64,000 nucleotides of DNA, from positions 498,107 to 562,106 of the forward strand of contig CAVRQR010000006.1 of the NCBI GenBank assembly GCA_963723495.1, read 5' to 3'. Positions within the stretch are counted from its first letter, which is position 1. The number at the start of each line of letters is the position of its first letter. This document shows positions 1 to 64,000 of this stretch, piece after piece. Made by a program: the position numbers and the translations under genes. Source of the stretch: an uncultured Acidobacteriota bacterium. GTDB lineage: Bacteria; Acidobacteriota; Vicinamibacteria; Vicinamibacterales; UBA2999. The notes below the pieces were generated by a model, which worked only from the letters and a program-made list of their open reading frames with translations, ran no database searches and had not been told where the DNA came from.

Positions 1-1
1 G

Positions 2-617
2 CGTCCCACGCCGAAACCCTCGGGCACGCTGGACGCCATCGGCATCGTGAAGGCATTGCTCGAGCACGGCGCCGAACCCAAACGCGATCCTGAATGCACC
101 AATCCTCGTCAGAGTGCACGATCGCGGCGACGGAACACTCGGGGCCGGCGCCACACCCCTCATGCGCGCTGCGAAGAAAGGCGATATCGAGATGATGAGG
201 GTGTTGGTGGCCCACGGCGCCAATCCCACGTTGAGGACGAAGGCCGGGACCGAGGCGCTGATGTTCGCCGCGGGTCTTGGCGGCGCGGGACGCTTCACCG
301 CATTCGAAGACAGGCAGGCGACCGAGGCGGATTTCATCGAGGCGGCGTCACTGTGTCTCGAGCGCGGCGTGGACATCAACGCCATCAACGAGAACGGTCA
401 GACGGCGTTGCATCTGGCTGTAGCGGTCCGGTCCGAGGCTTTCATCGAATTCCTCATCGACCGCGGCGCCAGAGTCGACATCAAGGACAAGCAGGGCCGA
501 ACGCCGATCGACGTCGCAACAGGCGCAGGCGCGCGCGGGCGTGGGGCGGCCGCTCCGGTTCGCGAAAGTGTCGTCGCGCTGCTGCGCGCGGCCATGAGTC
601 GCACGTCACCAAATTGA
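2..617 (+). CDS. Ankyrin-repeat protein, C-terminal part (starts before window; frameshift near 80)
   Basis: Repeats GATPLMRAA, GQTALHLAV and GRTPIDVA. Removing one A from CCCAAACGCG (~80) joins the frames to give KALLEHGAEPNAILNAPILVRVHDRG. Confidence 0.8.
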
Positions 618-658
618 GCGATTGTCAGACCCGTTTCTTTAGCTAGAATCGCCCCGAA

Positions 659-729
659 GTAGCGGCGGGTCTTCAGACCCGCCGTCGAAGACGCCGAGAA
701 ATCAGGCGGGTCTAACGACCCGCCTCTAC
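659..729. repeat. Inverted REP doublet (REPIN-like) with GTAG feet
   Basis: GTAG-CGGCGGGTC-TTCA-GACCCGCCG (659-684) and inverted copy GGCGGGTC-TAAC-GACCCGCC-T-CTAC (705-729). Confidence 0.75.
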
Positions 730-741
730 CTGAATGAAGCC

Positions 742-2358
742 TTGAGCGACGAACGAGATTCGAACGCACGCGATGACCGGTGGTCACGCCGAGATCTGCT
801 GAAGTGCGGAGTGGCGAGTGCCGTCGCTGTCGCCGGCAGTCACTTCATCGCTGGCTCATCGAGGGTGAACGCGGCCGCGCAGGCTGGCAACTCCGGCGAC
901 CTGGTTCTTGTAAACGGCAAGTTCGTCGATGGCCGCGGCCAAGTGGGCACCACACTGACAATCCGGAACGGCCGCATCGCCGGTGTGGGCAAGAGCGTGC
1001 CGCTTGCACCGGACGCCCGCACGATTGACCTTGGTGGCCGGACGGTCATCCCCGGCTTGTTCGACGCGCACGTCCATTACACGCGAGCTGGCGTCAATCC
1101 CGGCTACGAGGCGCGCCGTCTCGAGCGATCCTTCTCGATCGCGGAACTGCAGGAAGCGATCGCCGAGCGGGCGACGTCTGTGCCTCCTGGTCAGTCGATC
1201 ACGTGCATCGGCGGGTGGAACCACACGCAGTTTGCCGAGGCGCGACGGCCGACGAGGAGCGAACTGGATGCCGCCGCCCCGCGGCATTGCGTCTATATTT
1301 CAGGCACTGGCGGCGGGACCGGTGCCATCACGAACAGCCTTGGCAGCGCGTTCTTCGCGACGAAGGGCGTCGCGGTCGATGCGGCCACGGGCGCCGTTGC
1401 CGATGCCGCCGCCGCCGTTGCTGCCCTCCAATCCACGCAAACGCCCGAGGACAAACTGCGCGGGACGACCGAGTTGAACGCACACGCCAACGGGCTCGGG
1501 CTCACTGGCGTGATCAATGGCGGCAATCTCGCCGATCAGGAACTGGCGCTTCGTCTCTGGCGTGAAGACAAACTGACAATCCGCATGCGGCCGCTCTTTC
1601 CCGCAGATTCGCCACAGGACGTCGAGACGCGTGTACTGAACAATTTCAGTCAGGGTGGCCGCGCGGTGGGCGACGACCTGTTCCGCGTTGCCGGCTTCGG
1701 CGAGCGAATCGGCGGCACGGATCCGATGTCTTCGCAGTTCGAGCCGACGGCACGCGTGATCGCCAAACACGGCTGGTTGCTGCAGCAACATTCCATCACG
1801 GTCAAGGAGAACGACTTTCACCTCGAGGCGTTCCGTTCGATCGCGCGCGAGTACCCCATCGGGCAGATGCGATGGTCGATCATTCACCTGCAGGGCATCG
1901 ACGACGCGCGCCTGAAGACGCTCAAGGACCTCGGATGCGGTGCGAGCGCCCAGACATGGACGTACATGGGCACCGCCGGCGGCCCGCCGTTCCGTCGCAT
2001 CGTCGACTCGGGAATCCGCGCCGGCGTCGGCACCGATTCGACCAATGTCTCTGCACTCGACCCCTGGCTGTCGCTGTTCTACATGACGACCGGACGAAAC
2101 GTGGCTGGGGCTCTGACCAATGACGGCCAGCAGATTTCACGCCTCGAAGCGCTTCGCCTGTATACGGAGGGAGCTGCGTGGTTTTCTTTCGACGATCACC
2201 AGCTTGGCTCGTTCGTCGAAGGTAAGTATGCGGACCTGGCCGTGCTCAGTCATGACTACCTGACGGTGCCCGATCAGATGATTCGTAAGATCGAGTCGGT
2301 GTTGACAATGGTAGGAGGGAAGATCGTGCACACGGCCGGAAGCTTCGCTCGTCCATGA
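742..2358 (+). CDS. Tat-exported metal-dependent amidohydrolase (Amidohydro_3/YtcJ-like)
   Basis: SRRDLLK twin-arginine signal; IDLGGRTVIPGLFDAHVH metal motif; GTDS; C-terminal GKYADLAVL and TMVGGKIVH. Confidence 0.85.
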   Translation: MSDERDSNARDDRWSRRDLLKCGVASAVAVAGSHFIAGSSRVNAAAQAGNSGDLVLVNGKFVDGRGQVGTTLTIRNGRIAGVGKSVPLAPDARTIDLGGRTVIPGLFDAHVHYTRAGVNPGYEARRLERSFSIAELQEAIAERATSVPPGQSITCIGGWNHTQFAEARRPTRSELDAAAPRHCVYISGTGGGTGAITNSLGSAFFATKGVAVDAATGAVADAAAAVAALQSTQTPEDKLRGTTELNAHANGLGLTGVINGGNLADQELALRLWREDKLTIRMRPLFPADSPQDVETRVLNNFSQGGRAVGDDLFRVAGFGERIGGTDPMSSQFEPTARVIAKHGWLLQQHSITVKENDFHLEAFRSIAREYPIGQMRWSIIHLQGIDDARLKTLKDLGCGASAQTWTYMGTAGGPPFRRIVDSGIRAGVGTDSTNVSALDPWLSLFYMTTGRNVAGALTNDGQQISRLEALRLYTEGAAWFSFDDHQLGSFVEGKYADLAVLSHDYLTVPDQMIRKIESVLTMVGGKIVHTAGSFARP

Positions 2359-3224
2359 CCACTCTTTCTTCTCCGGCGGACCGTCTCAGGAGCCTCCTCG
2401 CGCGGGGCACCATCCTGATCATGCCCGGCTGTCACGACGCGATGTCTGCACGCCTCATCGAGGCCGGGGGTTTCGAGATCGGATTCATGAGCGGCTTTGC
2501 AGTGTCAGCCGATCGGCTCGGCATGCCCGATACCGGCTTGATCTCTTACGCCGAGCTCGTCGATCAGGGACAAAACATCTGCCGGGCGGTGAGCATTCCG
2601 CTCATTGGCGACGGCGACACCGGTTTCGGGAGCGCACAGAACATCAAGCGAACCGTCCAGGGGTATGCGCGTGCGGGCTTTGCGGCCATCATGCTCGAAG
2701 ATCAGGTCGCGCCCAAGCGGTGTGGCCACACTGAAGGCAAGTCGGTCGTCGGCCGCGACGAAGCGCTGACTCGGGTGCGTGCCGCCGTGGATGCGCGCGA
2801 CGCTGGCGACGAGATCCTGATCATGGCGCGCACCGACGCCCGCGCCATCCACGGGTTGGACGAGGCGATCGAACGCTGTCAGGCCTTCAGGGCGCTTGGC
2901 GCCGACATCACGTTTCTCGAAGCACCGGTCAGCGAGGAAGAGATGCGGCGCTACTGCGTCGAGGTGGATGGACCGAAGATGGCCAACCTGATCGAGGGTG
3001 GCAAGACGCCGCTGCTGCCGCCATCGCGTCTCGAGCAGATTGGCTATGCCATCGCCGTGTATCCGCTGACGCTGCTCAACGTCTCGATCGCGGCCATGCG
3101 GTCGGCGCTCGTGAGCCTGAAACGAGGAGAAGCCCCTGCCGGCATCATGAACTTCGAGGACTTGAAACAGGCGGTGGGGTTTCCCGAGTACTACGCCGAA
3201 GAGGCCAGGTACCGCTCGGTCTGA
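2355..3224 (+). CDS. Isocitrate lyase/PEP mutase family C-C lyase (methylisocitrate or dimethylmalate lyase-like)
   Basis: DGDTGFG, EDQVAPKRCGH and ARTDA motifs; ATGA overlap with upstream gene. Confidence 0.9.
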   Translation: MTTLSSPADRLRSLLARGTILIMPGCHDAMSARLIEAGGFEIGFMSGFAVSADRLGMPDTGLISYAELVDQGQNICRAVSIPLIGDGDTGFGSAQNIKRTVQGYARAGFAAIMLEDQVAPKRCGHTEGKSVVGRDEALTRVRAAVDARDAGDEILIMARTDARAIHGLDEAIERCQAFRALGADITFLEAPVSEEEMRRYCVEVDGPKMANLIEGGKTPLLPPSRLEQIGYAIAVYPLTLLNVSIAAMRSALVSLKRGEAPAGIMNFEDLKQAVGFPEYYAEEARYRSV

Positions 3225-3248
3225 TTCACGTCACTGAGCGATCAGAAA

Positions 3249-3329
3249 AACTCCCAACGCCCAACATCCAACTCCCAACCGATCAGCGTTGGGAGTTGGG
3301 AGTGGGTCGAGCGATAGTCGTTGGAAGTT
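3249..3329. repeat. Heptamer (AACTCCC) tandem/inverted repeat hairpin between convergent genes
   Basis: AACTCCC AACGCCC AACATCC AACTCCC AAC ... GTT GGGAGTT GGGAGTG. Confidence 0.75.
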
Positions 3330-4563
3330 ACGTCGAAGCAGGAGTCTTCTGCATCACGCGATCGACGATCTCCTTGAACTCGTCTGCCGTCAGCAGATCC
3401 TTCTTCTCGAACGACTTCGCCTTCACCTGCTGCAGCATCGCCATCCGCTCTTCGTCAGTGGCCTTCACGCCGAGCTTCTCGCACCACTCTTCCATCGACG
3501 GCGGCCCGCTGTTCTTGCCGAGCACGATCGAGACCGGCTTCTGGCCGACGAGGTCGGGAGCAAAAGGTACGTACTCGAGCGGATGATCCTTGCGCGCGAG
3601 GCGGACCCAGCCGGCGATGATGCCCGACTCGACCTCGTACAGCTTGTCGCCGACAATCGGCCGATTCGGCGGCTGCGTCACCTTGGCGAGATCCATGACG
3701 TAGCGCGACACCTCGACGAACTTCTCGGTCTTGATACCGAGATTCACCCCGTGGAGACACAGCAGCGACATCACGACGTCCTCGACCGGGACGTTGCCGG
3801 CACGCTCGCCGAGCCCGGTGATCGTCGTATGCGCCACAGAGGCGCCTGCAGCCAGAGCAGCCACGGTGTTTGCGACACCCAGGCCGAAGTCCTGATGACA
3901 GTGAATCTCGACCGGTTTCTTGAGCCGATCGATCACCTTCTTCACGACGTGCGACACCGCGTCCGGCGTGCAGACACCCATCGTGTCGGCGATCGTCAGC
4001 GCGTCCATGTGTCCTTCGGTGGCCACCTGCTCGACGATGTCGAGGAAGCGATTAAGCTCGGTGCGAGTGGCGTCGATGGTGAAAAAGACCGTGTAGAGAC
4101 CGGCAGCCTTCGCGGCCAACGTCGTTTCGATCGACGCCTTCATCGCGCGCTCGATCGGCCAGCCGTAGCCGTACTTGATCATGTGATCGCTGGCCGGGAT
4201 CTCGATGACGACACCCGAGCAGCCACACGCTTTGATGACCTCGATCTCGGCGGGAATGCAGCGGGCGAAGCCGAAGATCTCGGCCTTGAGTCCCAGCGCG
4301 GCGATGTCGGAGATCGCGGCCTTGTCTTGCGGCGACACCGCCGGCATGCCGGCCTCGATGCGGTGGATGCCGAGCGAGTCGAGCTTCTTCGCGATGGCGA
4401 CCTTCTCCTCGCGACGGAAGACCACGGCCGTCTGCTGCTCGCCGTCCCGGAGGGTCACGTCGTGAATCTTGAGGTTGCCGCCAAAGGCCTGCTTCTGCCG
4501 CACTTCCGGCAGATACGACCATGGGCTGCTGAACCATTTGTCTGTTTTCCAGGGCTCTTGCAT
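3328..4563 (-). CDS. DRE-TIM metallolyase (LeuA/homocitrate synthase-like acetyl-CoA condensing enzyme)
   Basis: HDVTLRDGEQ, EIHCHQDFG and GLGERAGN motifs; start placed at MQEPWK (4563). Confidence 0.85.
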   Translation of the reverse strand: MQEPWKTDKWFSSPWSYLPEVRQKQAFGGNLKIHDVTLRDGEQQTAVVFRREEKVAIAKKLDSLGIHRIEAGMPAVSPQDKAAISDIAALGLKAEIFGFARCIPAEIEVIKACGCSGVVIEIPASDHMIKYGYGWPIERAMKASIETTLAAKAAGLYTVFFTIDATRTELNRFLDIVEQVATEGHMDALTIADTMGVCTPDAVSHVVKKVIDRLKKPVEIHCHQDFGLGVANTVAALAAGASVAHTTITGLGERAGNVPVEDVVMSLLCLHGVNLGIKTEKFVEVSRYVMDLAKVTQPPNRPIVGDKLYEVESGIIAGWVRLARKDHPLEYVPFAPDLVGQKPVSIVLGKNSGPPSMEEWCEKLGVKATDEERMAMLQQVKAKSFEKKDLLTADEFKEIVDRVMQKTPAST

Positions 4564-4568
4564 CTCTA

Positions 4569-4656
4569 AACTCCCAATCAAATCTCCAATTACCAACTCC
4601 CAAACTGCCTCCCCGCCTCCCCCTTTTGGGAGTTGGCGTCCTGGGAGTTGGGAGTT
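4569..4656. repeat. Heptamer (AACTCCC) hairpin repeat in divergent intergenic region
   Basis: AACTCCCAA..AACTCCCAA ... TTGGGAGTT..GGGAGTTGGGAGTT. Confidence 0.7.
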
Positions 4657-4702
4657 CGGCGCAGCCGGTGATGTTACGATCTGGATTGGTACAAAGTCCA
4701 CG

Positions 4703-7481
4703 ATGCCACGTATCCGCTTCACTTTGAACGGGAAAGAAACCACCGCCTCCTACGAACCGGGCATGCACCTGCTGGAGGTGCTGCGCGAGGAATGCGGCGT
4801 TGTCTCGGCCAAGAACGGGTGTGCCCCGGAAGGGGCGTGCGGCTGCTGCCTCGTCCTCATCGATGGGACGCCGGCCCTCTCGTGCCTGAGGAAACCCGAG
4901 CAGACCGAAGGCCGCGAGATTGTGACCCTCGAGGGTTTGCCCGAGGACGTGCGCAAGCGGATGAGCGACGCCTTCGTCCTCGAGGGAGGCGTGCAATGCG
5001 GCTTCTGCATCCCGGGGATCGTGGTGCGTGCCTCGACCCTGGTGGAGCAAGGAAAGGCGAACGATCGCGCGGCAATCGCCAAGGCGCTCGACGGGCACCT
5101 CTGCCGCTGCACCGGGTACGGGCGAATCATCGACGCGATTCAGACCGCCGGTGAGGCCTCGGCGTGCGGCGATCGGCTCACCCGCACCGAACCACGCAGG
5201 CACTCCTTCTTCGGCGAGGAGCTCGGCCTGACGCGAAACCCCGCCTTTGGCAACGGCAACGGAACCAGCAACGGCAAGGGCCAGGGTGTAGGTCACTCAA
5301 GTCTGCGGCTCAACGGCGCCGAACAGACGTTGGGTGACAAGCACTTCATCGACGACATGCGCGTCCCCGGGATGCTGCATGGCGCGATGGTCCTGACCGA
5401 GCATCCACGCGCGCGCATCCTGAAGATTCACGTCGACGAAGCGGCAGCAATGCCGGGCGTCGTTCGGGTTCTCACAGCCGCCGATGTCCCTGGCTTCCGC
5501 GGCCAAGGCTTGAACGATGCCGATCAGCCAATCTTCGTGGCGGAGGGCGAGCTAACCTGCTGCGTCGCCGACTTCCTGGCGATGGTGGTGGCGGATACGC
5601 AGTTTCACGCGCGGCAGGCCGCCGCCAAGGTCCGGATCGACTACGAGGTCCTCGAGCCGCTCACCGATGTATTCGAGGCGCTGAAAACCGGGGCACCGCT
5701 GGTGCACTCGGCGGAGACGTTCGCGCCGCGGACGTCGAATGTTCTGCAGCCAACGACGGCGTTCTCGCGCGGTGACGTGGACGCGGTACTGGCTACGGCG
5801 GCGCACGTCATCGAAACCACCTTCGAGACGCAGCCGATTGAGATTGCGTTCCTCGAGCCCGAGGCGTGCCTGGCGATGCCGAGCGGGAACGGGATTCGGG
5901 TCTATACCGACAGCCAGGGATCGGTCTACGACCACGCACAGCTCGCGAAGATCCTCAGCCTCGATCCGAAAGACGTCGAAGTCACACTGGTGGCGAGCGG
6001 CGGCGCGTTTGGCGCGAAAGAAGAACTGTCGATTCAGGGGCAGACGGCGATCGCCGCCCTGCTGCTCGGCCGCCCGGTGAAGACGGTGCTGACGCGGACG
6101 CAATCCACGCAGCATCACGTCAAGCGCCACGCGATGACGGTGAAACTCACGGTCGGCGCCGACGCAGGCGGGCATCTGCTCGCGCTGCGCTCGCGAATCG
6201 TGGCCGACGCAGGCGGCTATCACACGACGAGCGCCAAGTGCGCGTTACGCGCGGCGTGTCACTCGTGCGGCGTCTACCGCATCCCGAATGTCGATGTCGA
6301 AGCCAAGGCGGTCTACACGAACAACCCCAATGCCGGCGCGATGCGCGGTTTCGGCAGCAACCAGGCGCAGTTCGCGATGGAAGGCGTGATGGACATGCTG
6401 GCCGAGAAGGTCGGCGTGGACGGCTGGGACATCCGCGAACGCAACATCCTGAACCCCGGCGACAAGCTCGGGACCGGGCAGGTCATGCGCGACAGCGTGC
6501 GCGGCATTCGCGAGACGCTCAACGCCGTGAAGGACGTCTACAAGCGTTCGAAATACAAGGGCATCGGCTGCGGCATCAAGAGCACGGGCCTCGGCAACGG
6601 AACGACCGAGGGCGGACACATCAAGATCCGCGTGCTCGACGGCGGCCGCCTCGAGATCCTGAACGGCTACACGGAAATGGGCCAGGGGATCTACACGGCG
6701 ACGATGCAGGCGGTGTGCGAGGAGACTCACCTGCCCGCGGACATCATGACCGTCTCGTGGGACAAGGAGCTCGGCGAGAAGTGTGGCGAGACGTGGGCGT
6801 CTCGCGGGACGACGCTGAGTTGTGCAGCCGCGCAGCAGGCGGCGCGCAAGCTGGCCGCCGACCTCGACGCGATCCCGATCACCAAGGAACCGAGCACCGC
6901 CACGCCGGACCCTCGCCTCAAAGTGTCTCAGCTGCAGCTACTGGCGGGGCGCGAGTACCTCCGGCGAGTACGTCTGTAACTTCACGACCCGACCGGGTAC
7001 GCCCGAGGCGGTCCTGAACCCGACGACGCACCTGACCTTCAGTTACGCCGCGCAGGTCGTCATCCTCGATGACCAGGGCAAGCTTCAGCGGGTCGTCGTG
7101 GCCAACGACGTCGGCCGGGCGATCAACCCGCGCCTGTGCGCCGAGCAGATGGAAGGCGGCGTGCACATGGGGCTCGGTTACGCGCTGTCGGAGAACTTCA
7201 CGTCCACCGATGGCATCCCTGACTCTCTGGGACTGCGCGAGGTCGGCCTCGTGCCAGCGAAGCACATGCCTGACATCGACGTCATCCTGATCGAAGTGCC
7301 CGACGAAGTCGGCGGCTACGGCGCGAAAGGCGTTGGTGAGATCGGATGCGTGGCAACGGCCGGCGCCGTGGCCGGAGCGCTCCACTCGTACGACGGCATC
7401 AGACGCGTCAGCCTGCCCATGGACGATGCGCCGGCGGCGAAGCCGCTTCTCCCGAAGAAACGCAAGACCCGCCGGCTTTAG
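4703..7481 (+). CDS. Xanthine dehydrogenase-family Mo-hydroxylase with fused N-terminal 2x[2Fe-2S] domain (frameshift near 6959)
   Basis: GCAPEGACGCC, QCGFCIPG, HLCRCTGY, GGAFGAK and AMRGFG motifs; the C-terminal frame carries EQMEGG and GAKGVGE; the two ORFs join by removing one C after GTAC. Confidence 0.85.
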
Positions 7482-7491
7482 TCAATACTCG

Positions 7492-8619
7492 ATGAACCGT
7501 CGTCGACTTCTCGCTGCCTGCGCGCTTCTGGTGGCTGCGCTCGTTGCCTACCCCGTGCGCGTCACCCGCAACATGCGCGATTTCGAGGTCTGGTGGACTG
7601 CCGCAGAACGAGCGATGGTCGCTGAGCCCCTGTATCGCGCCGCGGACGGACACTACCAGTTCAAGTACTTGCCGGCATTCGCGGTGCTGGCGATGCCTCT
7701 GGGCGTCCTGCCGCTTCCAGCCGCGAAGCCTCTGTGGTTCTTTGTCTCTGTCGCGATGATCGTCGCGCTCATCGCGTTCAGCATCCGGCTGCTCCCCGAG
7801 CAAAGAAGACCCACCTGGGTGCTCGCCGTGATGGCGGTCCTGGCCATGGGCAAGTTCTATGCGCGGGAGCTCGACCTGGGTCAGGTCAATCTACCCTTCG
7901 CTCTTGCGGCGACGGGAGCGCTTGTGGCCATGAAAAAGGGACGAGAGCTGCTTGCGGCCGCGCTGCTGGTGCTGACGGTCGCCATCAAACCGTATGGCGT
8001 CCTCTTGCTTCCGAGCCTCGTGGTTCGACGCCAAAGGGCCACAGCTGTGGCGGCAGCCATTGGGGTGTGGTTGCTTCTGTTGCTGCCGGTGCCGCTCTAT
8101 GGGGTGGCGGCCACCATCGACCTCCATTGGAGCTGGTGGAGCACCGTCACCGAGACCACGCCGCCCAATCTGTTGACTCCCGACAACGTCTCGCTCGCGT
8201 CCATGTGGGCCAAGTGGCTCGGCATGAGCGCGACGTCTGTAATGCTGGCGACGGCATCTTCGCTGGCGCTACTCGGTGCCGCCGCGATTGTGTTTCTTCG
8301 ACGTCGGTCCGTTCCGTTCCCGGAAGGGCTCGAAGGAAGCCTGCTGCTGTTGCTGATTCCGCTGCTGTCTCCGCAGGGATGGGACTACGTGCTGCTCTTG
8401 GCAACGCCCGCCGTGATCTACCTGGCGAATTACCTGGACACCCTGCCTCCAGTGTGGCGCGGAGTCACGGTCGCCGCCGCACTGACCATCGGCCTCAGCA
8501 TCTGGGATCTCATGGGCCGTGCGGCATACTCGGCCTTCATGGACGCGGCCGTCCTCAGCGTGTGCGCCGTGGTGCTGGTGGCGGCGCTGTGCACGCTTCG
8601 GCTGCGCGGAGTTGCGTAG
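7492..8619 (+). CDS. GT87/DUF2029-type integral membrane glycosyltransferase
   Basis: RDFEVW, LY..FKYLP, GQVN and IKPY motifs; multiple TM helices. Confidence 0.75.
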   Translation: MNRRRLLAACALLVAALVAYPVRVTRNMRDFEVWWTAAERAMVAEPLYRAADGHYQFKYLPAFAVLAMPLGVLPLPAAKPLWFFVSVAMIVALIAFSIRLLPEQRRPTWVLAVMAVLAMGKFYARELDLGQVNLPFALAATGALVAMKKGRELLAAALLVLTVAIKPYGVLLLPSLVVRRQRATAVAAAIGVWLLLLLPVPLYGVAATIDLHWSWWSTVTETTPPNLLTPDNVSLASMWAKWLGMSATSVMLATASSLALLGAAAIVFLRRRSVPFPEGLEGSLLLLLIPLLSPQGWDYVLLLATPAVIYLANYLDTLPPVWRGVTVAAALTIGLSIWDLMGRAAYSAFMDAAVLSVCAVVLVAALCTLRLRGVA

Positions 8620-8733
8620 GCGGTTCACAGCAAGGTTCTCGGCCCAGTGTCTTGACTCCCCCCCGTCCTCTATGTACAGCTTTTTCGTTTTCTGATTCAT
8701 CCGCCGCCATCACTCTGAGGAGCCGGAGCACAC

Positions 8734-10002
8734 ATGGGAGCTAATTTCGGAATCGCGGGACTCGACTGGCAACAGCGCGTCAACTGGGACCGTATGCGCA
8801 AGTACCGCACGGAGCGGGCGCGCGAGCGCATGAAGGCGCACGGCCTTGGCGCCATGCTCTGCATGTACGACGAGAACGTCCGCTACATCACCGGCACGCT
8901 GACTCCGGGATGGAACCGGCTCAAGCCCGGTCTGCGCTACGCGATCATCTGCGGCGACGATCCGCCGGTGCTCTTCGAGCAGGGCGACCTCGGCTTCCAG
9001 ATCGAGCGCCACTCGCCGTGGATTCCGAAGGAGAACGTCCGCTGGTCCTACGCCTGGATCAAGGGCGCGGCCGGCCCGGCGTCGCAGCAGCAGGTCAAGA
9101 AGTTCACGCAGGCGATCATCCAGGAGATGAAGAAGAGCGGCGTCGGTGGCCAGAAGCTCGGCGTCGACTTCATCGACATCAACATGATCCAGGCGTTCAA
9201 GGACGCCAACGTCGAGTGGACCGACGGCATGTCCGCCATGATGGAAGCGCGTGCCGTCAAGAACGTGGACGAGCAGGAATGCCTCCGCATGGTCGGCGCC
9301 ATCGGCGACGCCGCGCACTGGGAGACGATGAAGTTCCTGAAGCCGGGAGTGACCGAGAACCAGGTCACCGCGCACATCATGAAGTTCCTCTACTCGATTC
9401 CGGGCATGGAGGACGTCGAGGACGTGATCGTCTCGAGCGGCCCGAACACGTGGCCGAACTGGCGGAACTTCTCGGATCGCATCATCCAGCCGGGCGACAT
9501 CGTGTTCATGGACCTCGCCGCGCTCACCTGGAACGGCTACAAGTCGTGCTACTACCGGACCTACTGCGTCGGCAAGGAGCCGAGCCAGGAGCAGAAGGAC
9601 ATCTACGCCACGGCGCTCGAGTGGCTGTACGACTCGATCAACGCCGTGAAAGCGGGCACGACGACCAGAGAGATCGCCTCGAAGTGGCCGTCCGCGAAGG
9701 ACGCGTGGGGTTACGCCGAAGAAGATCAGGCGGCAGCCAACCTGTGGGGCCACGGGCTCGGACTCGCCCAGTACGATCCCCCGGTCATCTCGCGCATCTG
9801 GTCGCTCGACCATCCGATCGAGATCAAGTCCGGGATGGTGTTCGCGCTCGAGACCCAGCACGGCAAGCTGTTCCGCTGGGGCGTCCGCATCGAGGAAATG
9901 CTCATCGTCCACGACGATCGCATCGAAATCATCTCCAACTTCCCGGTCCAGCAGATCACTGTGGTCGATCCGATACCGGGGTACGGGGCACACGTTAAGT
10001 GA
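8734..10002 (+). CDS. M24 (Xaa-Pro peptidase/creatinase fold) hydrolase
   Basis: Creatinase_N region, RAVK..E, GHGLG, FALET and GVRIEE; RBS GGAG. Confidence 0.85.
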   Translation: MGANFGIAGLDWQQRVNWDRMRKYRTERARERMKAHGLGAMLCMYDENVRYITGTLTPGWNRLKPGLRYAIICGDDPPVLFEQGDLGFQIERHSPWIPKENVRWSYAWIKGAAGPASQQQVKKFTQAIIQEMKKSGVGGQKLGVDFIDINMIQAFKDANVEWTDGMSAMMEARAVKNVDEQECLRMVGAIGDAAHWETMKFLKPGVTENQVTAHIMKFLYSIPGMEDVEDVIVSSGPNTWPNWRNFSDRIIQPGDIVFMDLAALTWNGYKSCYYRTYCVGKEPSQEQKDIYATALEWLYDSINAVKAGTTTREIASKWPSAKDAWGYAEEDQAAANLWGHGLGLAQYDPPVISRIWSLDHPIEIKSGMVFALETQHGKLFRWGVRIEEMLIVHDDRIEIISNFPVQQITVVDPIPGYGAHVK

Positions 10003-10011
10003 GCTCACGTC

Positions 10012-10117
10012 GTTCGAGTTTCTCGGTTCTCACTTCTCGGTTCGTGTTCACGTTCGGTTGCCAGAACCGAACGTGAAGCTGAACACGAACTGAGAAGCAG
10101 AAGTGAGAAGTGTGAAC
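10012..10117. repeat. Long imperfect inverted repeat built from 6-7-mer TTC-containing units
   Basis: TTCTCGG TTCTCAC TTCTCGG TTCGTG TTCACG TTCGG ... CCGAA CGTGAA..CACGAA CTGAGAA..GTGAGAA. Confidence 0.7.
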
Positions 10118-11404
10118 CGCAATATCTTCATCGTTCCGTTGTCGAGCGAGGAGGCGACTGACCCGTCGCGTTTCGGCCCCAAATCCGCCAACCTTGCGGC
10201 GCTCGGGCGCGCCGGGCTGCGGATTCCGGACGGCATCTGTCTCGATGCCGCGGCATATCGGCATCAGGTCAGCGCTCTCGGTCTCGACGAGGCCGCACGC
10301 GGTGTCTTTGGCAGCGACGATCCACATCAGGCCCGACAGCACGCGCTCAGCATGAAGCTGGGCCTGCTCGAGCAGCCGATCGATCCGCTCGTGCTCGGGC
10401 CGCTGCTTACGGCGTGGCGCGGCCTGGTCGATCGCACGCAGGCGCTCACGGTAGTGCGCTCGTCAGCGCTCGTCGAGGATCGCTTCGGATCGAGTTTCGC
10501 CGGACAGTTCGAGAGCTATCTTGGTCTCGAAGAGGAATCCGAATTCGTGACCGCAGTGAAGTCGTGCTGGACCGCGCTGTGGTCCACGCGCGCGTTGCGC
10601 TACATGGCCGGTCACGACCTCGATCCCGCCGACACGGCGATGGCCGTGCTCGTGCAGCCGCTCGTTCACGCACGCGCGGCCGGGGGAGGGCTCAGTCAAA
10701 CCGCCGACGGCGGGATGCTCGTCAACGCGACGCTCGGCCTCGGGGCATCGATCGCGCAGGGCGAGGTGACGCCGGACCGCTTCGAGCTCGATCGCGACGG
10801 ATCGGTTCTCCACGTCGCGCCGGGCCGGAAGGATCACGCAATCAGCTGCGGTCATCGCCGCGCCCCCTCGACCGAGGCGGTATCGGCAGCGCGAGCGATC
10901 GAGCCATGTCTCACTCACGCCGGCGTCTCGCAACTCGCCGGTCTGATGCGACGGGCCGAAGATGTGCTCGGTCTCCCTGTCGAGATCGAGTGGGCCATGG
11001 ACGATGAGGGGTTCACGATGCTGCAGGCGAGGCCGCTGCACCTGCAAGCGCCGCATGTGCCGGACGACATCTGGCTGCAGCATCCGCGCCTGAACGGTCA
11101 CCCTGCTGGCATCGGCTGGGGCGCCGGTCGCGCCGTCGTCATCAATTGCGAGTGCGAGATCGGCAGGATCGCGCCGGGTGACGTGCTCGTCACGCGCGTC
11201 GCAGGACCAGCGCTCGGCCATATCCTGTCGCAGGTGTCGGGGGTCGTCACCGAACGCGGCGGCAGCACGTCGCACTTCGCATCGCTGGCACGCGAGCGCG
11301 GGATTCCCATGGTTCTCGGTGTCGCGGATGCGACGAGGCGAATCCCGGACGGCGCGCAGGTAGCTGTTGACGGGGTCGCAGGGATTGTCCGCTGGATCGC
11401 TTGA
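10112..11404 (+). CDS. PEP-synthase-like protein: ATP-grasp (PPDK_N) plus phospho-His swivel domain, no substrate-binding domain
   Basis: GPKSANL, VRSSALVED..SFAGQFES, EIEWA..LQARP and GGSTSHFASLARERGIP; start could be GTG 10103 or 10112. Confidence 0.8.
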   Translation: MNRNIFIVPLSSEEATDPSRFGPKSANLAALGRAGLRIPDGICLDAAAYRHQVSALGLDEAARGVFGSDDPHQARQHALSMKLGLLEQPIDPLVLGPLLTAWRGLVDRTQALTVVRSSALVEDRFGSSFAGQFESYLGLEEESEFVTAVKSCWTALWSTRALRYMAGHDLDPADTAMAVLVQPLVHARAAGGGLSQTADGGMLVNATLGLGASIAQGEVTPDRFELDRDGSVLHVAPGRKDHAISCGHRRAPSTEAVSAARAIEPCLTHAGVSQLAGLMRRAEDVLGLPVEIEWAMDDEGFTMLQARPLHLQAPHVPDDIWLQHPRLNGHPAGIGWGAGRAVVINCECEIGRIAPGDVLVTRVAGPALGHILSQVSGVVTERGGSTSHFASLARERGIPMVLGVADATRRIPDGAQVAVDGVAGIVRWIA

Positions 11405-11477
11405 AACACGGCAGTTCGGCGAAGGCCATTTGGCCTCTGCCCTTTGACCGACGAGTAGTGCAGATATACTCCCCCGC

Positions 11478-12519
11478 ATGAAATCTGTCGCCGCCTGGCG
11501 TCGCGACCGTGCTCGTGATGAGCATGGTCCTCGCTGAGGGCCAGCAGCTTCAGAAGGTCACACTCAACTACCCGACGAGAAGCGGCGCGTCGTGGCCGCT
11601 CTTCATCGCAAAGGAAGGCGGCTACTACCAGAAGCAGGGGCTGGACGTGACGCTCGTCTTCGCCGGTCATCCCGCCGGCATCGCCATGGTCGTCAGCGAT
11701 CAGGCGCAGATGAGCAGTTACAACCTCGAGTCTGTGATGCAGGCCAGTTCCCGAGGTGATGCGCCCTTCGCCGTCGTCGGCGCGTCGCTCAACAAGGCCT
11801 ACTTCGCGTTGATGGCGAGGAAGGACGTCGCCAGCGTCACGGAACTCAAAGGCAAGACATTCGCGGTGAGCCAGATCGGCGATCCGCCTTACAACTACAC
11901 GAGCGCATTCCTCCGCAAGTTCGGCATGAGCCCACGCGACGTGCAATGGATCGCCGCCGGCGCCGACGCCACCGGACGCGCCGCCGCGCTGTCGAGCGGT
12001 CGTGCCGACGCGACGCTCCTGACGCCTCCGGCGTACTTCCGGCTCGAGGAAGCCGGTTTCAAGAATCTCGGGAATCTCGCCGATCACGACGACATCTTTG
12101 CCGCGACGACCTATTTGATGAAGAAGACCACGATCGCGGCGAACCCTCGTCTGCCCGAACAGATCATCAAGGCGCAAGCCGAGGCCATCAAGCGCTTCTA
12201 CGACGACAAGGCGTTCGCGGTAAAGGCGTATCAGGCGTACGACAAGCAGGCCACGGCCGACGTGGAGCGTCTCTACGACGGTTACTCGAAGGCCAACGTG
12301 CTCGAACGCGTGCCATACGTGCTGGCTCCTGCTCTGCAGGCCGTGATCGATCAGCAGAGCGACGCCAAGCTGCTCGCGCAGATGAAGGCGTTCGATTTCC
12401 GGACGGTGATCGACAACAGCATCGTCTCCCGACTCGTCCAGGAAGGGTTCTTCCAGAAGCTGTTCGGTCCGGGCATCAAGGCCGAAGAAGATCGCAAGTC
12501 GAAGATTGCATTTCGGTAA
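11478..12519 (+). CDS. NMT1/SsuA-type ABC substrate-binding protein (probable frameshift in the signal peptide)
   Basis: WPLFIAKEGGYY..GLDV, ELKGKTFAV and AALSSGRADA; ATG 11478 is in a different frame from the 11509 ORF. Confidence 0.75.
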
Positions 12520-12607
12520 TGGGGTCGGGGGTCATTTGAAGTGGACAGTCACATGGAGTTAACGGCGGTGAGCGAAGTGTCCTCTTTAAATGACCCCCGA
12601 CCCCGTT
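12518..12607. repeat. Inverted-repeat element (20-bp arms, 1 mismatch)
   Basis: AATGGGGTCGGGGGTCATTT (12518-12537) and AAATGACCCCCGACCCCGTT (12588-12607). Confidence 0.75.
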
Positions 12608-13710
12608 ACAAAGCTGATCACGTCGGCAGCTTGCTCCGGCCTCAGGAGACTTCTCGACGCTCGCAGCAATCCCTCGCTGAGCTCGGGATCAGCTCCGCGA
12701 GATCGAGGACCGGTGCATCCTGCGCGCGCTCCAGCGTCAAAAGGATCTCGGCTTCAGGATCTTCAGCGACGGCGAACTGCGTCGGAGTCAGTTCATGGGT
12801 GACTTCTACGACTCTGTCGAAGGGCTGGACAAAGACGGATCGATTGCCCGGGCGTGGAAAGGAAATTCGGATCGTGCGACCGGGGCTGGACTGCTTCAGT
12901 TGACCGGTCTCGTCGTCGACAAGATCAGACAGACCAGAGCGCCTTACCGGGCACGAAGTCGACTTCCTGGCGCGACACAGCCCCGGCGCCTTCAAGATGA
13001 CGCTGCCCACGGCGAATCAGTTCCCTGCGATCGCCTACCGGAAAGGGTTGAGCGAACGCGCCTACCCGACATATTCCGACTTCCTCTGGGACGTCGTGCC
13101 CATCATCAGGTCCGAGATTCAGGCGCTCGTGAACGAAGGCGTCACCTACGTACAAATCGATGCGCCTCGTTACAGCTATTACGTCGATCCCAAGTGGCGG
13201 GACTACATCAGGAATGAAATGGGTGTGTCTCCTGACGATGCGCTCGACGAAGCGATTCGCGTGGACAACGCCTGCCTCGAAGGCGTGCGGCGTGAAGGCG
13301 TCACATTGGCTATTCACCTCTGTCGAGGAAACAGCCGAAGCCAGTGGTATGCGGAGGGGGGCTACGATCCCATCGCCGAGAAGCTCTTCAACGCGCTCGA
13401 CGCCGACCTCTTCCTGCTCGAATACGAGTCCGACCGGGCGGGGACATTCGAGCCGCTCCGTTTCGTGCCGCCAAACAAGGGGGTCGTGCTGGGTCTCGTC
13501 AGCAGCAAAGTGCCGCAGCTCGAGTCACAGGACCTGCTGTGCCGCCGAATCGACGAAGCGAGCCGGTATGTGCCACTCGACAACCTGGCGCTCAGCCCGC
13601 AGTGCGGGTTCGCCTCGACTCTCGAGGGCAACCTGTTGACCGAAGACGAGCAATGGCAGAAGCTGCAACTCGTCGCCGACACGGCGCGAGCAATCTGGAA
13701 CAGGACCTAG
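12553..13710 (+). CDS. Cobalamin-independent methionine synthase II family (MetE C-terminal-like) protein, about 3 frameshifts
   Basis: KADHVGSLLRP, SDGELRR, YVQIDAP, Zn ligands HLCRGN / LEY / SPQCGF; frame breaks near 12648, 12686 and 12940. Confidence 0.8.
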
Positions 13711-13712
13711 CT

Positions 13713-14687
13713 ATGCCGCCATTTCACATAACCGTTTCCGATTCTGTCTTTCCGAACCTGGACCCGGCCCGCCAGGTGCTCGCGTCGATTGGCGCCGAGC
13801 TTCGCATGGCCGACACCCCGACGCCCGAGGGCATCGTCGCCGCGGCTGCCTCGTCTGACGGGTTGCTCGTGACGTACGCCAAGATCACGGCCGAGATGAT
13901 TCAGAAGATGCCGAAGTGCCGGATCATCTCGCGGTTCGGAATCGGCGTGGACAACGTCGACATCGAAGCGGCGACTGCCAGGCGCATCGTGGTGACCAAG
14001 GTGCCGGACTACTGCATCGACGAGGTCTCCGATCACGCGATGGCGCTCCTGCTGGCGCTCGTCCGCAAGATCCCCTCATCGAGCGCGCGGACGCATGGCG
14101 GCCGCTGGGAGATGAAGGCGGTCGTGCCGATCCATCGGCTGCGCGACAGCGTGCTCGGCCTCGCCGGGTTTGGACGGATTCCACAGCTCGTCGCACCGAA
14201 GGCCAAGGCATTCGGTATGAAGGTCATCGCCTGCGATCCCTTCGTGCCGGAGGACGTGTTCAGGAAAGCGGGGGTCGAACGCGTCGAGCTCGCGCAGTTG
14301 ATGGCGACGTCCGATTACATCTCGATTCACACACCGCTTACGCCCGAGACACGGCATCTCTTCAATCGAGAGACGTTCGGCCGGATGAAGCGTGGAGCGT
14401 ATGTGGTGAACACTGCACGCGGCCCGATCATCGACGAGGCTGCGCTGGCCGAAGCACTCGACTCCGGGCAGATCGCCGGAGCTGCGCTCGACGTGATGGC
14501 GCAGGAACCGCCGCCCCCGTCGCCGCTCTTCGGGCGCGACAACGTCATCATCACGCCGCATACGAGCTTCTACTCCGAGGAATCACTGATCGAGCTGCAG
14601 GTGAAGGCGGCGCAGGAAGTCGTCTCGGTGCTCAGCGGCAACGCGCCGCGGAATCCCGTCAACCCTGAGGTCCTCGCACACCGATGA
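13713..14687 (+). CDS. D-2-hydroxyacid dehydrogenase (PGDH/CtBP-like)
   Basis: GIGVDNVD, GFGRIP, VNTARG, ALDV..EP and TPH motifs. Confidence 0.9.
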   Translation: MPPFHITVSDSVFPNLDPARQVLASIGAELRMADTPTPEGIVAAAASSDGLLVTYAKITAEMIQKMPKCRIISRFGIGVDNVDIEAATARRIVVTKVPDYCIDEVSDHAMALLLALVRKIPSSSARTHGGRWEMKAVVPIHRLRDSVLGLAGFGRIPQLVAPKAKAFGMKVIACDPFVPEDVFRKAGVERVELAQLMATSDYISIHTPLTPETRHLFNRETFGRMKRGAYVVNTARGPIIDEAALAEALDSGQIAGAALDVMAQEPPPPSPLFGRDNVIITPHTSFYSEESLIELQVKAAQEVVSVLSGNAPRNPVNPEVLAHR

Positions 14688-15700
14688 AAGCCATGCTCCT
14701 GACGGCGCCCGGGGAACTGGTTCGCGACGATGTGGCGCGGCCAGGACCCGAGCAGGGCCAGTTACTCGTGCGCGTAACGCACAGCGGAATCTGCGGCACC
14801 GACTACAAGATCTTCAACGGCGCGATCCCGGTGCAGTATCCGCGAATCATGGGGCACGAGATGGCCGGCGAGGTCGTGGATCCCGGCAGCAGCGCGCTTC
14901 GCAGTGGCGACCGGGTCATCGTCGATCCACAGTTGTATTGCCGGACGTGCTTTCATTGCCGCATCGGGCAGACCCATCTGTGCCGCAACGGGATGCTGGT
15001 CGGCCGCGACCGCGACGGCGGCTTCGCGGAGTACGTGACGGTTCCGGCAAGCCATGCGTTTCCGCTACCTGGATCCGTCGAAACACGGGTCGCACCGCTC
15101 ATCCAGGTGCTGACGACCTGTCTGCACGCACAGCGTCAGATCGACATCTTCCCTGGCGAGTTCGTGGTGGTGCTCGGCCTCGGCGTCACCGGCCAGCTCC
15201 ATGTACAGCTCGCGAAAGCACGCGGGGCCACCGTTATCGGCGTCACGCGCAGCGCCGACAAGCGTGCGCTGGCAGAGACACTTGGCGCTGACATCACGAT
15301 TCCGGGTGGTGACGAGGCAGTGGCGCGAGTGCGCGAGGCGACAGAGGGACGCGGCGCCGACGTGATCGTCGAGACCACCGGTGTCGTCTCATCGCTCTCT
15401 TCGGCCATTCACATGGCCCGCTCGGGTGGGCGACTGCTGCTGTTCGGGATCATCACGGCCAAAGAGGGGGCACTCCCCTTCTACGATTTGTATTTCAAGG
15501 AACTCGCCCTCATCAACGCGCGCGTCGCCAAGAGCGAGGACTATCCCGCATCGATCGGCCTCGTCGAACGAGGCCACGTCAAGCTGGAGCCGCTCGTCAG
15601 CGACGTGAAGCCGCTCGACGATCTCAAGGCAGCCATCGGCATGCTCGGCTCGGACAGCGGCGCGCGAATGAAGATCATCCTGGAGCATGGACGGAATTAA
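14684..15700 (+). CDS. Zn-dependent MDR alcohol/polyol dehydrogenase
   Basis: GICGTD, GHEMAG, structural Zn C..C..C.......C and GLGVTG. Confidence 0.9.
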   Translation: MKAMLLTAPGELVRDDVARPGPEQGQLLVRVTHSGICGTDYKIFNGAIPVQYPRIMGHEMAGEVVDPGSSALRSGDRVIVDPQLYCRTCFHCRIGQTHLCRNGMLVGRDRDGGFAEYVTVPASHAFPLPGSVETRVAPLIQVLTTCLHAQRQIDIFPGEFVVVLGLGVTGQLHVQLAKARGATVIGVTRSADKRALAETLGADITIPGGDEAVARVREATEGRGADVIVETTGVVSSLSSAIHMARSGGRLLLFGIITAKEGALPFYDLYFKELALINARVAKSEDYPASIGLVERGHVKLEPLVSDVKPLDDLKAAIGMLGSDSGARMKIILEHGRN

Positions 15701-15715
15701 GAACGGGAGGAAATC

Positions 15716-16363
15716 ATGAAGCGAGTCGCCGCCATCTTGTTCGTCGCAGCCATCCTGGCACCACCGATCGCAAGCGGCCAGGGGACGAGTGCCGTTCCTC
15801 TCGACAAGGCGACCGTCTCCAAGGACGTCGCGCAGCGGACGCTGATGAAGAACCAGATCAGCGCCTCCATCGCGCGCCAGATTGTGGATGCCTGCGTCGA
15901 CTTCGCCCGCAATCAGCAGGGCGGTCCGGGCAACTACGCGATCTTCGTGCTCGCACCGAACGGGGACATCGTCGACGCGCATGTCATGGACGGCGTGCTG
16001 CCAATTGGCGTCGAGACTGGTTTGCTGAAGGCGAAGACAGCCCTCTATGCGCGCACTCCCTCGAGCGCCGTCGCGCAGCGCTTTTCCGATGTCGATGGCC
16101 GCGTGATTCGACTCGATCTCGGCAAGGACTCCGGTCTGGCCTACTACTTCGTGGGCGGCGGACTTCCAATCGTCGTGGAGAACAACCTGATCGGCGCCAT
16201 CGGTGTCGGCGGCGGAAACATGGACGAGCAATGTGCTTATCAGGCACTGACCAAGGTGCTTGGGCCGCAACCGCCGCTCCCGACACCTGCGGGCCGCGGC
16301 GCACCGAGCGGTGCAGCACCAGCTGGCGGCGGTGCTGGCCAGGGTGGTCGCGGGGGCAAGTAG
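15716..16363 (+). CDS. Secreted GlcG/HbpS-family heme-binding protein
   Basis: Signal peptide; KAKTA and GGGLPI..IGAIGVGG motifs; Gly-rich tail. Confidence 0.75.
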   Translation: MKRVAAILFVAAILAPPIASGQGTSAVPLDKATVSKDVAQRTLMKNQISASIARQIVDACVDFARNQQGGPGNYAIFVLAPNGDIVDAHVMDGVLPIGVETGLLKAKTALYARTPSSAVAQRFSDVDGRVIRLDLGKDSGLAYYFVGGGLPIVVENNLIGAIGVGGGNMDEQCAYQALTKVLGPQPPLPTPAGRGAPSGAAPAGGGAGQGGRGGK

Positions 16364-16369
16364 CCATAG

Positions 16370-17224
16370 ATGGTCTATCTCGTCACTCAGACCCTGAACG
16401 GTCTCTTTTCTGCAGCATTGCTGTTTCTGATCGCCAGCGGGCTGACGCTGGCGTTCGGGGTGATGCGGATCGTCAACATCGCGCACGGGTCCTTCTACAT
16501 GCTCGGCGTCTACGTCGCGTACACCGTGACGGCGCGGACGTCGAGCCTGCTTGCCGGGACGCTGGTCGCGCTCCTCGTCGTTGCCGTCGTTGGCTTTCTC
16601 ATGCAGCGCCTCTTCCTTCGGCGCTTCGCGTCCCAGCCGCTGGCGCAGATGATGATGACGATGGGCTTCGCGCTCTTCTTTCGAGACGCCGCGTTGATGA
16701 TCTGGGGAGGCGACCCGTTCACGTTGACAACGCCGCGGTGGCTGACGGGCTCGATGGAAATCGGAGCGATCGTCTTCCCGTGGTATCGCCTGTTCGTCAT
16801 CGTCGTGGCAGCACTGGTCGGCGTCGGCCTGTGGATCGTCAATGACCGTACGTTGATCGGTGCGCGTGTCCGCGCAACGGTAGACGATCCCGAGATCGCC
16901 GCCGCAACCGGCATCAATGTCGCGCGACTCTCGGGCGCGGTCTTCGCCGCGGGCGCGGCGCTGGCGGCGTTTGGCGGCGTGATGGGCGGGCCGATCCTGG
17001 GCGGCTATCCAGGAATGGATTTCGAGCTGCTGCCGCTCGCCTTCGTCGTCGTGATCATCGGCGGCATGGGAAGCTTGAAAGGCGCGCTGATCGGCGCGAT
17101 CGTCGTCGGCATGATCGACAACTTCGGCAAGGCACTCGTGCCGGAGCTCTCCTACTTCACGCTCTTCGCGCCGATGGTGCTGATGCTCGCCCTCAAGCCA
17201 ACGGGATTGTATGGCCGAGCGTAG
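16370..17224 (+). CDS. livH: Branched-chain amino acid-type ABC permease
   Basis: GLTLAFGVMRIVNIAHG and VVIIGGMGS motifs. Confidence 0.9.
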   Translation: MVYLVTQTLNGLFSAALLFLIASGLTLAFGVMRIVNIAHGSFYMLGVYVAYTVTARTSSLLAGTLVALLVVAVVGFLMQRLFLRRFASQPLAQMMMTMGFALFFRDAALMIWGGDPFTLTTPRWLTGSMEIGAIVFPWYRLFVIVVAALVGVGLWIVNDRTLIGARVRATVDDPEIAAATGINVARLSGAVFAAGAALAAFGGVMGGPILGGYPGMDFELLPLAFVVVIIGGMGSLKGALIGAIVVGMIDNFGKALVPELSYFTLFAPMVLMLALKPTGLYGRA

Positions 17225-18158
17225 AGCCCAGGCACTCGACTGGAGGCTCCCTCTCGCCGGGCTGTTCGCTGTATTCCTCCTGTTCGCTCCCCCGTTCTTG
17301 TCTGCCTACTGGGTGGGACTTCTGACGCAGGCCGTGATTCTCGGCATCCTCGCCATGAGCCTGGACCTGCTGATCGGCTACACAGGCCTTCCCTCCCTGG
17401 GTCATGCGGGATTTTTCGGCGTCGCGGCGTACGGAGTCGGCATCCTGTCGACGACCTATCAGGCCGGCGTCGTCACGTCGATTGCCGGCGGATTCGTCGC
17501 CGGCACGGGCCTCGCCGCGCTGTTCGGGCTCATCGTCTCGCACGTGCGCGATGTGTACTTTCTGATGATCACCATGGCGCTCGGCATGGTGCTGTGGGGT
17601 CTGAGCTTTCGCTGGATTCCAGTGACCGGTGGCGACAACGGCATCTCCGGCATCCCTCGCCTCGAGGCGCTGATTGGTCTGCCGACGACAGGCCCTATTC
17701 CCTTCTACTACGTTGCGCTGGTCGTGTTCGCCGCGTGCATCGTGCTGTTGATGGTGCTCGTGAAGTCACCGTTCGGCCTCACGCTTCAGGGGATCCGCGA
17801 ACACGAGCCCCGGATGAGAAGCCTGGGATTCAACACGTGGCTGCACGGCTATCTGAGCTACGTCTGCGCCGGCGCGTTCGCGAGCGTTGCCGGCATCATG
17901 TGGGCCTACTACAACGGCTTCGTCAGCCCGACGTATCTGGACCTGACCGCCTCGTCGGAGCTCTTTCTGATGGTTACGCTTGGCGGGCCCGCGACGCTCG
18001 TCGGCCCGGTGATCGGGGCGGGCGCGATCGTGATCCTGAAGAACGTGATGAGTGCGTATACCGCCAGGTGGCTCCTCATCCTCGGCATCGTCTACATCGT
18101 CACGATCCTGTGGGCGCCGCAGGGATTGTGGAATCTGGGGAAACGCAGGTCCGGCTAA
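17211..18158 (+). CDS. livM: Branched-chain amino acid-type ABC permease
   Basis: GYTGLPSLGHAGFFG and TGGDNG motifs. Confidence 0.9.
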   Translation: MAERRAQALDWRLPLAGLFAVFLLFAPPFLSAYWVGLLTQAVILGILAMSLDLLIGYTGLPSLGHAGFFGVAAYGVGILSTTYQAGVVTSIAGGFVAGTGLAALFGLIVSHVRDVYFLMITMALGMVLWGLSFRWIPVTGGDNGISGIPRLEALIGLPTTGPIPFYYVALVVFAACIVLLMVLVKSPFGLTLQGIREHEPRMRSLGFNTWLHGYLSYVCAGAFASVAGIMWAYYNGFVSPTYLDLTASSELFLMVTLGGPATLVGPVIGAGAIVILKNVMSAYTARWLLILGIVYIVTILWAPQGLWNLGKRRSG

Positions 18159-18225
18159 GAGCCGGACGCGACGTACGATGACGCCCACGCCTGGTTCAAT
18201 CGTAGTGTCCGGCTTCAGCTGGACC
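18148..18225. repeat. Pair of REP palindromes (GTAG.GTCCGGCTTCAGCCGGACC family)
   Basis: Reverse copy at 18148-18172; forward copy GTAGTGTCCGGCTTCAGCTGGACC at 18202-18225. Confidence 0.7.
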
Positions 18226-18228
18226 CGA

Positions 18229-19431
18229 ATGGTCGCCGTGTTGCTGGCCCTGGTCTGCGCGGCGACGTTCATCGCTGCTCAAACCAGCGATTCACAGCCG
18301 CCGATCAAGATCGGATTCATGGTGCCGCTCTCCGGCGGCAACGCGCAGAACGGCAGGGACATCCTGAACGGGTTCCTGATGTACCTCGATGAGATCGGCT
18401 ATCGCGCCGGCGGGCGCCGCATCGACCTCATCGTGGAAGACGATGAAGCGATTCCAGCGGTGGGACTGACGAAGGCACGAAAACTCGTCGAGCGTGACGA
18501 GGTTCACGTGATGGCTGGTGCCCTGCTCTCGTCAACCGGATATGCGCTCGCGCCGTACATCACGTCGATGAAGATTCCGATGGTGTACCCCGTGGTGTCG
18601 GCAGATGACCTGACGCAACGACGGCGGAGCGAATGGATCGTCCGTACGGGCTGGAGCGGCAGCCAGCCGAACCACGCCTTTGGTGAGTACGCGTATCGCA
18701 CGCTCGGCATCCGCTCGGTCGTCACGATCGCGCTCGACTACGCCTTCGGGTGGGAGTCGGTGGGCGGCTTCGAGCGAACGTTCGTGGCGTCAGGCGGCCG
18801 CGTCCAGCAGAAACTGTGGGTTCCGCTGTCGGCTCACGATTTCGCACCGTATCTCGCGCAGATCCCGCGTGATGTCGACGCCGTCTACGCCCTGCTGCTC
18901 GGGCGAACGGCCCTTCAGTTCATGCGGCAGTATCAGGAGTTCGGCCTGAAGGGGCGGGTCAGGCTGATCGGCGGTGGCACGACGACCGACGAACACGTGC
19001 TGCCATTCATGGGCGACGAGGCGCTCGGTACGGTGACGGCACTGCACTACAGTGCCGCGCTCGACACGCCGGCGAACAAGGCGTTCGCGGAGACCTATCG
19101 CGCCCGATTCAAGAAGGTCCCGAGCTACTACTCGGAAAGCATGTACACCGGCGGCAAGTGGCTCGTCGCGGCCATCAATGCCATCGACGGCCGCGTCGAA
19201 GATCGGGCGGCTCTCGTCGAGGCCCTGCGCCAGGTGAAGCCGGCAGACCTTCCACGCGGCCCGGTGGAGCTCGACGCTTACGGCAATCCGATCGAAAACG
19301 TGTACATCCGCCGAGTCGAGCGCGTGAACGGGGAGCTGCAGAACACCGTCATCGACACCTTCCCGAGGGTCTCGCAGTTCTGGACCTTCGACCCGAATCG
19401 CTACCTGAGCGAACCTCTCTATGCCAGGTAG
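18229..19431 (+). CDS. LIV-family (PBP1) ABC substrate-binding protein
   Basis: PIKIGFMVPLSG, VEDDE and DYAFGWE motifs; start at 18178 or 18229. Confidence 0.85.
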   Translation: MVAVLLALVCAATFIAAQTSDSQPPIKIGFMVPLSGGNAQNGRDILNGFLMYLDEIGYRAGGRRIDLIVEDDEAIPAVGLTKARKLVERDEVHVMAGALLSSTGYALAPYITSMKIPMVYPVVSADDLTQRRRSEWIVRTGWSGSQPNHAFGEYAYRTLGIRSVVTIALDYAFGWESVGGFERTFVASGGRVQQKLWVPLSAHDFAPYLAQIPRDVDAVYALLLGRTALQFMRQYQEFGLKGRVRLIGGGTTTDEHVLPFMGDEALGTVTALHYSAALDTPANKAFAETYRARFKKVPSYYSESMYTGGKWLVAAINAIDGRVEDRAALVEALRQVKPADLPRGPVELDAYGNPIENVYIRRVERVNGELQNTVIDTFPRVSQFWTFDPNRYLSEPLYAR

Positions 19432-20194
19432 CCCGCTGGGTACGCCTTGCCTTCAACTCGAGCGAGTGTCCCGTCATTTCGGCGGTCTGAGGGCCGTGGA
19501 CGATGTGACGCTCGCCGTGGAGCCGGGCGCGCGGCACGCCGTCATCGGTCCTAACGGCGCTGGAAAAACGACGCTGTTCAACATCATCAGCGGTGAGTTC
19601 CCACCGAGCAGCGGCACGATCACGTTGAACGGAAGCCATATCACGAAGCTGACCCCGCATCAGCGGGCAGCGCTCGGCATTGCGCGGACGTTTCAGATCA
19701 CGCGCCTGTTTCCGGAACTTACCGTGATCGAGAATGCACTGCTCGCCTGCGCCGCGCTCGATCGTCGCAAGTTCACGATGTACCGGCCGCTCTCGAGTTA
19801 CCACGAGTTCACGGAACGAGCGGCGAACCTGCTGGAGCAGTTCGGGCTCTCGAACGTCACGCACGAGCAGGCGCGCCACATTTCCTATGGCGCGCAACGC
19901 CGTCTCGACGTGGCGCTGTCGCTTGCGGGACGGCCACGGCTGCTGCTGCTCGACGAGCCGATGGCGGGACTCTCGAGCCCGGAACGTGTAGCGATGCGCG
20001 AACTTCTCGCGCAGCTCGACGCATCGATCGCCATTCTGCTCATTGAGCACGACATGGACGTCGCGTTTTCCTTTGCCTCGCGCGTCACGGTGCTCCATCA
20101 GGGGCGAGTCCTCGCCGATGGATCGCGCGATGAGGTGAGTGCAAACGACCTGGTCCAACAAGCCTATCTTGGCGCGGTAGGCGGCAATCATTAA
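19421..20194 (+). CDS. livG: ABC ATP-binding protein
   Basis: GPNGAGKT, ARTFQ, LLLDEP and IEHDM motifs. Confidence 0.9.
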   Translation: MPGSPLGTPCLQLERVSRHFGGLRAVDDVTLAVEPGARHAVIGPNGAGKTTLFNIISGEFPPSSGTITLNGSHITKLTPHQRAALGIARTFQITRLFPELTVIENALLACAALDRRKFTMYRPLSSYHEFTERAANLLEQFGLSNVTHEQARHISYGAQRRLDVALSLAGRPRLLLLDEPMAGLSSPERVAMRELLAQLDASIAILLIEHDMDVAFSFASRVTVLHQGRVLADGSRDEVSANDLVQQAYLGAVGGNH

Positions 20195-20198
20195 GCAG

Positions 20199-20915
20199 AT
20201 GCTCGAAGTCCTCGACCTCCACACGTATTACGGCGACAGCCACGTGCTGCAGGGAACCACGCTGCGCGCCGAGCGCGGCACGGTGACGGCTGTCCTCGGC
20301 CGCAATGGCGTGGGCAAGACGACGCTTTGCCGTTCGCTCACGGGCCTTACCCCGGCGCGCCGCGGCAGCGTGTTGCTGGATGGCATCAACACAACACAGC
20401 TCCCACCGCACCAGGTGTGCAACGCGGGTATCAGCCTCGTGCCGCAGGGGCGACGCATTTTCGTGTCGTTGAACGTCCAGGAGAATCTCCACATCGCGGC
20501 ACGGCCAGCGCGACCGGACAGCAACTGGACGATTGAGCGCATCTACGAGCTCTTTCCCAGGCTCGCCGAGAGACGTCATCATGGCGGCGGCGAACTCAGT
20601 GGCGGTGAACAGCAGATGCTCGCGATCGCGCGCGCGCTGGTCGCGAATCCCACGCTCCTCATCATGGACGAACCGACCGAGGGTCTCGCACCGGCCCTGG
20701 TCGCGGAAGTGGGTCGGCTGATTCGCCGTTTACGCGACGAGGGGACAACGGTCCTGCTCGCAGAGCAGAACGCTGCCTTCGCCGTGGATGTGTCGGACAT
20801 CACGCACGTGATGCATCAGGGAGCGATCGTCTACTCCTCAGAACCGGCCGCGCTGTGGAACAACGAGGAGATCAAGAGCCAGTATCTTGGCGTGCCGGGC
20901 GGAACGAAGAACTAA
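20199..20915 (+). CDS. livF: ABC ATP-binding protein
   Basis: GRNGVGKT, LSGGEQQM and MDEPTEGL motifs. Confidence 0.9.
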   Translation: MLEVLDLHTYYGDSHVLQGTTLRAERGTVTAVLGRNGVGKTTLCRSLTGLTPARRGSVLLDGINTTQLPPHQVCNAGISLVPQGRRIFVSLNVQENLHIAARPARPDSNWTIERIYELFPRLAERRHHGGGELSGGEQQMLAIARALVANPTLLIMDEPTEGLAPALVAEVGRLIRRLRDEGTTVLLAEQNAAFAVDVSDITHVMHQGAIVYSSEPAALWNNEEIKSQYLGVPGGTKN

Positions 20916-20933
20916 GAACTCGTTCTTCGTTCC
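20901..20933. terminator. Hairpin between convergent genes (candidate bidirectional terminator)
   Basis: GGAACGAAGAAC-N9-GTTCTTCGTTCC perfect 12-bp stem made of AAGAAC units. Confidence 0.5.
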
Positions 20934-22075
20934 TATTTCTTGACAGGCGCCGCGGGGCGCGCGAACCGCGCCGCGTCGATCGTCACGTTCGGCTGCACAT
21001 CGCTCAATTCGACAACGTCACGACCGTCCAGCCAGGTGTCGGTCCACTTGAACGGCATCTTCACACCGGCGACTTCCCGGTAATCGGAGTAATCGGTCTG
21101 CCTCGAGATCCGGCCAACGGGTGAGTCGTTGTAGCGGACATGACGCACGAGAAGGCCGGTCTCTGAATCGAAGTACAACGTAGCCGTCCCACCGCGCGCC
21201 GTCGTGCCCTGAACGACCTGCACTTCGCGGTCATCGATTACCGTCGCCAGGCCAACACGCCAGTTGGTGAGCGCCTGCTTGATGGCCGCCGGGTGTGCCA
21301 GATCGGCCTCGAGCTTCAAGCCATCAACTTCCTGCGGGCTCAGCGCGAGCACATCGACCGGCCTGAAGGGCGCCGCAATCCACGCCGAGCGGCCGTCGTA
21401 GGTCGTCGTGCTGTCGCCCGCCGTCGTGCGCACGATGGTCGTGCGCTGACCCTCGCGAGAGTAGATTTCGAGAGGCCGCGGCTCGTTCTCCGGCCCATAG
21501 CCCGCGCTGGTGCCCTTGGCGACATAGCTCTTCAACGCTGCGACGCGCTGCGCTCCGCCGATGGCCTGGATGTACTTATCGAGGACCTCGTCTGCCTTCG
21601 GTGCGTTGACGGCCTGCTCGATGACGGCGTTGGGATCGCCGAACGGTGGCGTGCCGTACAGCTCGGCCAGATCGGCCGTCGCGCGCGGGCGCGCGCTGCC
21701 ACGATGGCAGGTGTAGCAGGTCACGACCTGACGCCCCCGGAAATGCGTCTTGTTGATGGTGGCCATCATCGTCACCATCACGCGGGCCATCTGCTTGCGA
21801 GGGCTGTCCGCGGCGTACACCGACCAGTCGGCATCGCCGGCAGCGTGACAGTCTTCACACGACATGCCGAGGGCGGCAGAAAAGATGCCCATCGTGCCCA
21901 TGAACTCGTTCACGGGAATGCCCTTGAGCACCTGCACGTTCTTGAAGACCTGCTCGGCCATAGGTGGCGCGGCCGGAGCGGCTCCGCCCTGACCGCTGGT
22001 GACCACGACGGTCGATAGCCAGACTACGGCAGCTGCCAGAACGCCCACGATGGATCGCCTCGACCTGTTCGTCAT
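20933..22075 (-). CDS. Secreted di-heme c-type cytochrome (reaction-centre cytochrome c-like N-domain) fused to a beta-rich C-domain
   Basis: Signal peptide; FKNVQVL; CEDCH and CYTCH heme motifs; Met-rich helices. Confidence 0.75.
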   Translation of the reverse strand: MTNRSRRSIVGVLAAAVVWLSTVVVTSGQGGAAPAAPPMAEQVFKNVQVLKGIPVNEFMGTMGIFSAALGMSCEDCHAAGDADWSVYAADSPRKQMARVMVTMMATINKTHFRGRQVVTCYTCHRGSARPRATADLAELYGTPPFGDPNAVIEQAVNAPKADEVLDKYIQAIGGAQRVAALKSYVAKGTSAGYGPENEPRPLEIYSREGQRTTIVRTTAGDSTTTYDGRSAWIAAPFRPVDVLALSPQEVDGLKLEADLAHPAAIKQALTNWRVGLATVIDDREVQVVQGTTARGGTATLYFDSETGLLVRHVRYNDSPVGRISRQTDYSDYREVAGVKMPFKWTDTWLDGRDVVELSDVQPNVTIDAARFARPAAPVKK

Positions 22076-22340
22076 AGCGCACCCTGCACCTTCGCATACT
22101 CGGACGTCGGACCCACGAATATCGGGCCTTTCAAACCCTGCCGACTATACCGATCCCCATCGCCCCCGGCAATGCGCGCCTTCCCCGCCTCCCTCACGAT
22201 CGAATTGACAGACCGTCTCGCCAGTGAGAGATTCTCGGGGTTCACCGTTCCCATATGGCGGCGAGCTCGGCGGGGTTGCGCACGATCGCAGCCGAGGTTC
22301 GCAGGGCGCAGGGTTTGGCGGGGTGAAGTCTGGAGGCGTG

Positions 22341-23954
22341 ATGTCGGTCGAGTTGCGTGCAGTCACGGGCGTGCTCGTAGTGATCGCGGGTGTGGCTATG
22401 GCAGCTGGGGGGCAGGCACCACCGTCTGGCGCCCTCACCGCCGCTCAGCTGAAACAGGTCGCTTACTTGAAGGCCTCAAACGCCGAACCAGACGACCATT
22501 TCGGGTGCGGTGGTGTGCTCGACGGCCACGCGGGCTGGGGTGTCGCGATCAGTGGTGACGGCAACACAATCGCCGTCGGCGCGCCGCACGAGAGCAGCGG
22601 CGCCAAGGGCGTCAACGGCGACCAGAAGGACAACTCGATATATGGGTCCGGTGCCGTGTACATCTTCACGCGCAGCGGTTCCGGGTGGACTCAACAGGCA
22701 TACGTGAAGCCGTCGAATCCACAGATGGGCGCCGAGTTCGGTCACGCCCTCGCGCTCAGCGCTGACGGCAACACGCTGGCGGTCTCGGCCTTCAGCGAGG
22801 CGAGCAAGGCGACGGGCGTCAACGGCAATCAGGACGATCACTCCATCCCGCAGGCCGGAGCCGCGTACGTCTTCACGCGCACCGGGACGAGGTGGACGCA
22901 GCAGGCGTACGTCAAGGCGTCGAACACGGGTGAAGCTGGCGCGACGCCGGACAGCTTCGGGGATGGCGATCAATTCGCCGTATCGATTGCGCTCAGCGGT
23001 GACGGCCGAACGCTGGCAGTGGGAGCGATCACCGAGGACAGCAACGCATCCGGTATCAACGGCAACCAGGCCGACAACTCGGCGATGTCGTCAGGGGCCG
23101 TGTACGTGTTCATGGTTTCGGGTACCACCTGGTCTCAGCAGGCGTATATCAAGGCTGGCAACCCGGACCCCGGTGACCTTTTCGGCTACAGCGTCTCGCT
23201 CAGCGCCGACGGCAACACACTCGCCGCTGGCAGCTTTGACGAAGGGGGCTCCTCGCGCGGCATCAACGGTCCGCCAGACAACATGCGACGCGGTTCAGGG
23301 GCTGTTTATGTCTTCACGCGCGCCGGCACGACGTGGACGCAGCAAGCCTATATTCACGCCGCCAATGCAGAGGCCGGCGACTCCCTCGGCGTCAACGTCG
23401 TGCTGAGCGACGATGGGAACACGCTGCTGGCAAGCTCGCTCGATGAAGATTGCATGGCGACCGGCGTCAATCCACCAGGGTGCGATAACGATCGGACAGA
23501 AGACGTTTCCACGGGCGCTGCGTACGTGTTCGTGCGCAACGGCGCCGCCTGGTCGCAGCAGGCGTACCTCAAAGCCTCCAACACTGGCCCCAACGACTGG
23601 TTCGGCTCGCGCGCGGCGTTGAGTGGCGACGGTAATACCGCCGCGCTTGGCGCATCACTCGAGGACAGCTCCGGCAAAGGCATCAACGGGAAGCAGGACG
23701 ACGACGCGGCGCCGGAGTCGGGTGCGGTGTATCTGTTCAGACGCACCGGGACGACGTGGAGTCAGCAGGCGTACGTAAAGAGCTCGAACGCCGAGGCCTA
23801 CGACGAATTCGGGGGATCTGTTGCGTTGTCGCGCGACGGCCGCACGATGGTGGCGTCCGCGCACACCGAAGACGGCGGCTCGAAGGGCGTTGGTGGAAAT
23901 GAGGCTGACAACTCCGTCAGCGAGTCCGGCGCGGTCTACGTCTTCAGTAACTAG
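22341..23954 (+). CDS. Secreted FG-GAP/integrin-alpha-like beta-propeller protein
   Basis: About 7 repeats of FG..ALS.DG.TLAVGA ... SGAVYVF.R.G..W.QQAY.K; RBS GGAGG. Confidence 0.85.
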   Translation: MSVELRAVTGVLVVIAGVAMAAGGQAPPSGALTAAQLKQVAYLKASNAEPDDHFGCGGVLDGHAGWGVAISGDGNTIAVGAPHESSGAKGVNGDQKDNSIYGSGAVYIFTRSGSGWTQQAYVKPSNPQMGAEFGHALALSADGNTLAVSAFSEASKATGVNGNQDDHSIPQAGAAYVFTRTGTRWTQQAYVKASNTGEAGATPDSFGDGDQFAVSIALSGDGRTLAVGAITEDSNASGINGNQADNSAMSSGAVYVFMVSGTTWSQQAYIKAGNPDPGDLFGYSVSLSADGNTLAAGSFDEGGSSRGINGPPDNMRRGSGAVYVFTRAGTTWTQQAYIHAANAEAGDSLGVNVVLSDDGNTLLASSLDEDCMATGVNPPGCDNDRTEDVSTGAAYVFVRNGAAWSQQAYLKASNTGPNDWFGSRAALSGDGNTAALGASLEDSSGKGINGKQDDDAAPESGAVYLFRRTGTTWSQQAYVKSSNAEAYDEFGGSVALSRDGRTMVASAHTEDGGSKGVGGNEADNSVSESGAVYVFSN

Positions 23955-23955
23955 T

Positions 23956-24023
23956 CAACTCCCAACGACTTTCGTTCGACCAACTCCCAACTCCCAAGGG
24001 CAACCTTGGCGATTGGGAGTTGG
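23956..24023. repeat. Heptamer (AACTCCC) hairpin repeat between convergent genes
   Basis: CAACTCCCAAC..CAACTCCCAACTCCCAA ... TTGGGAGTTGG. Confidence 0.7.
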
Positions 24024-24033
24024 CCTTCGTCCT

Positions 24034-24399
24034 TCAGGGTTCGCGCAACAACGGCACGCCCTGCACGGGCGCTGGCCGCGCCTGCACGAAGGCGTAGATA
24101 TCCGCCATCTCGGCATCGGACACAACCTTGCTCGTGTACGGCGGCATCTGACCAGTGGGACGCCGCACGTATTGGCTGAACGCCGTAAACGCGATCGGCT
24201 TCGGCCCGAGGCGTGGCCCGGTCGCGCTCGATCCCTGTGCCTCTCGGCCGTGGCACTGATAACAACCGTAGCTGACGTAGAGCTTCTGGCCGTCTTCTGC
24301 GTTGCCCGCCGGCGCGGCTTGCGTTGAAGGAGCTTGCGCCCGTACACCAGCGATGGATGCCAGAGCCACGATACCGAGCACGAGGAATTGAATTCGCAT
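24034..24399 (-). CDS. Periplasmic monoheme class I cytochrome c
   Basis: Signal peptide MRIQFLVLG..AQA; CYQCH heme motif; distal GQMP. Confidence 0.85.
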   Translation of the reverse strand: MRIQFLVLGIVALASIAGVRAQAPSTQAAPAGNAEDGQKLYVSYGCYQCHGREAQGSSATGPRLGPKPIAFTAFSQYVRRPTGQMPPYTSKVVSDAEMADIYAFVQARPAPVQGVPLLREP

Positions 24400-24451
24400 C
24401 AGCCTCACCCTTCGAGACATCGGAGGTTGCGGAGTCACGGATTGTTCCTCC

Positions 24452-26399
24452 CTATCGGGGTTGCGTCACTACATCAATCAGCGACGGCTCACCACGCTTG
24501 ACGACCTCCAGTGCTCGCGTGATGGCCGGCGCCAGATCCTTCGGGTTCGTGATCGGTCCCTGCGCATGGACCCCCATGCCCTGTGCGATCTTCGCGAAAT
24601 CGACGTTCGGATCCTCGATCGTCGTCCCGATATGTGCGCGCGAGATGCCGCGATTGTGCCGGTTGGCCATGCGCTGCAGGTGCATGACCTCCTGATGGTA
24701 CGCGCGGTTGTTGTGCATCACGGCGAGCAGTGGAATCCGGTGGTGCGCCGCTGTCCACCAGACGCCGGGCGCATAGAGGAAGTCACCGTCGCCCTGAATC
24801 GTGACTGAGAGCCGACCGTGCTTCTTGTTGGCGAGTGCGGCGCCTACCGCCGCCGGGGCACCGTAGCCCACGCCGGCGCCACCCGAGCCGCCAAGCGACT
24901 GGTAGTGCTTCTCGAAGCTCCATAGCTGCGACGTCCAGTCGCTCATGATGCCGCTCTCGGCCACGAGCGCCCAGTCCTCCTTCTTGATCTGGGCCCAGAG
25001 CTCCATGGTCATGCGGGCGGTGCTAATCGGACTCGCGTCCCACGCATACGCCGCCTCGGCGCGCGCGCGCTCGAGCGCGCGCCCGTGTGCCTCCGCCAGG
25101 CGCTTGCCCCTCGCCTCGAACGCCGTACGCCTGTCGGCGGTGATCAATCGCTTGCAGGCTTCGGTCAACGCGGGAAGCGTGGCTTCGGCATCGGCGGCCA
25201 TCGCGACGTCCACCTCGGGGTAGCGCTGGAAGTCCTGGTAGTTTCCTTTTGTTGCCAGATCGAGCGCCGTGATGCTGACGAGTTTCGTGCCCGGCTTCAC
25301 CAGCGACCGCGATGTGCGCGTCAGGCCATCGCGCACGGCACTGACCGTCCCCCAGAAGTCGGTCAGCTCGAGGCCGAGAATCGACATCCGCCTCGGCGAC
25401 GAGCTGGCGTGCCGCGCTGCTCTGGTTCAGTGGGTGGCGCGAGGGAAAGTTCATCCGGCCGCCTTGATCGACGACCGGCGCTTGCAACGTTTCGGCGAGC
25501 TCGATCAGGCGCTGCACGCCGGCCGGCGTACGGGCCGCACGGTCGGCCACGATCAGCGGGTTCTGCGCGTTGACGAGCAGGCGCGCGGCTTCAGCGACAG
25601 CGCCGGAATCGCCCTGCGGTGGCGTGGCCCGTGTGAGTCTCGGGATGCGAAGACGCGACGTGATCTCCGCCGAGATCGGATCCTCCTGCAGCCCTCCATC
25701 GACGACGAGAAGCACCGGCATCATCGGCGGCGTCATCGCGATCTTGTAGGCGCGTACGGCCGACTCGGCGAAGTGCGGCAGCGAGACCGGCTGATCATCC
25801 CACTTGATGTAGTCGCGAACCATCGCCGCCGCGTCCTGAACGCTGTGCGACCACTCGACGCCGGGGCGCCGCAGCGTGGCGTCGAGTGAGTTGCCGGCCA
25901 GGATGTACACCGGCACGCGATCGCAGTAGGCGTTGTAGATGGCCATCGCCGCATGCTGCAGGCCCACGGTGCCATGGCACAGCACCGCCATCGGCTTCCC
26001 CTCGGCCTTGAAGTAGCCGTGCGCCATCGCGATAGACGATTCTTCGTGACAGCACGTGATGAACTCGGGAGACGAGTTGTTGCCGTAGTTGACGATCGAT
26101 TCATGAATCCCACGGAAGCTCGAACCGGGATTCGATGCGACGTACTCGAAGTCGAGCGTCTTGATCACGTCGACCATGAAATCGCCGCCCGGCCGATCGG
26201 TCGTGATGATTTCGCCACCGTCCGGCGGGTCGGTTTCCCGCGGCGCGATGGGCGCGGTGGCCTGAGCGGCCGCGGCAGCCTGTCGCGGTTGCCCTGCAAC
26301 GAAGTGTCCGGCTTCAGCCGGACCTGAAACGCCGCTGCCCGGAACCAGCGCGGCACCGGTGACCGCAGCGCTCTTGAGAAAGTCACGACGGTTCGTCAT
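24452..26399 (-). CDS. Tat-signal ThDP-dependent enzyme (acetolactate synthase/benzoylformate decarboxylase superfamily), frameshift near 25383
   Basis: MTNRRDFLK signal; NPGSS; catalytic Glu in CHEE; ThDP motif GDGDF...NN; ATG overlaps the DoxX stop. Confidence 0.85.
26301..26324 (+). repeat. REP palindrome inside coding sequence
   Basis: GAAGTGTCCGGCTTCAGCCGGACC, near-identical to 18202-18225 and 27215-27238. Confidence 0.75.
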
Positions 26400-27174
26400 C
26401 GCTTTCGCCCTCGCCATGCATCGACACTCCAGGCGCCAGGTCCTGCCGCCCAGAAGAACAGAAACAGGAAACAGAACAGGATCGACGCTTCCATGCCCGC
26501 TTGTTCGAAGCTGCGCCAGAAACCACGAGGAGCCCACGACCTGAAGTACGCCACCGCCATTTCACCGGAAAGCACGAACGCCACCGGCCGGGTAAACAGC
26601 CCGAGCCCGAAGAGCGACCCACCAACGATCTCGAGGTACCCGGCGAGACCGCGCAGGGTCATGATGTCGCGATCGATGCGGCCGCCTCCGACGCCAAAGA
26701 TCTTCTCCAGCCCATGCATCAGGAACAGCCCGGCGGCGGCGATCCTCAGAATGCCCAACAAGATCGGCGTCCACCGCTTGTCGATCGCGACCGAGCCGCG
26801 CAGCCGGTCGATACTCAATGGGCCGCCGCCGGCCGCGGACAGGTAGAGAAAGAAGAATGCGTTCAGAAGAATCGGATCGCCGCCGTTCCGGTGCGTGAAC
26901 GGACCCCGCTGAAGCGGGCCGAGGAAGAACAGCACGAAGTACAGCACCGCCAGCACGAGGCTGACCTGCCTGGTGTAGAGCCCGAGAATCAGCAGCAGCC
27001 CGGCCGGAAGCGCCAGGGCCTCGAGGATTCCTTCGTACGACACCCGCGACGCATGGCTCGCCTCGGGATAGGCGAGCACCTGCTCCATCCCGTGACGCAG
27101 CACGAGGAAGCCGAAGACGATTCGCGCAAAGCTCTGGAGATACGGCGCCAGTTGTCCCACGGCGAGTCGTTCAT
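26396..27174 (-). CDS. Tandem two-domain DoxX-family membrane protein (probable frameshift near 27149)
   Basis: Two repeats of RI..G.L...HG.(Q/E)K and LGL(Y/F)TR; ATG 27174 has RBS GGAAGG and joins the frame by adding one G. Confidence 0.75.
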
Positions 27175-27214
27175 AACCTTCCTGTTTCCCCCGCGTCAAC
27201 ACCGAATTGTGGCC

Positions 27215-27238
27215 GTAGGGTCCGGCTTCAGCCGGACC
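27215..27238 (+). repeat. REP palindrome
   Basis: GTAGGGTCCGGCTTCAGCCGGACC in a divergent intergenic region. Confidence 0.75.
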
Positions 27239-27317
27239 GTTAACCATTGAGCATTGGGCGCGAGACGACTAACATCTGCGTCGCCGGAGCTGGTCGATTC
27301 ACCGGAGGAGGGACTGT

Positions 27318-28622
27318 ATGGCTGGACGTTTCGCCATGTTCGTCGTCGGATTCGTCGTTGCGGTCGCTGTCATCTACCTGCCTGATAACCGGACTGTTCT
27401 TGGTCAGTCAGCCAGTGCTCCGACAAGGTTCGCCGCAGTCCCGAGCGAGAAAGGCGGTCAGGACATCTTCGGCGCCTATGACGTCGCCGCCGACTGGCCC
27501 AAGGATCTCGCCACGATCAAGGGCCACGAAGGGTGGACGTTCGGCGCGGGGCAAAGCGTGTTCGCCGAGAGCCCGAATCGCGTCTTCGTGCTCCAGCGCG
27601 GGGAACTGCCCGCCCTGGGACGCCCGAAGCCAACCAACCTCCCGCAGCTCGGACCGAACCTCTCGTTCCCGATCGGCCGCCTGCCCTGGCGAGACGCCAC
27701 CGCCGCAAGCCCGCCCGGAAACGGTGGCACCGGGCAGCCAGCCGAGGGTGGCATGGAGGCATGGGAGAAGGGCAACGGCGGGAGAAAGTTCGGCGTCGAC
27801 GCGCGCTGGGAACACACCATCATGGTCTTCGACGGCCAGGGCAACCTGGTCGACTCGTGGAACCAGTGGGACTCGATGATGCAGCGGCCGCATTTCATCG
27901 CCATCAGTCCCTATGACCCGCAGAAGCACGTGTGGATCGTCGACGACCACAAGCACGTCGTCCACAAGTTCACCAACGACGGCAAGACCAAGGTGCTGAC
28001 GATTGGTACCTACGGCGTGCCCGGCGACGACTCGACGCATTTCAACCGGCCAACCTTCATGGACTGGTTCCCTGACGGCAGCTTCGTCGTCGCCGACGGC
28101 TACAACGGCACGCGCGTCGTGAAGTTCGACAAGGACGGCAAGTATCTGACGGCGTGGGGGCAGCGGGGCGAAGCCGGCAAGGAGACGCGGCCCGGTTACT
28201 TCAACAACGTTCATGGCGTTGCGGTCGACCCGAAGACACGACGGGTGTTCGTCAACGATCGCGGCAACAAGCGCGCGCAGGTCTTCGACGAGAACGGCAA
28301 GTTCCTTCACGAGTGGTCGTTCGGACGCGACCCGGCCGACATTCACCTGTTCCACATCTTCAGCGATGGCTACCTGTGGGCGGCGGACCGCGGAACCAGC
28401 CGCATCCTCAAGTACGACCTCGATGGGAACTTCATGTACTCGTGGGGCACGTGGGGTGACTTCCCCGGCGGCATGTGGGGCGTGCACGGGATGAGCGTCG
28501 ACCAGGATGGCAACTTCTACGTCGCCGAAGTCGACAACGGCGGCGCGCAGAAGTACACGCCGCGCAAGGGCGCCAACCCCGCGATGCTGGTTGGCAAGCC
28601 CATTCGGTCGGCGTGGAAGTGA
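27318..28622 (+). CDS. Secreted NHL-repeat beta-propeller (PAL/peptidyl-hydroxyglycine lyase-like)
   Basis: Signal peptide; FNRPT, VADGYNGTRVVKFD, FNNVHGVAVD and DRGN motifs. Confidence 0.8.
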   Translation: MAGRFAMFVVGFVVAVAVIYLPDNRTVLGQSASAPTRFAAVPSEKGGQDIFGAYDVAADWPKDLATIKGHEGWTFGAGQSVFAESPNRVFVLQRGELPALGRPKPTNLPQLGPNLSFPIGRLPWRDATAASPPGNGGTGQPAEGGMEAWEKGNGGRKFGVDARWEHTIMVFDGQGNLVDSWNQWDSMMQRPHFIAISPYDPQKHVWIVDDHKHVVHKFTNDGKTKVLTIGTYGVPGDDSTHFNRPTFMDWFPDGSFVVADGYNGTRVVKFDKDGKYLTAWGQRGEAGKETRPGYFNNVHGVAVDPKTRRVFVNDRGNKRAQVFDENGKFLHEWSFGRDPADIHLFHIFSDGYLWAADRGTSRILKYDLDGNFMYSWGTWGDFPGGMWGVHGMSVDQDGNFYVAEVDNGGAQKYTPRKGANPAMLVGKPIRSAWK

Positions 28623-28629
28623 TCAGGAC

Positions 28630-28790
28630 AATTGCTGATCTTTGATTTGTGATTATTGATTCGTTGGTGATTGTTGATTCTTGATTTGAGATTTATTGGT
28701 GATTGAACTTGTCCGAATCAGCAATAAATCATCAATCAACAATCTGAAATCACCAACGAATCGATAATCAAAGATCAGCCAATCAACAAT
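28630..28790. repeat. AT-rich heptamer (TGATTGT/AATCAAC-type) long inverted repeat
   Basis: GATT-periodic left arm and AATC-periodic right arm, e.g. GATTCGTTGGTGATT vs AATCACCAACGAATC. Confidence 0.75.
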
Positions 28791-30303
28791 GTTTCGCGGC
28801 ACCATCGCGATCGCTGTGATGCTCGCCGTCGCCGTGAGCGTACGGGCCACTGAGCCAAGTGCGGCGACGCGCCGCTGGTGGGCGCACGTCCAGGCGCTCG
28901 CCAGCGACGACATGCGTGGCCGCGACACCGGCAGCCCGGAGCATCGCCGAGCCCAGGAGTACGTGGTCCGTCACTTCGAGAGGAACGGACTCCAGCCGGC
29001 CGGCGAGCGCGGCTTCTTTCAGGCCGTGCCCCTGCGGTCCTATCGACTACAGGCCGACCGTTCCACTGCGAACATCATTCGCGATGGACGCACGCAGACG
29101 CTGCGCTGGCTGGAACACATCACGGTGACACCTGCTCGCTTCCCGACGCCTCGTCTGACTGGTCAACTGATCTTTGCCGGATCTGACAACGCCGCCGGCC
29201 TCGATGCGTCTGGCGCAATCGTCGTTCGCCTGAGCCCAGTGCGGCTGGTTGCGGGTCCCCCGGTGCCCCCCGTCCCGCGCGGGGCGATTGCCATCATCGG
29301 CATCGACAGCGCGATCGGCCCTGAGCCTGCGCGCTGGCCGGCGCAGTATGCCGTCACGATGACGCTCGCCGATGCCGTCGTACCAGAGGTCGTGGGAATC
29401 CCATCGTTTCGCTTCAACCCGGCATTTGCCGATGCCCTCCTCGCGGGATCAGGCCATACCTATACGGAGCTCGTGGACCTCGCGGCGGCGGGCAAGCCGG
29501 TCCCGAGTTTCACACTGCGCGGCTCTCTTTCTCTGGGCCTCGAGTTCGAGGAAACGGAGCTGACATCCGACAACGTCATCGCCATCCTGCCCGGTTCCGA
29601 TCCGGCGCTTTCCACGCAGCACATCGTCCTCACGGCCCACATCGACGGCTACGGCATCGGCGAGCCCTGGGGCGACGATCGCATCTACAACGGCGCGTTC
29701 GACGATGCGGCGTACGTGGCGACACTGCTCGACTTCGCCGAGACACTGCGGGAATCGAAAACGCAGTTGCGCCGCCCGCTGCTTTTCGCCGTGGTGACCG
29801 CGGAAGAGAAGGGCCTGCATGGATCGCGTTACTTCACGCGACACCCCACGGTGCCGCGGGAGCAGCTGGTCGCGAACGTCAACCTCGATCAGCTACGACC
29901 CGTCTTCCCGCTCCATACCCTGACGATGCATGCGATCGATGAGTCGACGCTGGGTGACACGGCGCGGCAGGTCGCTGGCGCGATGGCCATCCGCCTGCAG
30001 GCCGACCCGGAACCACTGCGAAACCTGATGCGTCGATCGGACAACTTCCCCTTCATGGAGATCGGCGTACCCGCCACCGGCTTCGTCTTCGGATACGAGC
30101 CCGGCTCGACGGACGAAGCCGCCTATCGCCGCTGGTACCAGGATCGATACCACACGCCGCTCGATGACCTGACGCAGCCGTGGGTGCCCGAGGCGGCAGC
30201 GAAGTTCAATGAGTTCTTCGCGCGCCTCGTCACCACGCTCGCCAATGCCGACACCGCGCCGAGCTGGAAGCCCGGGAGTCAGTACGGGCTGCGCGCAAAC
30301 TAG
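28789..30303 (+). CDS. Secreted M28 family metallopeptidase
   Basis: GRDTGS, TAHID, YNGAFDD, TAEEKGLHGS, RSDN and YHTP motifs. Confidence 0.9.
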   Translation: MFRGTIAIAVMLAVAVSVRATEPSAATRRWWAHVQALASDDMRGRDTGSPEHRRAQEYVVRHFERNGLQPAGERGFFQAVPLRSYRLQADRSTANIIRDGRTQTLRWLEHITVTPARFPTPRLTGQLIFAGSDNAAGLDASGAIVVRLSPVRLVAGPPVPPVPRGAIAIIGIDSAIGPEPARWPAQYAVTMTLADAVVPEVVGIPSFRFNPAFADALLAGSGHTYTELVDLAAAGKPVPSFTLRGSLSLGLEFEETELTSDNVIAILPGSDPALSTQHIVLTAHIDGYGIGEPWGDDRIYNGAFDDAAYVATLLDFAETLRESKTQLRRPLLFAVVTAEEKGLHGSRYFTRHPTVPREQLVANVNLDQLRPVFPLHTLTMHAIDESTLGDTARQVAGAMAIRLQADPEPLRNLMRRSDNFPFMEIGVPATGFVFGYEPGSTDEAAYRRWYQDRYHTPLDDLTQPWVPEAAAKFNEFFARLVTTLANADTAPSWKPGSQYGLRAN

Positions 30304-30456
30304 CCCAGGCGGAGCGCCACAGAGACGCTGCGTGCGGTCAGTAGACACAACGCCGTCACTCGGTACAATCGTGGTTCAGGCCGACCCGACGGACTTGACC
30401 CTCCAATCCTGCCGAACCCCTCGGCGCACAGCCAGCGTGGACTAGGACAAGTTGGC

Positions 30457-30834
30457 TCAGCGCGAGGCGCCTTCGAGGGCTGTTGCGTGATGCGGCTCGT
30501 ACAGCATCACCTCGACGCCGCCCGGCAGGCCTAGCATGACGGTGATGCCGAAGCCTTCGTCTCGTGGTTCACCGTTCACCTTGACGCCCTTCGACCGAAG
30601 ATCGCGAATCGTCGCGTGAATGTCGTCGCACATGAACGTGAGCTGATGGCGCACACCGGATTCGTACGTCGGACCTTCTGCCGGATGCACACCGAGCTCC
30701 GCGGGTGGTAACGCAAAGATCAGCCAACCCTCCCCCGCATCCACATGCTTGAACCCGAAGGCGTCGCGAAGCATGGCACGAAGGGCGTTCGGATCAGACG
30801 TGTACAGCAGGGCATGCGCGCCAATGATCGCCAT
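30457..30834 (-). CDS. VOC/glyoxalase-family protein
   Basis: GWLIFALPPAELGVHP, FMCDDI and LPGG..LYEP motifs. Confidence 0.8.
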   Translation of the reverse strand: MAIIGAHALLYTSDPNALRAMLRDAFGFKHVDAGEGWLIFALPPAELGVHPAEGPTYESGVRHQLTFMCDDIHATIRDLRSKGVKVNGEPRDEGFGITVMLGLPGGVEVMLYEPHHATALEGASR

Positions 30835-31007
30835 GGTGGTGTCCTCCGGGAGCATTATAGAGACGGGTCCGGCGTTCACCGAGGACGGCGGCGTGACGTC
30901 GCGCCGACGCGGTTTCGAACGAATCGCGGGGACATCGTGACGCGAGGGAGAATCACGTTCAGGTGTGATGCGTGTGGATACAGTTGGGCGGAGGGTGGAT
31001 GATCCAC

Positions 31008-31190
31008 GAGGTGGTCACTGCTCCTCGGTCTCCGTGGCAGAACGGCCGACGTCGAGCGCTTCATCGGATCGATCCGATGTGAACGCCTCAATCACATCAT
31101 CGTGATGAACGCGGCAGGCCTTCACCGTGTGATCACGGATTACGTGACGTACATGCGCTACATGCGCTCGCGCACACATCTGGCGCTTGG
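31008..31190 (+). pseudogene. Integrase-core (IS3/IS481-like) transposase C-terminal remnant
   Basis: Translates with frame breaks to VVTAPRSPWQNG / VERFIGSIRCERLNHIIV ... RSRTHLAL. Confidence 0.7.
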
Positions 31191-31203
31191 CGGGTCAGGA
31201 GGC

Positions 31204-31530
31204 TCACCCGGCGAACCGCTTTGCCAGATTGTCTTGGTCGGCCGCCCGAAGTGCGACTGGCGTGAACCATTCGTAACCCGCCGCGAAGTAGCTCTCCGTG
31301 AGGGTCACGAGCGCGTCGTATTGAGTGGAGTTGAGCGCCTCGACACGGAAGCTGCTTGGGTCAAGGTGATGATCGAGGCAGCCGTGAGAAAGAAAGTTGT
31401 CGAAGTGATCGACCGAACTGAAGATCGAATCTGGTAGTCCAGTAGATGCGATGACCGGCTGGTTGCTACTGACGAAGCGATCCCACTCGCGCCTCGCCGC
31501 TGCTTTCTGAGGTGACTTGCGGTAGGTCAT
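31204..31530 (-). CDS. Hypothetical protein (108 aa)
   Basis: Protein-like composition; ATGA coupling to the ankyrin gene. Confidence 0.55.
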   Translation of the reverse strand: MTYRKSPQKAAARREWDRFVSSNQPVIASTGLPDSIFSSVDHFDNFLSHGCLDHHLDPSSFRVEALNSTQYDALVTLTESYFAAGYEWFTPVALRAADQDNLAKRFAG

Positions 31531-32387
31531 CGGGCAGCTCTTTCGCGAAGGAAATCGGCAATCTCAACCTGCTTGCCGTATTCGGCCCAGCCGAGCGGCG
31601 TGCCCCCGTAAATCGTGTCTTTCGTGTCAAGGCGCGCCCCGGCTTCCACCAGCACCTTCACGGCGTCGAGTGATCCGGAGTACACGGCGTGATGAAGGGC
31701 CGTTGCGTGCGAATAGAGATTAGCGCAGGGAGCATTCAGGTCGACGCCGAGGTCGATCACCTTCGCGAGCGCCTCGGCCTTCCCCTTAAGGGCTGCCAAG
31801 ACTAGCCCGAACTGCTTGTCCTCAGCGCTCGCCGTCGGGCCAAGGCGCTGCACGTCGTCCCAACGGGCGAGGCACAGCGCGGTGGCCAACGACACCGGAG
31901 CGCCTCGTGCCACGAGATGCTCGGCGGCAGCGAAGTTGCCATTCACGAGGGCATTCTCCGGGCTGCCATCAACTGCAGCGCCGGCATCGATCAGGACGTC
32001 GATGAGCTCAATCTGTACATTGCAGTCCCGCGCGATCCACGACCATGACACCAACCTCAGCGCGTAATCGAGCTGTTCCCGTAGGGTCTCGACACCCTCG
32101 CGCTCCGCGGCTCGGATGATCACGCGTGTCACGTCAGCGATATTGCCTGGCAACCTGCCGTTGCGGACTGGGTCTTCCGCCACGAACCAGAGCAGGTAAG
32201 GGCGCTCGAAGAATCCGTCGAGGGCGCTTCCCAGCTTGTCGCGCAGCCACGCCCCCGGAGTGTTGAGTCGTTCACGGACAAGCCTGGGATCGACTGTGAC
32301 GAGATGTTCGAGTTCACTTACGTCCCCGGCATCGATGGCCGATACCGCTCGTTGAAAGAAGTCATCGAGCGCCTTCGACTCATTCAT
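31527..32387 (-). CDS. Ankyrin-repeat protein
   Basis: ATALHHAV..G..DAVKVLVEAGA and GGTPLGWA motifs. Confidence 0.8.
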   Translation of the reverse strand: MNESKALDDFFQRAVSAIDAGDVSELEHLVTVDPRLVRERLNTPGAWLRDKLGSALDGFFERPYLLWFVAEDPVRNGRLPGNIADVTRVIIRAAEREGVETLREQLDYALRLVSWSWIARDCNVQIELIDVLIDAGAAVDGSPENALVNGNFAAAEHLVARGAPVSLATALCLARWDDVQRLGPTASAEDKQFGLVLAALKGKAEALAKVIDLGVDLNAPCANLYSHATALHHAVYSGSLDAVKVLVEAGARLDTKDTIYGGTPLGWAEYGKQVEIADFLRERAAR

Positions 32388-32852
32388 GACGGATGGCCTT
32401 CGCACTCAAGATTGAGTCCGCCCAACTACTCTTGGAGTAGACCGCCGAGCGTCTCCGCAGCCAACGGCGGCTGCTCTGTCGCCAAGTCGCCTGTGGCAAC
32501 TTCAAGACTGGCGGGATGATAGCACCGGGCTGCGCTACACGATCGGCCCGTTGGTTAGCTGCGAGCGGCGTGGTTGGCTGCGGCCGGCTGCAGCCAACGT
32601 CATCACGTCGAGGCTTGTTCTTTGAGCGTAACCGCCAGTCCGTCAGGGCCGTTACGTACCGCGACTGCGGAAACGGAGGGCGTGATTAGCTGCGACTCTT
32701 TGCCGCTAATCGCGTCTTCACGAGCGCCATACCTGACGGTTACTAATGAGTAGCGGTCCATGGCGTCACTCGCTACTAGACAACGGATAGGGCTGACCCG
32801 CGGCGAGTGCGAGTCACTGGGCGGCGTCGCCTATGTGAAACGGAGGCCTACG

Positions 32853-33893
32853 TCAGTCGGCCAGGATCGATCCGGTCACGGGAACGACCAGTCGGGGAAA
32901 CTCTGAATCGTTCGTATCGACGACGATATTGCCGTGAAGGGGACCAACCACGGACGCCGCCGGATCCAGCGTGATGGTGGCTTGCCATCGATCGCCATTC
33001 GGCCCGCGCACTGCCGAGACCCGAAGCCCCGGAACGTCGGTCGAGAACGTCGCCTTGAAGTCGGTGCCTGCCACCTGGTAGAGCATCAGAGTCTGGGCTA
33101 ATGCTCCGCCCGACTCAGGGCCGCCTCTCACCGCCGCAATCGGCAGACTTCCGAGATCCACGTCGAGAGGAAACGCATACACGCGCTCGCGCAACCGCGT
33201 GTTGGCGACGACGCGCAGGATGCGACCTTCATCCGTGTGGAGCAGGATCACATCCTCCCGCTGGCCGGCGGCGCCGTCGGTTCGCAATGCGATGTGGAGA
33301 CGATACCGCCTCCCTTCTGCGATCGACTCGAGGCGCACCGCGAATCGATCGACCGGGTGCTCAATGCGAGTAATTCGCAGGGGTGTCTCATAATGGTTGA
33401 CGATCTCGATCGAAGCCTCGGCCGGATGCCGCCGATCCCCCGACAGAAAGAACGCCGGGTACGGCCGGAACTCGACACGTGGAACGACGACGCCCGCCAA
33501 CGTGAACACCGCCAGGGGTCTCGCCGGATCGTTCAACCGCACTTTGACCTCGCCCTGGTATTGGCCGCGCATTCCGGCCGTATCTATCGAGATGTTGAGA
33601 TCAACCCGTTGACCGGGATCGAGCTGCGCTCGCACGCCGGCGAGGCGCAGGCCCGGAGTCAGGTCGAGGCCCAGAATCCTCACGGAGGTGTCGCTGGTGT
33701 TGCGCAGTACGAACGTGTGCGCAACCACAGCGCCCTGAATCGCGGATCCGAAATCGAATGCCGCGGTGTCGGTCTCGGCGATCTGAGTCGCCGGCGGTGG
33801 GACAGGAGTCTGCTGCCCGTACAGCGACCGAGATCCGAGACCGAACGCGAGTGCGGCCGCAACGATAGCGGCCGCACGGCGATCACGTGTCAT
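32853..33893 (-). CDS. Secreted tandem Ig-like (DUF1573-type) protein
   Basis: Signal peptide; FDFG..G..V.H.F.L.N; three beta-sandwich-like segments. Confidence 0.6.
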   Translation of the reverse strand: MTRDRRAAAIVAAALAFGLGSRSLYGQQTPVPPPATQIAETDTAAFDFGSAIQGAVVAHTFVLRNTSDTSVRILGLDLTPGLRLAGVRAQLDPGQRVDLNISIDTAGMRGQYQGEVKVRLNDPARPLAVFTLAGVVVPRVEFRPYPAFFLSGDRRHPAEASIEIVNHYETPLRITRIEHPVDRFAVRLESIAEGRRYRLHIALRTDGAAGQREDVILLHTDEGRILRVVANTRLRERVYAFPLDVDLGSLPIAAVRGGPESGGALAQTLMLYQVAGTDFKATFSTDVPGLRVSAVRGPNGDRWQATITLDPAASVVGPLHGNIVVDTNDSEFPRLVVPVTGSILAD

Positions 33894-33901
33894 CACCGAA
33901 G

Positions 33902-34637
33902 CTAGTCTGTTTTGTTGACGTAGAACCGCAGCTGCGCGAGCCGCAGCCCGTTGTTGTCGTAGTCCCAGAAGTACTGGGCGAAGTCGTCCTCGAACAGCAC
34001 CACGCGGTCGTCGCACTGTCCATCGAAAACGCCATCATCGAATGTATCGATACACAGTGTGGTGAGTTCCTTCGTGACGTTGGTAAAGGAGCTCTTTCCT
34101 TTCGAACGCGTGACCGTCACCGACTCGAGCGAACACTGAAACGTGTCGTCATCATCGGTGAGGGGAGTACCCGCATCGTCGATGCCGCATGTGGTCACAA
34201 CTGCCTGAGGATTGCCTTGCGGACTGCCCAGTCCCCGGATAAACACGTCATAGGCGCAGTCGCTCACGGCCTCGACCGTTGCCGTTGCGCATGACTGCAC
34301 GGGAAGCTGAAAGATGGCTTCGTCGCCGTCGCAGGCGTTGCCGTCGATGACCTGGAACGGGCCCTCCTCCAGAAAGATCTTGTTCCGGCGATTGAGTGAC
34401 ATGATTCCCGTTGGCACCTTCGGAGTGGGATCGGAGAAATCGAGGTCGACGAAGATCGTGTGCCGGTTGGAGCCGGTCATCTCGGCCTTCTTACAGTCCT
34501 CTGTGTCCACGGCCTTGATGCCGATGATGTTCAAGTTGTAGTGAGTACCCGCTCGGCGCTCCGTTGCCGGTCTGTGCGTAACCCGGTGCCGCCACCAATG
34601 TGAGTCCTGCGAGGAAGATGAGTGAGCGTTGCTTCAT
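33902..34637 (-). CDS. Secreted Cys/Asp-rich hypothetical protein (frameshift near 34549)
   Basis: RBS GAGGAG; signal MKQRSLIFLAG..YA joins GNGAPSGTHYNLNIIG after removing one base; ends YFWDYDNNGLRLAQLRFY. Confidence 0.65.
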
Positions 34638-34724
34638 GTGTCGTTCTCCTCTTGACGATGTCGCAAACCGTCCACAAGAGGGGGGCTCGGGTCGGCCAGT
34701 CGATGCTAGACGGCGAGCCCCTAG

Positions 34725-34740
34725 TGCAACATGGCCGCCA
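34725..34740 (-). promoter_or_regulatory. Candidate sigma-54 promoter
   Basis: TGGC-GGC-CATG-TTGCA on the minus strand, exact -24/-12 spacing, about 90 bp upstream of ATG 34637. Confidence 0.5.
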
Positions 34741-35588
34741 TGAACATGTGAGACTCGGCCGTAACGCGAACGAGGGGATTTTCGGTGCGTTCGTTGGGGC
34801 ACCTCTCATCACGGGCCAAAGGCCTTCGTCACGTTGAGGCCGAGAGTACGCACGTTCTTGAAAATGGTCGGTTGAAACTGTGATCGTGATCGCTGTCACG
34901 AAGGCGGGTCTGCTTTCGACATGGCTCAGGCCAGGGAAGACACGCCTCTACGCGATCGATCCCGAGCCTGTCGTCATCGCGCTGCGGCCTCTTCGACCTC
35001 GCGCTACTCGAACATCTCGAAACAGCACGGCACGCCGCCGACGCCAGGGACCTCGACAGAGCCCACGTGACCGGTGGCAACGGCCTCCGCTAGGTGGCGA
35101 GGGCTGAGCAGCGCCGCGCGATCAGCGCCGGGCCGCCAGTCGTCGTGCGTGCTGCGGAGCGCGTCGATCACCGCATCATCGGCAAACACCGTGCGCGTGA
35201 GCGAGAGATACGACTCGAACGTCGAACGCGACGGCATCACGCTCCGACGTCTCCGACGTCTCCGGAGAGCTGAGTCGACCCACCAAAGAAGAGATGTGGG
35301 CCCTCCTCTCCGGTCGGGCCCTCGATGGCCTCCGGTGGATCGATGAACTCTGAGGACAGCCCGAGGCAATGCAACAGACGCGTCAACGCCGCCGACGTGA
35401 AGTTCCCATTCACAGCAACTGTCTCAGTCCGTCGATCGGACGGCGATACGGCCCGGCCGGCTTGCACACGCTTCGATGATGACGATCCGCGACCGGCCGC
35501 CCATCGTCGTCCTCATCGAAGCGATCCTGGACGACGACCTTGTCTTCCAGGCATGGAGGACGAAGGCGCGCAGGTGGCCCTCGGGTTA

Positions 35589-35617
35589 TTGACATACATA
35601 GCACCACAATGTATAAG
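35589..35617 (+). promoter_or_regulatory. Sigma-70 promoter with overlapping palindromic operator
   Basis: TTGACA-17bp-TATAAG; ATACAT-N9-ATGTAT inverted repeat at 35594-35614. Confidence 0.65.
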
Positions 35618-35627
35618 ATTTCTACGT

Positions 35628-35966
35628 ATGGACATGAGCAAGGACCTGGTTGCTGCTTCCGCCACGCCGCTCGTGCTCGCCATCCTTGCCGAAGGCGACA
35701 GTTACGGCTACGCCATCATCAAGCGAGTGGCTGAGTTGTCAGGCGGGCACTTACAGTGGACCGACGGCATGCTGTATCCCGTGTTGCACCGGCTCGAGCG
35801 CCAAGGTCATGTCGCGGCGAAGTGGGCCGCGTCCGAGAGCGGCCGCAAGCGCAAGTACTACCGAATCACGAATGAAGGCCGGGCGCAGCTCGCCGCCCAT
35901 CGGGAACAGTGGAAGGCCGTCGACGGCACCCTCCGGGGGATCTGGATGCAGGCATGCACAGTATGA
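35628..35966 (+). CDS. PadR-family transcriptional regulator
   Basis: SYGYAII, GMLYPVLHRLE and RKRKYYRIT..G motifs. Confidence 0.9.
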   Translation: MDMSKDLVAASATPLVLAILAEGDSYGYAIIKRVAELSGGHLQWTDGMLYPVLHRLERQGHVAAKWAASESGRKRKYYRITNEGRAQLAAHREQWKAVDGTLRGIWMQACTV

Positions 35967-37366
35967 CGACCTTCGCCGATCAACCAATCGAGGATCACAT
36001 CGCGCGGTGGCGGGCCTACCTACGCCGCCGGCAAGCTGTTCACGGTCCCGACGTGGAGGAACTCGAGGGACACCTGCGCGACCAGTTGGCCGCGCTCACC
36101 GAGGCCGGCCTCGCCGGAGATGAAGCTTTCTTCGTCGCGGTCAAGCGCATGGGCAACCTCGATGCGCTGTCACGCGAGTTCGCACTGGCGCATTCCGAGC
36201 AGCTGTGGAAGCAATTGGTCGTGGCGCCCGATACTGGCGCGCCGGCAAACACCTCACGCACCGAGCTCCTTGTCGTCGTGAGCCTTGCCGTCGCTGCGGG
36301 ATTAGCCGTCAAGCTGCCAGCGCTGTTCGGTCTTCCGCTCAGCCCTGATGCGGAAGTGCCTTCGTTCTACTTCCGCAACGCCAGCCTGTTCGTCTTCCCG
36401 CTGCTCGCGATCTACTTCATGTGGAAACGCGGGTTGAATGCGGTGAGCGGCCTCTGGCCCGCGCTGCCCTTCGCGGCCGCGGTCGTGTTCGCCAACGTCT
36501 TCCCCTTCCACAATCCAGAACGGCTCGACAACTTCCCGGAGGGCAGCGACACTCAGGTGCTGACCGTGTTGCATCTGCCCATCGGGTTGTGGCTGATGGC
36601 CATCGGTGTCGTGTACGTCGGAGGCCGCTGGTTCTCTTCCGGGCGGCGTATGGACTTCGTGCGGTTCTCGGGCGAGCTAGCCATCTACTACGTGCTCATC
36701 GCGCTCGGCGGCGGGGTCGTCACCGGCTTTACGGCCATGTTGTTCTCCGCCATCGACATGAATCCTGGGTGGTTCATCGCGGGCTGGCTGATCCCGTGTG
36801 GGGCGGCAGGGGCCGTCATCATCGGATCCTGGCTGGTGGAAGCGAAGCAAAGCGTCATCGAGAACATGGCACCGGTGCTGACCAGGCTGTTCACGCCGCT
36901 GTTCACGATTCTGCTCCTGGGGTTTCTGGCGACGATGGCGTGGACAGGCAACCCGATCAACGTGAAGCGGGAGATCCTGATCGGCTTCGATCTGCTGCTG
37001 GCCGTCGTCGTGGGGCTGGTGCTCTACGCCGCATCCGCGCGCGACCCGCAGGCACCACCCGACTTCTTCGACGGCCTTCAACTCCTGCTCGTGGTCAGCG
37101 CGCTCGTGGTAGATGTGGTGGCGCTGACGGCGATCGCACAGCGCATTTCCGAGTTTGGCTTCACGCCAAACCGAGTCGCCGCTCTTGGCGAGAATCTCAT
37201 TCTGCTCGTCAACCTGACGTGGACGGCGTGGCTCTATGCGTCCTTCTTGCGTCGTCGCGGCTCGTTTGCAGCGCTGGAGCAATGGCAGATCGTCTACCTC
37301 CCTGTGTATGCGATATGGGCGGCGCTGGTGGTGGTCGTGTTCCCGCCCTTGTTCGGCTACCGTTGA
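35963..37366 (+). CDS. Permease-prefix-domain membrane protein
   Basis: N-terminal EELEGHL..A..A.KRMG; about 12 TM helices; GFTPNR; coupled to PadR. Confidence 0.75.
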   Translation: MTTFADQPIEDHIARWRAYLRRRQAVHGPDVEELEGHLRDQLAALTEAGLAGDEAFFVAVKRMGNLDALSREFALAHSEQLWKQLVVAPDTGAPANTSRTELLVVVSLAVAAGLAVKLPALFGLPLSPDAEVPSFYFRNASLFVFPLLAIYFMWKRGLNAVSGLWPALPFAAAVVFANVFPFHNPERLDNFPEGSDTQVLTVLHLPIGLWLMAIGVVYVGGRWFSSGRRMDFVRFSGELAIYYVLIALGGGVVTGFTAMLFSAIDMNPGWFIAGWLIPCGAAGAVIIGSWLVEAKQSVIENMAPVLTRLFTPLFTILLLGFLATMAWTGNPINVKREILIGFDLLLAVVVGLVLYAASARDPQAPPDFFDGLQLLLVVSALVVDVVALTAIAQRISEFGFTPNRVAALGENLILLVNLTWTAWLYASFLRRRGSFAALEQWQIVYLPVYAIWAALVVVVFPPLFGYR

Positions 37367-37514
37367 TGCTCCCCACGGGCGCTGCACCGAGGATAGTCCT
37401 GACTGGTCGGCGAGGGTATTTCTACCGGCGCCTGAGTCGATCGAAAACACTGCGCCGTCACACGTTACCTATCCGCTCTCGCCATGGCATCTTCTATAAT
37501 CGCAGCCACTTGCC

Positions 37515-38000
37515 GTGGCCCTCACTGCTGGCACCCGCCTCGGCCCGTATGAAATCAACGCCCAAATCGGCGTGGGCGGCATGGGCGAGGTATGGTGCGC
37601 CACCGATACCAACCTTGGTCGGCAGGTCGCGATCAAAATCCTCCCCGACGCCTTTGCGCAGGATCCCGACCGGCTGGCACGCTTCGAACGCGAAGCCAAG
37701 ACGCTGGCGTCACTGAATCACCCGAACATCGCTCAGATCTACGGCTTGGAGAAGGCCGAGGGCATCCGGGCGCTGGTCATGGAGCTAGTCGAAGGCGCGA
37801 CGCTCGTCGGAGCGAATCGCACAAGGCTCGATTCCCGTCGATGAAGCTCTTCCTATCGCGCGGCAGATCGCGGACGCCCTCGAAGCAGCGCACGAGCAAG
37901 GGATCATCCATCGCGACTTGAAGCCGTCGAACATCAAGCTACGACCCGACGGCGCGGTGAAGGTATTGGACTTCGGGTTGGCCAAAGCGATGGACGCCCG
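37515..38000 (+). pseudogene. Truncated Hanks-type Ser/Thr kinase
   Basis: [20 protein letters not shown] and DFGLAK are present; similarity to 62165 ends just after DFG; frameshift near 37807. Confidence 0.8.
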
Positions 38001-38119
38001 GCCACAACCCGCAGCGACGCAGTGTGCGGGAGCCGACGCGAACGGCGAACGTGGCCCGATGGGCGGCCCGGCAACAGCGGTGGCCCACGCCGGACGGATG
38101 GGGCACAACATCAGGATCC

Positions 38120-39596
38120 CTATCGCGGCCTGAGGCGCCGGTCGCGCAGGCGGCCGAGGGGCATCAGGATGACCGTGCGCAGGCCTTCGATCGGCGAGAG
38201 TTGATCGATTGAGCGGAAGGCCTCGATCACGAGATGCTGGATCACCGTGCGCTCGCTGTGCTCCTCGCCCTCCTGGATACAGGAGAGCCGGTGCAGCGCG
38301 TAAAAGCCGAGGGCAAAGGAGATCGCAAACAGAAACTCCCAATGCCGGAACTGCAGCACGGTGATCTGTTGCGTGATTCCCGGCGACGTCCACGAGAAGG
38401 CAAGGGCGAGCTCGCGCGCGGCGAACCAGTTGGCGAGCACGCCGCCGGAGAGCGCGGCGAGGCCGGCGGCAAGCGAGCCCGCGAGCGTGACCGCGGCGAG
38501 GTAGGCCGTGCCGTGCCCCTGCGGCGCAAGCTTAAGGCCAAGGTTGCCGGTGGCAAGGCCGATGCCGCCACTGGCCGCCCCCATGACGACCTGGATGAGG
38601 AAGAGCAGCGGCAGCGTGAAAGCGTGGCGCTCGGGAAGCGCGATGAAGGCGAGCGCGATGAGCGAGGCGAAGTACGCGGGCAACGCGACGCTGAGAATAG
38701 CCTTGTTCGAGAGCCGGTCGGACAGCCGCCCCCACCAGGCGATGGTGAGCGCGGTGGCGATCTGCCCGCCGGCCCAGGTCGTCGTGACTGTGCCGAGCTC
38801 GTAACCGATCTGCTGGTACGAGGTACACGGTGATGAAGGGCGCGGCGACGTTGGAGGCGAGATTCCAGGCAGCCATGAAGGCCACCACCTTCCGGAAGTT
38901 GGCGTCGACGAGCGGCGCGCGCAGCAGCTCGGTGAGCGGGAGGGGCGGCCCCGTGCGGCGCATCGGCGGCTCGGGCACACGCAGCAGGTAGTGCGAGCTC
39001 ATGAACCCCGCCGCGCCTGCGGCGACGAACGCGATGGCGTAGGCCTGCAGCCGGTCCTCCAGCGGCCACACCTGCACGAGGTAGGCGGCGCTGAGCGCGC
39101 CGAGCGATGAAAGCACCGTCGACCAGAAGAGCCGCCGCGAGAAGAGCGTTCCCAGCGTTTCGCGCGGCACCACCTCGTGCACCCAGCCATTGAACGCGCA
39201 GCCGGCGATGGCCCCGGACAGCGAGATCGCCGCCTGTACCACGACGAGCAGCGAAAGCTGCAGCAGCTGCCCCTCCGCGAAGGCCACGAGCGCGAGCGAC
39301 AGGATGAGCGTGCGCGCCACGGTGACCGCGAGCAGCACGATCTTGCGCCGCTGCCGGACGCGCTCGATGAGCGCGATCGCAGCGAGCTGGGAAATCTGCG
39401 CGAGGAAAGGGATTGCAGCGAGCAGGCCGATGATCACCGGGGGCGCGCCGAGCTCGAGCGCGAAGCCCACCAGGATCACGCCGCCGTAGAGTGCGCCGGC
39501 GGTCGTGGCCCAGGCGGCATCCTTCACGAGAGCTCGCTCGCCTCGCGCCAGGTCCTCGGGTGTAACCGTCTCATCCGGACGCAGCCGCATCGGCAT
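38120..39596 (-). CDS. MFS transporter (frameshift near 38817)
   Basis: Two ORFs supply the N- and C-terminal 6-TM halves; WGRLSDR motif. Confidence 0.75.
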
Positions 39597-39762
39597 ATGT
39601 TGTCTATTCGGCGTCGTTGAGGTCGGAACGCTGCAGATGCGACACGATCAGACCGGGTCGGCCGGCTGTCTTGGAGCGGCGAGACTGATGCGCACGCACG
39701 GTTGACGGATCTGCTAGCTTTACGTTCAAAGCACCCGACGCACCGTCCAGATTCTGCTCCCC

Positions 39763-41010
39763 ATGAGCATCGAAGTACGTCTCACCGTGATGAATTTCCT
39801 GCAGTTCTTCGTCTGGGGCTCGTGGCTGACTTCGCTCGGCGCCTACATGATCAGCACGCTCGGCTTCAGTGGCAGCCAGGTCGGCAGCATTTTCGCGACG
39901 ATGGGCATCGGCTCGCTCGTGATGCCCGGGCTGACAGGAATCGTTGCGGATCGCTGGGCGAATGCGGAGCGCGTGTACGGCATCTGTCACCTGATCGGCG
40001 GCGGCCTTCTCCTCTGGGCATCCACCGTCGTGGACTTCGACACGCTGTACCTGATTATGCTGCTGAACGCGATGGTGTACATGCCAACGATCGCGCTCAA
40101 CAACACCGTGTCGTACAAGGTGCTGACCCAGAGTGGCCTCAATCGCGTTCAGAAATTTCCGCCGATCCGCGTCTGGGGTACGGTCGGTTTCATCGCTGCG
40201 ATGTGGATGGTGGATTTTGCCGGCTGGAGCAGAACTGCCCTTCAGCTGTCCATCGGCGCGGGTGCTGCACTGCTCCTTGGTGTGTACGCATTCACGATGC
40301 CGAAGTGCCCACCCACGAACTTTAATGGAACCCGTAGCCTGGTCTCGGCGCTTGGACTCGATGCCTTCGTCTTATTCCGACATCGGCAAATGGTCGTGTT
40401 CTTCGTCTTCGCGATGCTGCTGGGCGCGGTGCTCCAGGTCACCAACACCTTCGCTGGCGCGTTCCTGGATGATTTCAAGAGCACATATCCAGGCACCTTC
40501 GGCGTGGAACATCCGAACCTGCTGTTATCGATCTCGCAGATCTCCGAGACGCTGTTCATCCTGACAATACCGTTCTTTCTGGCACGGTTCGGGATAAAGA
40601 GAGTCATGCTGATCAGCATCTTTGCGTGGGTGTTCCGCTTCGGCCTGTTCGCGGCCGGCGATCCGGGCGCGCGTCTGTGGATGCTGGTGCTGTCGATGAT
40701 CGTCTACGGGATGGCGTTCGACTTCTTCAACATCTCCGGCTCGCTCTTCGTGGACCGAGAATCAGAATCGAGCATCCGAGCAAGCGCGCAGGGCCTGTTC
40801 ATGATCATGACCAATGGTCTTGGCGCCTTTCTCGGCGGCATCACGAGCGGCTGGGTCGTAGATCACTTTACGGTGAACGGTCTCAAGGACTGGCGCAGCA
40901 TTTGGATCACGTTTGCTGGCTACGCACTGACCCTGGGCATCGTCTTTCCACTGGTCTTCAGGTACAGGCACGATGCTGAGAAGACAGCGCAAGTCTTTCA
41001 GCGGACCTGA
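39763..41010 (+). CDS. nupG: Nucleoside:H+ symporter (NupG/XapB family)
   Basis: MNFLQFFVWGSW, FPPIRVWGTVGF, SQISE and RASAQGLF motifs. Confidence 0.85.
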   Translation: MSIEVRLTVMNFLQFFVWGSWLTSLGAYMISTLGFSGSQVGSIFATMGIGSLVMPGLTGIVADRWANAERVYGICHLIGGGLLLWASTVVDFDTLYLIMLLNAMVYMPTIALNNTVSYKVLTQSGLNRVQKFPPIRVWGTVGFIAAMWMVDFAGWSRTALQLSIGAGAALLLGVYAFTMPKCPPTNFNGTRSLVSALGLDAFVLFRHRQMVVFFVFAMLLGAVLQVTNTFAGAFLDDFKSTYPGTFGVEHPNLLLSISQISETLFILTIPFFLARFGIKRVMLISIFAWVFRFGLFAAGDPGARLWMLVLSMIVYGMAFDFFNISGSLFVDRESESSIRASAQGLFMIMTNGLGAFLGGITSGWVVDHFTVNGLKDWRSIWITFAGYALTLGIVFPLVFRYRHDAEKTAQVFQRT

Positions 41011-41036
41011 GTCACTGGACAACATTGCGGCCGAGT

Positions 41037-41432
41037 TCACAGAGGGTGTCCAGGGCAGAGGCGGACAATCGGTACGAGTTGCCAGTCGAATTCCCCGAGC
41101 CGATTCGGTCCAAGCCGTTCGACCGTCCTCAGCACAGTTGTGGCGTCTGTCAGGAGCCTGTCGACATCAACGCCCTGACATCGCGGCGAGAACGGTGTCA
41201 GGTAGCGCATGCCTCGCGTCAACATGTATATCGTCCCGTGGTAATTCCGATGGCGAAGATGGTGGAAAGCGACGCCAATCTGCAGGATGCCTTGATAGAG
41301 GTGGCGCACCTCGCGCGGTTCAGCCCTCCACAGCAGTTCCAATGTTTCGTGCTGCTCGAAGTACTCGCCGCGGTTGAATTGCGCGATCCCCTCTAACAGA
41401 CGAGGCGGTGGAGATTCGTCGCACTCACGCAT
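41037..41432 (-). CDS. DUF309 family protein
   Basis: GIAQFNRGEYFEQHETLE.LW and YQGILQ..VA..H motifs. Confidence 0.85.
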   Translation of the reverse strand: MRECDESPPPRLLEGIAQFNRGEYFEQHETLELLWRAEPREVRHLYQGILQIGVAFHHLRHRNYHGTIYMLTRGMRYLTPFSPRCQGVDVDRLLTDATTVLRTVERLGPNRLGEFDWQLVPIVRLCPGHPL

Positions 41433-41487
41433 GGTCTGGTCATGCCGGCGCCGCAGTCGATCAGAAAACAGCGCGGCGTGTATGAGG

Positions 41488-41562
41488 AGTAACACCACGT
41501 TGAGCTGCGAGCGGCGCCTTATCTGGCCATACGCCGCTCGTCGGCTCCAACGAGTCAGCCGG
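41488..41562 (-). other. attC-like integron cassette recombination site
   Basis: Minus strand reads GGCTGAC..GTTGGAGCCGACGAGCGGCG-loop-CGCCGCTCGCAGCTCAACG..GTTACTC; stem has two extrahelical bases; GNAT stop codon lies in the inverse core. Confidence 0.7.
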
Positions 41563-41998
41563 CGCCTTGGGCGTCACCCAGGAACTTTCGCAGGTGAACG
41601 TGCTGATGACCACGCGGATAATCCGGCAAACTCTCGACGATCTCGAAGCCTAGCTTTCGATAAAACTCGGGCGCTTGGAAGCTGTGCGTGGCCAGGATGA
41701 TCTGAAAACAGCTTCGGCGCCGCGCCTCCGTCTCCGCTAGCTTCAGAAGCTGCCGTCCGACGCCACGCCCGCGATGCCTCTCGTGCACCCACACCTGTCG
41801 AATCTCACAACAACCACCCCATGTGTGTCCGCAGAGTCCGGCGACTACTTCTCCATGCTCATTCCGACCGAAGATGGCAAGACTCAGCGCGTCGACGATG
41901 CCAGTCGCCTTGGCGTTGAACTCGTAGAGCCGATCCTCAAGAAACCCGATCTCCGCTGGCGTCGGGTCCGTGCGCATGACGAGGTGCGGGCTTCCCAT
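41555..41998 (-). CDS. GNAT-family acetyltransferase (gene cassette)
   Basis: VWVHERHRGRGVG and SFQAPEFYRKLGF motifs; RBS GGAG; core site GTTAGCC upstream (42020-42026). Confidence 0.85.
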   Translation of the reverse strand: MGSPHLVMRTDPTPAEIGFLEDRLYEFNAKATGIVDALSLAIFGRNEHGEVVAGLCGHTWGGCCEIRQVWVHERHRGRGVGRQLLKLAETEARRRSCFQIILATHSFQAPEFYRKLGFEIVESLPDYPRGHQHVHLRKFLGDAQGAG

Positions 41999-42237
41999 GG
42001 CGTGCTCCGCGATGAGTCCGGCTAACGTTGTATAGGTGGACCGCGCCAATCCGTAATCATCGCGCCGCAAGCGTGCCGACGTTGGCGACCCACCGCATGA
42101 CTTGAGCGAGATTATCCGTCCAACTTGCCTCGCGGCGAAGCCCCGCCGGTCCTGTCCTGACCCAGTGGCCCCTCGATAGGTAACGAGCAGTTGGAGAATG
42201 GCGCCCTGCTGCTCCTGATGTTCGGTCGCGCGCCCAA

Positions 42238-42395
42238 GTGACAGCCGAGAACCTCTTCCTTTGCTTGCGTGCCGTCGGGCTCGCGCATCGCGCTCGTCCT
42301 CCTGTCTTGATTTGTCGAAGAACGCGAGTTGATGACGATTGTGCGCCCCGCTACGCTCGTGCGATGGCACCGAGGGCCGTTTCGCCTATTCTGGC
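42238..42395 (+). pseudogene. Integrase-core transposase N-terminal remnant
   Basis: AENLFL..RIALVLLS..IVRPATLVRWHRGPFRLFW fragments. Confidence 0.6.
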
Positions 42396-42469
42396 TGGGT
42401 GCGCTAAGAGAGCCATGGCTCGACGGCGAGTGGGAGGAGCGGTCAAGGCTACCAGTCAGGAAATCTGAC

Positions 42470-42643
42470 ATGAACATCATCTACAAAGGCATGTGCGATC
42501 AGTGCAAAGCTGAAGTCACCATCATCTTGCGCCATGTCCGCACGCTCGAAAACCTACGTGGGCAATTCAAGCGCACGTGCATGATTTGTGAGCGCAGTGA
42601 AGTCATGCTGGAAATGCAGGGATTTAGGGGGGATACCGCATAA
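42470..42643 (+). CDS. Small Zn-ribbon-like protein (57 aa)
   Basis: CDQC and CMIC Cys pairs; AGGA upstream. Confidence 0.4.
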   Translation: MNIIYKGMCDQCKAEVTIILRHVRTLENLRGQFKRTCMICERSEVMLEMQGFRGDTA

Positions 42644-42809
42644 CGGCATCGTACGAGCGCTCCTCAAGCCGGACTAAGCATTGCTGTCCCGTGTCTACTA
42701 TCTCGAGCGCGAGTTCCGGCGCGTGCAATTCGAAATGTGTTTTCGTCAGGTCAGCATCGGCGCCGTTGTCTTCGGCATAGAGCACCCGCAGAGTGGTATG
42801 TGTGGTCAC
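42624..42809 (-). pseudogene. Truncated response-regulator receiver fragment
   Basis: LRVLYAEDNGADADLT..YD ends before the phospho-Asp; paralogous to the N-terminus of the gene starting at 48120. Confidence 0.7.
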
Positions 42810-43255
42810 CGTGCGAAACCGTCACGGAATGGTGGTTCGTTCGTGAGTAACCAGTAGACCTTGATGCTCTTCACGACTTCTGTGAACGTCAGGAAATCCA
42901 CCGGCTTGACGATGTACGAGTTCACGCCCAGTCCATAGGCAGTTTCGATATCCCTGTTCTCACGCGAGGTGGTCATCACCACGATTGGCACTTGTCGCCA
43001 GACAGGATCACTACGCGCCTGCCTCAACACCTCGATCCCATCGACTTTCGGCAAACGGAGATCCAACAGAACCAGAATTGGGACTTGCAAGTCGCCAGGC
43101 GATCGATGTTGCGCGATGTAATCCAGCGCTTCTTCACCGTCTCTGCACGCCACGATCGGGTTGGCGACACCGTTCCCCTCCAGAGCCTGGAACGTGAGAT
43201 CCAGATCCATAGGATTGTCTTCTACCAACAGAATCGGACGTATCAAGGTGTTCAC
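42806..43255 (-). CDS. Single-domain response regulator (Rcp1-like)
   Basis: ILLVEDN, LLDLRLPKVDG and NSYIVKP motifs. Confidence 0.9.
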   Translation of the reverse strand: MNTLIRPILLVEDNPMDLDLTFQALEGNGVANPIVACRDGEEALDYIAQHRSPGDLQVPILVLLDLRLPKVDGIEVLRQARSDPVWRQVPIVVMTTSRENRDIETAYGLGVNSYIVKPVDFLTFTEVVKSIKVYWLLTNEPPFRDGFAR

Positions 43256-46074
43256 GACGCACTCTCATGCAGAACGAGTGCACGTCGCGGCAATTCGACG
43301 AAGAAGGTGGCTCCTGCTGCCGGTGCCGATTCGCCCCAGATTCTGCCGCCCATCTTGTCGAGCACTTTCTTCGCTATTGCCAGCCCGGCGCCGGTACCCT
43401 CGAAGTCCTCTTGCCGCACCAGCCGATCGAACAGTCCGAAAATGCGGTCGTGGTACTTCATATCGAACCCGATTCCGTTATCAGCAACCTCGATGAGCAA
43501 CGCCTCGCCTCTCTCATGGCTAGCGATGCGAATCGACGATGGCTGCACATTTCGGCTGTATTTGAGTGCATTGTCGATCAGGTTGGTCAAGACCTGCAGC
43601 AGACCGCGCTCCCAGGTGTGTACGATCGTTGCGGTGAGGCTGACCGTCACTTCGGCGCCTTGTTCGAGAATTGTAGTATTCCGATCGCGCAGAATAATCT
43701 CGACGATTTGAGCCAGGTTGACCGTGATGGCGCTCGGCGTCTCCGAGTCAAGCCGAGCGTAATACAACAGATCCTCAATCAGGCGATCGAGATTATGCGT
43801 CGCCGCGACAATCTGTCTGACGCAGTGCAGCGCACGCTCGCTGAGGCCGACGCGGTGCCGTCGATCCAGTTCCGCAGCGTAACCGGCGATTCCACGCAGC
43901 GGCGCCTTCAGATCATGAGACACCGTATACGCAAACGCCTTCAATTCTTCATTTCTCGCCAGCAACAGCCGCTCGACATGGGCACGACGATTGACCTCGT
44001 GCTCGAGTTCCTCGTTCTTGTTGCGTAGTTCGCTGGTCCGGCTGGCGACCCGTTGCTCGAGGAATTCCAACGCGCGTTTGCGCTCGCTGATGTCGGCCAT
44101 CGCGCCAATGACGCGGACCGGCGTGCGCGCGTCGTCATATGTGACGAAAGCGCGGTCAAACACGTCCGCATACGAGCCATCGGCGCGGCGAAACCGGTAC
44201 TCGCCGGACCAGAACTGACCACCAGCCACCATGACCCCGCGAAGCCCCTCGGTCATCGCAGCCAAATCGTCAGGATGGACGTTTGCGGCTATCCAATCGG
44301 CGCTGTCCACGACATCGTCTGGGCCATAGTTGAATACTGAGGTGATTCCGCGATTCCACCACACAGTACCGGTCGTCAAGTCCCAATCCCAGATGACGTC
44401 ATTGGTAGCGCGAGCCACCATTTGAAATCGTTCTTCGCTTCGCCGAAGCTGATCTTCAGCCCGCTTGCGTTCGGTGATGTCCTGACAGATGCCGACCAGT
44501 TTCGTTGGACGGCCAGCGGTATCGACAATCCACGTGCCTTGGCTGTGGAGCATTCGCACGCTACCATCCGGTCGGACAATACGCTCTTCGAATTCGAACG
44601 GCGTGCTCTGGTGAAACGCCGCTTCGATCGCGGACCCCGTTGCGTGTCGATCGTCGGGGTGGACACGTTCGAGATAGCCCTCGAATGTGGGCGGGAATTG
44701 ATCAGGGGCCACCCCGAAGATCCGGCACAACTCCTCGGATCGTTCCACTTTATTGCGGCGCACGTCCCACTCGTAGCTCCCAAGGTGGGCGATCCGCTGA
44801 GCTTCTGCGAGTTGCGCTTCGCGCCTGCTTATTTCCTCGTCAGCCTGTTTACGGTCGGTAACGTCGAGACTGACACCCCGCATCCGCACGCATATGCCGG
44901 TTGTGTCGTATTCGCCACGCCCTGTCGTGGCGATCCATCGCACCGATCCGTCCGGGCGAATGATCCGACACTCCTCGTGGTACGTCGCGCCGCCGGCGAG
45001 TGCACGCCGCAGTGAGCTTCGGACGTGCGCCCGGTCTTCAGGATGGACGGCACTCATGACCATCTCAAATGTCAGGTCGGTCGCGGCTGTGGGCCAGCCG
45101 AACATCGCCTTCAGTTCATCACTCCAGACCAGCCGATCCGAACCCACTGTCCATTCCCAAATGCCGATGAGTCCGCTGGATGCCGCAAGGCGCTGTCGTT
45201 CCTCACTCGCCAATAGCGCTCGAGTTTCGCGATCTTTGACGATGGCAATGGCGGCCGTATGAGTGCATAGATCGACCATCCGCAACTGTCGTTCAGAAGG
45301 TCGCGTTGGACTGGGGAAGTAAAGAGCGAATGTCCCGAGCACGGCGCGCTGTCCGTCGAAGATCGGGGTGGACCAGCAGGCTCGCAGCCCGTGTGCGAGA
45401 GCGGCGGGACGATAGGATTCCCACAGCGGGTCCGTCGCGATGTCCTCGACCACGACCGGCTCACGCCGAAACGCGGCAGTGCCGCAGGAACCGGCTTGTG
45501 GACCAATCACCTGGCCATCAATCCCTCGAATGAAGCTGTCAGGGAGACTTGGCGCCGCGCCGTGGCGAACATGGATGCCGTCTGAATCCAGCAAGAGGAT
45601 CGAACAGAGCATCCCGGAACATTGCGCTTCAATGACGCGCAGCAGCGTATCGAGCGACTCCCGTAGCGGCGCTCCTCGGGCAATTAGCTCCAGGACACGA
45701 TTCTGCCCCGCGAGCAAGTCCGCGTTCTCTCGCGCGGCTTGTTCCGCCAGCTTGCGCTCAGTGATCTCATGGAAAAAAATAGAGAGGCCTTCGGGCGACG
45801 GGTAAATGCGATTTTCGAACCACCGCTTCCAGGGCTCATAGTAGTTTTCCATTTCTATGAACACCTGGTCGGCCATCGCTTTTTCGTACGCGAGATGAAA
45901 CGGCTGTCCCCGCCCCTCCGGGAACTCTGTCCAAATATGCCGGCCAACGAGGTCCTCTGGGCGGCGTCCGAACAGGTTGGCAGCCTGCTGGTTGACGTAG
46001 GTGTAACACCAGTTTTTGTCGAGAGCCACAAAGGCGTCGCTAACACGGTCGAGAATGTCGGTCAGTGGTTGCAT
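43252..46074 (-). CDS. PAS-GAF-PAS-PAS-PAS sensor histidine kinase
   Basis: PAS/PAC repeats (VHPED), GAF (GSCGTAA, ACWSTPI), VSHDLKAPL, NLIDNALKY, DNGIG and GTGAGL. Confidence 0.9.
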   Translation of the reverse strand: MQPLTDILDRVSDAFVALDKNWCYTYVNQQAANLFGRRPEDLVGRHIWTEFPEGRGQPFHLAYEKAMADQVFIEMENYYEPWKRWFENRIYPSPEGLSIFFHEITERKLAEQAARENADLLAGQNRVLELIARGAPLRESLDTLLRVIEAQCSGMLCSILLLDSDGIHVRHGAAPSLPDSFIRGIDGQVIGPQAGSCGTAAFRREPVVVEDIATDPLWESYRPAALAHGLRACWSTPIFDGQRAVLGTFALYFPSPTRPSERQLRMVDLCTHTAAIAIVKDRETRALLASEERQRLAASSGLIGIWEWTVGSDRLVWSDELKAMFGWPTAATDLTFEMVMSAVHPEDRAHVRSSLRRALAGGATYHEECRIIRPDGSVRWIATTGRGEYDTTGICVRMRGVSLDVTDRKQADEEISRREAQLAEAQRIAHLGSYEWDVRRNKVERSEELCRIFGVAPDQFPPTFEGYLERVHPDDRHATGSAIEAAFHQSTPFEFEERIVRPDGSVRMLHSQGTWIVDTAGRPTKLVGICQDITERKRAEDQLRRSEERFQMVARATNDVIWDWDLTTGTVWWNRGITSVFNYGPDDVVDSADWIAANVHPDDLAAMTEGLRGVMVAGGQFWSGEYRFRRADGSYADVFDRAFVTYDDARTPVRVIGAMADISERKRALEFLEQRVASRTSELRNKNEELEHEVNRRAHVERLLLARNEELKAFAYTVSHDLKAPLRGIAGYAAELDRRHRVGLSERALHCVRQIVAATHNLDRLIEDLLYYARLDSETPSAITVNLAQIVEIILRDRNTTILEQGAEVTVSLTATIVHTWERGLLQVLTNLIDNALKYSRNVQPSSIRIASHERGEALLIEVADNGIGFDMKYHDRIFGLFDRLVRQEDFEGTGAGLAIAKKVLDKMGGRIWGESAPAAGATFFVELPRRALVLHESAS

Positions 46075-46085
46075 GGTGCCAACCG

Positions 46086-48120
46086 TCAGCGGCGTCGGTC
46101 GTTGCGCGTTGACGGCGCGTCGAGCACTTCGCGGACCTTGCGCGTTAATTGGCTCGGTGTAAACGGCTTTTGCAGAAACGTTACTGGTTGTTCTCCCACT
46201 CCGTGTTCAAACACAGCAGCATCGGTGTAACCGGATATGTAAAGAACCCTCATGTCTGGACGGACCGTACTCAAGTGGGCGGCCAAGGTGGGACCACTCA
46301 TTCCAGGCATTACCACGTCGGTAATCAGCAGAGAAATCGGGCGCGCGACTGCTTCACACGCCGCCACGGCGGAGGGTCCTTCCGCGGCCTCGATCACGTC
46401 ATAGCCGTGGGTCCGGAGCACGTGACGCATCAAACTCCGGACCTCTTGTTGGTCCTCCACGACGAGAACCGTCTCGTCGCCACGGGGACTGTCCAACGCG
46501 GCGGGTGCGCCGATCACGGAGAGGGCGCCTTCGACACGAGGAAGGTAAATCTTGAACGTCGTCCCATGACCGACCTCGCTATAGACCCAGATCCAGCCGC
46601 CGCTTTGCTTCACGATCCCGTAGACCATCGACAATCCAAGCCCCGTACCCTTGCCGTGTTCTTTCGTCGTGAAGAAAGGCTCGAAGATGTGGGGGAGAAC
46701 GTCGTTATCTATGCCGATGCCCGTGTCGCTGACGGCAAGCATGACGTAGCTGCCGGGCCGAAAAGAGGGGTGCCGCTGCGCCTCCTCGTCGTCGATGCTG
46801 ACGTTGTCTGTTTCGATCGTCAACCGGCCGCCGTGTGGCATCGCATCCCGGGCATTCACTGCGAGATTGACCAAGAGCTGATTGAGTTGGCTTGGATCCG
46901 CTTCGACGTGGCCAAGATGTGGATCGAGGACGGTGACGAGTTCAACCGACTCGCTGAGCAGGCCGGAAAGCATACTCGGTACTCTCGCGGATTGACTCAT
47001 TCAGGTCCATCACACGAGGTTGAAGGAGCTGACGCCGGCCAAAGGCCAGGAGTTGCCGCGTCAGATCGCTGGCGCGTCTGGTGGCCGCGCTCACGTTCCT
47101 TACGTTTTCGCGCAAGGGAGCATCGGGAGCGAGTTTCTCCAGCATCAAGTCGGCGTGGCCGGTGATCACAGTCAACAGATTATTGAAATCGTGGGCGACT
47201 CCTCCGGCGAGTCGGCCGAGTGACTCGATTTTCTGCGCCTGTTGCAGCTGTTCAGACAGACGCGCCCGCTCGGCCTCGGCTCGCTCTCGATCGGCGAGCT
47301 CGGCTTCGAGCCGCCGATTAAGCTGCATCAGACGGAACCGATCGATGGCGTTGTCGATGGCGTACGGTACTTGCGTCAGGTACCCCTCACGCTTAAGGAT
47401 GTAGTCGTATGCGCCGAGCTTCAGCGCCGCAACCGCGGCGGTTTCGTCCCCGCGCCCGGTCACCACGACTACTGGAACGGACTGGCCGCGTTGGCGCAGC
47501 TGCCGCAGGAAATCCAATGCGTGCATGTCTGGCATGCGCAGGTCGACGAGAACGAGATCGACCAGAGTCCGCTGCAGCAGTTCCAGACCTTCGGTCGCTG
47601 TGCGGACGATATCCAGGTGTAGATGGGGAGCGTGCTCAGCCAGGTACCCTGCAGTGAAGTCGATGTCGGCCTCACTGCGCTCGATGTACAAAATGCGCCG
47701 ACGACTCCGTCGGGCGGCGTAGCCAACGTCACGGAGCCTGTGATATTCAGCGGCCGCTTGCCTAATCAATGAGGGCAAATTCCCTATGTAGTCACCCTGC
47801 TTCGGTACATAGTCCCACGCGCCGAGTCGGAGAACACGAACCACCAGGTCTTCGTCGCCAACAGCAGTCGCCACGATCACCGGCAAGTACACGTTGTGGA
47901 TCGCCAGCGCTTTGAGGACATCGACTGCATCCATGTCGGGAAGGCGGTAATCGAGCAGCAGCACGTCGTAGTGATTGTTCTGCAGCCGCGTCAGGCAGGC
48001 CTCTCCGTACTCGACTATGTCGAGCTGAATGTCGGTAGCATTAGTCGCGAAATGGCGGCGTGTGAGGTCGGCATCCGAAGCGTTGTCTTCGGCATAGAGC
48101 ACACGCAGCCGTCGATCCAT
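46086..48120 (-). CDS. Hybrid histidine kinase REC-REC-HisKA-HATPase-REC (frameshift near 46978)
   Basis: Two N-terminal receivers; AHDFNNLL; NARDAM; FFTTK..GKGTGLGL; C-terminal receiver. Confidence 0.85.
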
Positions 48121-48244
48121 GCGCTACGCCTCCGCCGGGCCCCGGCAGCAACCTGTCGTGGCGACGCGAATTGTCTACGCTCATTGACGTAGCTCCGCTG
48201 CAGCGGCCGCGACAGCGTTCTTATATCACGTGCGTGACGACGTT

Positions 48245-48292
48245 TTTTCGACGGACATATCGTGCGCGTTTTCGACGGACACATCGTGCGCG
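48245..48292. repeat. 24-bp tandem direct repeat (2 copies)
   Basis: TTTTCGACGGACA(T/C)ATCGTGCGCG x2. Confidence 0.7.
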
Positions 48293-48398
48293 CCCCACGA
48301 CGGTCGAGCTAGTCCGTCGGGCAGGCCGTTGGTTACGTCGACCTGAAGGAGATCACTGTTCGTCGACATCTGCTTCCAGCCAACTTCGTGACGTGCGG

Positions 48399-50693
48399 TC
48401 ACAGCAGCTTGTCGAGCGTGATCGGCAGGTCGGTCACGCGTTTGCCAGTGGCGTGATAAACCGCATTGGCGATAGCAGCCGCCACGCCGGTAATCCCGAT
48501 TTCACCGATGCCGTGGGCACCGAGCGGCGTCTTGGGATCGGCCACGTCCGTGTAGAGGATGTCGATCTCGGGAACGTCGGCTTGCACCGGAACGTGATAC
48601 TCCGCGAGGCTGGGGTTCATGATGCGGCCCGTCCGATCGTCGAACATCGTCTCTTCCGTGAGCGCCATGCCGATGCCCATGATGATGCCGCCTCGGAACT
48701 GCGACGTGGCGGTCTTCGGATTCAGAATGCGGCCCGTGTCGAATGCGCCCACCCACCGCCGGATCCGCACTTCTCCGGTCGCCTCATGCACTGCCGCCTC
48801 GCAAAATTGTGCGGCGTACGAGTGCATCGAATACTTCAACATCTCGAGCGGCGACCCGGTCGTGACCTCTGTCTCCACGAACGTCTGCCCGGCGCGCCGC
48901 AGAATATCGGCGTATCTCTCACCGATCGCCGGCATGTCTTTCAGAAAGAGCCCAGAGTTGGCCGGTTGCACGTCATCCACGTCCGCCTGGGCCAGCGGCG
49001 AGCCAGCGGTCTTCCGCGCCAGCGACAGCAACTCCTTCACCAGCTTGGCGGCGGCCTCCTGTACCGCGAGTGCGACGCTGATCGTCTGCGACGATCCGCC
49101 GGCGACGCCGGCCCACGGCAGGCTGCTGTCCCCATATTCGAAGCGGACGTGCTCGAGAGGCAGACCCAGGCGATCCGCGGCATGCTGCGTCTGCACGGTC
49201 GCGGTTCCCATCCCCATTTCCTGACAGGAGGTCTGGACCACGGCCGTGCCGTCATCGTTGAGTCGTAGCCGGGCGGCGGTCACCATCCGGTACACGGGGT
49301 ACGTGCCCGTCGCCACGCCTTGACCGATCAGCCATCGTCCGTCGCGCTGCGCTCGCACGATCGCAGGCCGGTTGCGCCAGCCGAATCGCTCCGCTCCCAT
49401 GGCATATGCTTCGCGAAGGTAACGACTCGAGAATGGATGCCCACTGACCGGATCGGTATCTGGTTCGTTCCGCATCCGAAGCTCGATCGGATCGATCTTC
49501 AGCTCGTATGAAAGCGCATCGATCGCGCTCTCCACCGCAAAAGTGCCAATCGACTCTCCTGGCGCGCGCATGAACGTGTTCGCCACGCGATTCACAGTCG
49601 TGACCTGCTGCCCGATCCGATACGACTGCATCGCGTACAGATGCCGCGGCGGAAAGCTGAATTGCTCGGGGAAGTAGTTGTCCATCGACTGAGCTGTGAC
49701 GCCTTCATGGATGAACGCGGTGAACGTGCCGCTTCCATCGCCCGCTATGGCGACGCGTTGCCGCGACGGCGTGCGCCCTCCGACGATGCGGAACACCCCC
49801 TTGCGCGAGAGCGCGATACGCACGGGCCGGCCGACCTCGCGCGCGGCCATCACGCACAACTGGTTGTAGAACCACATCGTGCCTTTGCCGCCGAAGCCCC
49901 CACCCACGAACGGCGCCAGCAGCTTCACGTTCTCTTTCTTCAAGCCGAAGATGTCCGCGAGACTGTTCGCCCCACCAGCCGTAAACTGACTGGTATCGAA
50001 TACGGTCAGCCGATCGTCTTCCTCCCAGATCGCGATTGCCGCGTGCGGCTCGATGGCGTTGTGATTGTAGGGTGGCGTCGTGAACGTCAGGTCGACCCGA
50101 TGCGGTGCCGATCGGAGGGTCGCATCCGCATCTCCCTTGACCACTTCGGGTGACTCGCCGAGCACGTCCTTCGGCGTATGCGCATGCGTGATGGCGGCCT
50201 CGAACGACGTGACGGCCTCCTCCAGGGCGTAGGTGACCGCTACCAGTGAGGCGGCATATTCTGCGCGCTCCTCCGTGTCGGCGATGACGACCGCGACCGG
50301 CTGCCCATTCCAGGAGATGCGATCGGTGTTCAGGATCTTCACGGCCGAGCCGCCCGCCGACGGCTCGCTTCCGATGGAGAATGGGGCCGGCACCTTCATC
50401 GCCGGCGCGTTGAGATGGGTGAAGACCTTGATGACGCCTGGCGCCTGTTCGGCAATAGTGCTATCGATGCGCGTGATGACTCCCTTCGCGATCGTGCTGA
50501 AGGCCATCGCTCCGTGCACCAGGCCGTCGACCGGATACTCCGCCGAGAAGCGTGCCTCGCCAGTCACTTTGTCGATACCGTCCAGTCGATCCACCGGCTG
50601 GCTGAGATATCGGCGCCCGCTTTGGAGCTCGTCCTGCTGGCGGTCGGGGAGCACCTGCGCGATACGTTCGACCACTCGTCGCATGATGCTCAT
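48399..50693 (-). CDS. paoC: Aldehyde oxidoreductase Mo-binding subunit (PaoC/YagR-like)
   Basis: KVTGEARF, GGGFGGKG, MRAPGE, EMGMGT, AGGS and GIGEIG motifs. Confidence 0.85.
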   Translation of the reverse strand: MSIMRRVVERIAQVLPDRQQDELQSGRRYLSQPVDRLDGIDKVTGEARFSAEYPVDGLVHGAMAFSTIAKGVITRIDSTIAEQAPGVIKVFTHLNAPAMKVPAPFSIGSEPSAGGSAVKILNTDRISWNGQPVAVVIADTEERAEYAASLVAVTYALEEAVTSFEAAITHAHTPKDVLGESPEVVKGDADATLRSAPHRVDLTFTTPPYNHNAIEPHAAIAIWEEDDRLTVFDTSQFTAGGANSLADIFGLKKENVKLLAPFVGGGFGGKGTMWFYNQLCVMAAREVGRPVRIALSRKGVFRIVGGRTPSRQRVAIAGDGSGTFTAFIHEGVTAQSMDNYFPEQFSFPPRHLYAMQSYRIGQQVTTVNRVANTFMRAPGESIGTFAVESAIDALSYELKIDPIELRMRNEPDTDPVSGHPFSSRYLREAYAMGAERFGWRNRPAIVRAQRDGRWLIGQGVATGTYPVYRMVTAARLRLNDDGTAVVQTSCQEMGMGTATVQTQHAADRLGLPLEHVRFEYGDSSLPWAGVAGGSSQTISVALAVQEAAAKLVKELLSLARKTAGSPLAQADVDDVQPANSGLFLKDMPAIGERYADILRRAGQTFVETEVTTGSPLEMLKYSMHSYAAQFCEAAVHEATGEVRIRRWVGAFDTGRILNPKTATSQFRGGIIMGIGMALTEETMFDDRTGRIMNPSLAEYHVPVQADVPEIDILYTDVADPKTPLGAHGIGEIGITGVAAAIANAVYHATGKRVTDLPITLDKLL

Positions 50694-51691
50694 TCCGCTC
50701 CTCCGTCGATTCCGGCCAGCTCGGAGAGCGCCGCGACGATCGTGCGTTTCGCCAGCGCGATCTTGAATGCGTTGTGTGCCTGCGGCACGGCGGGCTCGAG
50801 CTCGGCGTCAGCCGCGCGGGCAAACGCCTCACGCGTCGGCACCGCGCCGAGGAGCGTGCGCTCGGCCACGACTGCGCGCCACGGCTTGTGCGCCACGCCG
50901 CCGAGCGCCAGACGCACGTCGCGGATCTTTCCGTCCGCGATCCGCAGCGCCGCTCCGACCGAGACGAGAGCGAACGCGTAACTGGCGCGATCACGCACTT
51001 TGCGGTAGATGGAGCTCAGGCCGGCACTGGAGGCGGGGAGATCGACAGACGTGATCAACTCGCCGCGCTGCAGATTGTGATCGATGTCTGGCGTCTCGCC
51101 GGGCAGCCGGTGAAAGTCCGCAAACGGCACCACGCGTGCGCCCATCGGTCCCTCGATGTTGACCGTGGCATCGAGCGCGGCCAGAGCGACACACATGTCT
51201 GACGGATGCGTCGCGATGCACTGAGAGGACGCGCCGAGGATGGCATGCATCCTATTGAAGCCGTCGAGCGCGTCGCAGCCCCTGCCCGGCTCGCGCTTGT
51301 TGCAGTGCGCCGTCGTGTCATAGAAGTAGTAGCACCGCGTCCGCTGCATGAGGTTACCGCCGGTCGTCGCCATGTTGCGAAGCTGTGCAGATGCTCCGTT
51401 CAGAACGGCGTACGACAGCAGCGGAAATTGCTCGCGGATCACGGGGTGCGAGGCCAGATGGCTGTTCCTGACCATCGCGCCGACACGGACGCCGCCGTCC
51501 GGCCGCTCCTCGATCACCGCCAGGGGAAGCCGGGTGATATCAATGAGCAGACGAGGCTGCTCCACGCCCTCGCGCATGAGATCGATCAGGTTCGTGCCTC
51601 CGGCGAGGAACCGCGCGGGCGCCGCCGGGCTCATTGCAGCGTCGATCGCCGACTGACGATCAGTGGCCCTCACGTACTGGAAGGCGTTCAT
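50690..51691 (-). CDS. paoB: Aldehyde oxidoreductase FAD subunit with [4Fe-4S] insertion (PaoB/YagS-like)
   Basis: AGGTNLIDLM, QRTRCYYF..CNKR..GC and CIATHPSD motifs. Confidence 0.9.
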   Translation of the reverse strand: MNAFQYVRATDRQSAIDAAMSPAAPARFLAGGTNLIDLMREGVEQPRLLIDITRLPLAVIEERPDGGVRVGAMVRNSHLASHPVIREQFPLLSYAVLNGASAQLRNMATTGGNLMQRTRCYYFYDTTAHCNKREPGRGCDALDGFNRMHAILGASSQCIATHPSDMCVALAALDATVNIEGPMGARVVPFADFHRLPGETPDIDHNLQRGELITSVDLPASSAGLSSIYRKVRDRASYAFALVSVGAALRIADGKIRDVRLALGGVAHKPWRAVVAERTLLGAVPTREAFARAADAELEPAVPQAHNAFKIALAKRTIVAALSELAGIDGGAE

Positions 51692-52209
51692 CGCGACATC
51701 CCCTCCATTGCTTCACGAATAGCCTGTCGGATGCCGACGTACGCACCGCAGCGGCACAGGTTTCCGCTCATGCGCTCGCGCAACTCATCGTCGCTTAGCT
51801 GAGGCGGTGAGTCCGGCTTGGTGACCGCGCTCGGCGCGCCCTCCTTCCACTCAGCCACCATCGCCACCGCCGAGCAGATCTGGCCGGGCGTGCAGTAACC
51901 GCATTGGAATCCATCGTGTGTGATGAACGCATCCTGCATCGGGTGCAGGATGCCGTCGTGCGCCAGTCCCTCGATAGTCTGTATCTCGCGATCTTCGTAC
52001 TGGATGGCGAGAGCCAAACAGGAGTTGATGCGTTGACCATCCACCAAGACGGTGCAAGCACCGCAGGCGCCCTGATTGCACCCTTTCTTGGTGCCAGTCA
52101 GACTCAGGTGATCGCGCAGCGCATCCAACAGGGACACGCGGGAATCGATGGTCAGCGCGTGGATGGCTCCATTGACCCGAAGCGAGACCTGTGCGAACTC
52201 GTCCGACAT
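51688..52209 (-). CDS. paoA: 2x[2Fe-2S] subunit (PaoA/YagT-like), no Tat signal
   Basis: GTKKGCNQGACGAC, QCGYCTPG and GNLCRCGAY motifs. Confidence 0.9.
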   Translation of the reverse strand: MSDEFAQVSLRVNGAIHALTIDSRVSLLDALRDHLSLTGTKKGCNQGACGACTVLVDGQRINSCLALAIQYEDREIQTIEGLAHDGILHPMQDAFITHDGFQCGYCTPGQICSAVAMVAEWKEGAPSAVTKPDSPPQLSDDELRERMSGNLCRCGAYVGIRQAIREAMEGMSR

Positions 52210-52259
52210 TGGGAGGGTCCTCATCGGCCATACAAACGAATGATGGCTGTTGCGCGGTG

Positions 52260-52275
52260 TGCAAGAAACCCGCCG
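52260..52275 (-). promoter_or_regulatory. Candidate sigma-54 promoter for the pao-like operon
   Basis: CGGC-GGG-TTTC-TTGCA on the minus strand (GG-N10-GC). Confidence 0.35.
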
Positions 52276-52502
52276 ACCGTCGCGCGGATCCGCTGACCTT
52301 GGCGCTTGAGCGCTGACCGGACGGAATTCGCAACCGGCTCGTTACGGCCGCGTGATCTCGTTGAGTTTCTGAAGGTGTGGTCGCAAGATTTCATGCCGCG
52401 ATCAGAGACAAGTTCAAGATGGCCGGACTTGCTTACACGGCGCGGCTCGAACGGCAGGGGCAGGGTCACGTAAGTTACTGTCAACTGGACCGGTCGGGCA
52501 AA

Positions 52503-53849
52503 TTACCGGCTCAAGAAAACTGCGAGTGCCACACCGCTCCAGGTGGAGCCTTGTGGGCTCTCGACTGCCTCGGAACCCAGGGGCATGAGTCCGACCGCTC
52601 CTGGCTCGAGGTGGAATCGCGCTATGAGGTAATCGCGGACGAGAGCGGCTCGCGTACGCGACACAATGTAGCGATCCGCGACGGCGCCTGCCTGCGAATA
52701 CCCTTCGATCATCAAGATGGCGTCCGGAAGTCGGGACAGATTCGGTGCGAGCGCGGCGTCGAGCCTTGCCCTTCCCTCATCAGTCAGCTGCTCAGCGATC
52801 GTGGTCTTCGCCGATGGCAGGAAGAGGTCCTCCTCACGCAGCCACACGCGAACCGCACGTCGGTCATTGCGCTTCGTAAGAACACCCTTCCGGTACTCCT
52901 CCGGAGAGATGTCAGCCAAGTTGAAGTACCCGCGCTGATTAAAGTAGCCACGAAAGAAGAAATTGCGCTTCAGCGCCTCCATGTTCTCGGATAGGCCGGC
53001 CATGGCAGTCCTGGCCTCGTCGAGCGTTTGTCTCAGATCGGCAGTGACGCCGGCAACCTGGCCTTCCTTCGACTGTAGCTGTTCGACCGCCTGCCGCACG
53101 TGTTGGACGGCCTCGCGGGTGTCGGCCGCAATCACTTCGGCACTGCCAGCGATGCCAGTAATACGTTGATACAGCTCATCGTCCATCAACAGTTTGCCGA
53201 CCGTTCCTTCACCTCGCCGGATACGCTCGGCAATCTGCGCAGTGTCCGACGTCAGACGCGCGGTTGCCGACGTGAGCGTCTTCACGTCGTCGCGGACGTC
53301 ATCGATCAACACATTCGTGTTATCCACAGTGGTCGCGATCGACGCCAATGTCGTGCCGATTCCCTCGCCGAGGTCGTCGACCGTGGCATTGACCTTTCCA
53401 ATCGTGTCGCTCATTTGCTGGAACAGGTCTGCTAACAGGAAAGGCTCACGACTGGGAATCGTGGATCCGTCGGCGGCCCGCTCGGCGGCCGCGGTTTCTG
53501 CGCCGATTGCGAGAAACGATCCACCAACGAGGCCTTCGGTCTGGATCGCCGCCACAGAGTCGGTGCGCACGAGCTGATGAAGGTCCTCCGTGATCTCCAG
53601 ACGTGCGCGGAATTTGCGGCCGGGGTCGGCCGGTGGCTCGATATCCGTCACAGAACCGGCCGGGGCGCCCGAGACGCGGACGATGGCGCCAGGCTGCAGG
53701 CCCGTAATCGTCTTGAATTCTGTATACACGACGAACTTGCGTGCGAATGCCAGCTGCCGTTCGCCAATCATGAACAGCCCTGTCGCGAACAACAGAACTC
53801 CCGCCACCACGAAGAGGCCGACGCCCGCCAGGCGGGCCGGTGTTGCCAT
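52503..53849 (-). CDS. mlaD: MCE/MlaD protein with helical region and OmpA-like C-terminus
   Basis: N-terminal TM; GL..GA.V..G...G.V; QTEGLVG; GEGTVGKL; IEGY..SRTRA..VRDYL. Confidence 0.8.
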   Translation of the reverse strand: MATPARLAGVGLFVVAGVLLFATGLFMIGERQLAFARKFVVYTEFKTITGLQPGAIVRVSGAPAGSVTDIEPPADPGRKFRARLEITEDLHQLVRTDSVAAIQTEGLVGGSFLAIGAETAAAERAADGSTIPSREPFLLADLFQQMSDTIGKVNATVDDLGEGIGTTLASIATTVDNTNVLIDDVRDDVKTLTSATARLTSDTAQIAERIRRGEGTVGKLLMDDELYQRITGIAGSAEVIAADTREAVQHVRQAVEQLQSKEGQVAGVTADLRQTLDEARTAMAGLSENMEALKRNFFFRGYFNQRGYFNLADISPEEYRKGVLTKRNDRRAVRVWLREEDLFLPSAKTTIAEQLTDEGRARLDAALAPNLSRLPDAILMIEGYSQAGAVADRYIVSRTRAALVRDYLIARFHLEPGAVGLMPLGSEAVESPQGSTWSGVALAVFLSR

Positions 53850-54658
53850 CAGCCTCCTCCTTCAGACCGCATGAAGGCCTGTACCAGCGGGTCGCTGGTG
53901 GCGTCCAGATCCTCCGCACTCCCCTGGGCAACAATCCTGCCCTCGTGCAGCAATGCGAGCTCATCGCCGAGCAGGCGCGCGCTCGGGATGTTGTGGGTCA
54001 CGACCACGAGTGTCGTTCCGGCGCGCTTGCTCGCGAGCAGCAGCCGATCGATCTCGCGCGTTGTGATGGGGTCAAGGCCGGCACTTGGTTCGTCGACGAG
54101 CAGGATGGACGGATCGAGCGCCATGGCGCGCGCGAGGCCCGCGCGTTTACGCATTCCACCGGACAGCTCGGCTGGCATCTTGTCGAACTCGCCTTCCAAT
54201 CCAACGTCACTCAGTTTGGCCCTGACTCGATGCCGGATCTCTGGCTCCTGCAACTTCGTATGCCGGCGCAGCGGAAAAGCGACGTTGTCCCCCACAGTCA
54301 TCGAATCGAAGAGAGCGGCGCCCTGAAAGAGAAACCCCATCCGCTTGCGAACTCCAGACAGCTCTCCACCTTCGAGCGCCGAGAGTTCGAGCCCGTCGAC
54401 GAGCACGTGGCCGTGATCTGGTTTCACGAGGCCGATAATGCTTCGCAGTGTGACGCTCTTGCCGGTGCCGCTGCGGCCCAAGATGCAGAACGCGCTTGAT
54501 TTCGGAACATCGAAGGTGATGTCATCGAGCACTCGTCGGGTGCCGAACGTTTTCGAGACGTGCTGAAGCCTCACCGCGAGCTCGGACGACCCAGGCGTCT
54601 GTGCGCGATGCTCGCGAGCATGGCCACCACGGTCAGCGGTTGTCGAAAGGCTGCTCAT
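53849..54658 (-). CDS. mlaF: MlaF-type ABC ATPase
   Basis: GRSGTGKS, FQGAALFDS, LSGGMRKR and DEPSAGLDP motifs. Confidence 0.9.
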   Translation of the reverse strand: MSSLSTTADRGGHAREHRAQTPGSSELAVRLQHVSKTFGTRRVLDDITFDVPKSSAFCILGRSGTGKSVTLRSIIGLVKPDHGHVLVDGLELSALEGGELSGVRKRMGFLFQGAALFDSMTVGDNVAFPLRRHTKLQEPEIRHRVRAKLSDVGLEGEFDKMPAELSGGMRKRAGLARAMALDPSILLVDEPSAGLDPITTREIDRLLLASKRAGTTLVVVTHNIPSARLLGDELALLHEGRIVAQGSAEDLDATSDPLVQAFMRSEGGG

Positions 54659-55458
54659 GCTGGCGCCTGTGGATAAAAGAAGAAAATGATCCTGACCAGG
54701 ATGACATTGCTCAAAATGATCAGAATCGATGCGAGGACTACGCTGCGAGTCGACGCATTGCCCACGCCTTCTGTGCCGCCCGTGGTCGTGAATCCCAGAT
54801 AGCCGCCGACGATCGCGATCAGAAATCCAAACACGACCGTCTTCGCGGTCGCAGGAATCAGATCGGAGAAGCCGATGTAGGTGAATGAGCGCTCGAAGTA
54901 GAGCTGCCACGACATTCCGGAGAGCACGGTCTCGGACACGTATCCGCCGACGATGCCCGCAAAGTTCATCATCATGGTGAGGAGCGGCATCGCGATCATG
55001 GATGCGATCACGCGCGTGACGACCAAGTACTTGAACGGGTCGACCGCGCTCGCTTCGAGCGCGTCAATCTGCTCGGTCACGCGCATCGCGCCAAGCTCCG
55101 CTCCGATGCCGGCGCCGACCCGACCCGATATGAGAAGGCCGGCAACCAGCGGCCCGGTCTCCCGGATCAATGCGATGGCCAGACCGGCAGGAATCATCGC
55201 CTCGGCGCCGAAGCGCTCCAGGGATGCGCGTGTGTGCATCGACAGCACGACACCGATCGCGAAGCCTGACGCCACGATCAGAGGAGTGGAGCGAAGGCCG
55301 AAGTGATAGAGGTGTCGAAGGATCTCGCCGAACTCGTACGGCGGGCGGAATGCCGCAGCGACGGCGCGACCGCCGAAGATCGCGAGAGCACCCGCAGTCT
55401 CGAAGAACGCGAGCACGACGCGACCGGCGCGGTCGACGAGTAACTCTTCCGTCGCCAT
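54655..55458 (-). CDS. mlaE: MlaE-type ABC permease
   Basis: RETGP, AELGAMRVTEQIDAL and GGTEGVG motifs; start uncertain (55458 or 55491). Confidence 0.9.
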   Translation of the reverse strand: MATEELLVDRAGRVVLAFFETAGALAIFGGRAVAAAFRPPYEFGEILRHLYHFGLRSTPLIVASGFAIGVVLSMHTRASLERFGAEAMIPAGLAIALIRETGPLVAGLLISGRVGAGIGAELGAMRVTEQIDALEASAVDPFKYLVVTRVIASMIAMPLLTMMMNFAGIVGGYVSETVLSGMSWQLYFERSFTYIGFSDLIPATAKTVVFGFLIAIVGGYLGFTTTGGTEGVGNASTRSVVLASILIILSNVILVRIIFFFYPQAPA

Positions 55459-55822
55459 GGCAACGACAGGATGCAACGACTGCGCCGCCATTGTGAGGAC
55501 ATTTGCCACACGGCGTTCATGGTTGGGCTCGGACGCGGGGGAACTTTGCTTGAATTCCTCCAAGCGTAGCGCCGACCTCGCAAAGCGGATGGTCTTCTTC
55601 ACCAGCGGCTCGGTTACGTTTGGCAACCTGCTTGTTTCCACCAGCATGCCGGACCGTTGCTGAACTTGTGTTCCATCCGAACGCGACGGGCATATCTCCC
55701 TGCCGCATCACGACACGTATTCGTAACGATCGAACAAATCGAGGCGAACTACATGAGTGTCACGCGCGGCCAGCTCATGGGACCGAGTACGGCTCTTGCA
55801 TCCAATGCTCGGAGGAGATCGC

Positions 55823-56659
55823 ATGACGCATTCCGACCTGTTAGTTGTTGATGACGACGATCCGACAAGAACGGGTTTGAGGGATCTGCTGGTCAATGCT
55901 GGCTTTACGGTGGATGTCGCACGGGATGGCGCAGAGGCCCTGAACAAGATCGTCAATCAGGATTTCGGCGTCGTGCTGCTGGATGTTCGATTACCCAAGA
56001 TCGGCGGGTTGGACATTTTGTCTCGCTGTAGCCGCAAGCCACAGCCGCCCAGGGTAATAGTCATGACGGGCGTGGACACGACGGACGTCGTGCTTGATGC
56101 GCTCCGCGGACATGCGTACGATTTTCTTGCCAAGCCAATAGAACCTGCACGGCTGATCGAAATCGTTAAGCGCGCACTATCGACGAAAGCCAGCGTCTCA
56201 AACATCGACGTACTATCCGCACGGCCGGAATGGGTAGAGTTACTAGTGCCCTGCACCCGCGAGGCGGCCGAGCGGATACAGAGTTTCCTCCAACAGCTCG
56301 AGACAGATCTCCCGACTGAAACGCGCGATTCCGTCGGTCTCGCGTTTCGTGAGCTGCTTCTGAATGGCGTTGAGTGGGGCGGTCAACTCAATCCAGAGCA
56401 GAAGGTGCGCGTGGCATGTCTCCGAACGCGACGAATTTTGCTCTATCGCATCGCCGATCCAGGCCCAGGTTTTACTTTCGACGAACTGTCCCATGCAGCC
56501 GTTGATAATTCGCTTGGTGTCGTCGCTCACGACGACGTTCGTCACGAGAAGGGACTGCGGCCAGGAGGATTCGGGCTTATGCTAATCCGCGCTATCGCCG
56601 ATGAGCTGATCTACAACGAGCAACAAAACGAGGTGGTATTTATCAAGTACCTCGACTAG
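55823..56659 (+). CDS. Receiver plus RsbW-like HATPase (anti-sigma-type) fusion
   Basis: REC (VVDDD, LLD..LP, KP), then ELLLNGVEWG, DPGPGF and GGFGL; RBS GGAGGAG. Confidence 0.8.
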   Translation: MTHSDLLVVDDDDPTRTGLRDLLVNAGFTVDVARDGAEALNKIVNQDFGVVLLDVRLPKIGGLDILSRCSRKPQPPRVIVMTGVDTTDVVLDALRGHAYDFLAKPIEPARLIEIVKRALSTKASVSNIDVLSARPEWVELLVPCTREAAERIQSFLQQLETDLPTETRDSVGLAFRELLLNGVEWGGQLNPEQKVRVACLRTRRILLYRIADPGPGFTFDELSHAAVDNSLGVVAHDDVRHEKGLRPGGFGLMLIRAIADELIYNEQQNEVVFIKYLD

Positions 56660-57106
56660 AAGCTATTTGGGTTAGACGAATGTCGAAAGCCGGCTGCACT
56701 TCTGCTGACACCCTCGCGGCGAACATCTGATAGGCCTTTAAGCCGGTGCTGAACGTTGTTTTGGCAACAGCCAGCACGCGGCGGCGTGTCTTTCGCCCGC
56801 ACGTAGCATCGACGAGGGTGGCTCGAGCGCACGTTACGCGCTGACGCCTCTGTGACGGAGGTCCCGTCCGGCTGAATCGAGCTCAGTCTCTATCGTTGTG
56901 CCCCTGACGACCGTGACATCCCACGTTCAGCCCCTCATTTCGATCGAGAATGTTCCATCACGTGGGCGCCGAGCGCCTTGCAGCGCATTTCAACCACTAC
57001 ATCATCGGGGTGGGTAGACTATTGTACTTCCGCCGGTCCGCCTATCCGAATTATCCTCTGCCAGAACTCTTTACGTCACAGAACTCGAACAACTTTGGGG
57101 GACATC

Positions 57107-57791
57107 ATGCGTGCACATCCGTTACGGGTGTCTGTCTTGTTCGTCCTGTTTGTCCTCTCGATCATTGCGCCGCAATACGCGCTCGCGAACACTGTCGACT
57201 TCAGCGGCACCGGCATCGTCGGTCCACTCTGTTCCGATCCGAATCCTTTCGGCTGTCTCGGTGTCGTTCCGGGCGAGAACATGTACCGTTTCGGCAGTGA
57301 GGCTGACTGGCAGCTCGATTCGCTATTCGCTTTCGACTTCATGCCCCCGCCGGGCATACCGAACGGCGTCGGCACGTTTCGGTTTTTCAATACGGGCGTG
57401 GACGAGATCAGCGGAAGCCTGGAGACGTTTCTGTTCCCGCCTCCCAACCCTGGTCTGCCGCCGTTCATCGAGCTTCAGGTACACGGTCACGGGCGGGCTC
57501 GGGCGCTTCGCTGGCGCCACAGGCACTGGGAGCTCGAACATCCTGCTGCTGTTCGACCCCACGGCCAGTCCCCGCGGTCCCTATTGCGAAGGTGGGCCTT
57601 TTTGCAACGGCGCCGGCCAATTCAACCTCACGGTTCCGGAGCCTGGCAGCCTGAGTTTGTCTTTGTTGGGGCTCGCGCTCGGGGGAATCGTGCGGCATCG
57701 CACAGCGCGACGGCATGCTGGGCGCGGACGGCAGTTCGGCCGTCGCGCGCAAGTCGCTCTCGCTCAGGTCGCGATGCGCCTGCGCGGTTGA
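57107..57791 (+). CDS. PEP-CTERM sorting-domain protein (frameshift near 57478)
   Basis: N-terminal signal peptide; VTGG.GRFAGATG; C-terminal VPEPGSLSL + TM + Arg-rich tail. Confidence 0.75.
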
Positions 57792-58229
57792 TGTAGTGCT
57801 GCGCGAAAAGCCCCGGAACTGCTCGAGCATCTTCGTTCCCAAAACAAGGCAGAAGAAGTCGGCCTCGGCTCTCCGGCTACAGCCTGATGCGAATTTGAGC
57901 CGCTGGAACCGCGTTCGGTGGCAGGACAGGAGCATCCGCCGCATCGCCTCTGAACTAGCGATCAGCCGGACTGGCGTCGAGCGGGATCTTCGCCTGGCGC
58001 GGCGTCTCGCCGAGCAGGGCTACGACAGTGCGAACCGTCTGTACGGGCGCGAGGGAATCAGCGTCCGGGCGTCATCGTCGGCCCTTATGGCTCCTCCTGC
58101 GCGGCGGTCAGCGCACGACGCGCCATCTCTATGATTGTATGGACCCCGGCTTTGCAAAACCTTTCCCCCCGGAGTTCCCTTGGTCTGACGGCGCGTTGGA
58201 GCGTGCCCTAATCTGTCTGGGCTGTCCAG

Positions 58230-58406
58230 TCCCCCAGATAGCCTTCGTCGAGGAGTGCTTGGGCGAGGACCTCGAGGATGTTCCGCAGGACGCCCGAGCG
58301 GACCCACTGCTGAAACCGGCGGTGGCATGTGATACGACGGATACCGGTCTGGCAGGTCGGCCCACGGAGCGCCGGTCCTCAGGATCCACAGAATGCCAGT
58401 GAACAC
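58230..58406 (-). pseudogene. IS5-family transposase remnant
   Basis: [22 protein letters not shown] then [13 protein letters not shown] across a frame break. Confidence 0.75.
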
Positions 58407-58517
58407 GGCACGTTAAGTGGCCGCAACGGCGTTAGGACCAAGCCGCTGGCGCGGCGGACGCTACGCGTGAGGTGCGCCCGATCAGCCGGGTAGCGTGTGG
58501 GTCACCAGGAGGTGCCT

Positions 58518-59411
58518 GTGACCCATCTCAGACAAGCGATGCTGGAGGAACTCCAGCGGCGCAACTACGCGAAGACCACCGTTTACTACTACCTCAAGGC
58601 CGTCGAGCGATTCGCCCGGTTCTTTCACACGTCCCCGGATCAACTCAATCAGAGCCACCTACGACAGTATCAGGCGTACTTGCTGCGCGAGCGGAAGCTC
58701 GGGCCGCGCACGGTCAAGCTACATGTCTCGGCACTCCGGTTCTTCTTCGTGAAGACGCTCAAGCGCCCCTACCTACTGGAGGACATCCCCTTCCCGAAGG
58801 TCCCGCGGCGGCTCCCGGTGATCCTGACCACCGAGGAAGTCGCGCGCCTGATCGAGGGGGCGAAGAACCTCACCGATCGGACCATGCTCATGGTGCTGTA
58901 CTCGACGGGCATGCGGAACGCCGAGTTGCGGCACCTGCAGGTCCGCGACATCGACAGCCGGCGCATGTTGATTCACATTCAGCACGGCAAGGGCGGGCGT
59001 GATCGCTACGTGCCGCTCAGCGCCCGCCTGCTGGAGACGCTCCGCGTGTACTACAACTGGATGCGGCCGAAGACGTGGCTGTTTCCCGGCACGATCCAGA
59101 ACTGGCGCGCGGACAAGCCGATCACCCCGAAGGTCGTGTGGGACGCGTGTCGCGACGCGGCGAGGCGTGCCCAGCTGGAGAAACGCGTCTCGCCCCATCT
59201 GCTGCGCCACGCGTACGCCTCGCATCTGGTAGAAGCGGGAGCTGACTTGCGGACCGTGCAGCTCTTGCTCGGGCACGTCAAACTCGAGCACACCGTTATC
59301 TACCTGCACCTGTCGCAGCGGCACCTGCAAGCGGTCGCCAATCCGCTCGACGCGATGCCCGTCTCCGGCGCCGATAGCGTGCGCCGCACCCGTCGGCTGC
59401 ACAAGCGGTGA
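58518..59411 (+). CDS. Tyrosine recombinase (SAM-like N-domain plus phage integrase catalytic domain)
   Basis: Catalytic R (TGMR), K (GKGG), HxxR (HLLRH), H (LLGH) and Y (TVIY); RBS AGGAGG. Confidence 0.9.
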   Translation: MTHLRQAMLEELQRRNYAKTTVYYYLKAVERFARFFHTSPDQLNQSHLRQYQAYLLRERKLGPRTVKLHVSALRFFFVKTLKRPYLLEDIPFPKVPRRLPVILTTEEVARLIEGAKNLTDRTMLMVLYSTGMRNAELRHLQVRDIDSRRMLIHIQHGKGGRDRYVPLSARLLETLRVYYNWMRPKTWLFPGTIQNWRADKPITPKVVWDACRDAARRAQLEKRVSPHLLRHAYASHLVEAGADLRTVQLLLGHVKLEHTVIYLHLSQRHLQAVANPLDAMPVSGADSVRRTRRLHKR

Positions 59412-60595
59412 AGCGGCCACCCTTCGAGGTGGCCGACATCGTGCGCCGACATGGCGATCGCGTCTTGGAGCGGCACCGCGCCTGGGTGAGTGGGCAGCAT
59501 CGGCGCGTCCTCCGGGCGATCGCGCAGTGTCGTACCGCCGCGCTTGGTGGGCACCGCGATCGCTGTGACCAGTGCGCGCACCCGGCCCTCTCGTACAACA
59601 GCTGTCGCGATCGGCATTGCCCGAAGTGTCTGACCGCGGCGCGGAACGCCTGGGTGACAGCTCGCGAGCAGGAGCTGCTGCCCGTCGGCTACGTCCACAT
59701 CGTCTTCACGATCCCGGAGCCACTCGCGCGTCTCGCGCTAGTCAACAAGCGCGTGGTGTACGACCTGCTGTTTCAGGCGGCCGCCGACACCTTGCTCCAG
59801 GTCGCGAGCAATCCGAAGCGCTTGGGTGGCGTCATTGGCGGGCTGATGGTGCTCCACACGTGGGGCCAGCGGCTGCAGCATCATCCCCACGTCCACTGCG
59901 TCGTGCCGATGGGCGGCTTGGCGCCGGACGGCGCCCGGTGGATCCACGCCCGGCCGCGCTTCTTCCTGCCGATTCCGGTCCTCCGGAAGCTGTTTCGGGG
60001 CAAGCTCGTCGCCGGCATCCGAGACGCCTTTCGACACGGTCGCCTCCATCTGCCGGGCCGTCTGGAATCACTGAACACGGCCGTCGCCTTCAGCGCCTTC
60101 CTCCGATCGCTCCATCGTCAGACGTGGGTCGTGTACGCCAAGCCACCCTTCGGCAGTCCGGCGCACGTGCTGCACTACCTGGCGCGCTATACCCACCGCG
60201 TCGCCATCTCCAATCACCGGCTCGTCGACGTGACCGACGACACGGTCTCGTTTCGATGGAAAGACTACCGGCACGGGAGTCGAGTCCGGACGCTCACACT
60301 CGACATCGAGGAGTTTCTCCGCCGCTTCCTGCTGCACGTCTTGCCGAAGCGCTTCGTCCGCATCCGCTACTTTGGCTTCCTCGCGTCCCGGTGCCGGACG
60401 CCACAACTCGCCCAGTGCCGTCAGGCCTTAGCCGTCGCGGCGGCCCCGCCACCCGAATCGACGCCTCCCGCGCCGCCGCGGGCGTCATGGCCGTGTCCCC
60501 ACTGTGGCGGCGCCATGCGCGTCGTCGAGCGCTTCACGGCACGGCAACTCCGTCTCACGGCGCTCCTCGCCGACATCCTCCATGACACGTCGTAG
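59408..60595 (+). CDS. IS91-family HUH Y2 rolling-circle transposase
   Basis: Zn-binding CRT..LGG..C..C..SCRDRHCPKC; HTWG..HPHVH; YLARY; IRYFG. Confidence 0.92.
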   Translation: MKRPPFEVADIVRRHGDRVLERHRAWVSGQHRRVLRAIAQCRTAALGGHRDRCDQCAHPALSYNSCRDRHCPKCLTAARNAWVTAREQELLPVGYVHIVFTIPEPLARLALVNKRVVYDLLFQAAADTLLQVASNPKRLGGVIGGLMVLHTWGQRLQHHPHVHCVVPMGGLAPDGARWIHARPRFFLPIPVLRKLFRGKLVAGIRDAFRHGRLHLPGRLESLNTAVAFSAFLRSLHRQTWVVYAKPPFGSPAHVLHYLARYTHRVAISNHRLVDVTDDTVSFRWKDYRHGSRVRTLTLDIEEFLRRFLLHVLPKRFVRIRYFGFLASRCRTPQLAQCRQALAVAAAPPPESTPPAPPRASWPCPHCGGAMRVVERFTARQLRLTALLADILHDTS

Positions 60596-61026
60596 CGGCA
60601 CGCCTCGATCCGCCAGGCGCTCTGGTGACGTCGCGCTCGTACGCGCGTGCGCCGGAGGTCTGCCCCGCGCTCCGCGTCAACGGCCACGACCCGCCGTCTC
60701 CCACGCCGTCCGCGTCACCATCGCCGCGCTCGGAGCGTCGGCACCGGGTGGTACGCCCGCACATCAGTGGTCCGTACGATTGAAAGGACATAGCTGACGG
60801 GCCGCGTCCGCCGCAGACGCCAGCGGCTTGGTCCTAACGGCTCTATCGAAAGTGACCCGGCGATCGAACCTCGAGGTCGATCCGCGCGCTCGCGCGCCGG
60901 GTCACTCCCGATAGAGTCATATCGTTTATCGTGAGTTAACGCCGGCCCAAGAGGCGCGAGGATATGAACGGCAGCTGTTCCCTGGGGCACGCGTACAAGA
61001 GCAGGCTGTCGAATGCTTCTCGCCAA

Positions 61027-61965
61027 CTACTTGTACAAGTCGCCGGCGAGATACTTGAGGCCTGTATCGACGGCGACGGTTGCCACTACCTTGCCTGGCC
61101 CGAGCTCTCGCGCTAGTTGGAGCGCGCCAACCAGATTGAGTCCCGTTGATGTCCCCGCAAAAATGCCTTCTTCCCTGGCCGCACGGCGCGTCATCGCCCG
61201 CCCCTCGTTCTCTTCGATGGCGCGCGCCTCGTCGTACGATCCTGCGACCAAATGTGGCGGCCAGAAGCCGGCAGCCGTGCCCTCGACACCATGCGGCCCA
61301 CCCGTGCCAGCCGTGAGAAACGGCGAGGTCGATGGCTCGAGCGCGATAATGCGCGTCGCCGTGTCGACCTGCTTCAAGGCATTCGACACACCCACCAGCA
61401 TACCCGCCGTTCCTACCATGCCGACGAATGCGTCGACGCAGCCGATCTGCTCCACCAGTTCGCGGCCGATGCCAGCATAGCCATCCAGCGCGTCGGCATT
61501 GTTGAATTGATCGGTCCAAAAAGTGTTCGGGTCCCTTGCCAGTTCGGCGATTCGGGCCTTGAAGCGATCGAACAGCGCAGGCGTAACCTTACCTCCATCG
61601 CTCGGCACGATCTCGAGGTCGGCACCAAAGGCCCGCATCGTGTCGAGTTTCTCGACCGCGAAAGCGTCCGATGACAGAGGATGAAAGTCGTAGCCTTTCA
61701 TCGCGCACACCATGGCCAACGACGAGCCGGTGCTGCCGCCGGTGTACTCGACGACGCGCATCCCTGGCCGCAATGCGCCACGTCGTTCGGCGCCTTCGAT
61801 CATGGCGAGCGCCATCCGGTCCTTATACGACCCGGTTGGATTGAAGTATTCGAGCTTCACGAAGACATCGGCCGAACCGCGCGTAACGAGCCGCTGCAGA
61901 CGCACGAGCGGCGTGCGGCCGATTGTGCGAAGCACAGAATCAACGGCTGCGGGCAATGAGATCAT
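61027..61965 (-). CDS. Cysteine synthase-family PLP enzyme
   Basis: IGRTPLV, KLEYFNPTGSYKDR, VGTAG and DTGLKY motifs. Confidence 0.85.
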   Translation of the reverse strand: MISLPAAVDSVLRTIGRTPLVRLQRLVTRGSADVFVKLEYFNPTGSYKDRMALAMIEGAERRGALRPGMRVVEYTGGSTGSSLAMVCAMKGYDFHPLSSDAFAVEKLDTMRAFGADLEIVPSDGGKVTPALFDRFKARIAELARDPNTFWTDQFNNADALDGYAGIGRELVEQIGCVDAFVGMVGTAGMLVGVSNALKQVDTATRIIALEPSTSPFLTAGTGGPHGVEGTAAGFWPPHLVAGSYDEARAIEENEGRAMTRRAAREEGIFAGTSTGLNLVGALQLARELGPGKVVATVAVDTGLKYLAGDLYK

Positions 61966-62164
61966 AGAGGTCGATTATTCCACGACGTCCTCAGGCGTTA
62001 GCCGACGGAATCGGCAACGCCGCTCCCGTTGCGCCGCGACATGCCTCCCGATAAGTCGGCAAGGGTATTTCTACCGGCTCCTCAGAGGATGGGCAGCCAC
62101 TGCGCCGTTACCCGTTACGTATCTGCTCTCGCTACAGCATCTCCTATAATCGCAGCCACCTGCC

Positions 62165-64000
62165 GTGGCTCTGACTGCTGGCACCCGCATCGGCCCGTAC
62201 GAAATTACCGCACAGATCGGCGTGGGCGGCATGGGCGAGGTGTATCAGGCCATGGACACTCGCCTGAAGCGCCGGGTCGCCATCAAGGTGCTGCCCGAAT
62301 CAGTAGCGGCCAATGCGGAGCGAGTCGCGCGTTTCCAGCGTGAAGCGGAAGTGCTGGCGTCGCTGAATCACCTAAACATCGCAGCGATCTACGGACTCGA
62401 GGACGCCGACGGTCTGAAGGCGCTCGCCATGGAGCTCGTCGAGGGGCCTACACTTGCGAACCGCATCGCCGAGGGGCCAATCCCGGTTGACGAGGCGCTC
62501 GCGGTGGCGAAGCAGATCGTCGCAGCCCTTCAAGCGGCGCACGACCAAGGCATCATCCATCGCGATCTGAAGCCGGCAAATGTCAAAACTCGTCCCGACG
62601 GCGCGGTGAAAGTGCTGGATTTCGGGCTTGCCAAAGTGACACAGCCCATGGGTGCGATGTCCGAAGGGACGTCGCAGTCACCGACGATCACAAACCCCGC
62701 GATGACCCGGGCGGGCATGATTCTGGGGACCGCCGCCTATATGAGCCCCGAGCAGGCGCGTGGCCTGCCTGTTGACACGCGGACCGACATCTGGGCGTTC
62801 GGCTGCGTGCTCTACGAGATGCTCACCGGTCGCTTGGCGTTCCCGGGCGGAACGGTCACCGACACCCTGGTCGCGATTCTCGAGCGGGAGCCCGATTGGG
62901 CAGCGCTACCCGAAGCCGCGCCACCACAGGTGAGGGCTCTTCTGAAACGATGTCTGCAGAAGGACCCTAAACAGCGTTTGGGCGATATAGGCGACGCGCG
63001 GATCGCACTCGAGGTGATCGCGAGCGAGCCCCCGACAGCTCCTGCGCCGCGCGGGCGCGCCGCGCCGGTGCCGGATCGACGTCCACGGTTACTTCTGCCG
63101 ATCCTCGCTGCCGGCGCCGTGGCCCTCGTTCTCGTGGTGGGCGTCTGGCAGTGGCGGGTATGGACCGCCTCGCCGGCCAATCCAGTGCGGTCGCTCGCAA
63201 TTCTTCCGTTGAAGCCGCTCCAGCAGAATACTGAGGACGACCATCTAGGGCTCGGCATTGCCGACACGATCATCACGCGAATAGGACAGCTCGAGGGGAT
63301 CGCGGTGCGTCCGACGAGCTCGGTTCGGCGTTACGGCTCCGCGCAGTCCGACGCACTCGACGCCGCCCGTGAGCTCAGGGTGGATGCCGTGCTCGATGGA
63401 ACCGTTCAGCGTGCCGGCAATCGGCTGCGTATCAACCTGAACCTCGTGCGCGTCAGTGACGGCGCCTCGCTGTGGAGTCGCAGCTTCAACACCGGTTTCA
63501 ACGACATCTTTGCCGTCGAGGACGAGATCGCGCAGCAGGTCGTCGGTGAGCTGCGCCCGCGATTGACGCCGACAGAACAGGCGCGTCTCACCAAGCGTTA
63601 CACCTCCAGTCCTGAGGCGTACCAGGTACCACGTGAAAGGCATTCGCACGTTTGGAACGGTTGGCGGCGCCGGCGTAACGGCCGCCGGCGAGGTTGACAC
63701 CGGCCTGAAGATGCTCGAACGCGCAGTAGAGATCGATCCTGGCTATGCGTTGGCCCACGCGCAGCTGGCATGGGGGTACACGTGGCTTGGGCTGTTTACC
63801 AACGCGGGGTCGGTCTGGATTGACCGCGCCAGAGAGGCCCTTGCGCGAGCAAACACCATCGACCCAGACCTTGCAGAAGCTCACGTCGTCCGTTCTCTCC
63901 TACTTTGGAGCTTCTTTGAAGGGTACCAGATCGGGCCTGCGTTCGAGGCACTCAAAGCGGCGCAGCGGTTGAACCCGAACGTCGGGCACTTTGAATTGGC
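62165..64000 (+). CDS. Ser/Thr kinase with TM, TolB-N-like and TPR domains (frameshift near 63626; runs off window)
   Basis: Complete kinase motifs (HRDLKPAN, DFG, GTAAYMSPEQ, DIWAFG); SLAILP; TPR-like ERAVEIDPGYALAH. Confidence 0.9.

What the first reader, a model, noticed from the sequence alone, without database searches (positions are those of the whole stretch)
24034..27174. Putative periplasmic ThDP-enzyme / cytochrome c / DoxX redox module
Seen: a tightly linked minus-strand operon of tandem DoxX, a ThDP enzyme with a clear twin-arginine signal (MTNRRDFLK, start overlapping the DoxX stop) and a secreted monoheme cytochrome c. Known: ALS/POX/BFD-family ThDP enzymes are normally cytoplasmic, and DoxX/DoxD proteins are linked to quinone redox chemistry. 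Inference: extracytoplasmic oxidative decarboxylation of a 2-oxo acid or aldehyde, with electrons passed to cytochrome c or quinone. I know of no characterised system like this.
Basis: partly seen in the sequence, partly recalled or inferred. Interest (0 to 1): 0.7.

Follow-up and report, generated by a model that had tools for sequence, protein, structure and literature searches.

The report
Exported thiamine enzyme with cytochrome partner
A vitamin-B1 (thiamine diphosphate) enzyme of a normally cytoplasmic superfamily carries a conserved export signal for folded proteins and is almost always followed by its own small cytochrome c, which points to an uncharacterised periplasmic oxidising enzyme; the DoxX membrane protein beside it is a local addition.

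Summary
All three genes are present on the minus strand: tandem DoxX (26396-27247), a Tat-signal ThDP enzyme (start 26399, ATGA overlap with the DoxX stop) and a monohaem cytochrome c (24034-24438). Near-identical contigs from 4 of 4 public runs lack that base, and other genes of this assembly are split too, so an assembly error is likely.

In 80 related loci from Acidobacteriota and Proteobacteria, 77 of 78 ThDP N-termini that are present carry RRxF. 77 of 82 ThDP genes have an adjacent homologous CxxCH cytochrome. DoxX accompanies only the two closest relatives.

The enzyme is about 20% identical to benzoylformate decarboxylase, glyoxylate carboligase and benzaldehyde lyase, and it passes no curated family cut-off. 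Five literature searches found no described periplasmic ThDP enzyme.

Best reading, confidence 0.55: a periplasmic ThDP-dependent oxidoreductase for a 2-oxo acid or aldehyde that reduces its own cytochrome c. The substrate is unknown. The quinone link through DoxX is unsupported beyond this lineage.

Earlier notes of this scan report the same module on other DNA.

The parts
26396..27247 (-). Tandem DoxX membrane protein (283 aa by the longest ORF; the true start may lie further in).
   Evidence: Pfam DoxX 50.5 bits against cut-off 23.6; DoxD 18.1 bits, below its cut-off of 22.7. The two halves are 29% identical, E 6e-6. Homologues lie next to the ThDP gene only in L008 and L009.
24452..26399 (-). 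ThDP-dependent enzyme gene of the BFDC/ALS superfamily. The intact form is about 645-648 aa. In this assembly it is split into two frames.
   Evidence: TPP_enzyme_N, TPP_enzyme_M and TPP_enzyme_C are found. The two parts are 96% and 98% identical to the intact P0001 (648 aa). The nearest solved structures are BFDC-like, 4q9d at E 5e-32. An AF2 model of P0001 has pLDDT 84.5.
26292..26399 (-). Twin-arginine (Tat) signal peptide: MTNRRDFLKSAAVTGAALVPGSGVSGPAEA. The cleavage site is inferred.
   Evidence: Pfam TAT_signal E 2e-5. RRxF is present in 77 of 78 homologous N-termini. ATGA overlap with the DoxX stop.
25383..25384 (-). Single extra base that shifts the ThDP reading frame, between ...AEADV and ILGLE...
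   Evidence: Shown by the DNA alignment to L008 and L009 and the protein alignment. Contigs from 4 of 4 public runs, from 3 studies, leave out one base at 25383.
24034..24438 (-). Secreted monohaem class I cytochrome c (134 aa precursor) with CYQCH, the MPPY Met ligand region and a conserved C-terminal (I/V)PLL.
   Evidence: Pfam Cytochrome_CBB3 E 2e-10 and Cytochrom_C E 6e-8. In the 61-sequence alignment A4, C59, C62, H63, M98, P99 and L131 are invariant.
24446..24451 (-). GGAGGA Shine-Dalgarno sequence, 7 nt before the cytochrome c GTG start.
   Evidence: Read directly.

Best explanation
DoxX, the ThDP enzyme and cytochrome c form one minus-strand transcription unit. Its conserved core is the two-gene cassette of ThDP enzyme plus cytochrome c.

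Proposed steps:
1. The ThDP enzyme folds and binds ThDP/Mg2+ in the cytoplasm. It is exported folded through the Tat pathway (inferred).
2. The cytochrome c is exported by Sec and receives haem in the periplasm (inferred from established knowledge of c-type cytochromes).
3. In the periplasm the enzyme adds ThDP to a 2-oxo acid, with decarboxylation, or to an aldehyde. This forms the usual carbanion/enamine intermediate.
4. Instead of being protonated as in benzoylformate decarboxylase, the intermediate is oxidised in two one-electron steps by the dedicated cytochrome c.
5. The resulting acyl-ThDP is hydrolysed to a carboxylic acid. The reduced cytochrome feeds the respiratory chain.

Shown here: gene anatomy, conservation of the Tat motif and of the cytochrome partner, ThDP-binding residues, and presence of Tat and cytochrome maturation genes in the genome.
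Inferred: export, redox coupling, absence of flavin, and the class of substrate.

The frame break in this copy is most likely an assembly error.
For: - The three ThDP domains and a Tat signal are present.
- In the 74-sequence alignment A3, H118, H142, the GDG...NN ThDP/Mg motif (D537, G538, D539, N563, N564) and many others are invariant, and E119 is nearly invariant (at least 90%).
- E119 aligns with the cofactor-activating E47 of BFDC, and H142 with BFDC H70 (counted on the printed alignment).
- RRxF occurs in 77 of 78 N-termini that are present. The exception, L040, is frame-broken.
- 77 of 82 ThDP genes in 80 loci from Acidobacteriota and Alpha-, Beta-, Gamma- and Deltaproteobacteria have a homologous CxxCH cytochrome next to them: 75 downstream, L065 downstream, L026 upstream. 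Gaps run from -28 to +220 nt, mostly under 45 nt.
- No other neighbour is conserved. The largest other cluster is TctC, in 10 of 80 loci.
- In L084 two of the three tandem pairs were tested. The first pair's nearest ThDP and nearest cytochrome both come from the same foreign locus (L039). The third pair's nearest relatives are both Vicinamibacterales loci. The cytochrome therefore travels with its enzyme.
- A second Tat-ThDP plus cytochrome pair exists in the same genome.
- A 30%-identical paralogue without a Tat signal has no cytochrome beside it.
- TatC and Cytochrom_C_asm genes are present in the genome.
Against: - No experiment and no characterised homologue exist. Identity to any solved ThDP enzyme is about 20%.
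- No flavin or Fe-S site was identified, so electrons would have to pass from ThDP to haem directly or through side chains. I know of no precedent for that (my own knowledge).
- BFDC H281 is not conserved.
- Two loci with room downstream (L080, L087) have no cytochrome within 900 nt.
- The gene is frame-broken in this window.
- The family was found in only 5 of 200 other genomes sampled from the phylum at E <= 1e-120, so it is an accessory function.
Confidence: 0.55

Rival explanations
1. The exported ThDP enzyme is a non-oxidative decarboxylase, lyase or carboligase, like BFDC, benzaldehyde lyase or glyoxylate carboligase. The cytochrome c then serves another periplasmic dehydrogenase or has a structural role.
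For: The closest structures are all non-redox, flavin-free or flavin-vestigial enzymes: BFDC, BAL, GCL and HACL. The BFDC H70 equivalent is invariant. PQQ dehydrogenases lie near the pair in 5 loci and directly upstream in L043 and L051. I recall that enzymes of this class often use cytochromes c.
Against: The cytochrome follows the ThDP gene in 77 of 82 cases, whereas a PQQ dehydrogenase is present in only 5 of 80 loci. Tight or overlapping junctions suggest co-translation in fixed proportion. The cytochrome co-segregates with its own enzyme among paralogues.
Confidence: 0.17
2. DoxX is a functional third subunit that anchors the module to the membrane and passes electrons on to quinone, or takes them from quinol.
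For: The DoxX stop overlaps the ThDP start. The arrangement is kept in L008, L009 and P0004. DoxD, a DoxX relative, is part of a quinone-reducing enzyme in Acidianus (my own knowledge).
Against: A DoxX homologue is absent from 78 of the 80 related loci at phmmer E <= 1e-5. The DoxD model scores below its cut-off, 18.1 against 22.7. DoxX has no known redox cofactor (my own knowledge).
Confidence: 0.1
3. In this particular strain the ThDP gene is a real pseudogene. The frameshift is biological and the module is dead here.
For: The window sequence carries the extra base. The second module in the same genome is also split.
Against: Both halves remain 96-98% identical in protein to intact relatives. 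Contigs from 4 of 4 runs (3 studies), 97-99% identical to the window across the site, lack the base. An unrelated permease gene in L088 is also split, and completeness is only 81.8% for a genome in 18 contigs. This pattern fits indel errors.
Confidence: 0.1
4. The enzyme stays in the cytoplasm. The RR motif is not a working signal, and the enzyme is an ordinary acetolactate-synthase-like enzyme, as automatic annotations name it.
For: Source databases call relatives 'acetolactate synthase large subunit'.
Against: The RRxF motif with a following hydrophobic stretch is conserved in 77 of 78 N-termini. About 60 residues before the catalytic core are predicted to be disordered. The partner is a secreted cytochrome. 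No ALS model reaches its cut-off; for example TIGR00118 scores 117 bits against a cut-off of 538.
Confidence: 0.03

Closest known systems
Benzoylformate decarboxylase and BFDC-like enzymes (PDB 4q9d, 1bfd, 6qsi), benzaldehyde lyase, glyoxylate carboligase
   Same: Same three-domain ThDP fold: Foldseek probability 1.00 and target-normalised TM-score about 0.8. The cofactor-activating Glu, the BFDC His70 equivalent and the GDG...NN motif are conserved.
   Different: About 20% identity. Below every curated cut-off, for example PRK07092 at 165 bits against 493. BFDC His281 is not conserved. It has a Tat signal plus a linker of about 60 residues. It has a dedicated cytochrome c partner. As far as I know, the known enzymes are cytoplasmic and non-redox.
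ThDP-dependent oxidative decarboxylases: pyruvate oxidase/PoxB (FAD, quinone) and pyruvate:ferredoxin oxidoreductase (Fe-S)
   Same: The proposed chemistry is the same: oxidation of the ThDP-bound enamine to acyl-ThDP, with electrons leaving to an external acceptor (my own knowledge).
   Different: The location is periplasmic instead of cytoplasmic. The acceptor is a c-type cytochrome. No flavin or Fe-S motif was recognised. The pyruvate oxidase model PRK08611 scores 91 bits against a cut-off of 742.
Periplasmic dehydrogenases with a dedicated adjacent cytochrome c: NicA2-CycN, PQQ alcohol dehydrogenase with cytochrome c550, flavocytochrome c (FccAB, PchCF)
   Same: A cofactor-loaded enzyme exported to the periplasm and encoded beside the small cytochrome c that re-oxidises it. 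The analogy is from my own knowledge. Only the listing and abstract start of one NicA2 preprint were seen.
   Different: The catalytic cofactor is ThDP, not flavin or PQQ. There is no sequence relationship.
DoxDA thiosulfate:quinone oxidoreductase and the DoxX family
   Same: The upstream gene is a DoxX-family membrane protein, here duplicated in tandem.
   Different: The DoxD model scores below its cut-off. No link to sulfur chemistry was found. The association with the ThDP module is limited to the closest relatives.

Membership tests
ThDP-dependent enzymes, decarboxylase (POX/ALS/BFDC) superfamily | Three domains: TPP_enzyme_N (Pyr), TPP_enzyme_M and TPP_enzyme_C (PP) | tested here: met
   PF02776 at 64.5 bits, PF00205 at 42 bits and PF02775 at 91.1 bits, all above their cut-offs. 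The fold was confirmed on a model of P0001.
ThDP-dependent enzymes, decarboxylase (POX/ALS/BFDC) superfamily | Cofactor-activating glutamate and the GDG-X(24-27)-NN diphosphate/Mg2+ motif | tested here: met
   E119 aligns with BFDC E47. D537, G538, D539, N563 and N564 are invariant in 74 sequences.
Benzoylformate decarboxylase (EC 4.1.1.7) | Curated equivalog score (NCBIfam PRK07092) | tested here: not met
   165.4 bits against a cut-off of 493.
Benzoylformate decarboxylase (EC 4.1.1.7) | Catalytic His70 and His281 (the roles of these residues are recalled, not taken from a call) | tested here: not met
   The His70 equivalent, H142, is invariant. The His281 position aligns to a variable RDxxxR stretch.
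Acetolactate synthase / pyruvate oxidase (FAD-binding ThDP enzymes) | Curated family scores | tested here: not met
   TIGR00118 scores 117 bits against 538. PRK08611 scores 91 bits against 742.
Acetolactate synthase / pyruvate oxidase (FAD-binding ThDP enzymes) | FAD bound by the middle domain | not testable with these tools
   The sequence after the first strand of the middle domain reads IVADRAART, which resembles the BFDC LGPDVDAA. I recall a glycine-rich loop at this place in FAD binders. No cofactor modelling was possible.
Tat (twin-arginine) substrates | S/T-R-R-x-F-L-K motif followed by a hydrophobic stretch at the N-terminus | tested here: met
   The N-terminus reads TNRRDFLK. PF10518 scores 24.7 bits against 22.7. 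The motif is conserved in 77 of 78 homologous N-termini.
Tat (twin-arginine) substrates | Tat translocase in the same genome, and actual export | tested here: inconclusive
   TatC is found at 198 bits, over its cut-off. Export itself cannot be tested here.
Class I monohaem c-type cytochromes | A single CxxCH motif, a distal Met ligand, an export signal, and a maturation system in the genome | tested here: met
   PF13442 at 41.3 bits and PF00034 at 34.4 bits, both over their cut-offs. C59, C62, H63 and M98 are invariant. A hydrophobic N-terminus is seen in the sequence. Cytochrom_C_asm gives 3 matches over its cut-off.
DoxX family | Pfam DoxX domain | tested here: met
   50.5 bits against 23.6 for the second half. 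The first half is homologous to the second.
DoxDA thiosulfate:quinone oxidoreductase | DoxD domain over its cut-off, and a DoxA partner | tested here: not met
   DoxD scores 18.1 bits against a cut-off of 22.7. DoxA was not searched for.

The most novel reading that the evidence does not exclude
These proteins are the first ThDP enzymes that work outside the cytoplasm. They pass electrons from the ThDP-bound enamine straight to a c-type haem, with no flavin or iron-sulfur cluster. This would be a new respiratory entry point, a new EC 1.2.2 activity, for small carbonyl compounds formed in the periplasm of soil bacteria. Candidate substrates are 2-keto-aldonates made by the PQQ sugar dehydrogenases encoded directly upstream in L043 and L051, or glyoxylate released by the PAL-like NHL protein encoded beside the module in this window.
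Probability: 0.35. Interest if true: 0.85.

Novelty: new variant of a known kind. Interest (0 to 1): 0.7.

Why it matters
As far as I know, and as far as five literature searches show, ThDP enzymes are treated as cytoplasmic.

A Tat-exported ThDP enzyme with its own cytochrome c would add a new cofactor class to periplasmic respiration. It would also pose a clear chemical question: how the ThDP enamine is oxidised by haem without a flavin or Fe-S relay.

It would also correct a name given to many proteins. 7978 of the 8000 scored 90%-identity clusters match a family member at E <= 1e-100. All named relatives come from MAGs or metagenomes, and many are labelled 'acetolactate synthase'.

The family is testable, because intact homologues such as P0001 and the L008 gene are available for expression.

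Tried and rejected
There is therefore no evidence on binding either way.
- Search for a natural ThDP-cytochrome fusion. P0123 (767 aa) turned out to carry an internal duplication, not a cytochrome domain. P0004 (682 aa) is a frame-broken DoxX-ThDP read-through.
- Search for a third conserved gene. An earlier scan note mentions a chaperone-like helper in another subfamily. Clustering the ORFs of the 80 loci gave none. Clusters 2, 4 and 9 are alternative-frame or antisense ORFs over the ThDP and cytochrome genes.
- Promoter and terminator scan of 23700-27600: 0 sites of either kind. This is uninformative for this phylum.
- Cultured hosts. Neither protein search named an isolate. All names were MAG or metagenome entries.
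Nothing can be said about expression.
- I first recalled that BFDC His281 sits in the FPTRHP motif. The printed alignment shows it does not, so I withdrew the claim that His281 is conserved.
- The correlation of ThDP and cytochrome pairwise identities (Spearman 0.68 over 1770 comparisons of 60 pairs) is confounded by shared descent. I use it only through the L084 paralogue comparison.
Full report
**Observation**

ORF listing and Pfam show three co-directional minus-strand genes.

- DoxX, 26396-27247, 283 aa. Pfam DoxX scores 50.5 bits. The two halves are 29% identical (E 6e-6), so it is a true tandem.
- ThDP enzyme. Its ATG at 26399-26397 overlaps the DoxX TGA in an ATGA. The N-terminus MTNRRDFLK hits Pfam TAT_signal, and all three ThDP domains are found.
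- Cytochrome c, 24034-24438, 134 aa, with CYQCH. A GGAGGA site lies 7 nt before its GTG.

Residues 1-338 and the last 311 residues lie in different frames. Alignment to intact relatives of 643-649 aa places the break between ...AEADV and ILGLE.... DNA alignment to L008 and L009 shows a single extra base.

**Is the frameshift real?**

- Logan contigs of four public runs from three studies cover the site with few mismatches: 6 in 588 nt, 2 in 81 nt, 5 in 563 nt and 24 in 730 nt. All four leave out one base at 25383.
- These runs need not be the source sample, so they show only that near-identical populations carry an intact gene.
- In the same assembly the paralogous module is also split, and so is an unrelated permease gene beside it.
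- The genome is in 18 contigs but only 81.8% complete by marker genes.
- Both halves are 96-98% identical to intact proteins.
- I read this as an indel error in the assembly. A very recent true frameshift is not excluded (confidence 0.1).

**Conservation**

A genome-collection scan with the intact homologue P0001 found 650 relatives. The best 80 loci were kept. All are MAGs, from these groups:

- Vicinamibacterales, Terriglobia and Bryobacteraceae;
- Burkholderiales and other Betaproteobacteria;
- Xanthobacteraceae, Beijerinckiaceae, Stellaceae and other Alphaproteobacteria;
- Steroidobacteraceae;
- one Deltaproteobacterium.

Tat motif: of 78 ThDP N-termini present in these loci, 77 carry RRxF followed by a hydrophobic stretch. 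The exception, L040, is frame-broken. Four loci lack the 5' end or a detectable N part.

Cytochrome adjacency: of 82 ThDP genes (L084 has three), 77 have a homologue of the window's cytochrome with CxxCH next to them.

- 75 lie downstream.
- L065 is also downstream.
- L026 is upstream.
- Three genes end within 250 nt of a contig end (L010, L078, L086).
- Two frame-broken genes (L080, L087) have no CxxCH frame within 900 nt downstream.

Junctions run from -28 to +220 nt, mostly under 45 nt.

In the cytochrome alignment of 61 sequences, CxxCH, the MP of the Met-ligand loop and a Leu in the C-terminal IPLL motif are invariant.

DoxX homologues appear beside the pair only in L008 and L009 and in the frame-broken protein P0004.

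No other neighbour is general. The most frequent are:

| Neighbour | Loci (of 80) |
|---|---|
| TctC | 10 |
| Amidohydrolase_2 | 7 |
| PQQ dehydrogenase (directly upstream on the same strand in L043 and L051) | 5 |
| Molybdenum hydroxylases | 4 and 3 |
| GMC oxidoreductase | 3 |

Further points on distribution:

- Two of the three tandem pairs of L084 were tested. The first pair's closest ThDP and closest cytochrome come from the same foreign locus (L039). The third pair's closest relatives are both Vicinamibacterales loci. The two genes therefore move as a unit.
- The window's genome has a second such pair: L088 4080-5997, with RRDFF, plus a cytochrome at 5994-6431 with CYACH.
- The same genome has a 30%-identical paralogue with neither a Tat signal nor a cytochrome.
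- TatC and three Cytochrom_C_asm genes are present.
- In a sample of 200 other genomes of the phylum, 5 have a match at E <= 1e-120. The module is patchy and accessory.
- It is very common in soil metagenomes. 7978 of the 8000 scored 90% clusters match a proteobacterial member at E <= 1e-100.

**What the enzyme is**

- No NCBIfam model reaches its cut-off. The best is PRK08327, 'thiamine pyrophosphate-requiring protein', at 259 bits against 456. BFDC scores 165 against 493, and the ALS, POX, GCL and Xsc models score far lower.
- The nearest solved sequences are BFDC-like: 4q9d at E 5e-32, or 1e-37 with the family profile.
- An AF2 model of P0001 has pLDDT 84.5 and pTM 0.84. Residues 1-63 are disordered.
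- The model matches BFDC-like enzymes, glyoxylate carboligase, benzaldehyde lyase, HKA synthase, AHAS and 2-hydroxyacyl-CoA lyase about equally, at roughly 20% identity.
- From the printed profile alignment, E119 corresponds to BFDC E47 and the invariant H142 to BFDC H70. BFDC H281 falls in a variable stretch.
- The start of the middle domain reads IVADRAART, like the BFDC LGPDVDAA. It does not resemble the glycine-rich loop that I recall from FAD-binding members. Absence of flavin is an inference, not a result.

**Mechanism proposed**

- The Tat pathway exports folded, cofactor-loaded proteins (established knowledge). That explains why a ThDP enzyme would need it.
- A private, translationally coupled cytochrome c is most simply read as the electron acceptor.
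- The ThDP enamine formed from a 2-oxo acid or an aldehyde can be oxidised by one-electron acceptors. This is established for ThDP decarboxylases with artificial acceptors (my own knowledge).
- I therefore propose a periplasmic 2-oxo acid or aldehyde:cytochrome c oxidoreductase, with confidence 0.55.
- The substrate is open. The only hints are weak and local: soluble PQQ dehydrogenases of the glucose/quinate/shikimate type directly upstream in L043 and L051, and the PAL-like NHL protein in this window.

**Rivals**

- A non-oxidative periplasmic ThDP enzyme (0.17).
- DoxX as a real third subunit in this lineage (0.10).
- A real pseudogene in this strain (0.10).
- A cytoplasmic ALS-like enzyme (0.03).

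**Comparison and novelty**

The enzyme belongs to the ThDP decarboxylase superfamily but to none of its curated families. The module works like periplasmic dehydrogenase plus cytochrome c pairs such as NicA2-CycN, PQQ-ADH with cytochrome c550, and flavocytochromes c, but with ThDP as the cofactor.

Five full-text searches and one passage check (PMC6050957, irrelevant) found no description of such a system. For the other papers I saw only listings and abstract starts. Subscription journals are not covered.

Earlier notes of this scan describe the same kind of module in other genomes. They agree with this reading but are unchecked AI notes and do not count as independent evidence.

This window adds four things:

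- a frame break, resolved as a probable assembly error;
- a tandem DoxX specific to this lineage;
- a second module in the same genome;
- links to a PQQ dehydrogenase and to a PAL-like protein in some loci.

**Not done**

Whether the two proteins dock, and how far the haem lies from ThDP, remains open.

Noticed in passing
L088 4080-6431 (own genome, G000:C6:194579-196930): A second Tat-ThDP enzyme (RRDFF, 50-53% identical to P0001), followed with a stop/start overlap by its own cytochrome c (CYACH). This ThDP gene is also split into two frames.
   Followed up: partly
L088 6584-9197 (-): A large permease-like membrane protein (not run against any family library) is split into two overlapping ORFs. 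Together with the two split ThDP genes and 81.8% completeness in 18 contigs, this suggests an assembly rich in indel errors.
   Followed up: partly
window 27318-28622 (+): A secreted NHL-repeat beta-propeller, divergent from the DoxX gene. It resembles the peptidyl-alpha-hydroxyglycine alpha-amidating lyase core (PDB 3fvz, E 4e-21). I recall that this enzyme releases glyoxylate. Homologues lie within 6 kb of the ThDP gene in L008, L009, L012, L025 and L076.
   Followed up: partly
window 20933-22075 (-): A 380-aa exported protein. It has an N-terminal c-type cytochrome domain of the non-photosynthetic reaction-centre type (NF033196, 70.3 bits at cut-off 70) and a C-terminal part weakly similar to DUF6544. 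It is conserved beside the FG-GAP protein in L008 and L009.
   Followed up: no
window 22224-23954 (+): A 576-aa FG-GAP repeat protein, convergent with the cytochrome c gene. It is also present near the module in L008, L009 and L076.
   Followed up: no
L084 3130-10633: Three ThDP-cytochrome c pairs back to back in one alphaproteobacterial MAG. The first pair's nearest relatives are in L039 and the third pair's are in Vicinamibacterales loci, not among the other pairs of the same locus; the second pair was not tested.
   Followed up: partly
L043 3173-5269 and L051 3641-5839: A soluble PQQ dehydrogenase of the glucose/quinate/shikimate type (TIGR03074, 348-364 bits, below its cut-off) lies directly upstream of the ThDP gene on the same strand. 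In L051 the gap is 12 nt.
   Followed up: partly
L047 7912-8805: In this locus the partner cytochrome c ORF runs on for about 190 further residues (297 aa) of unknown nature.
   Followed up: no
window 16001-18000: The AT skew of -0.232 is much stronger here than anywhere else in the window.
   Followed up: no

Follow-up and report, generated by a model that had tools for sequence, protein, structure and literature searches.

IS91-family elements are mobilisers of neighbouring genes, by a mechanism that is still under study. IS91, IS801 and IS1294 encode an HUH Y2 transposase with a zinc-binding N-terminal domain, have functionally different ends with an origin-side palindrome downstream of the gene, and insert without a classical target duplication. 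A bottom-strand single-stranded intermediate has been shown for IS91: only the bottom-strand circle is inserted, and the transposase (TnpA) alone inserts such single-stranded junction circles, so that an HUH enzyme of this family can join DNA without a recombinase; the 2026 paper on the family settles only which circle strand is active. IS91 also has an upstream open reading frame whose stop overlaps the tnpA start, and its 121-aa product, Orf121, is needed for precise cleavage at terIS and inhibits transposition. The IS91 paper describes members of the family as being without inverted repeats.

Folded single-stranded circles are also used by CTXphi, for which one account (PMC4439123) describes an attachment site that is a hairpin stem in HUH-made single-stranded DNA circles, the exchange of one strand with a dif-type site by XerC, the completion of integration by replication, and tandem integrated copies that permit rolling-circle production of new circles. 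In Tn554, strand-biased circularising elements and Tn916, every move alters the spacer bases that adjoin the ends, which thereby keep a trace of earlier or new sites; PMC10214605, which deals with these elements, has them encoding no HUH enzyme, and that absence is used there as an argument.

Closest to the present locus are IS91 elements that bear a tyrosine recombinase gene, labelled "ISAzo26 family" in NCBI annotation; we take the ISfinder names ISSod25, ISMno23, ISWz1 and ISCARN110 to denote the same subgroup. It occurs at more than 550 genome loci and in 336 plasmid records, with relatives encoded in 553 of 608 matched genome stretches and the same gene pair annotated in plasmids, including as "IS91-like element ISAzo26 family transposase". 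This kind of element is therefore known, and since the pairing of recombinase and IS91 transposase is already catalogued, the copy described here is no new kind. A literature search found no open-access analysis of the ends of the subgroup or of the role of its recombinase.

We analyzed a 64,000-nt stretch of DNA (the window), which is of an acidobacterial-type chromosome, and positions 58430-60925 almost certainly hold one intact copy of an element of this subgroup, flanked by ordinary genes and an IS remnant. The sequence-only reading had described a two-enzyme mobile element in which a recombinase is translationally coupled to an IS91-type transposase, and both open reading frames and their 4-nt overlap (GTGA; recombinase stop, transposase start) are confirmed. 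The recombinase gene lies directly upstream of the transposase gene and is co-oriented with it, and protein identity to the proteobacterial subgroup members examined is only 45-54%. In 76 of 88 related loci, as in the annotated ISAzo26 copy, a recombinase gene lies next to the transposase gene on its upstream side, and the other 12 loci comprise seven cut by contig ends, four with fragmentary recombinase matches and one truncated copy. L086, considered as a recombinase-less copy, was rejected as such because it is 5'-truncated. Copy-to-copy comparison gives an element of 2,496 bp, against 2,410 as first proposed, with the following features.

58414..58429, no strand: left half of the insertion site, target-derived flank (GCCGCAACGG before the element)
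58430..58461, plus strand: inverted repeat of the left side (22 + 10 bp), forming the actual left end
58430..58434, plus strand: CGT and the variable dinucleotide TA, putative left-end crossover region
58518..59411, plus strand: Xer-like tyrosine recombinase, 297 aa (Pfam, NCBIfam), or 304 aa from the alternative GTG at 58497
59408..60595, plus strand: IS91-family HUH Y2 transposase, 395 aa, with N-terminal zinc-binding domain (Pfam, NCBIfam)
60804..60839, plus strand: right inverted repeat (10 + 4 extra + 22 bp), subterminal
60841..60916, minus strand: conserved hairpin, putatively origin-side (oriIS-like), folding in the bottom strand
60917..60925, plus strand: 9-nt tail with final CGT, the true right end
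60926..60941, no strand: right half of the insertion site, flank (TTATCGTGAGTTAACG), of which the first two bases may be crossover-derived

The element shares with IS91, IS801 and IS1294 the type of transposase and the upstream gene whose stop overlaps the transposase start, and probably also the functionally different ends with a downstream palindrome, the lack of a classical target duplication and a bottom-strand single-stranded intermediate; it shares with the ISAzo26 subgroup the gene order, the plan of the ends (left repeat, then right repeat, hairpin and short tail) and the existence of tandem copies. Its transposase matches Pfam Y2_Tnp (6e-64) and Zn_Tnp_IS91 and scores 426 bits against the NCBIfam IS91 equivalog NF033538 (cutoff 125); the HUH histidines H161 and H163 and the zinc cysteines are invariant among distinct homologues, and Y257 and Y261 are retained in 67 of 68. 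The 4-nt stop/start overlap recurs in 54 of 64 evaluable loci, and the genes are 5-10 nt apart in three evaluated proteobacterial members.

Unlike IS91, with its 121-aa upstream product, the window element has a full-length tyrosine recombinase (Pfam Phage_integrase, 2e-40, and Phage_int_SAM_4), which is also 297 aa long in most close homologues. Residues R133, K158, H227, R230, H253 and Y262 show no substitution among 56 distinct homologues, the most distant at ~40% identity, and from the invariance of all six active-site residues the enzyme is predicted to be catalytic. Its best solved relatives are XerA (4a8e), IntI4 (2a3v, the second-best) and XerD (1a0p). The protein is Xer-like by sequence, yet falls below the curated cutoffs for XerA (201 against 220), XerD (182 against 330) and XerC (181 against 335) and is an orthologue of none of them. 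It had been suggested to act in integron fashion, but it is not an integron integrase: it scores 178 bits against TIGR02249 (cutoff 265) and 121 against PRK15417 (cutoff 435), and in the alignment with IntI4 it has 29 residues where IntI4 has 67, so that the IntI-specific insert of ~38 residues is absent and the integron analogy is only a loose one. In a mosaic group including L025 (window-like recombinase, 76%; distant transposase, 61%), the cis sites look ancestral rather than recombinant, and no conclusion was drawn from mosaic elements as to which protein reads which site.

The ends were revised by comparison among copies. A perfect 22-bp inverted repeat, extended by 10 bp after a 4-nt gap, had been reported, and it stands: the 22-bp unit (58430-58451 and 60818-60839) has two matches in the window and none in 100 shuffles, and the 10-bp extension (58452-58461 and 60804-60813) is set off by four extra bases on the right side only (60814-60817). 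A search of loci for such pairs, allowing up to six mismatches and left and right copies 2.3-2.6 kb apart, found them in 37 of 84, and in all 37, as in the window, the right repeat is followed by the hairpin. Inverted repeats of 22-32 bp are a further difference from IS91. They had been read as terminal, which holds for the left one; the right one is subterminal, with hairpin and 9-nt tail beyond it. In every same-genome copy set, similarity runs past the right repeat and through the hairpin to the CGT of the tail (60925), after which identity stops, giving boundaries of the form CGT...CGT with CGT invariant at both ends. The hairpin proposed to follow the right end is therefore real, and it belongs to the element. 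The junctions had been expected at GTT and AAC triplets: the left one falls within CGT|T, overlapping the GTT, but the right one lies 86 nt beyond the AAC of the right repeat. A small palindrome noted there, CGATA-N6-TATCG, dissolves into an overlap of the 3' arm of the hairpin with the tail, present in 5 of 29 distinct right ends. A likeness of the outer ends to integron core sites proved weak as well; the left end reads GTTAGGA here, but its position 5 varies, with T at 15 and A at 17 of 34 sites.

Despite the inverted repeat, the two ends differ functionally, since only the right one has a hairpin and a tail. In the window element the tail duplicates the inverted-repeat tip and has CGT as its last bases, whereas the rhizobial tail reads ..CTCTGCA with a shared TT. 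A 360-bp derivative at L038 retains only left repeat, right repeat, hairpin and tail. Natural head-to-tail junctions occur in L027 and L063, where the tail meets the following left end and a single CGT serves both, and a tandem is also present in a complete Sinorhizobium plasmid; in many members the junction reads as a palindrome around ACGT. Long conserved inverted repeats around both genes are the layout of invertible segments, in which the repeats would serve as recombinase sites for flipping the gene pair. Such a switch is very improbable here, as the hairpin lies downstream of the transposase in the window and in 37 of 37 loci with the flipped arrangement seen in none, and tandem junctions bring the repeats together and let them pair.

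Conservation of repeats and hairpin among homologues, and covariation within the hairpin, had been named as a check on the original proposal, and both are observed. The hairpin arms are 27 nt long and 85% complementary, and compensatory changes occur at 8 of 14 predicted pairs among 29 distinct sequences. Watson-Crick pairs fill 505 of 580 stem cells, while A·C, equivalent to G·T in the bottom strand, accounts for 61, G·T for one and other combinations for 13; the mismatches are thus nearly all coding-strand A·C, which identifies the bottom strand as the one that folds. Similarly, proteobacterial relatives show the same bias (17 versus 1), and the bottom strand is the more stable in 8 of 8. 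An Rfam scan of 57900-61400 (E<=1) returned two chance-level matches only, leaving the hairpin without a known RNA family, and a scan of 58300-61050 predicted neither promoters nor terminators, so that the hairpin is not a canonical terminator.

Once the ends are joined, in a circle or a tandem, right repeat, hairpin, tail and left repeat become contiguous and are computed to form a single long stem-loop with imperfect pairing, in which the joint sits at a bulge that has duplex on either side. Natural head-to-tail junctions adopt this fold with their two repeats and hairpin, and the L027 junction gives -54.9 kcal/mol for the top strand (z -6.2) and -64.0 for the bottom (z -8.4). The bottom strand is the more stable in 28 of 32 modelled junctions; the modelled junction of the window itself gives -82.5 for the top and -78.2 for the bottom strand, where shuffles give -37 +/- 3. 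These data fit a single-stranded circle with folded, joined ends. Indirect signs of rolling-circle movement through such a circle are the bottom-strand bias of the hairpin, the head-to-tail junctions and the sets of identical copies. The folding resembles that of CTXphi, the repeats of the window element lying ~86 nt apart at the junction. In addition to an Xer-related recombinase, the element shares with integrons a putative folded bottom-strand substrate with unpaired bases and a putative left crossover in a G-T-T context, but neither attI nor a cassette array was seen. An attC site consists of paired R and L boxes with a short variable loop. The hairpin had been judged not to be a canonical attC, and we agree: unlike attC, the stem of ~60 pairs draws on the two ends of the element, which lie ~2.4 kb from each other and come together only in the junction.

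We tentatively propose, at a little under even confidence, that the HUH enzyme makes a bottom-strand circle and that the recombinase joins its folded junction to an Xer-type site. By homology with IS91, the transposase would nick the bottom strand at the right end (hairpin and tail), and rolling-circle synthesis would displace this strand up to the left end, closure yielding a single-stranded circle. The element's own Xer-like recombinase would then take the folded junction as its attachment site and exchange one strand, between left-end positions 5 and 6, with a target resembling an Xer core, and replication would complete the insertion. Such a scheme would leave CGT and a two-base spacer on both sides, with the left-end spacer rewritten at every move, and would make the element a self-contained counterpart, of IS size, to CTXphi or integron-cassette integration. 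The suggestion that folded ends of a single-stranded circle are joined by the recombinase is in keeping with the bottom-strand hairpin, the junction fold, a rewritten dinucleotide and the Xer-type targets of relatives. Unlike CTXphi, the element encodes its own recombinase, has no phage genes, is IS-sized, and is present in many copies at many sites instead of at one dif.

Left-end positions 4-5 are a hot spot of change between near-identical copies. Position 4 is the sole variable column of 2,527 among L025, L026 and L027 and one of two among the 2,519 columns of L050, L051, L054 and L055, and two further copy groups vary at positions 5 and 4; the per-group chances are 0.0365, 0.0325, 0.0008 and 0.0016 (product ~1.5e-9). 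Positions +1/+2 of the right flank likewise vary among these copies, and in 27 of 35 sites left-end position 5 carries the same base as right-flank +2, the within-genome support for target-matched rewriting coming from few independent events. The three bases left of CGT show no exchange between tail and target, so any stagger is at most 5 nt. Tyrosine recombinases usually exchange 6-8 bp, and an exchanged region of 5 nt or less counts against the proposed mechanism.

This pattern bears on a classical IS91 mode, in which the HUH transposase cuts and joins everything next to a short CGT(T) target and the recombinase is an accessory, either resolving read-through tandem multimers or cointegrates at the repeat-hairpin-repeat junction or, like Orf121, controlling left-end termination and damping transposition. 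If each end were nicked at one site and on one strand only, one dinucleotide should be inherited unchanged in a lineage, which leaves the variation of both the left-end and the right-flank dinucleotide unexplained. An accessory regulator, moreover, need not conserve six catalytic residues, whereas a resolvase would. We consider this mode unlikely, but it is the alternative to be taken most seriously, given the activity of IS91 TnpA alone, the position and stop/start overlap that Orf121 shares with the recombinase, the CGT at both ends, which resembles the tetranucleotide rule of the family, and the recurrent tandems (L027, L063, L088, and a second recombinase gene after the L001 copy), which are would-be resolvase substrates. 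The exchange point placed on the bottom strand lies just 3' of GTCC in the window's clade and of GTTC in the Acidobacteriaceae clade, and these tetranucleotides are the reported targets beside oriIS of IS1294b and of IS801/IS1294; its placement could point to the HUH enzyme.

The target sites extend well beyond a tetranucleotide. Left flanks of same-genome copies differ, yet share a 16-nt consensus (~8 bits) before falling to background, and the right flanks share one of 16 nt (~10 bits), with a GGAC-type motif at +7..+10. The whole target consensus spans ~35 bp and carries ~18 bits beyond CGT, far more than 4 nt. Both junctions have CGT followed by a variable dinucleotide. The length of the target and the rewriting of the left-end dinucleotide between copies are differences from IS91, and the length speaks against the classical mode. 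Decay of a tandem copy was rejected as the source of the right-flank consensus: among 36, element-like flank DNA was confined to L027, a tandem, and L076, with an inverted copy.

Xer/dif sites consist of arms around a central region, with a known dif consensus. In seven of 12 proteobacterial insertions, positions -11..-7 read exactly CATAA, and in three more they match it at four of five positions; the right end is followed by TTATG, CTATG, TTATC or TAATG in 11 of 11, rhizobial relatives being inserted in dif-like CATAA-N6-TTATG sites. These arm positions place the insertion point at the boundary between the 6-bp central region and an arm, a precision at Xer-type sites that counts against the classical mode. 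The acidobacterial target matches CATAA-N6-TTATG only in part (C-A-C-T-A at -8..-4, T-T-n-T-C at +1..+5). Dyad symmetry and hairpin covariation in the reconstructed acidobacterial target do not exceed the consensus expectation, which counts against the recombinase mechanism, except for -5 with +2, a complementarity that is largely a clade effect.

Rewriting of spacers is also what a small integrative element of the Tn554, Tn916 or strand-biased circularising kind would show, in which the recombinase excises and integrates a double-stranded circle by staggered two-strand exchange across CGTNW and the HUH protein is only a replication initiator amplifying the circle from the hairpin origin. The variable dinucleotide resembles the spacers or coupling sequences of tyrosine-recombinase transposons as treated in PMC10214605, although those elements, unlike the present one, encode no HUH enzyme. 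Sibling copies (L050 versus L054; L025 versus L026) carry C at either left-end position 4 or right-flank +1, as heteroduplex segregation predicts, and the junction palindrome and the invariant catalytic residues are in line with this reading too. It is nonetheless improbable: the strand bias of the hairpin indicates selection on a single-stranded bottom-strand form, no exchange reaches the three bases left of CGT, the numerous identical copies within a genome point to replicative spread, and the transposase is a bona fide IS91-family member. In the proteobacterial relatives, moreover, tail and target spacer share no homology. Absent spacer homology normally blocks the second strand exchange.

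A part for the recombinase in joining is favoured by the rewritten dinucleotide and the Xer-type targets of relatives. With somewhat less confidence still, and short of an even chance, we suggest that IS91-plus-recombinase elements are obligate two-enzyme transposons, in which the HUH enzyme would only make the bottom-strand circle and the recombinase, recognising the hairpin of the joined ends as its attachment site, would insert it by single-strand exchange into Xer-core-like sites. The corrected anatomy predicts the folding strand, the exchange point (left-end 5/6), the rewritten bases and the form of the target. The subgroup concerned is large and phylum-spanning, with a conserved, predictedly catalytic tyrosine recombinase. 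If this enzyme does the joining, it would be given its first assigned role in the subgroup, the pile-up of these elements at the ends of other recombinase-borne elements would be explained, and rolling-circle transposons would be linked mechanistically to integrons and to Xer-exploiting phages.

The element under study carries two genes:

58518-59411 (alternative GTG start at 58497), tyrosine recombinase gene, matching Pfam Phage_integrase and Phage_int_SAM_4
59408-60595 (GTG start), IS91-type transposase gene, matching Pfam Y2_Tnp, Pfam Zn_Tnp_IS91 and the NCBIfam IS91 equivalog

The equivalog model scores the window transposase at 426 bits (cutoff 125), and the two genes overlap where the recombinase TGA stop meets the transposase GTG start. 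Most recombinase homologs in metagenome catalogs share a length of 297 aa, which favors the start at 58518. Recombinase residues R133, K158, H227, R230, H253, and Y262 are invariant among 56 distinct homologs reaching down to ∼40% identity, as are the HUH histidines and zinc cysteines among 68 transposase homologs, with Y257 and Y261 each kept in 67 of the 68. Judging by sequence, both enzymes are kept active. The recombinase scores alike with XerA, XerD, XerC, and IntI models, under all curated cutoffs, and among solved structures its closest relatives are XerA, IntI4, and XerD. When aligned to IntI4, it has 29 residues opposite 67, indicating that the integron-specific insert is absent; given this absence and scores below the IntI cutoffs, the proposed integron analogy fails as a matter of membership.

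The sequence-only reading of a two-gene element with repeats was largely right in its genes, 22-bp repeat and repeat extension, but not in its boundaries. The perfect 22-bp inverted repeat (58430-58451 and 60818-60839) has no counterpart elsewhere in the window or in shuffles, and its 10-bp extension was confirmed, only the right copy having four extra bases. The presence of these extra 3-4 bases (window 60814-60817) is conserved across homologs and their sequence is not (AGA, AAA, ACA, CTA); they would bulge out of the folded junction. Allowing ≤6 mismatches, left and right repeats 2.3-2.6 kb apart were found in 37 of 84 related loci, and in all 37, as in the window, the same hairpin comes after the right repeat. 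The CGT-ending tail was located in 35 of these, the remaining two being one degenerate and one cut by a contig end. At a further locus, L017:3022-6813, the repeats lie 3.8 kb apart and the transposase match ends at residue 363; this copy is probably interrupted by another insertion.

Near-identical copies within one genome (L025/26/27, 1 difference per 2,527 positions; L050/51/54/55, 2 per 2,519) have unrelated flanks directly outside the left CGT and the right CGT, which, by this comparison, places the ends of the window element at 58430 and 60925, with the hairpin inside it and the right repeat subterminal. The right repeat had been taken for the right end, but similarity runs on through hairpin and tail to the CGT at 60925. 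Two other loci of one genome, L014 and L016 (42 differences), have 718 bp of right flank in common (97% identity, 497 bp of it an unbroken identical stretch) and do not share the left flank; this could reflect independent insertions at a repeat edge or co-mobilized flanking DNA. Beside the window copy, an ORF at 58020-58406 (- strand) matches, in its first 26 residues and below the Pfam cutoff, the N-terminal transposase domain DUF4096 of IS4/IS5-type elements (positions 32-57). This ORF resembles a remnant of an IS, cut off at or close to where the element begins on the left; the right flank shows no continuation of it and instead leads into a PLP-dependent enzyme gene (61027-61965, - strand) from its 3' end.

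Natural head-to-tail junctions occur at loci L027 and L063, where the tail abuts the next left end with one CGT common to both, and in a complete Sinorhizobium plasmid the recombinase-transposase pair is found twice in tandem. Tandems or second-copy starts (L027:5400-5600, L063:1000-1200, L088:1904-6886, L001:4681-5571) come from long-read genomes, one short-read contig and complete plasmids; L063, a contig of 2,265 bp, has its junction in the middle, which is how assembly would render a circle or tandem. A 360-bp non-autonomous derivative (L038:2625-2985), ∼1 kb upstream of a full copy, consists of the left repeat, ∼200 bp, the right repeat, hairpin and tail, and its retention of only these parts points to their acting in cis.

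Comparison of homologous ends, as earlier proposed, found that repeats and hairpin recur and that the hairpin shows compensatory changes at 8 of 14 predicted pairs (29 distinct right ends). With 20 positions paired by register, the stem cells comprise 505 Watson-Crick, 61 A·C, 1 G·T, and 13 other; since an A·C mismatch on the coding strand corresponds to G·T on its complement, it is the bottom-strand structure that is under selection. Among proteobacterial relatives the count is 17 A·C versus 1 G·T, the bottom strand being stabler in 8 of 8. This bias agrees with IS91, whose bottom-strand circle is the only one to be inserted (PMC13181058). Folded as ssDNA, the L027 junction forms one long stem-loop in which right and left repeats are paired with each other and lead on into the hairpin, with the joint at a short bulge between two duplex parts (top strand -54.9 kcal/mol, z -6.2; bottom -64.0, z -8.4). 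The bottom strand is stabler in 28 of 32 modeled junctions; the window's own junction departs from this pattern (-82.5 top, -78.2 bottom), with shuffles far above both (-37 ± 3). Because the repeats pair in these folds, the "terminal inverted repeats" are better understood as forming the arms of a junction hairpin, and less well as the usual transposase-binding ends.

The flank consensus, from unique flanks (34 left, 35 right), spans ∼16 nt per side with ∼8 bits left and ∼10 bits right, and background beyond; the right flank bears a GGAC-type motif resembling that of the left end, 4 nt further out. The dinucleotide after the left CGT (positions 4-5) is hypervariable, being the sole difference or one of two in two near-identical sets and varying in a further two among the five sets compared, and that after the right CGT (+1/+2) varies too. 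The base at position 5 is identical to that at right +2 in 27 of 35 sites, and in the window clade the four elements that carry T at position 5 all carry T at +2 too, two of these four having a common flank. A one-nick-per-end, one-strand model would hold one dinucleotide constant through a lineage, whereas recombinase exchange, of one strand plus replication or of two staggered strands, would hold neither. The inferred bottom-strand cut falls directly after GTCC or GTTC, four-base words reported to be targets of IS1294b and of IS801/IS1294, which counts against recombinase exchange. The classical IS91 mechanism, with the recombinase in an accessory role, is a serious if less likely rival. We tentatively favor the earlier suggestion that the recombinase would act on the folded ends of a circle made by the HUH enzyme, for which CTXphi (PMC4439123) is the closest worked-out precedent.

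A rhizobial member of the family matches 68 plasmid records, 47 of which cover ≥80% of it. Proteobacterial insertions have CATAA at -11 to -7 in 7 of 12 cases, with a 4-of-5 match in three more, and a TTATG-type word after the right end in 11 of 11, a placement that puts them at the boundary of the 6-bp spacer and right arm of a dif-like core. Several such sites are located at the ends of tyrosine recombinase gene arrays, and one Rhizobium strain has two copies in like sites in opposite orientations. The window site (CGCAA-CGGCGT/TTATC) is only partly similar, and a search for a dyad signal in the targets of the window's clade found none. Proteobacterial relatives often directly abut the end of other tyrosine-recombinase genes (L085:4634-6890, L090:1-28, L095:1-23, L096:1-30), including three integrase genes in a run, looking like a recombinase-in-trio element; their flanks contain stacked CATAA/TTATG half-sites.

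Close relatives of both proteins number thousands in metagenome catalogs, with identities up to 97% (recombinase) and 95% (transposase). Contigs with close homologs are mostly 1-4 kb, about element size, as expected if a multi-copy element breaks short-read assemblies. Recombinase/transposase identities to the window are discordant (L005 70/85, L008 98/85, L025 76/61), and such discordance among L005, L008, L024, and L025-L029 suggests that modules have been exchanged between elements. Scanning a single genome per species gave at least 608 matching stretches, with relatives encoded in 553 of the matches listed; the best 80 of the at least 608 are mostly from Acidobacteriota, with a few from Planctomycetota, Gemmatimonadota, Pseudomonadota, and Actinomycetota. 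Plasmid matches (336 records, 60-80% DNA identity) are annotated as a tyrosine recombinase adjoining an IS91 family transposase, one as "IS91-like element ISAzo26 family transposase." The upstream recombinase adjoins the transposase in 76 of 88 loci, the other 12 comprising seven without upstream DNA, four with recombinase fragments and one truncated copy, and the stop/start overlap is 4 nt in 54 of 64 evaluable loci. The element is thus of a known kind, and these wide homologs, annotated plasmid copies and counts indicate that the pairing of recombinase and IS91 transposase is old, conserved and already cataloged.
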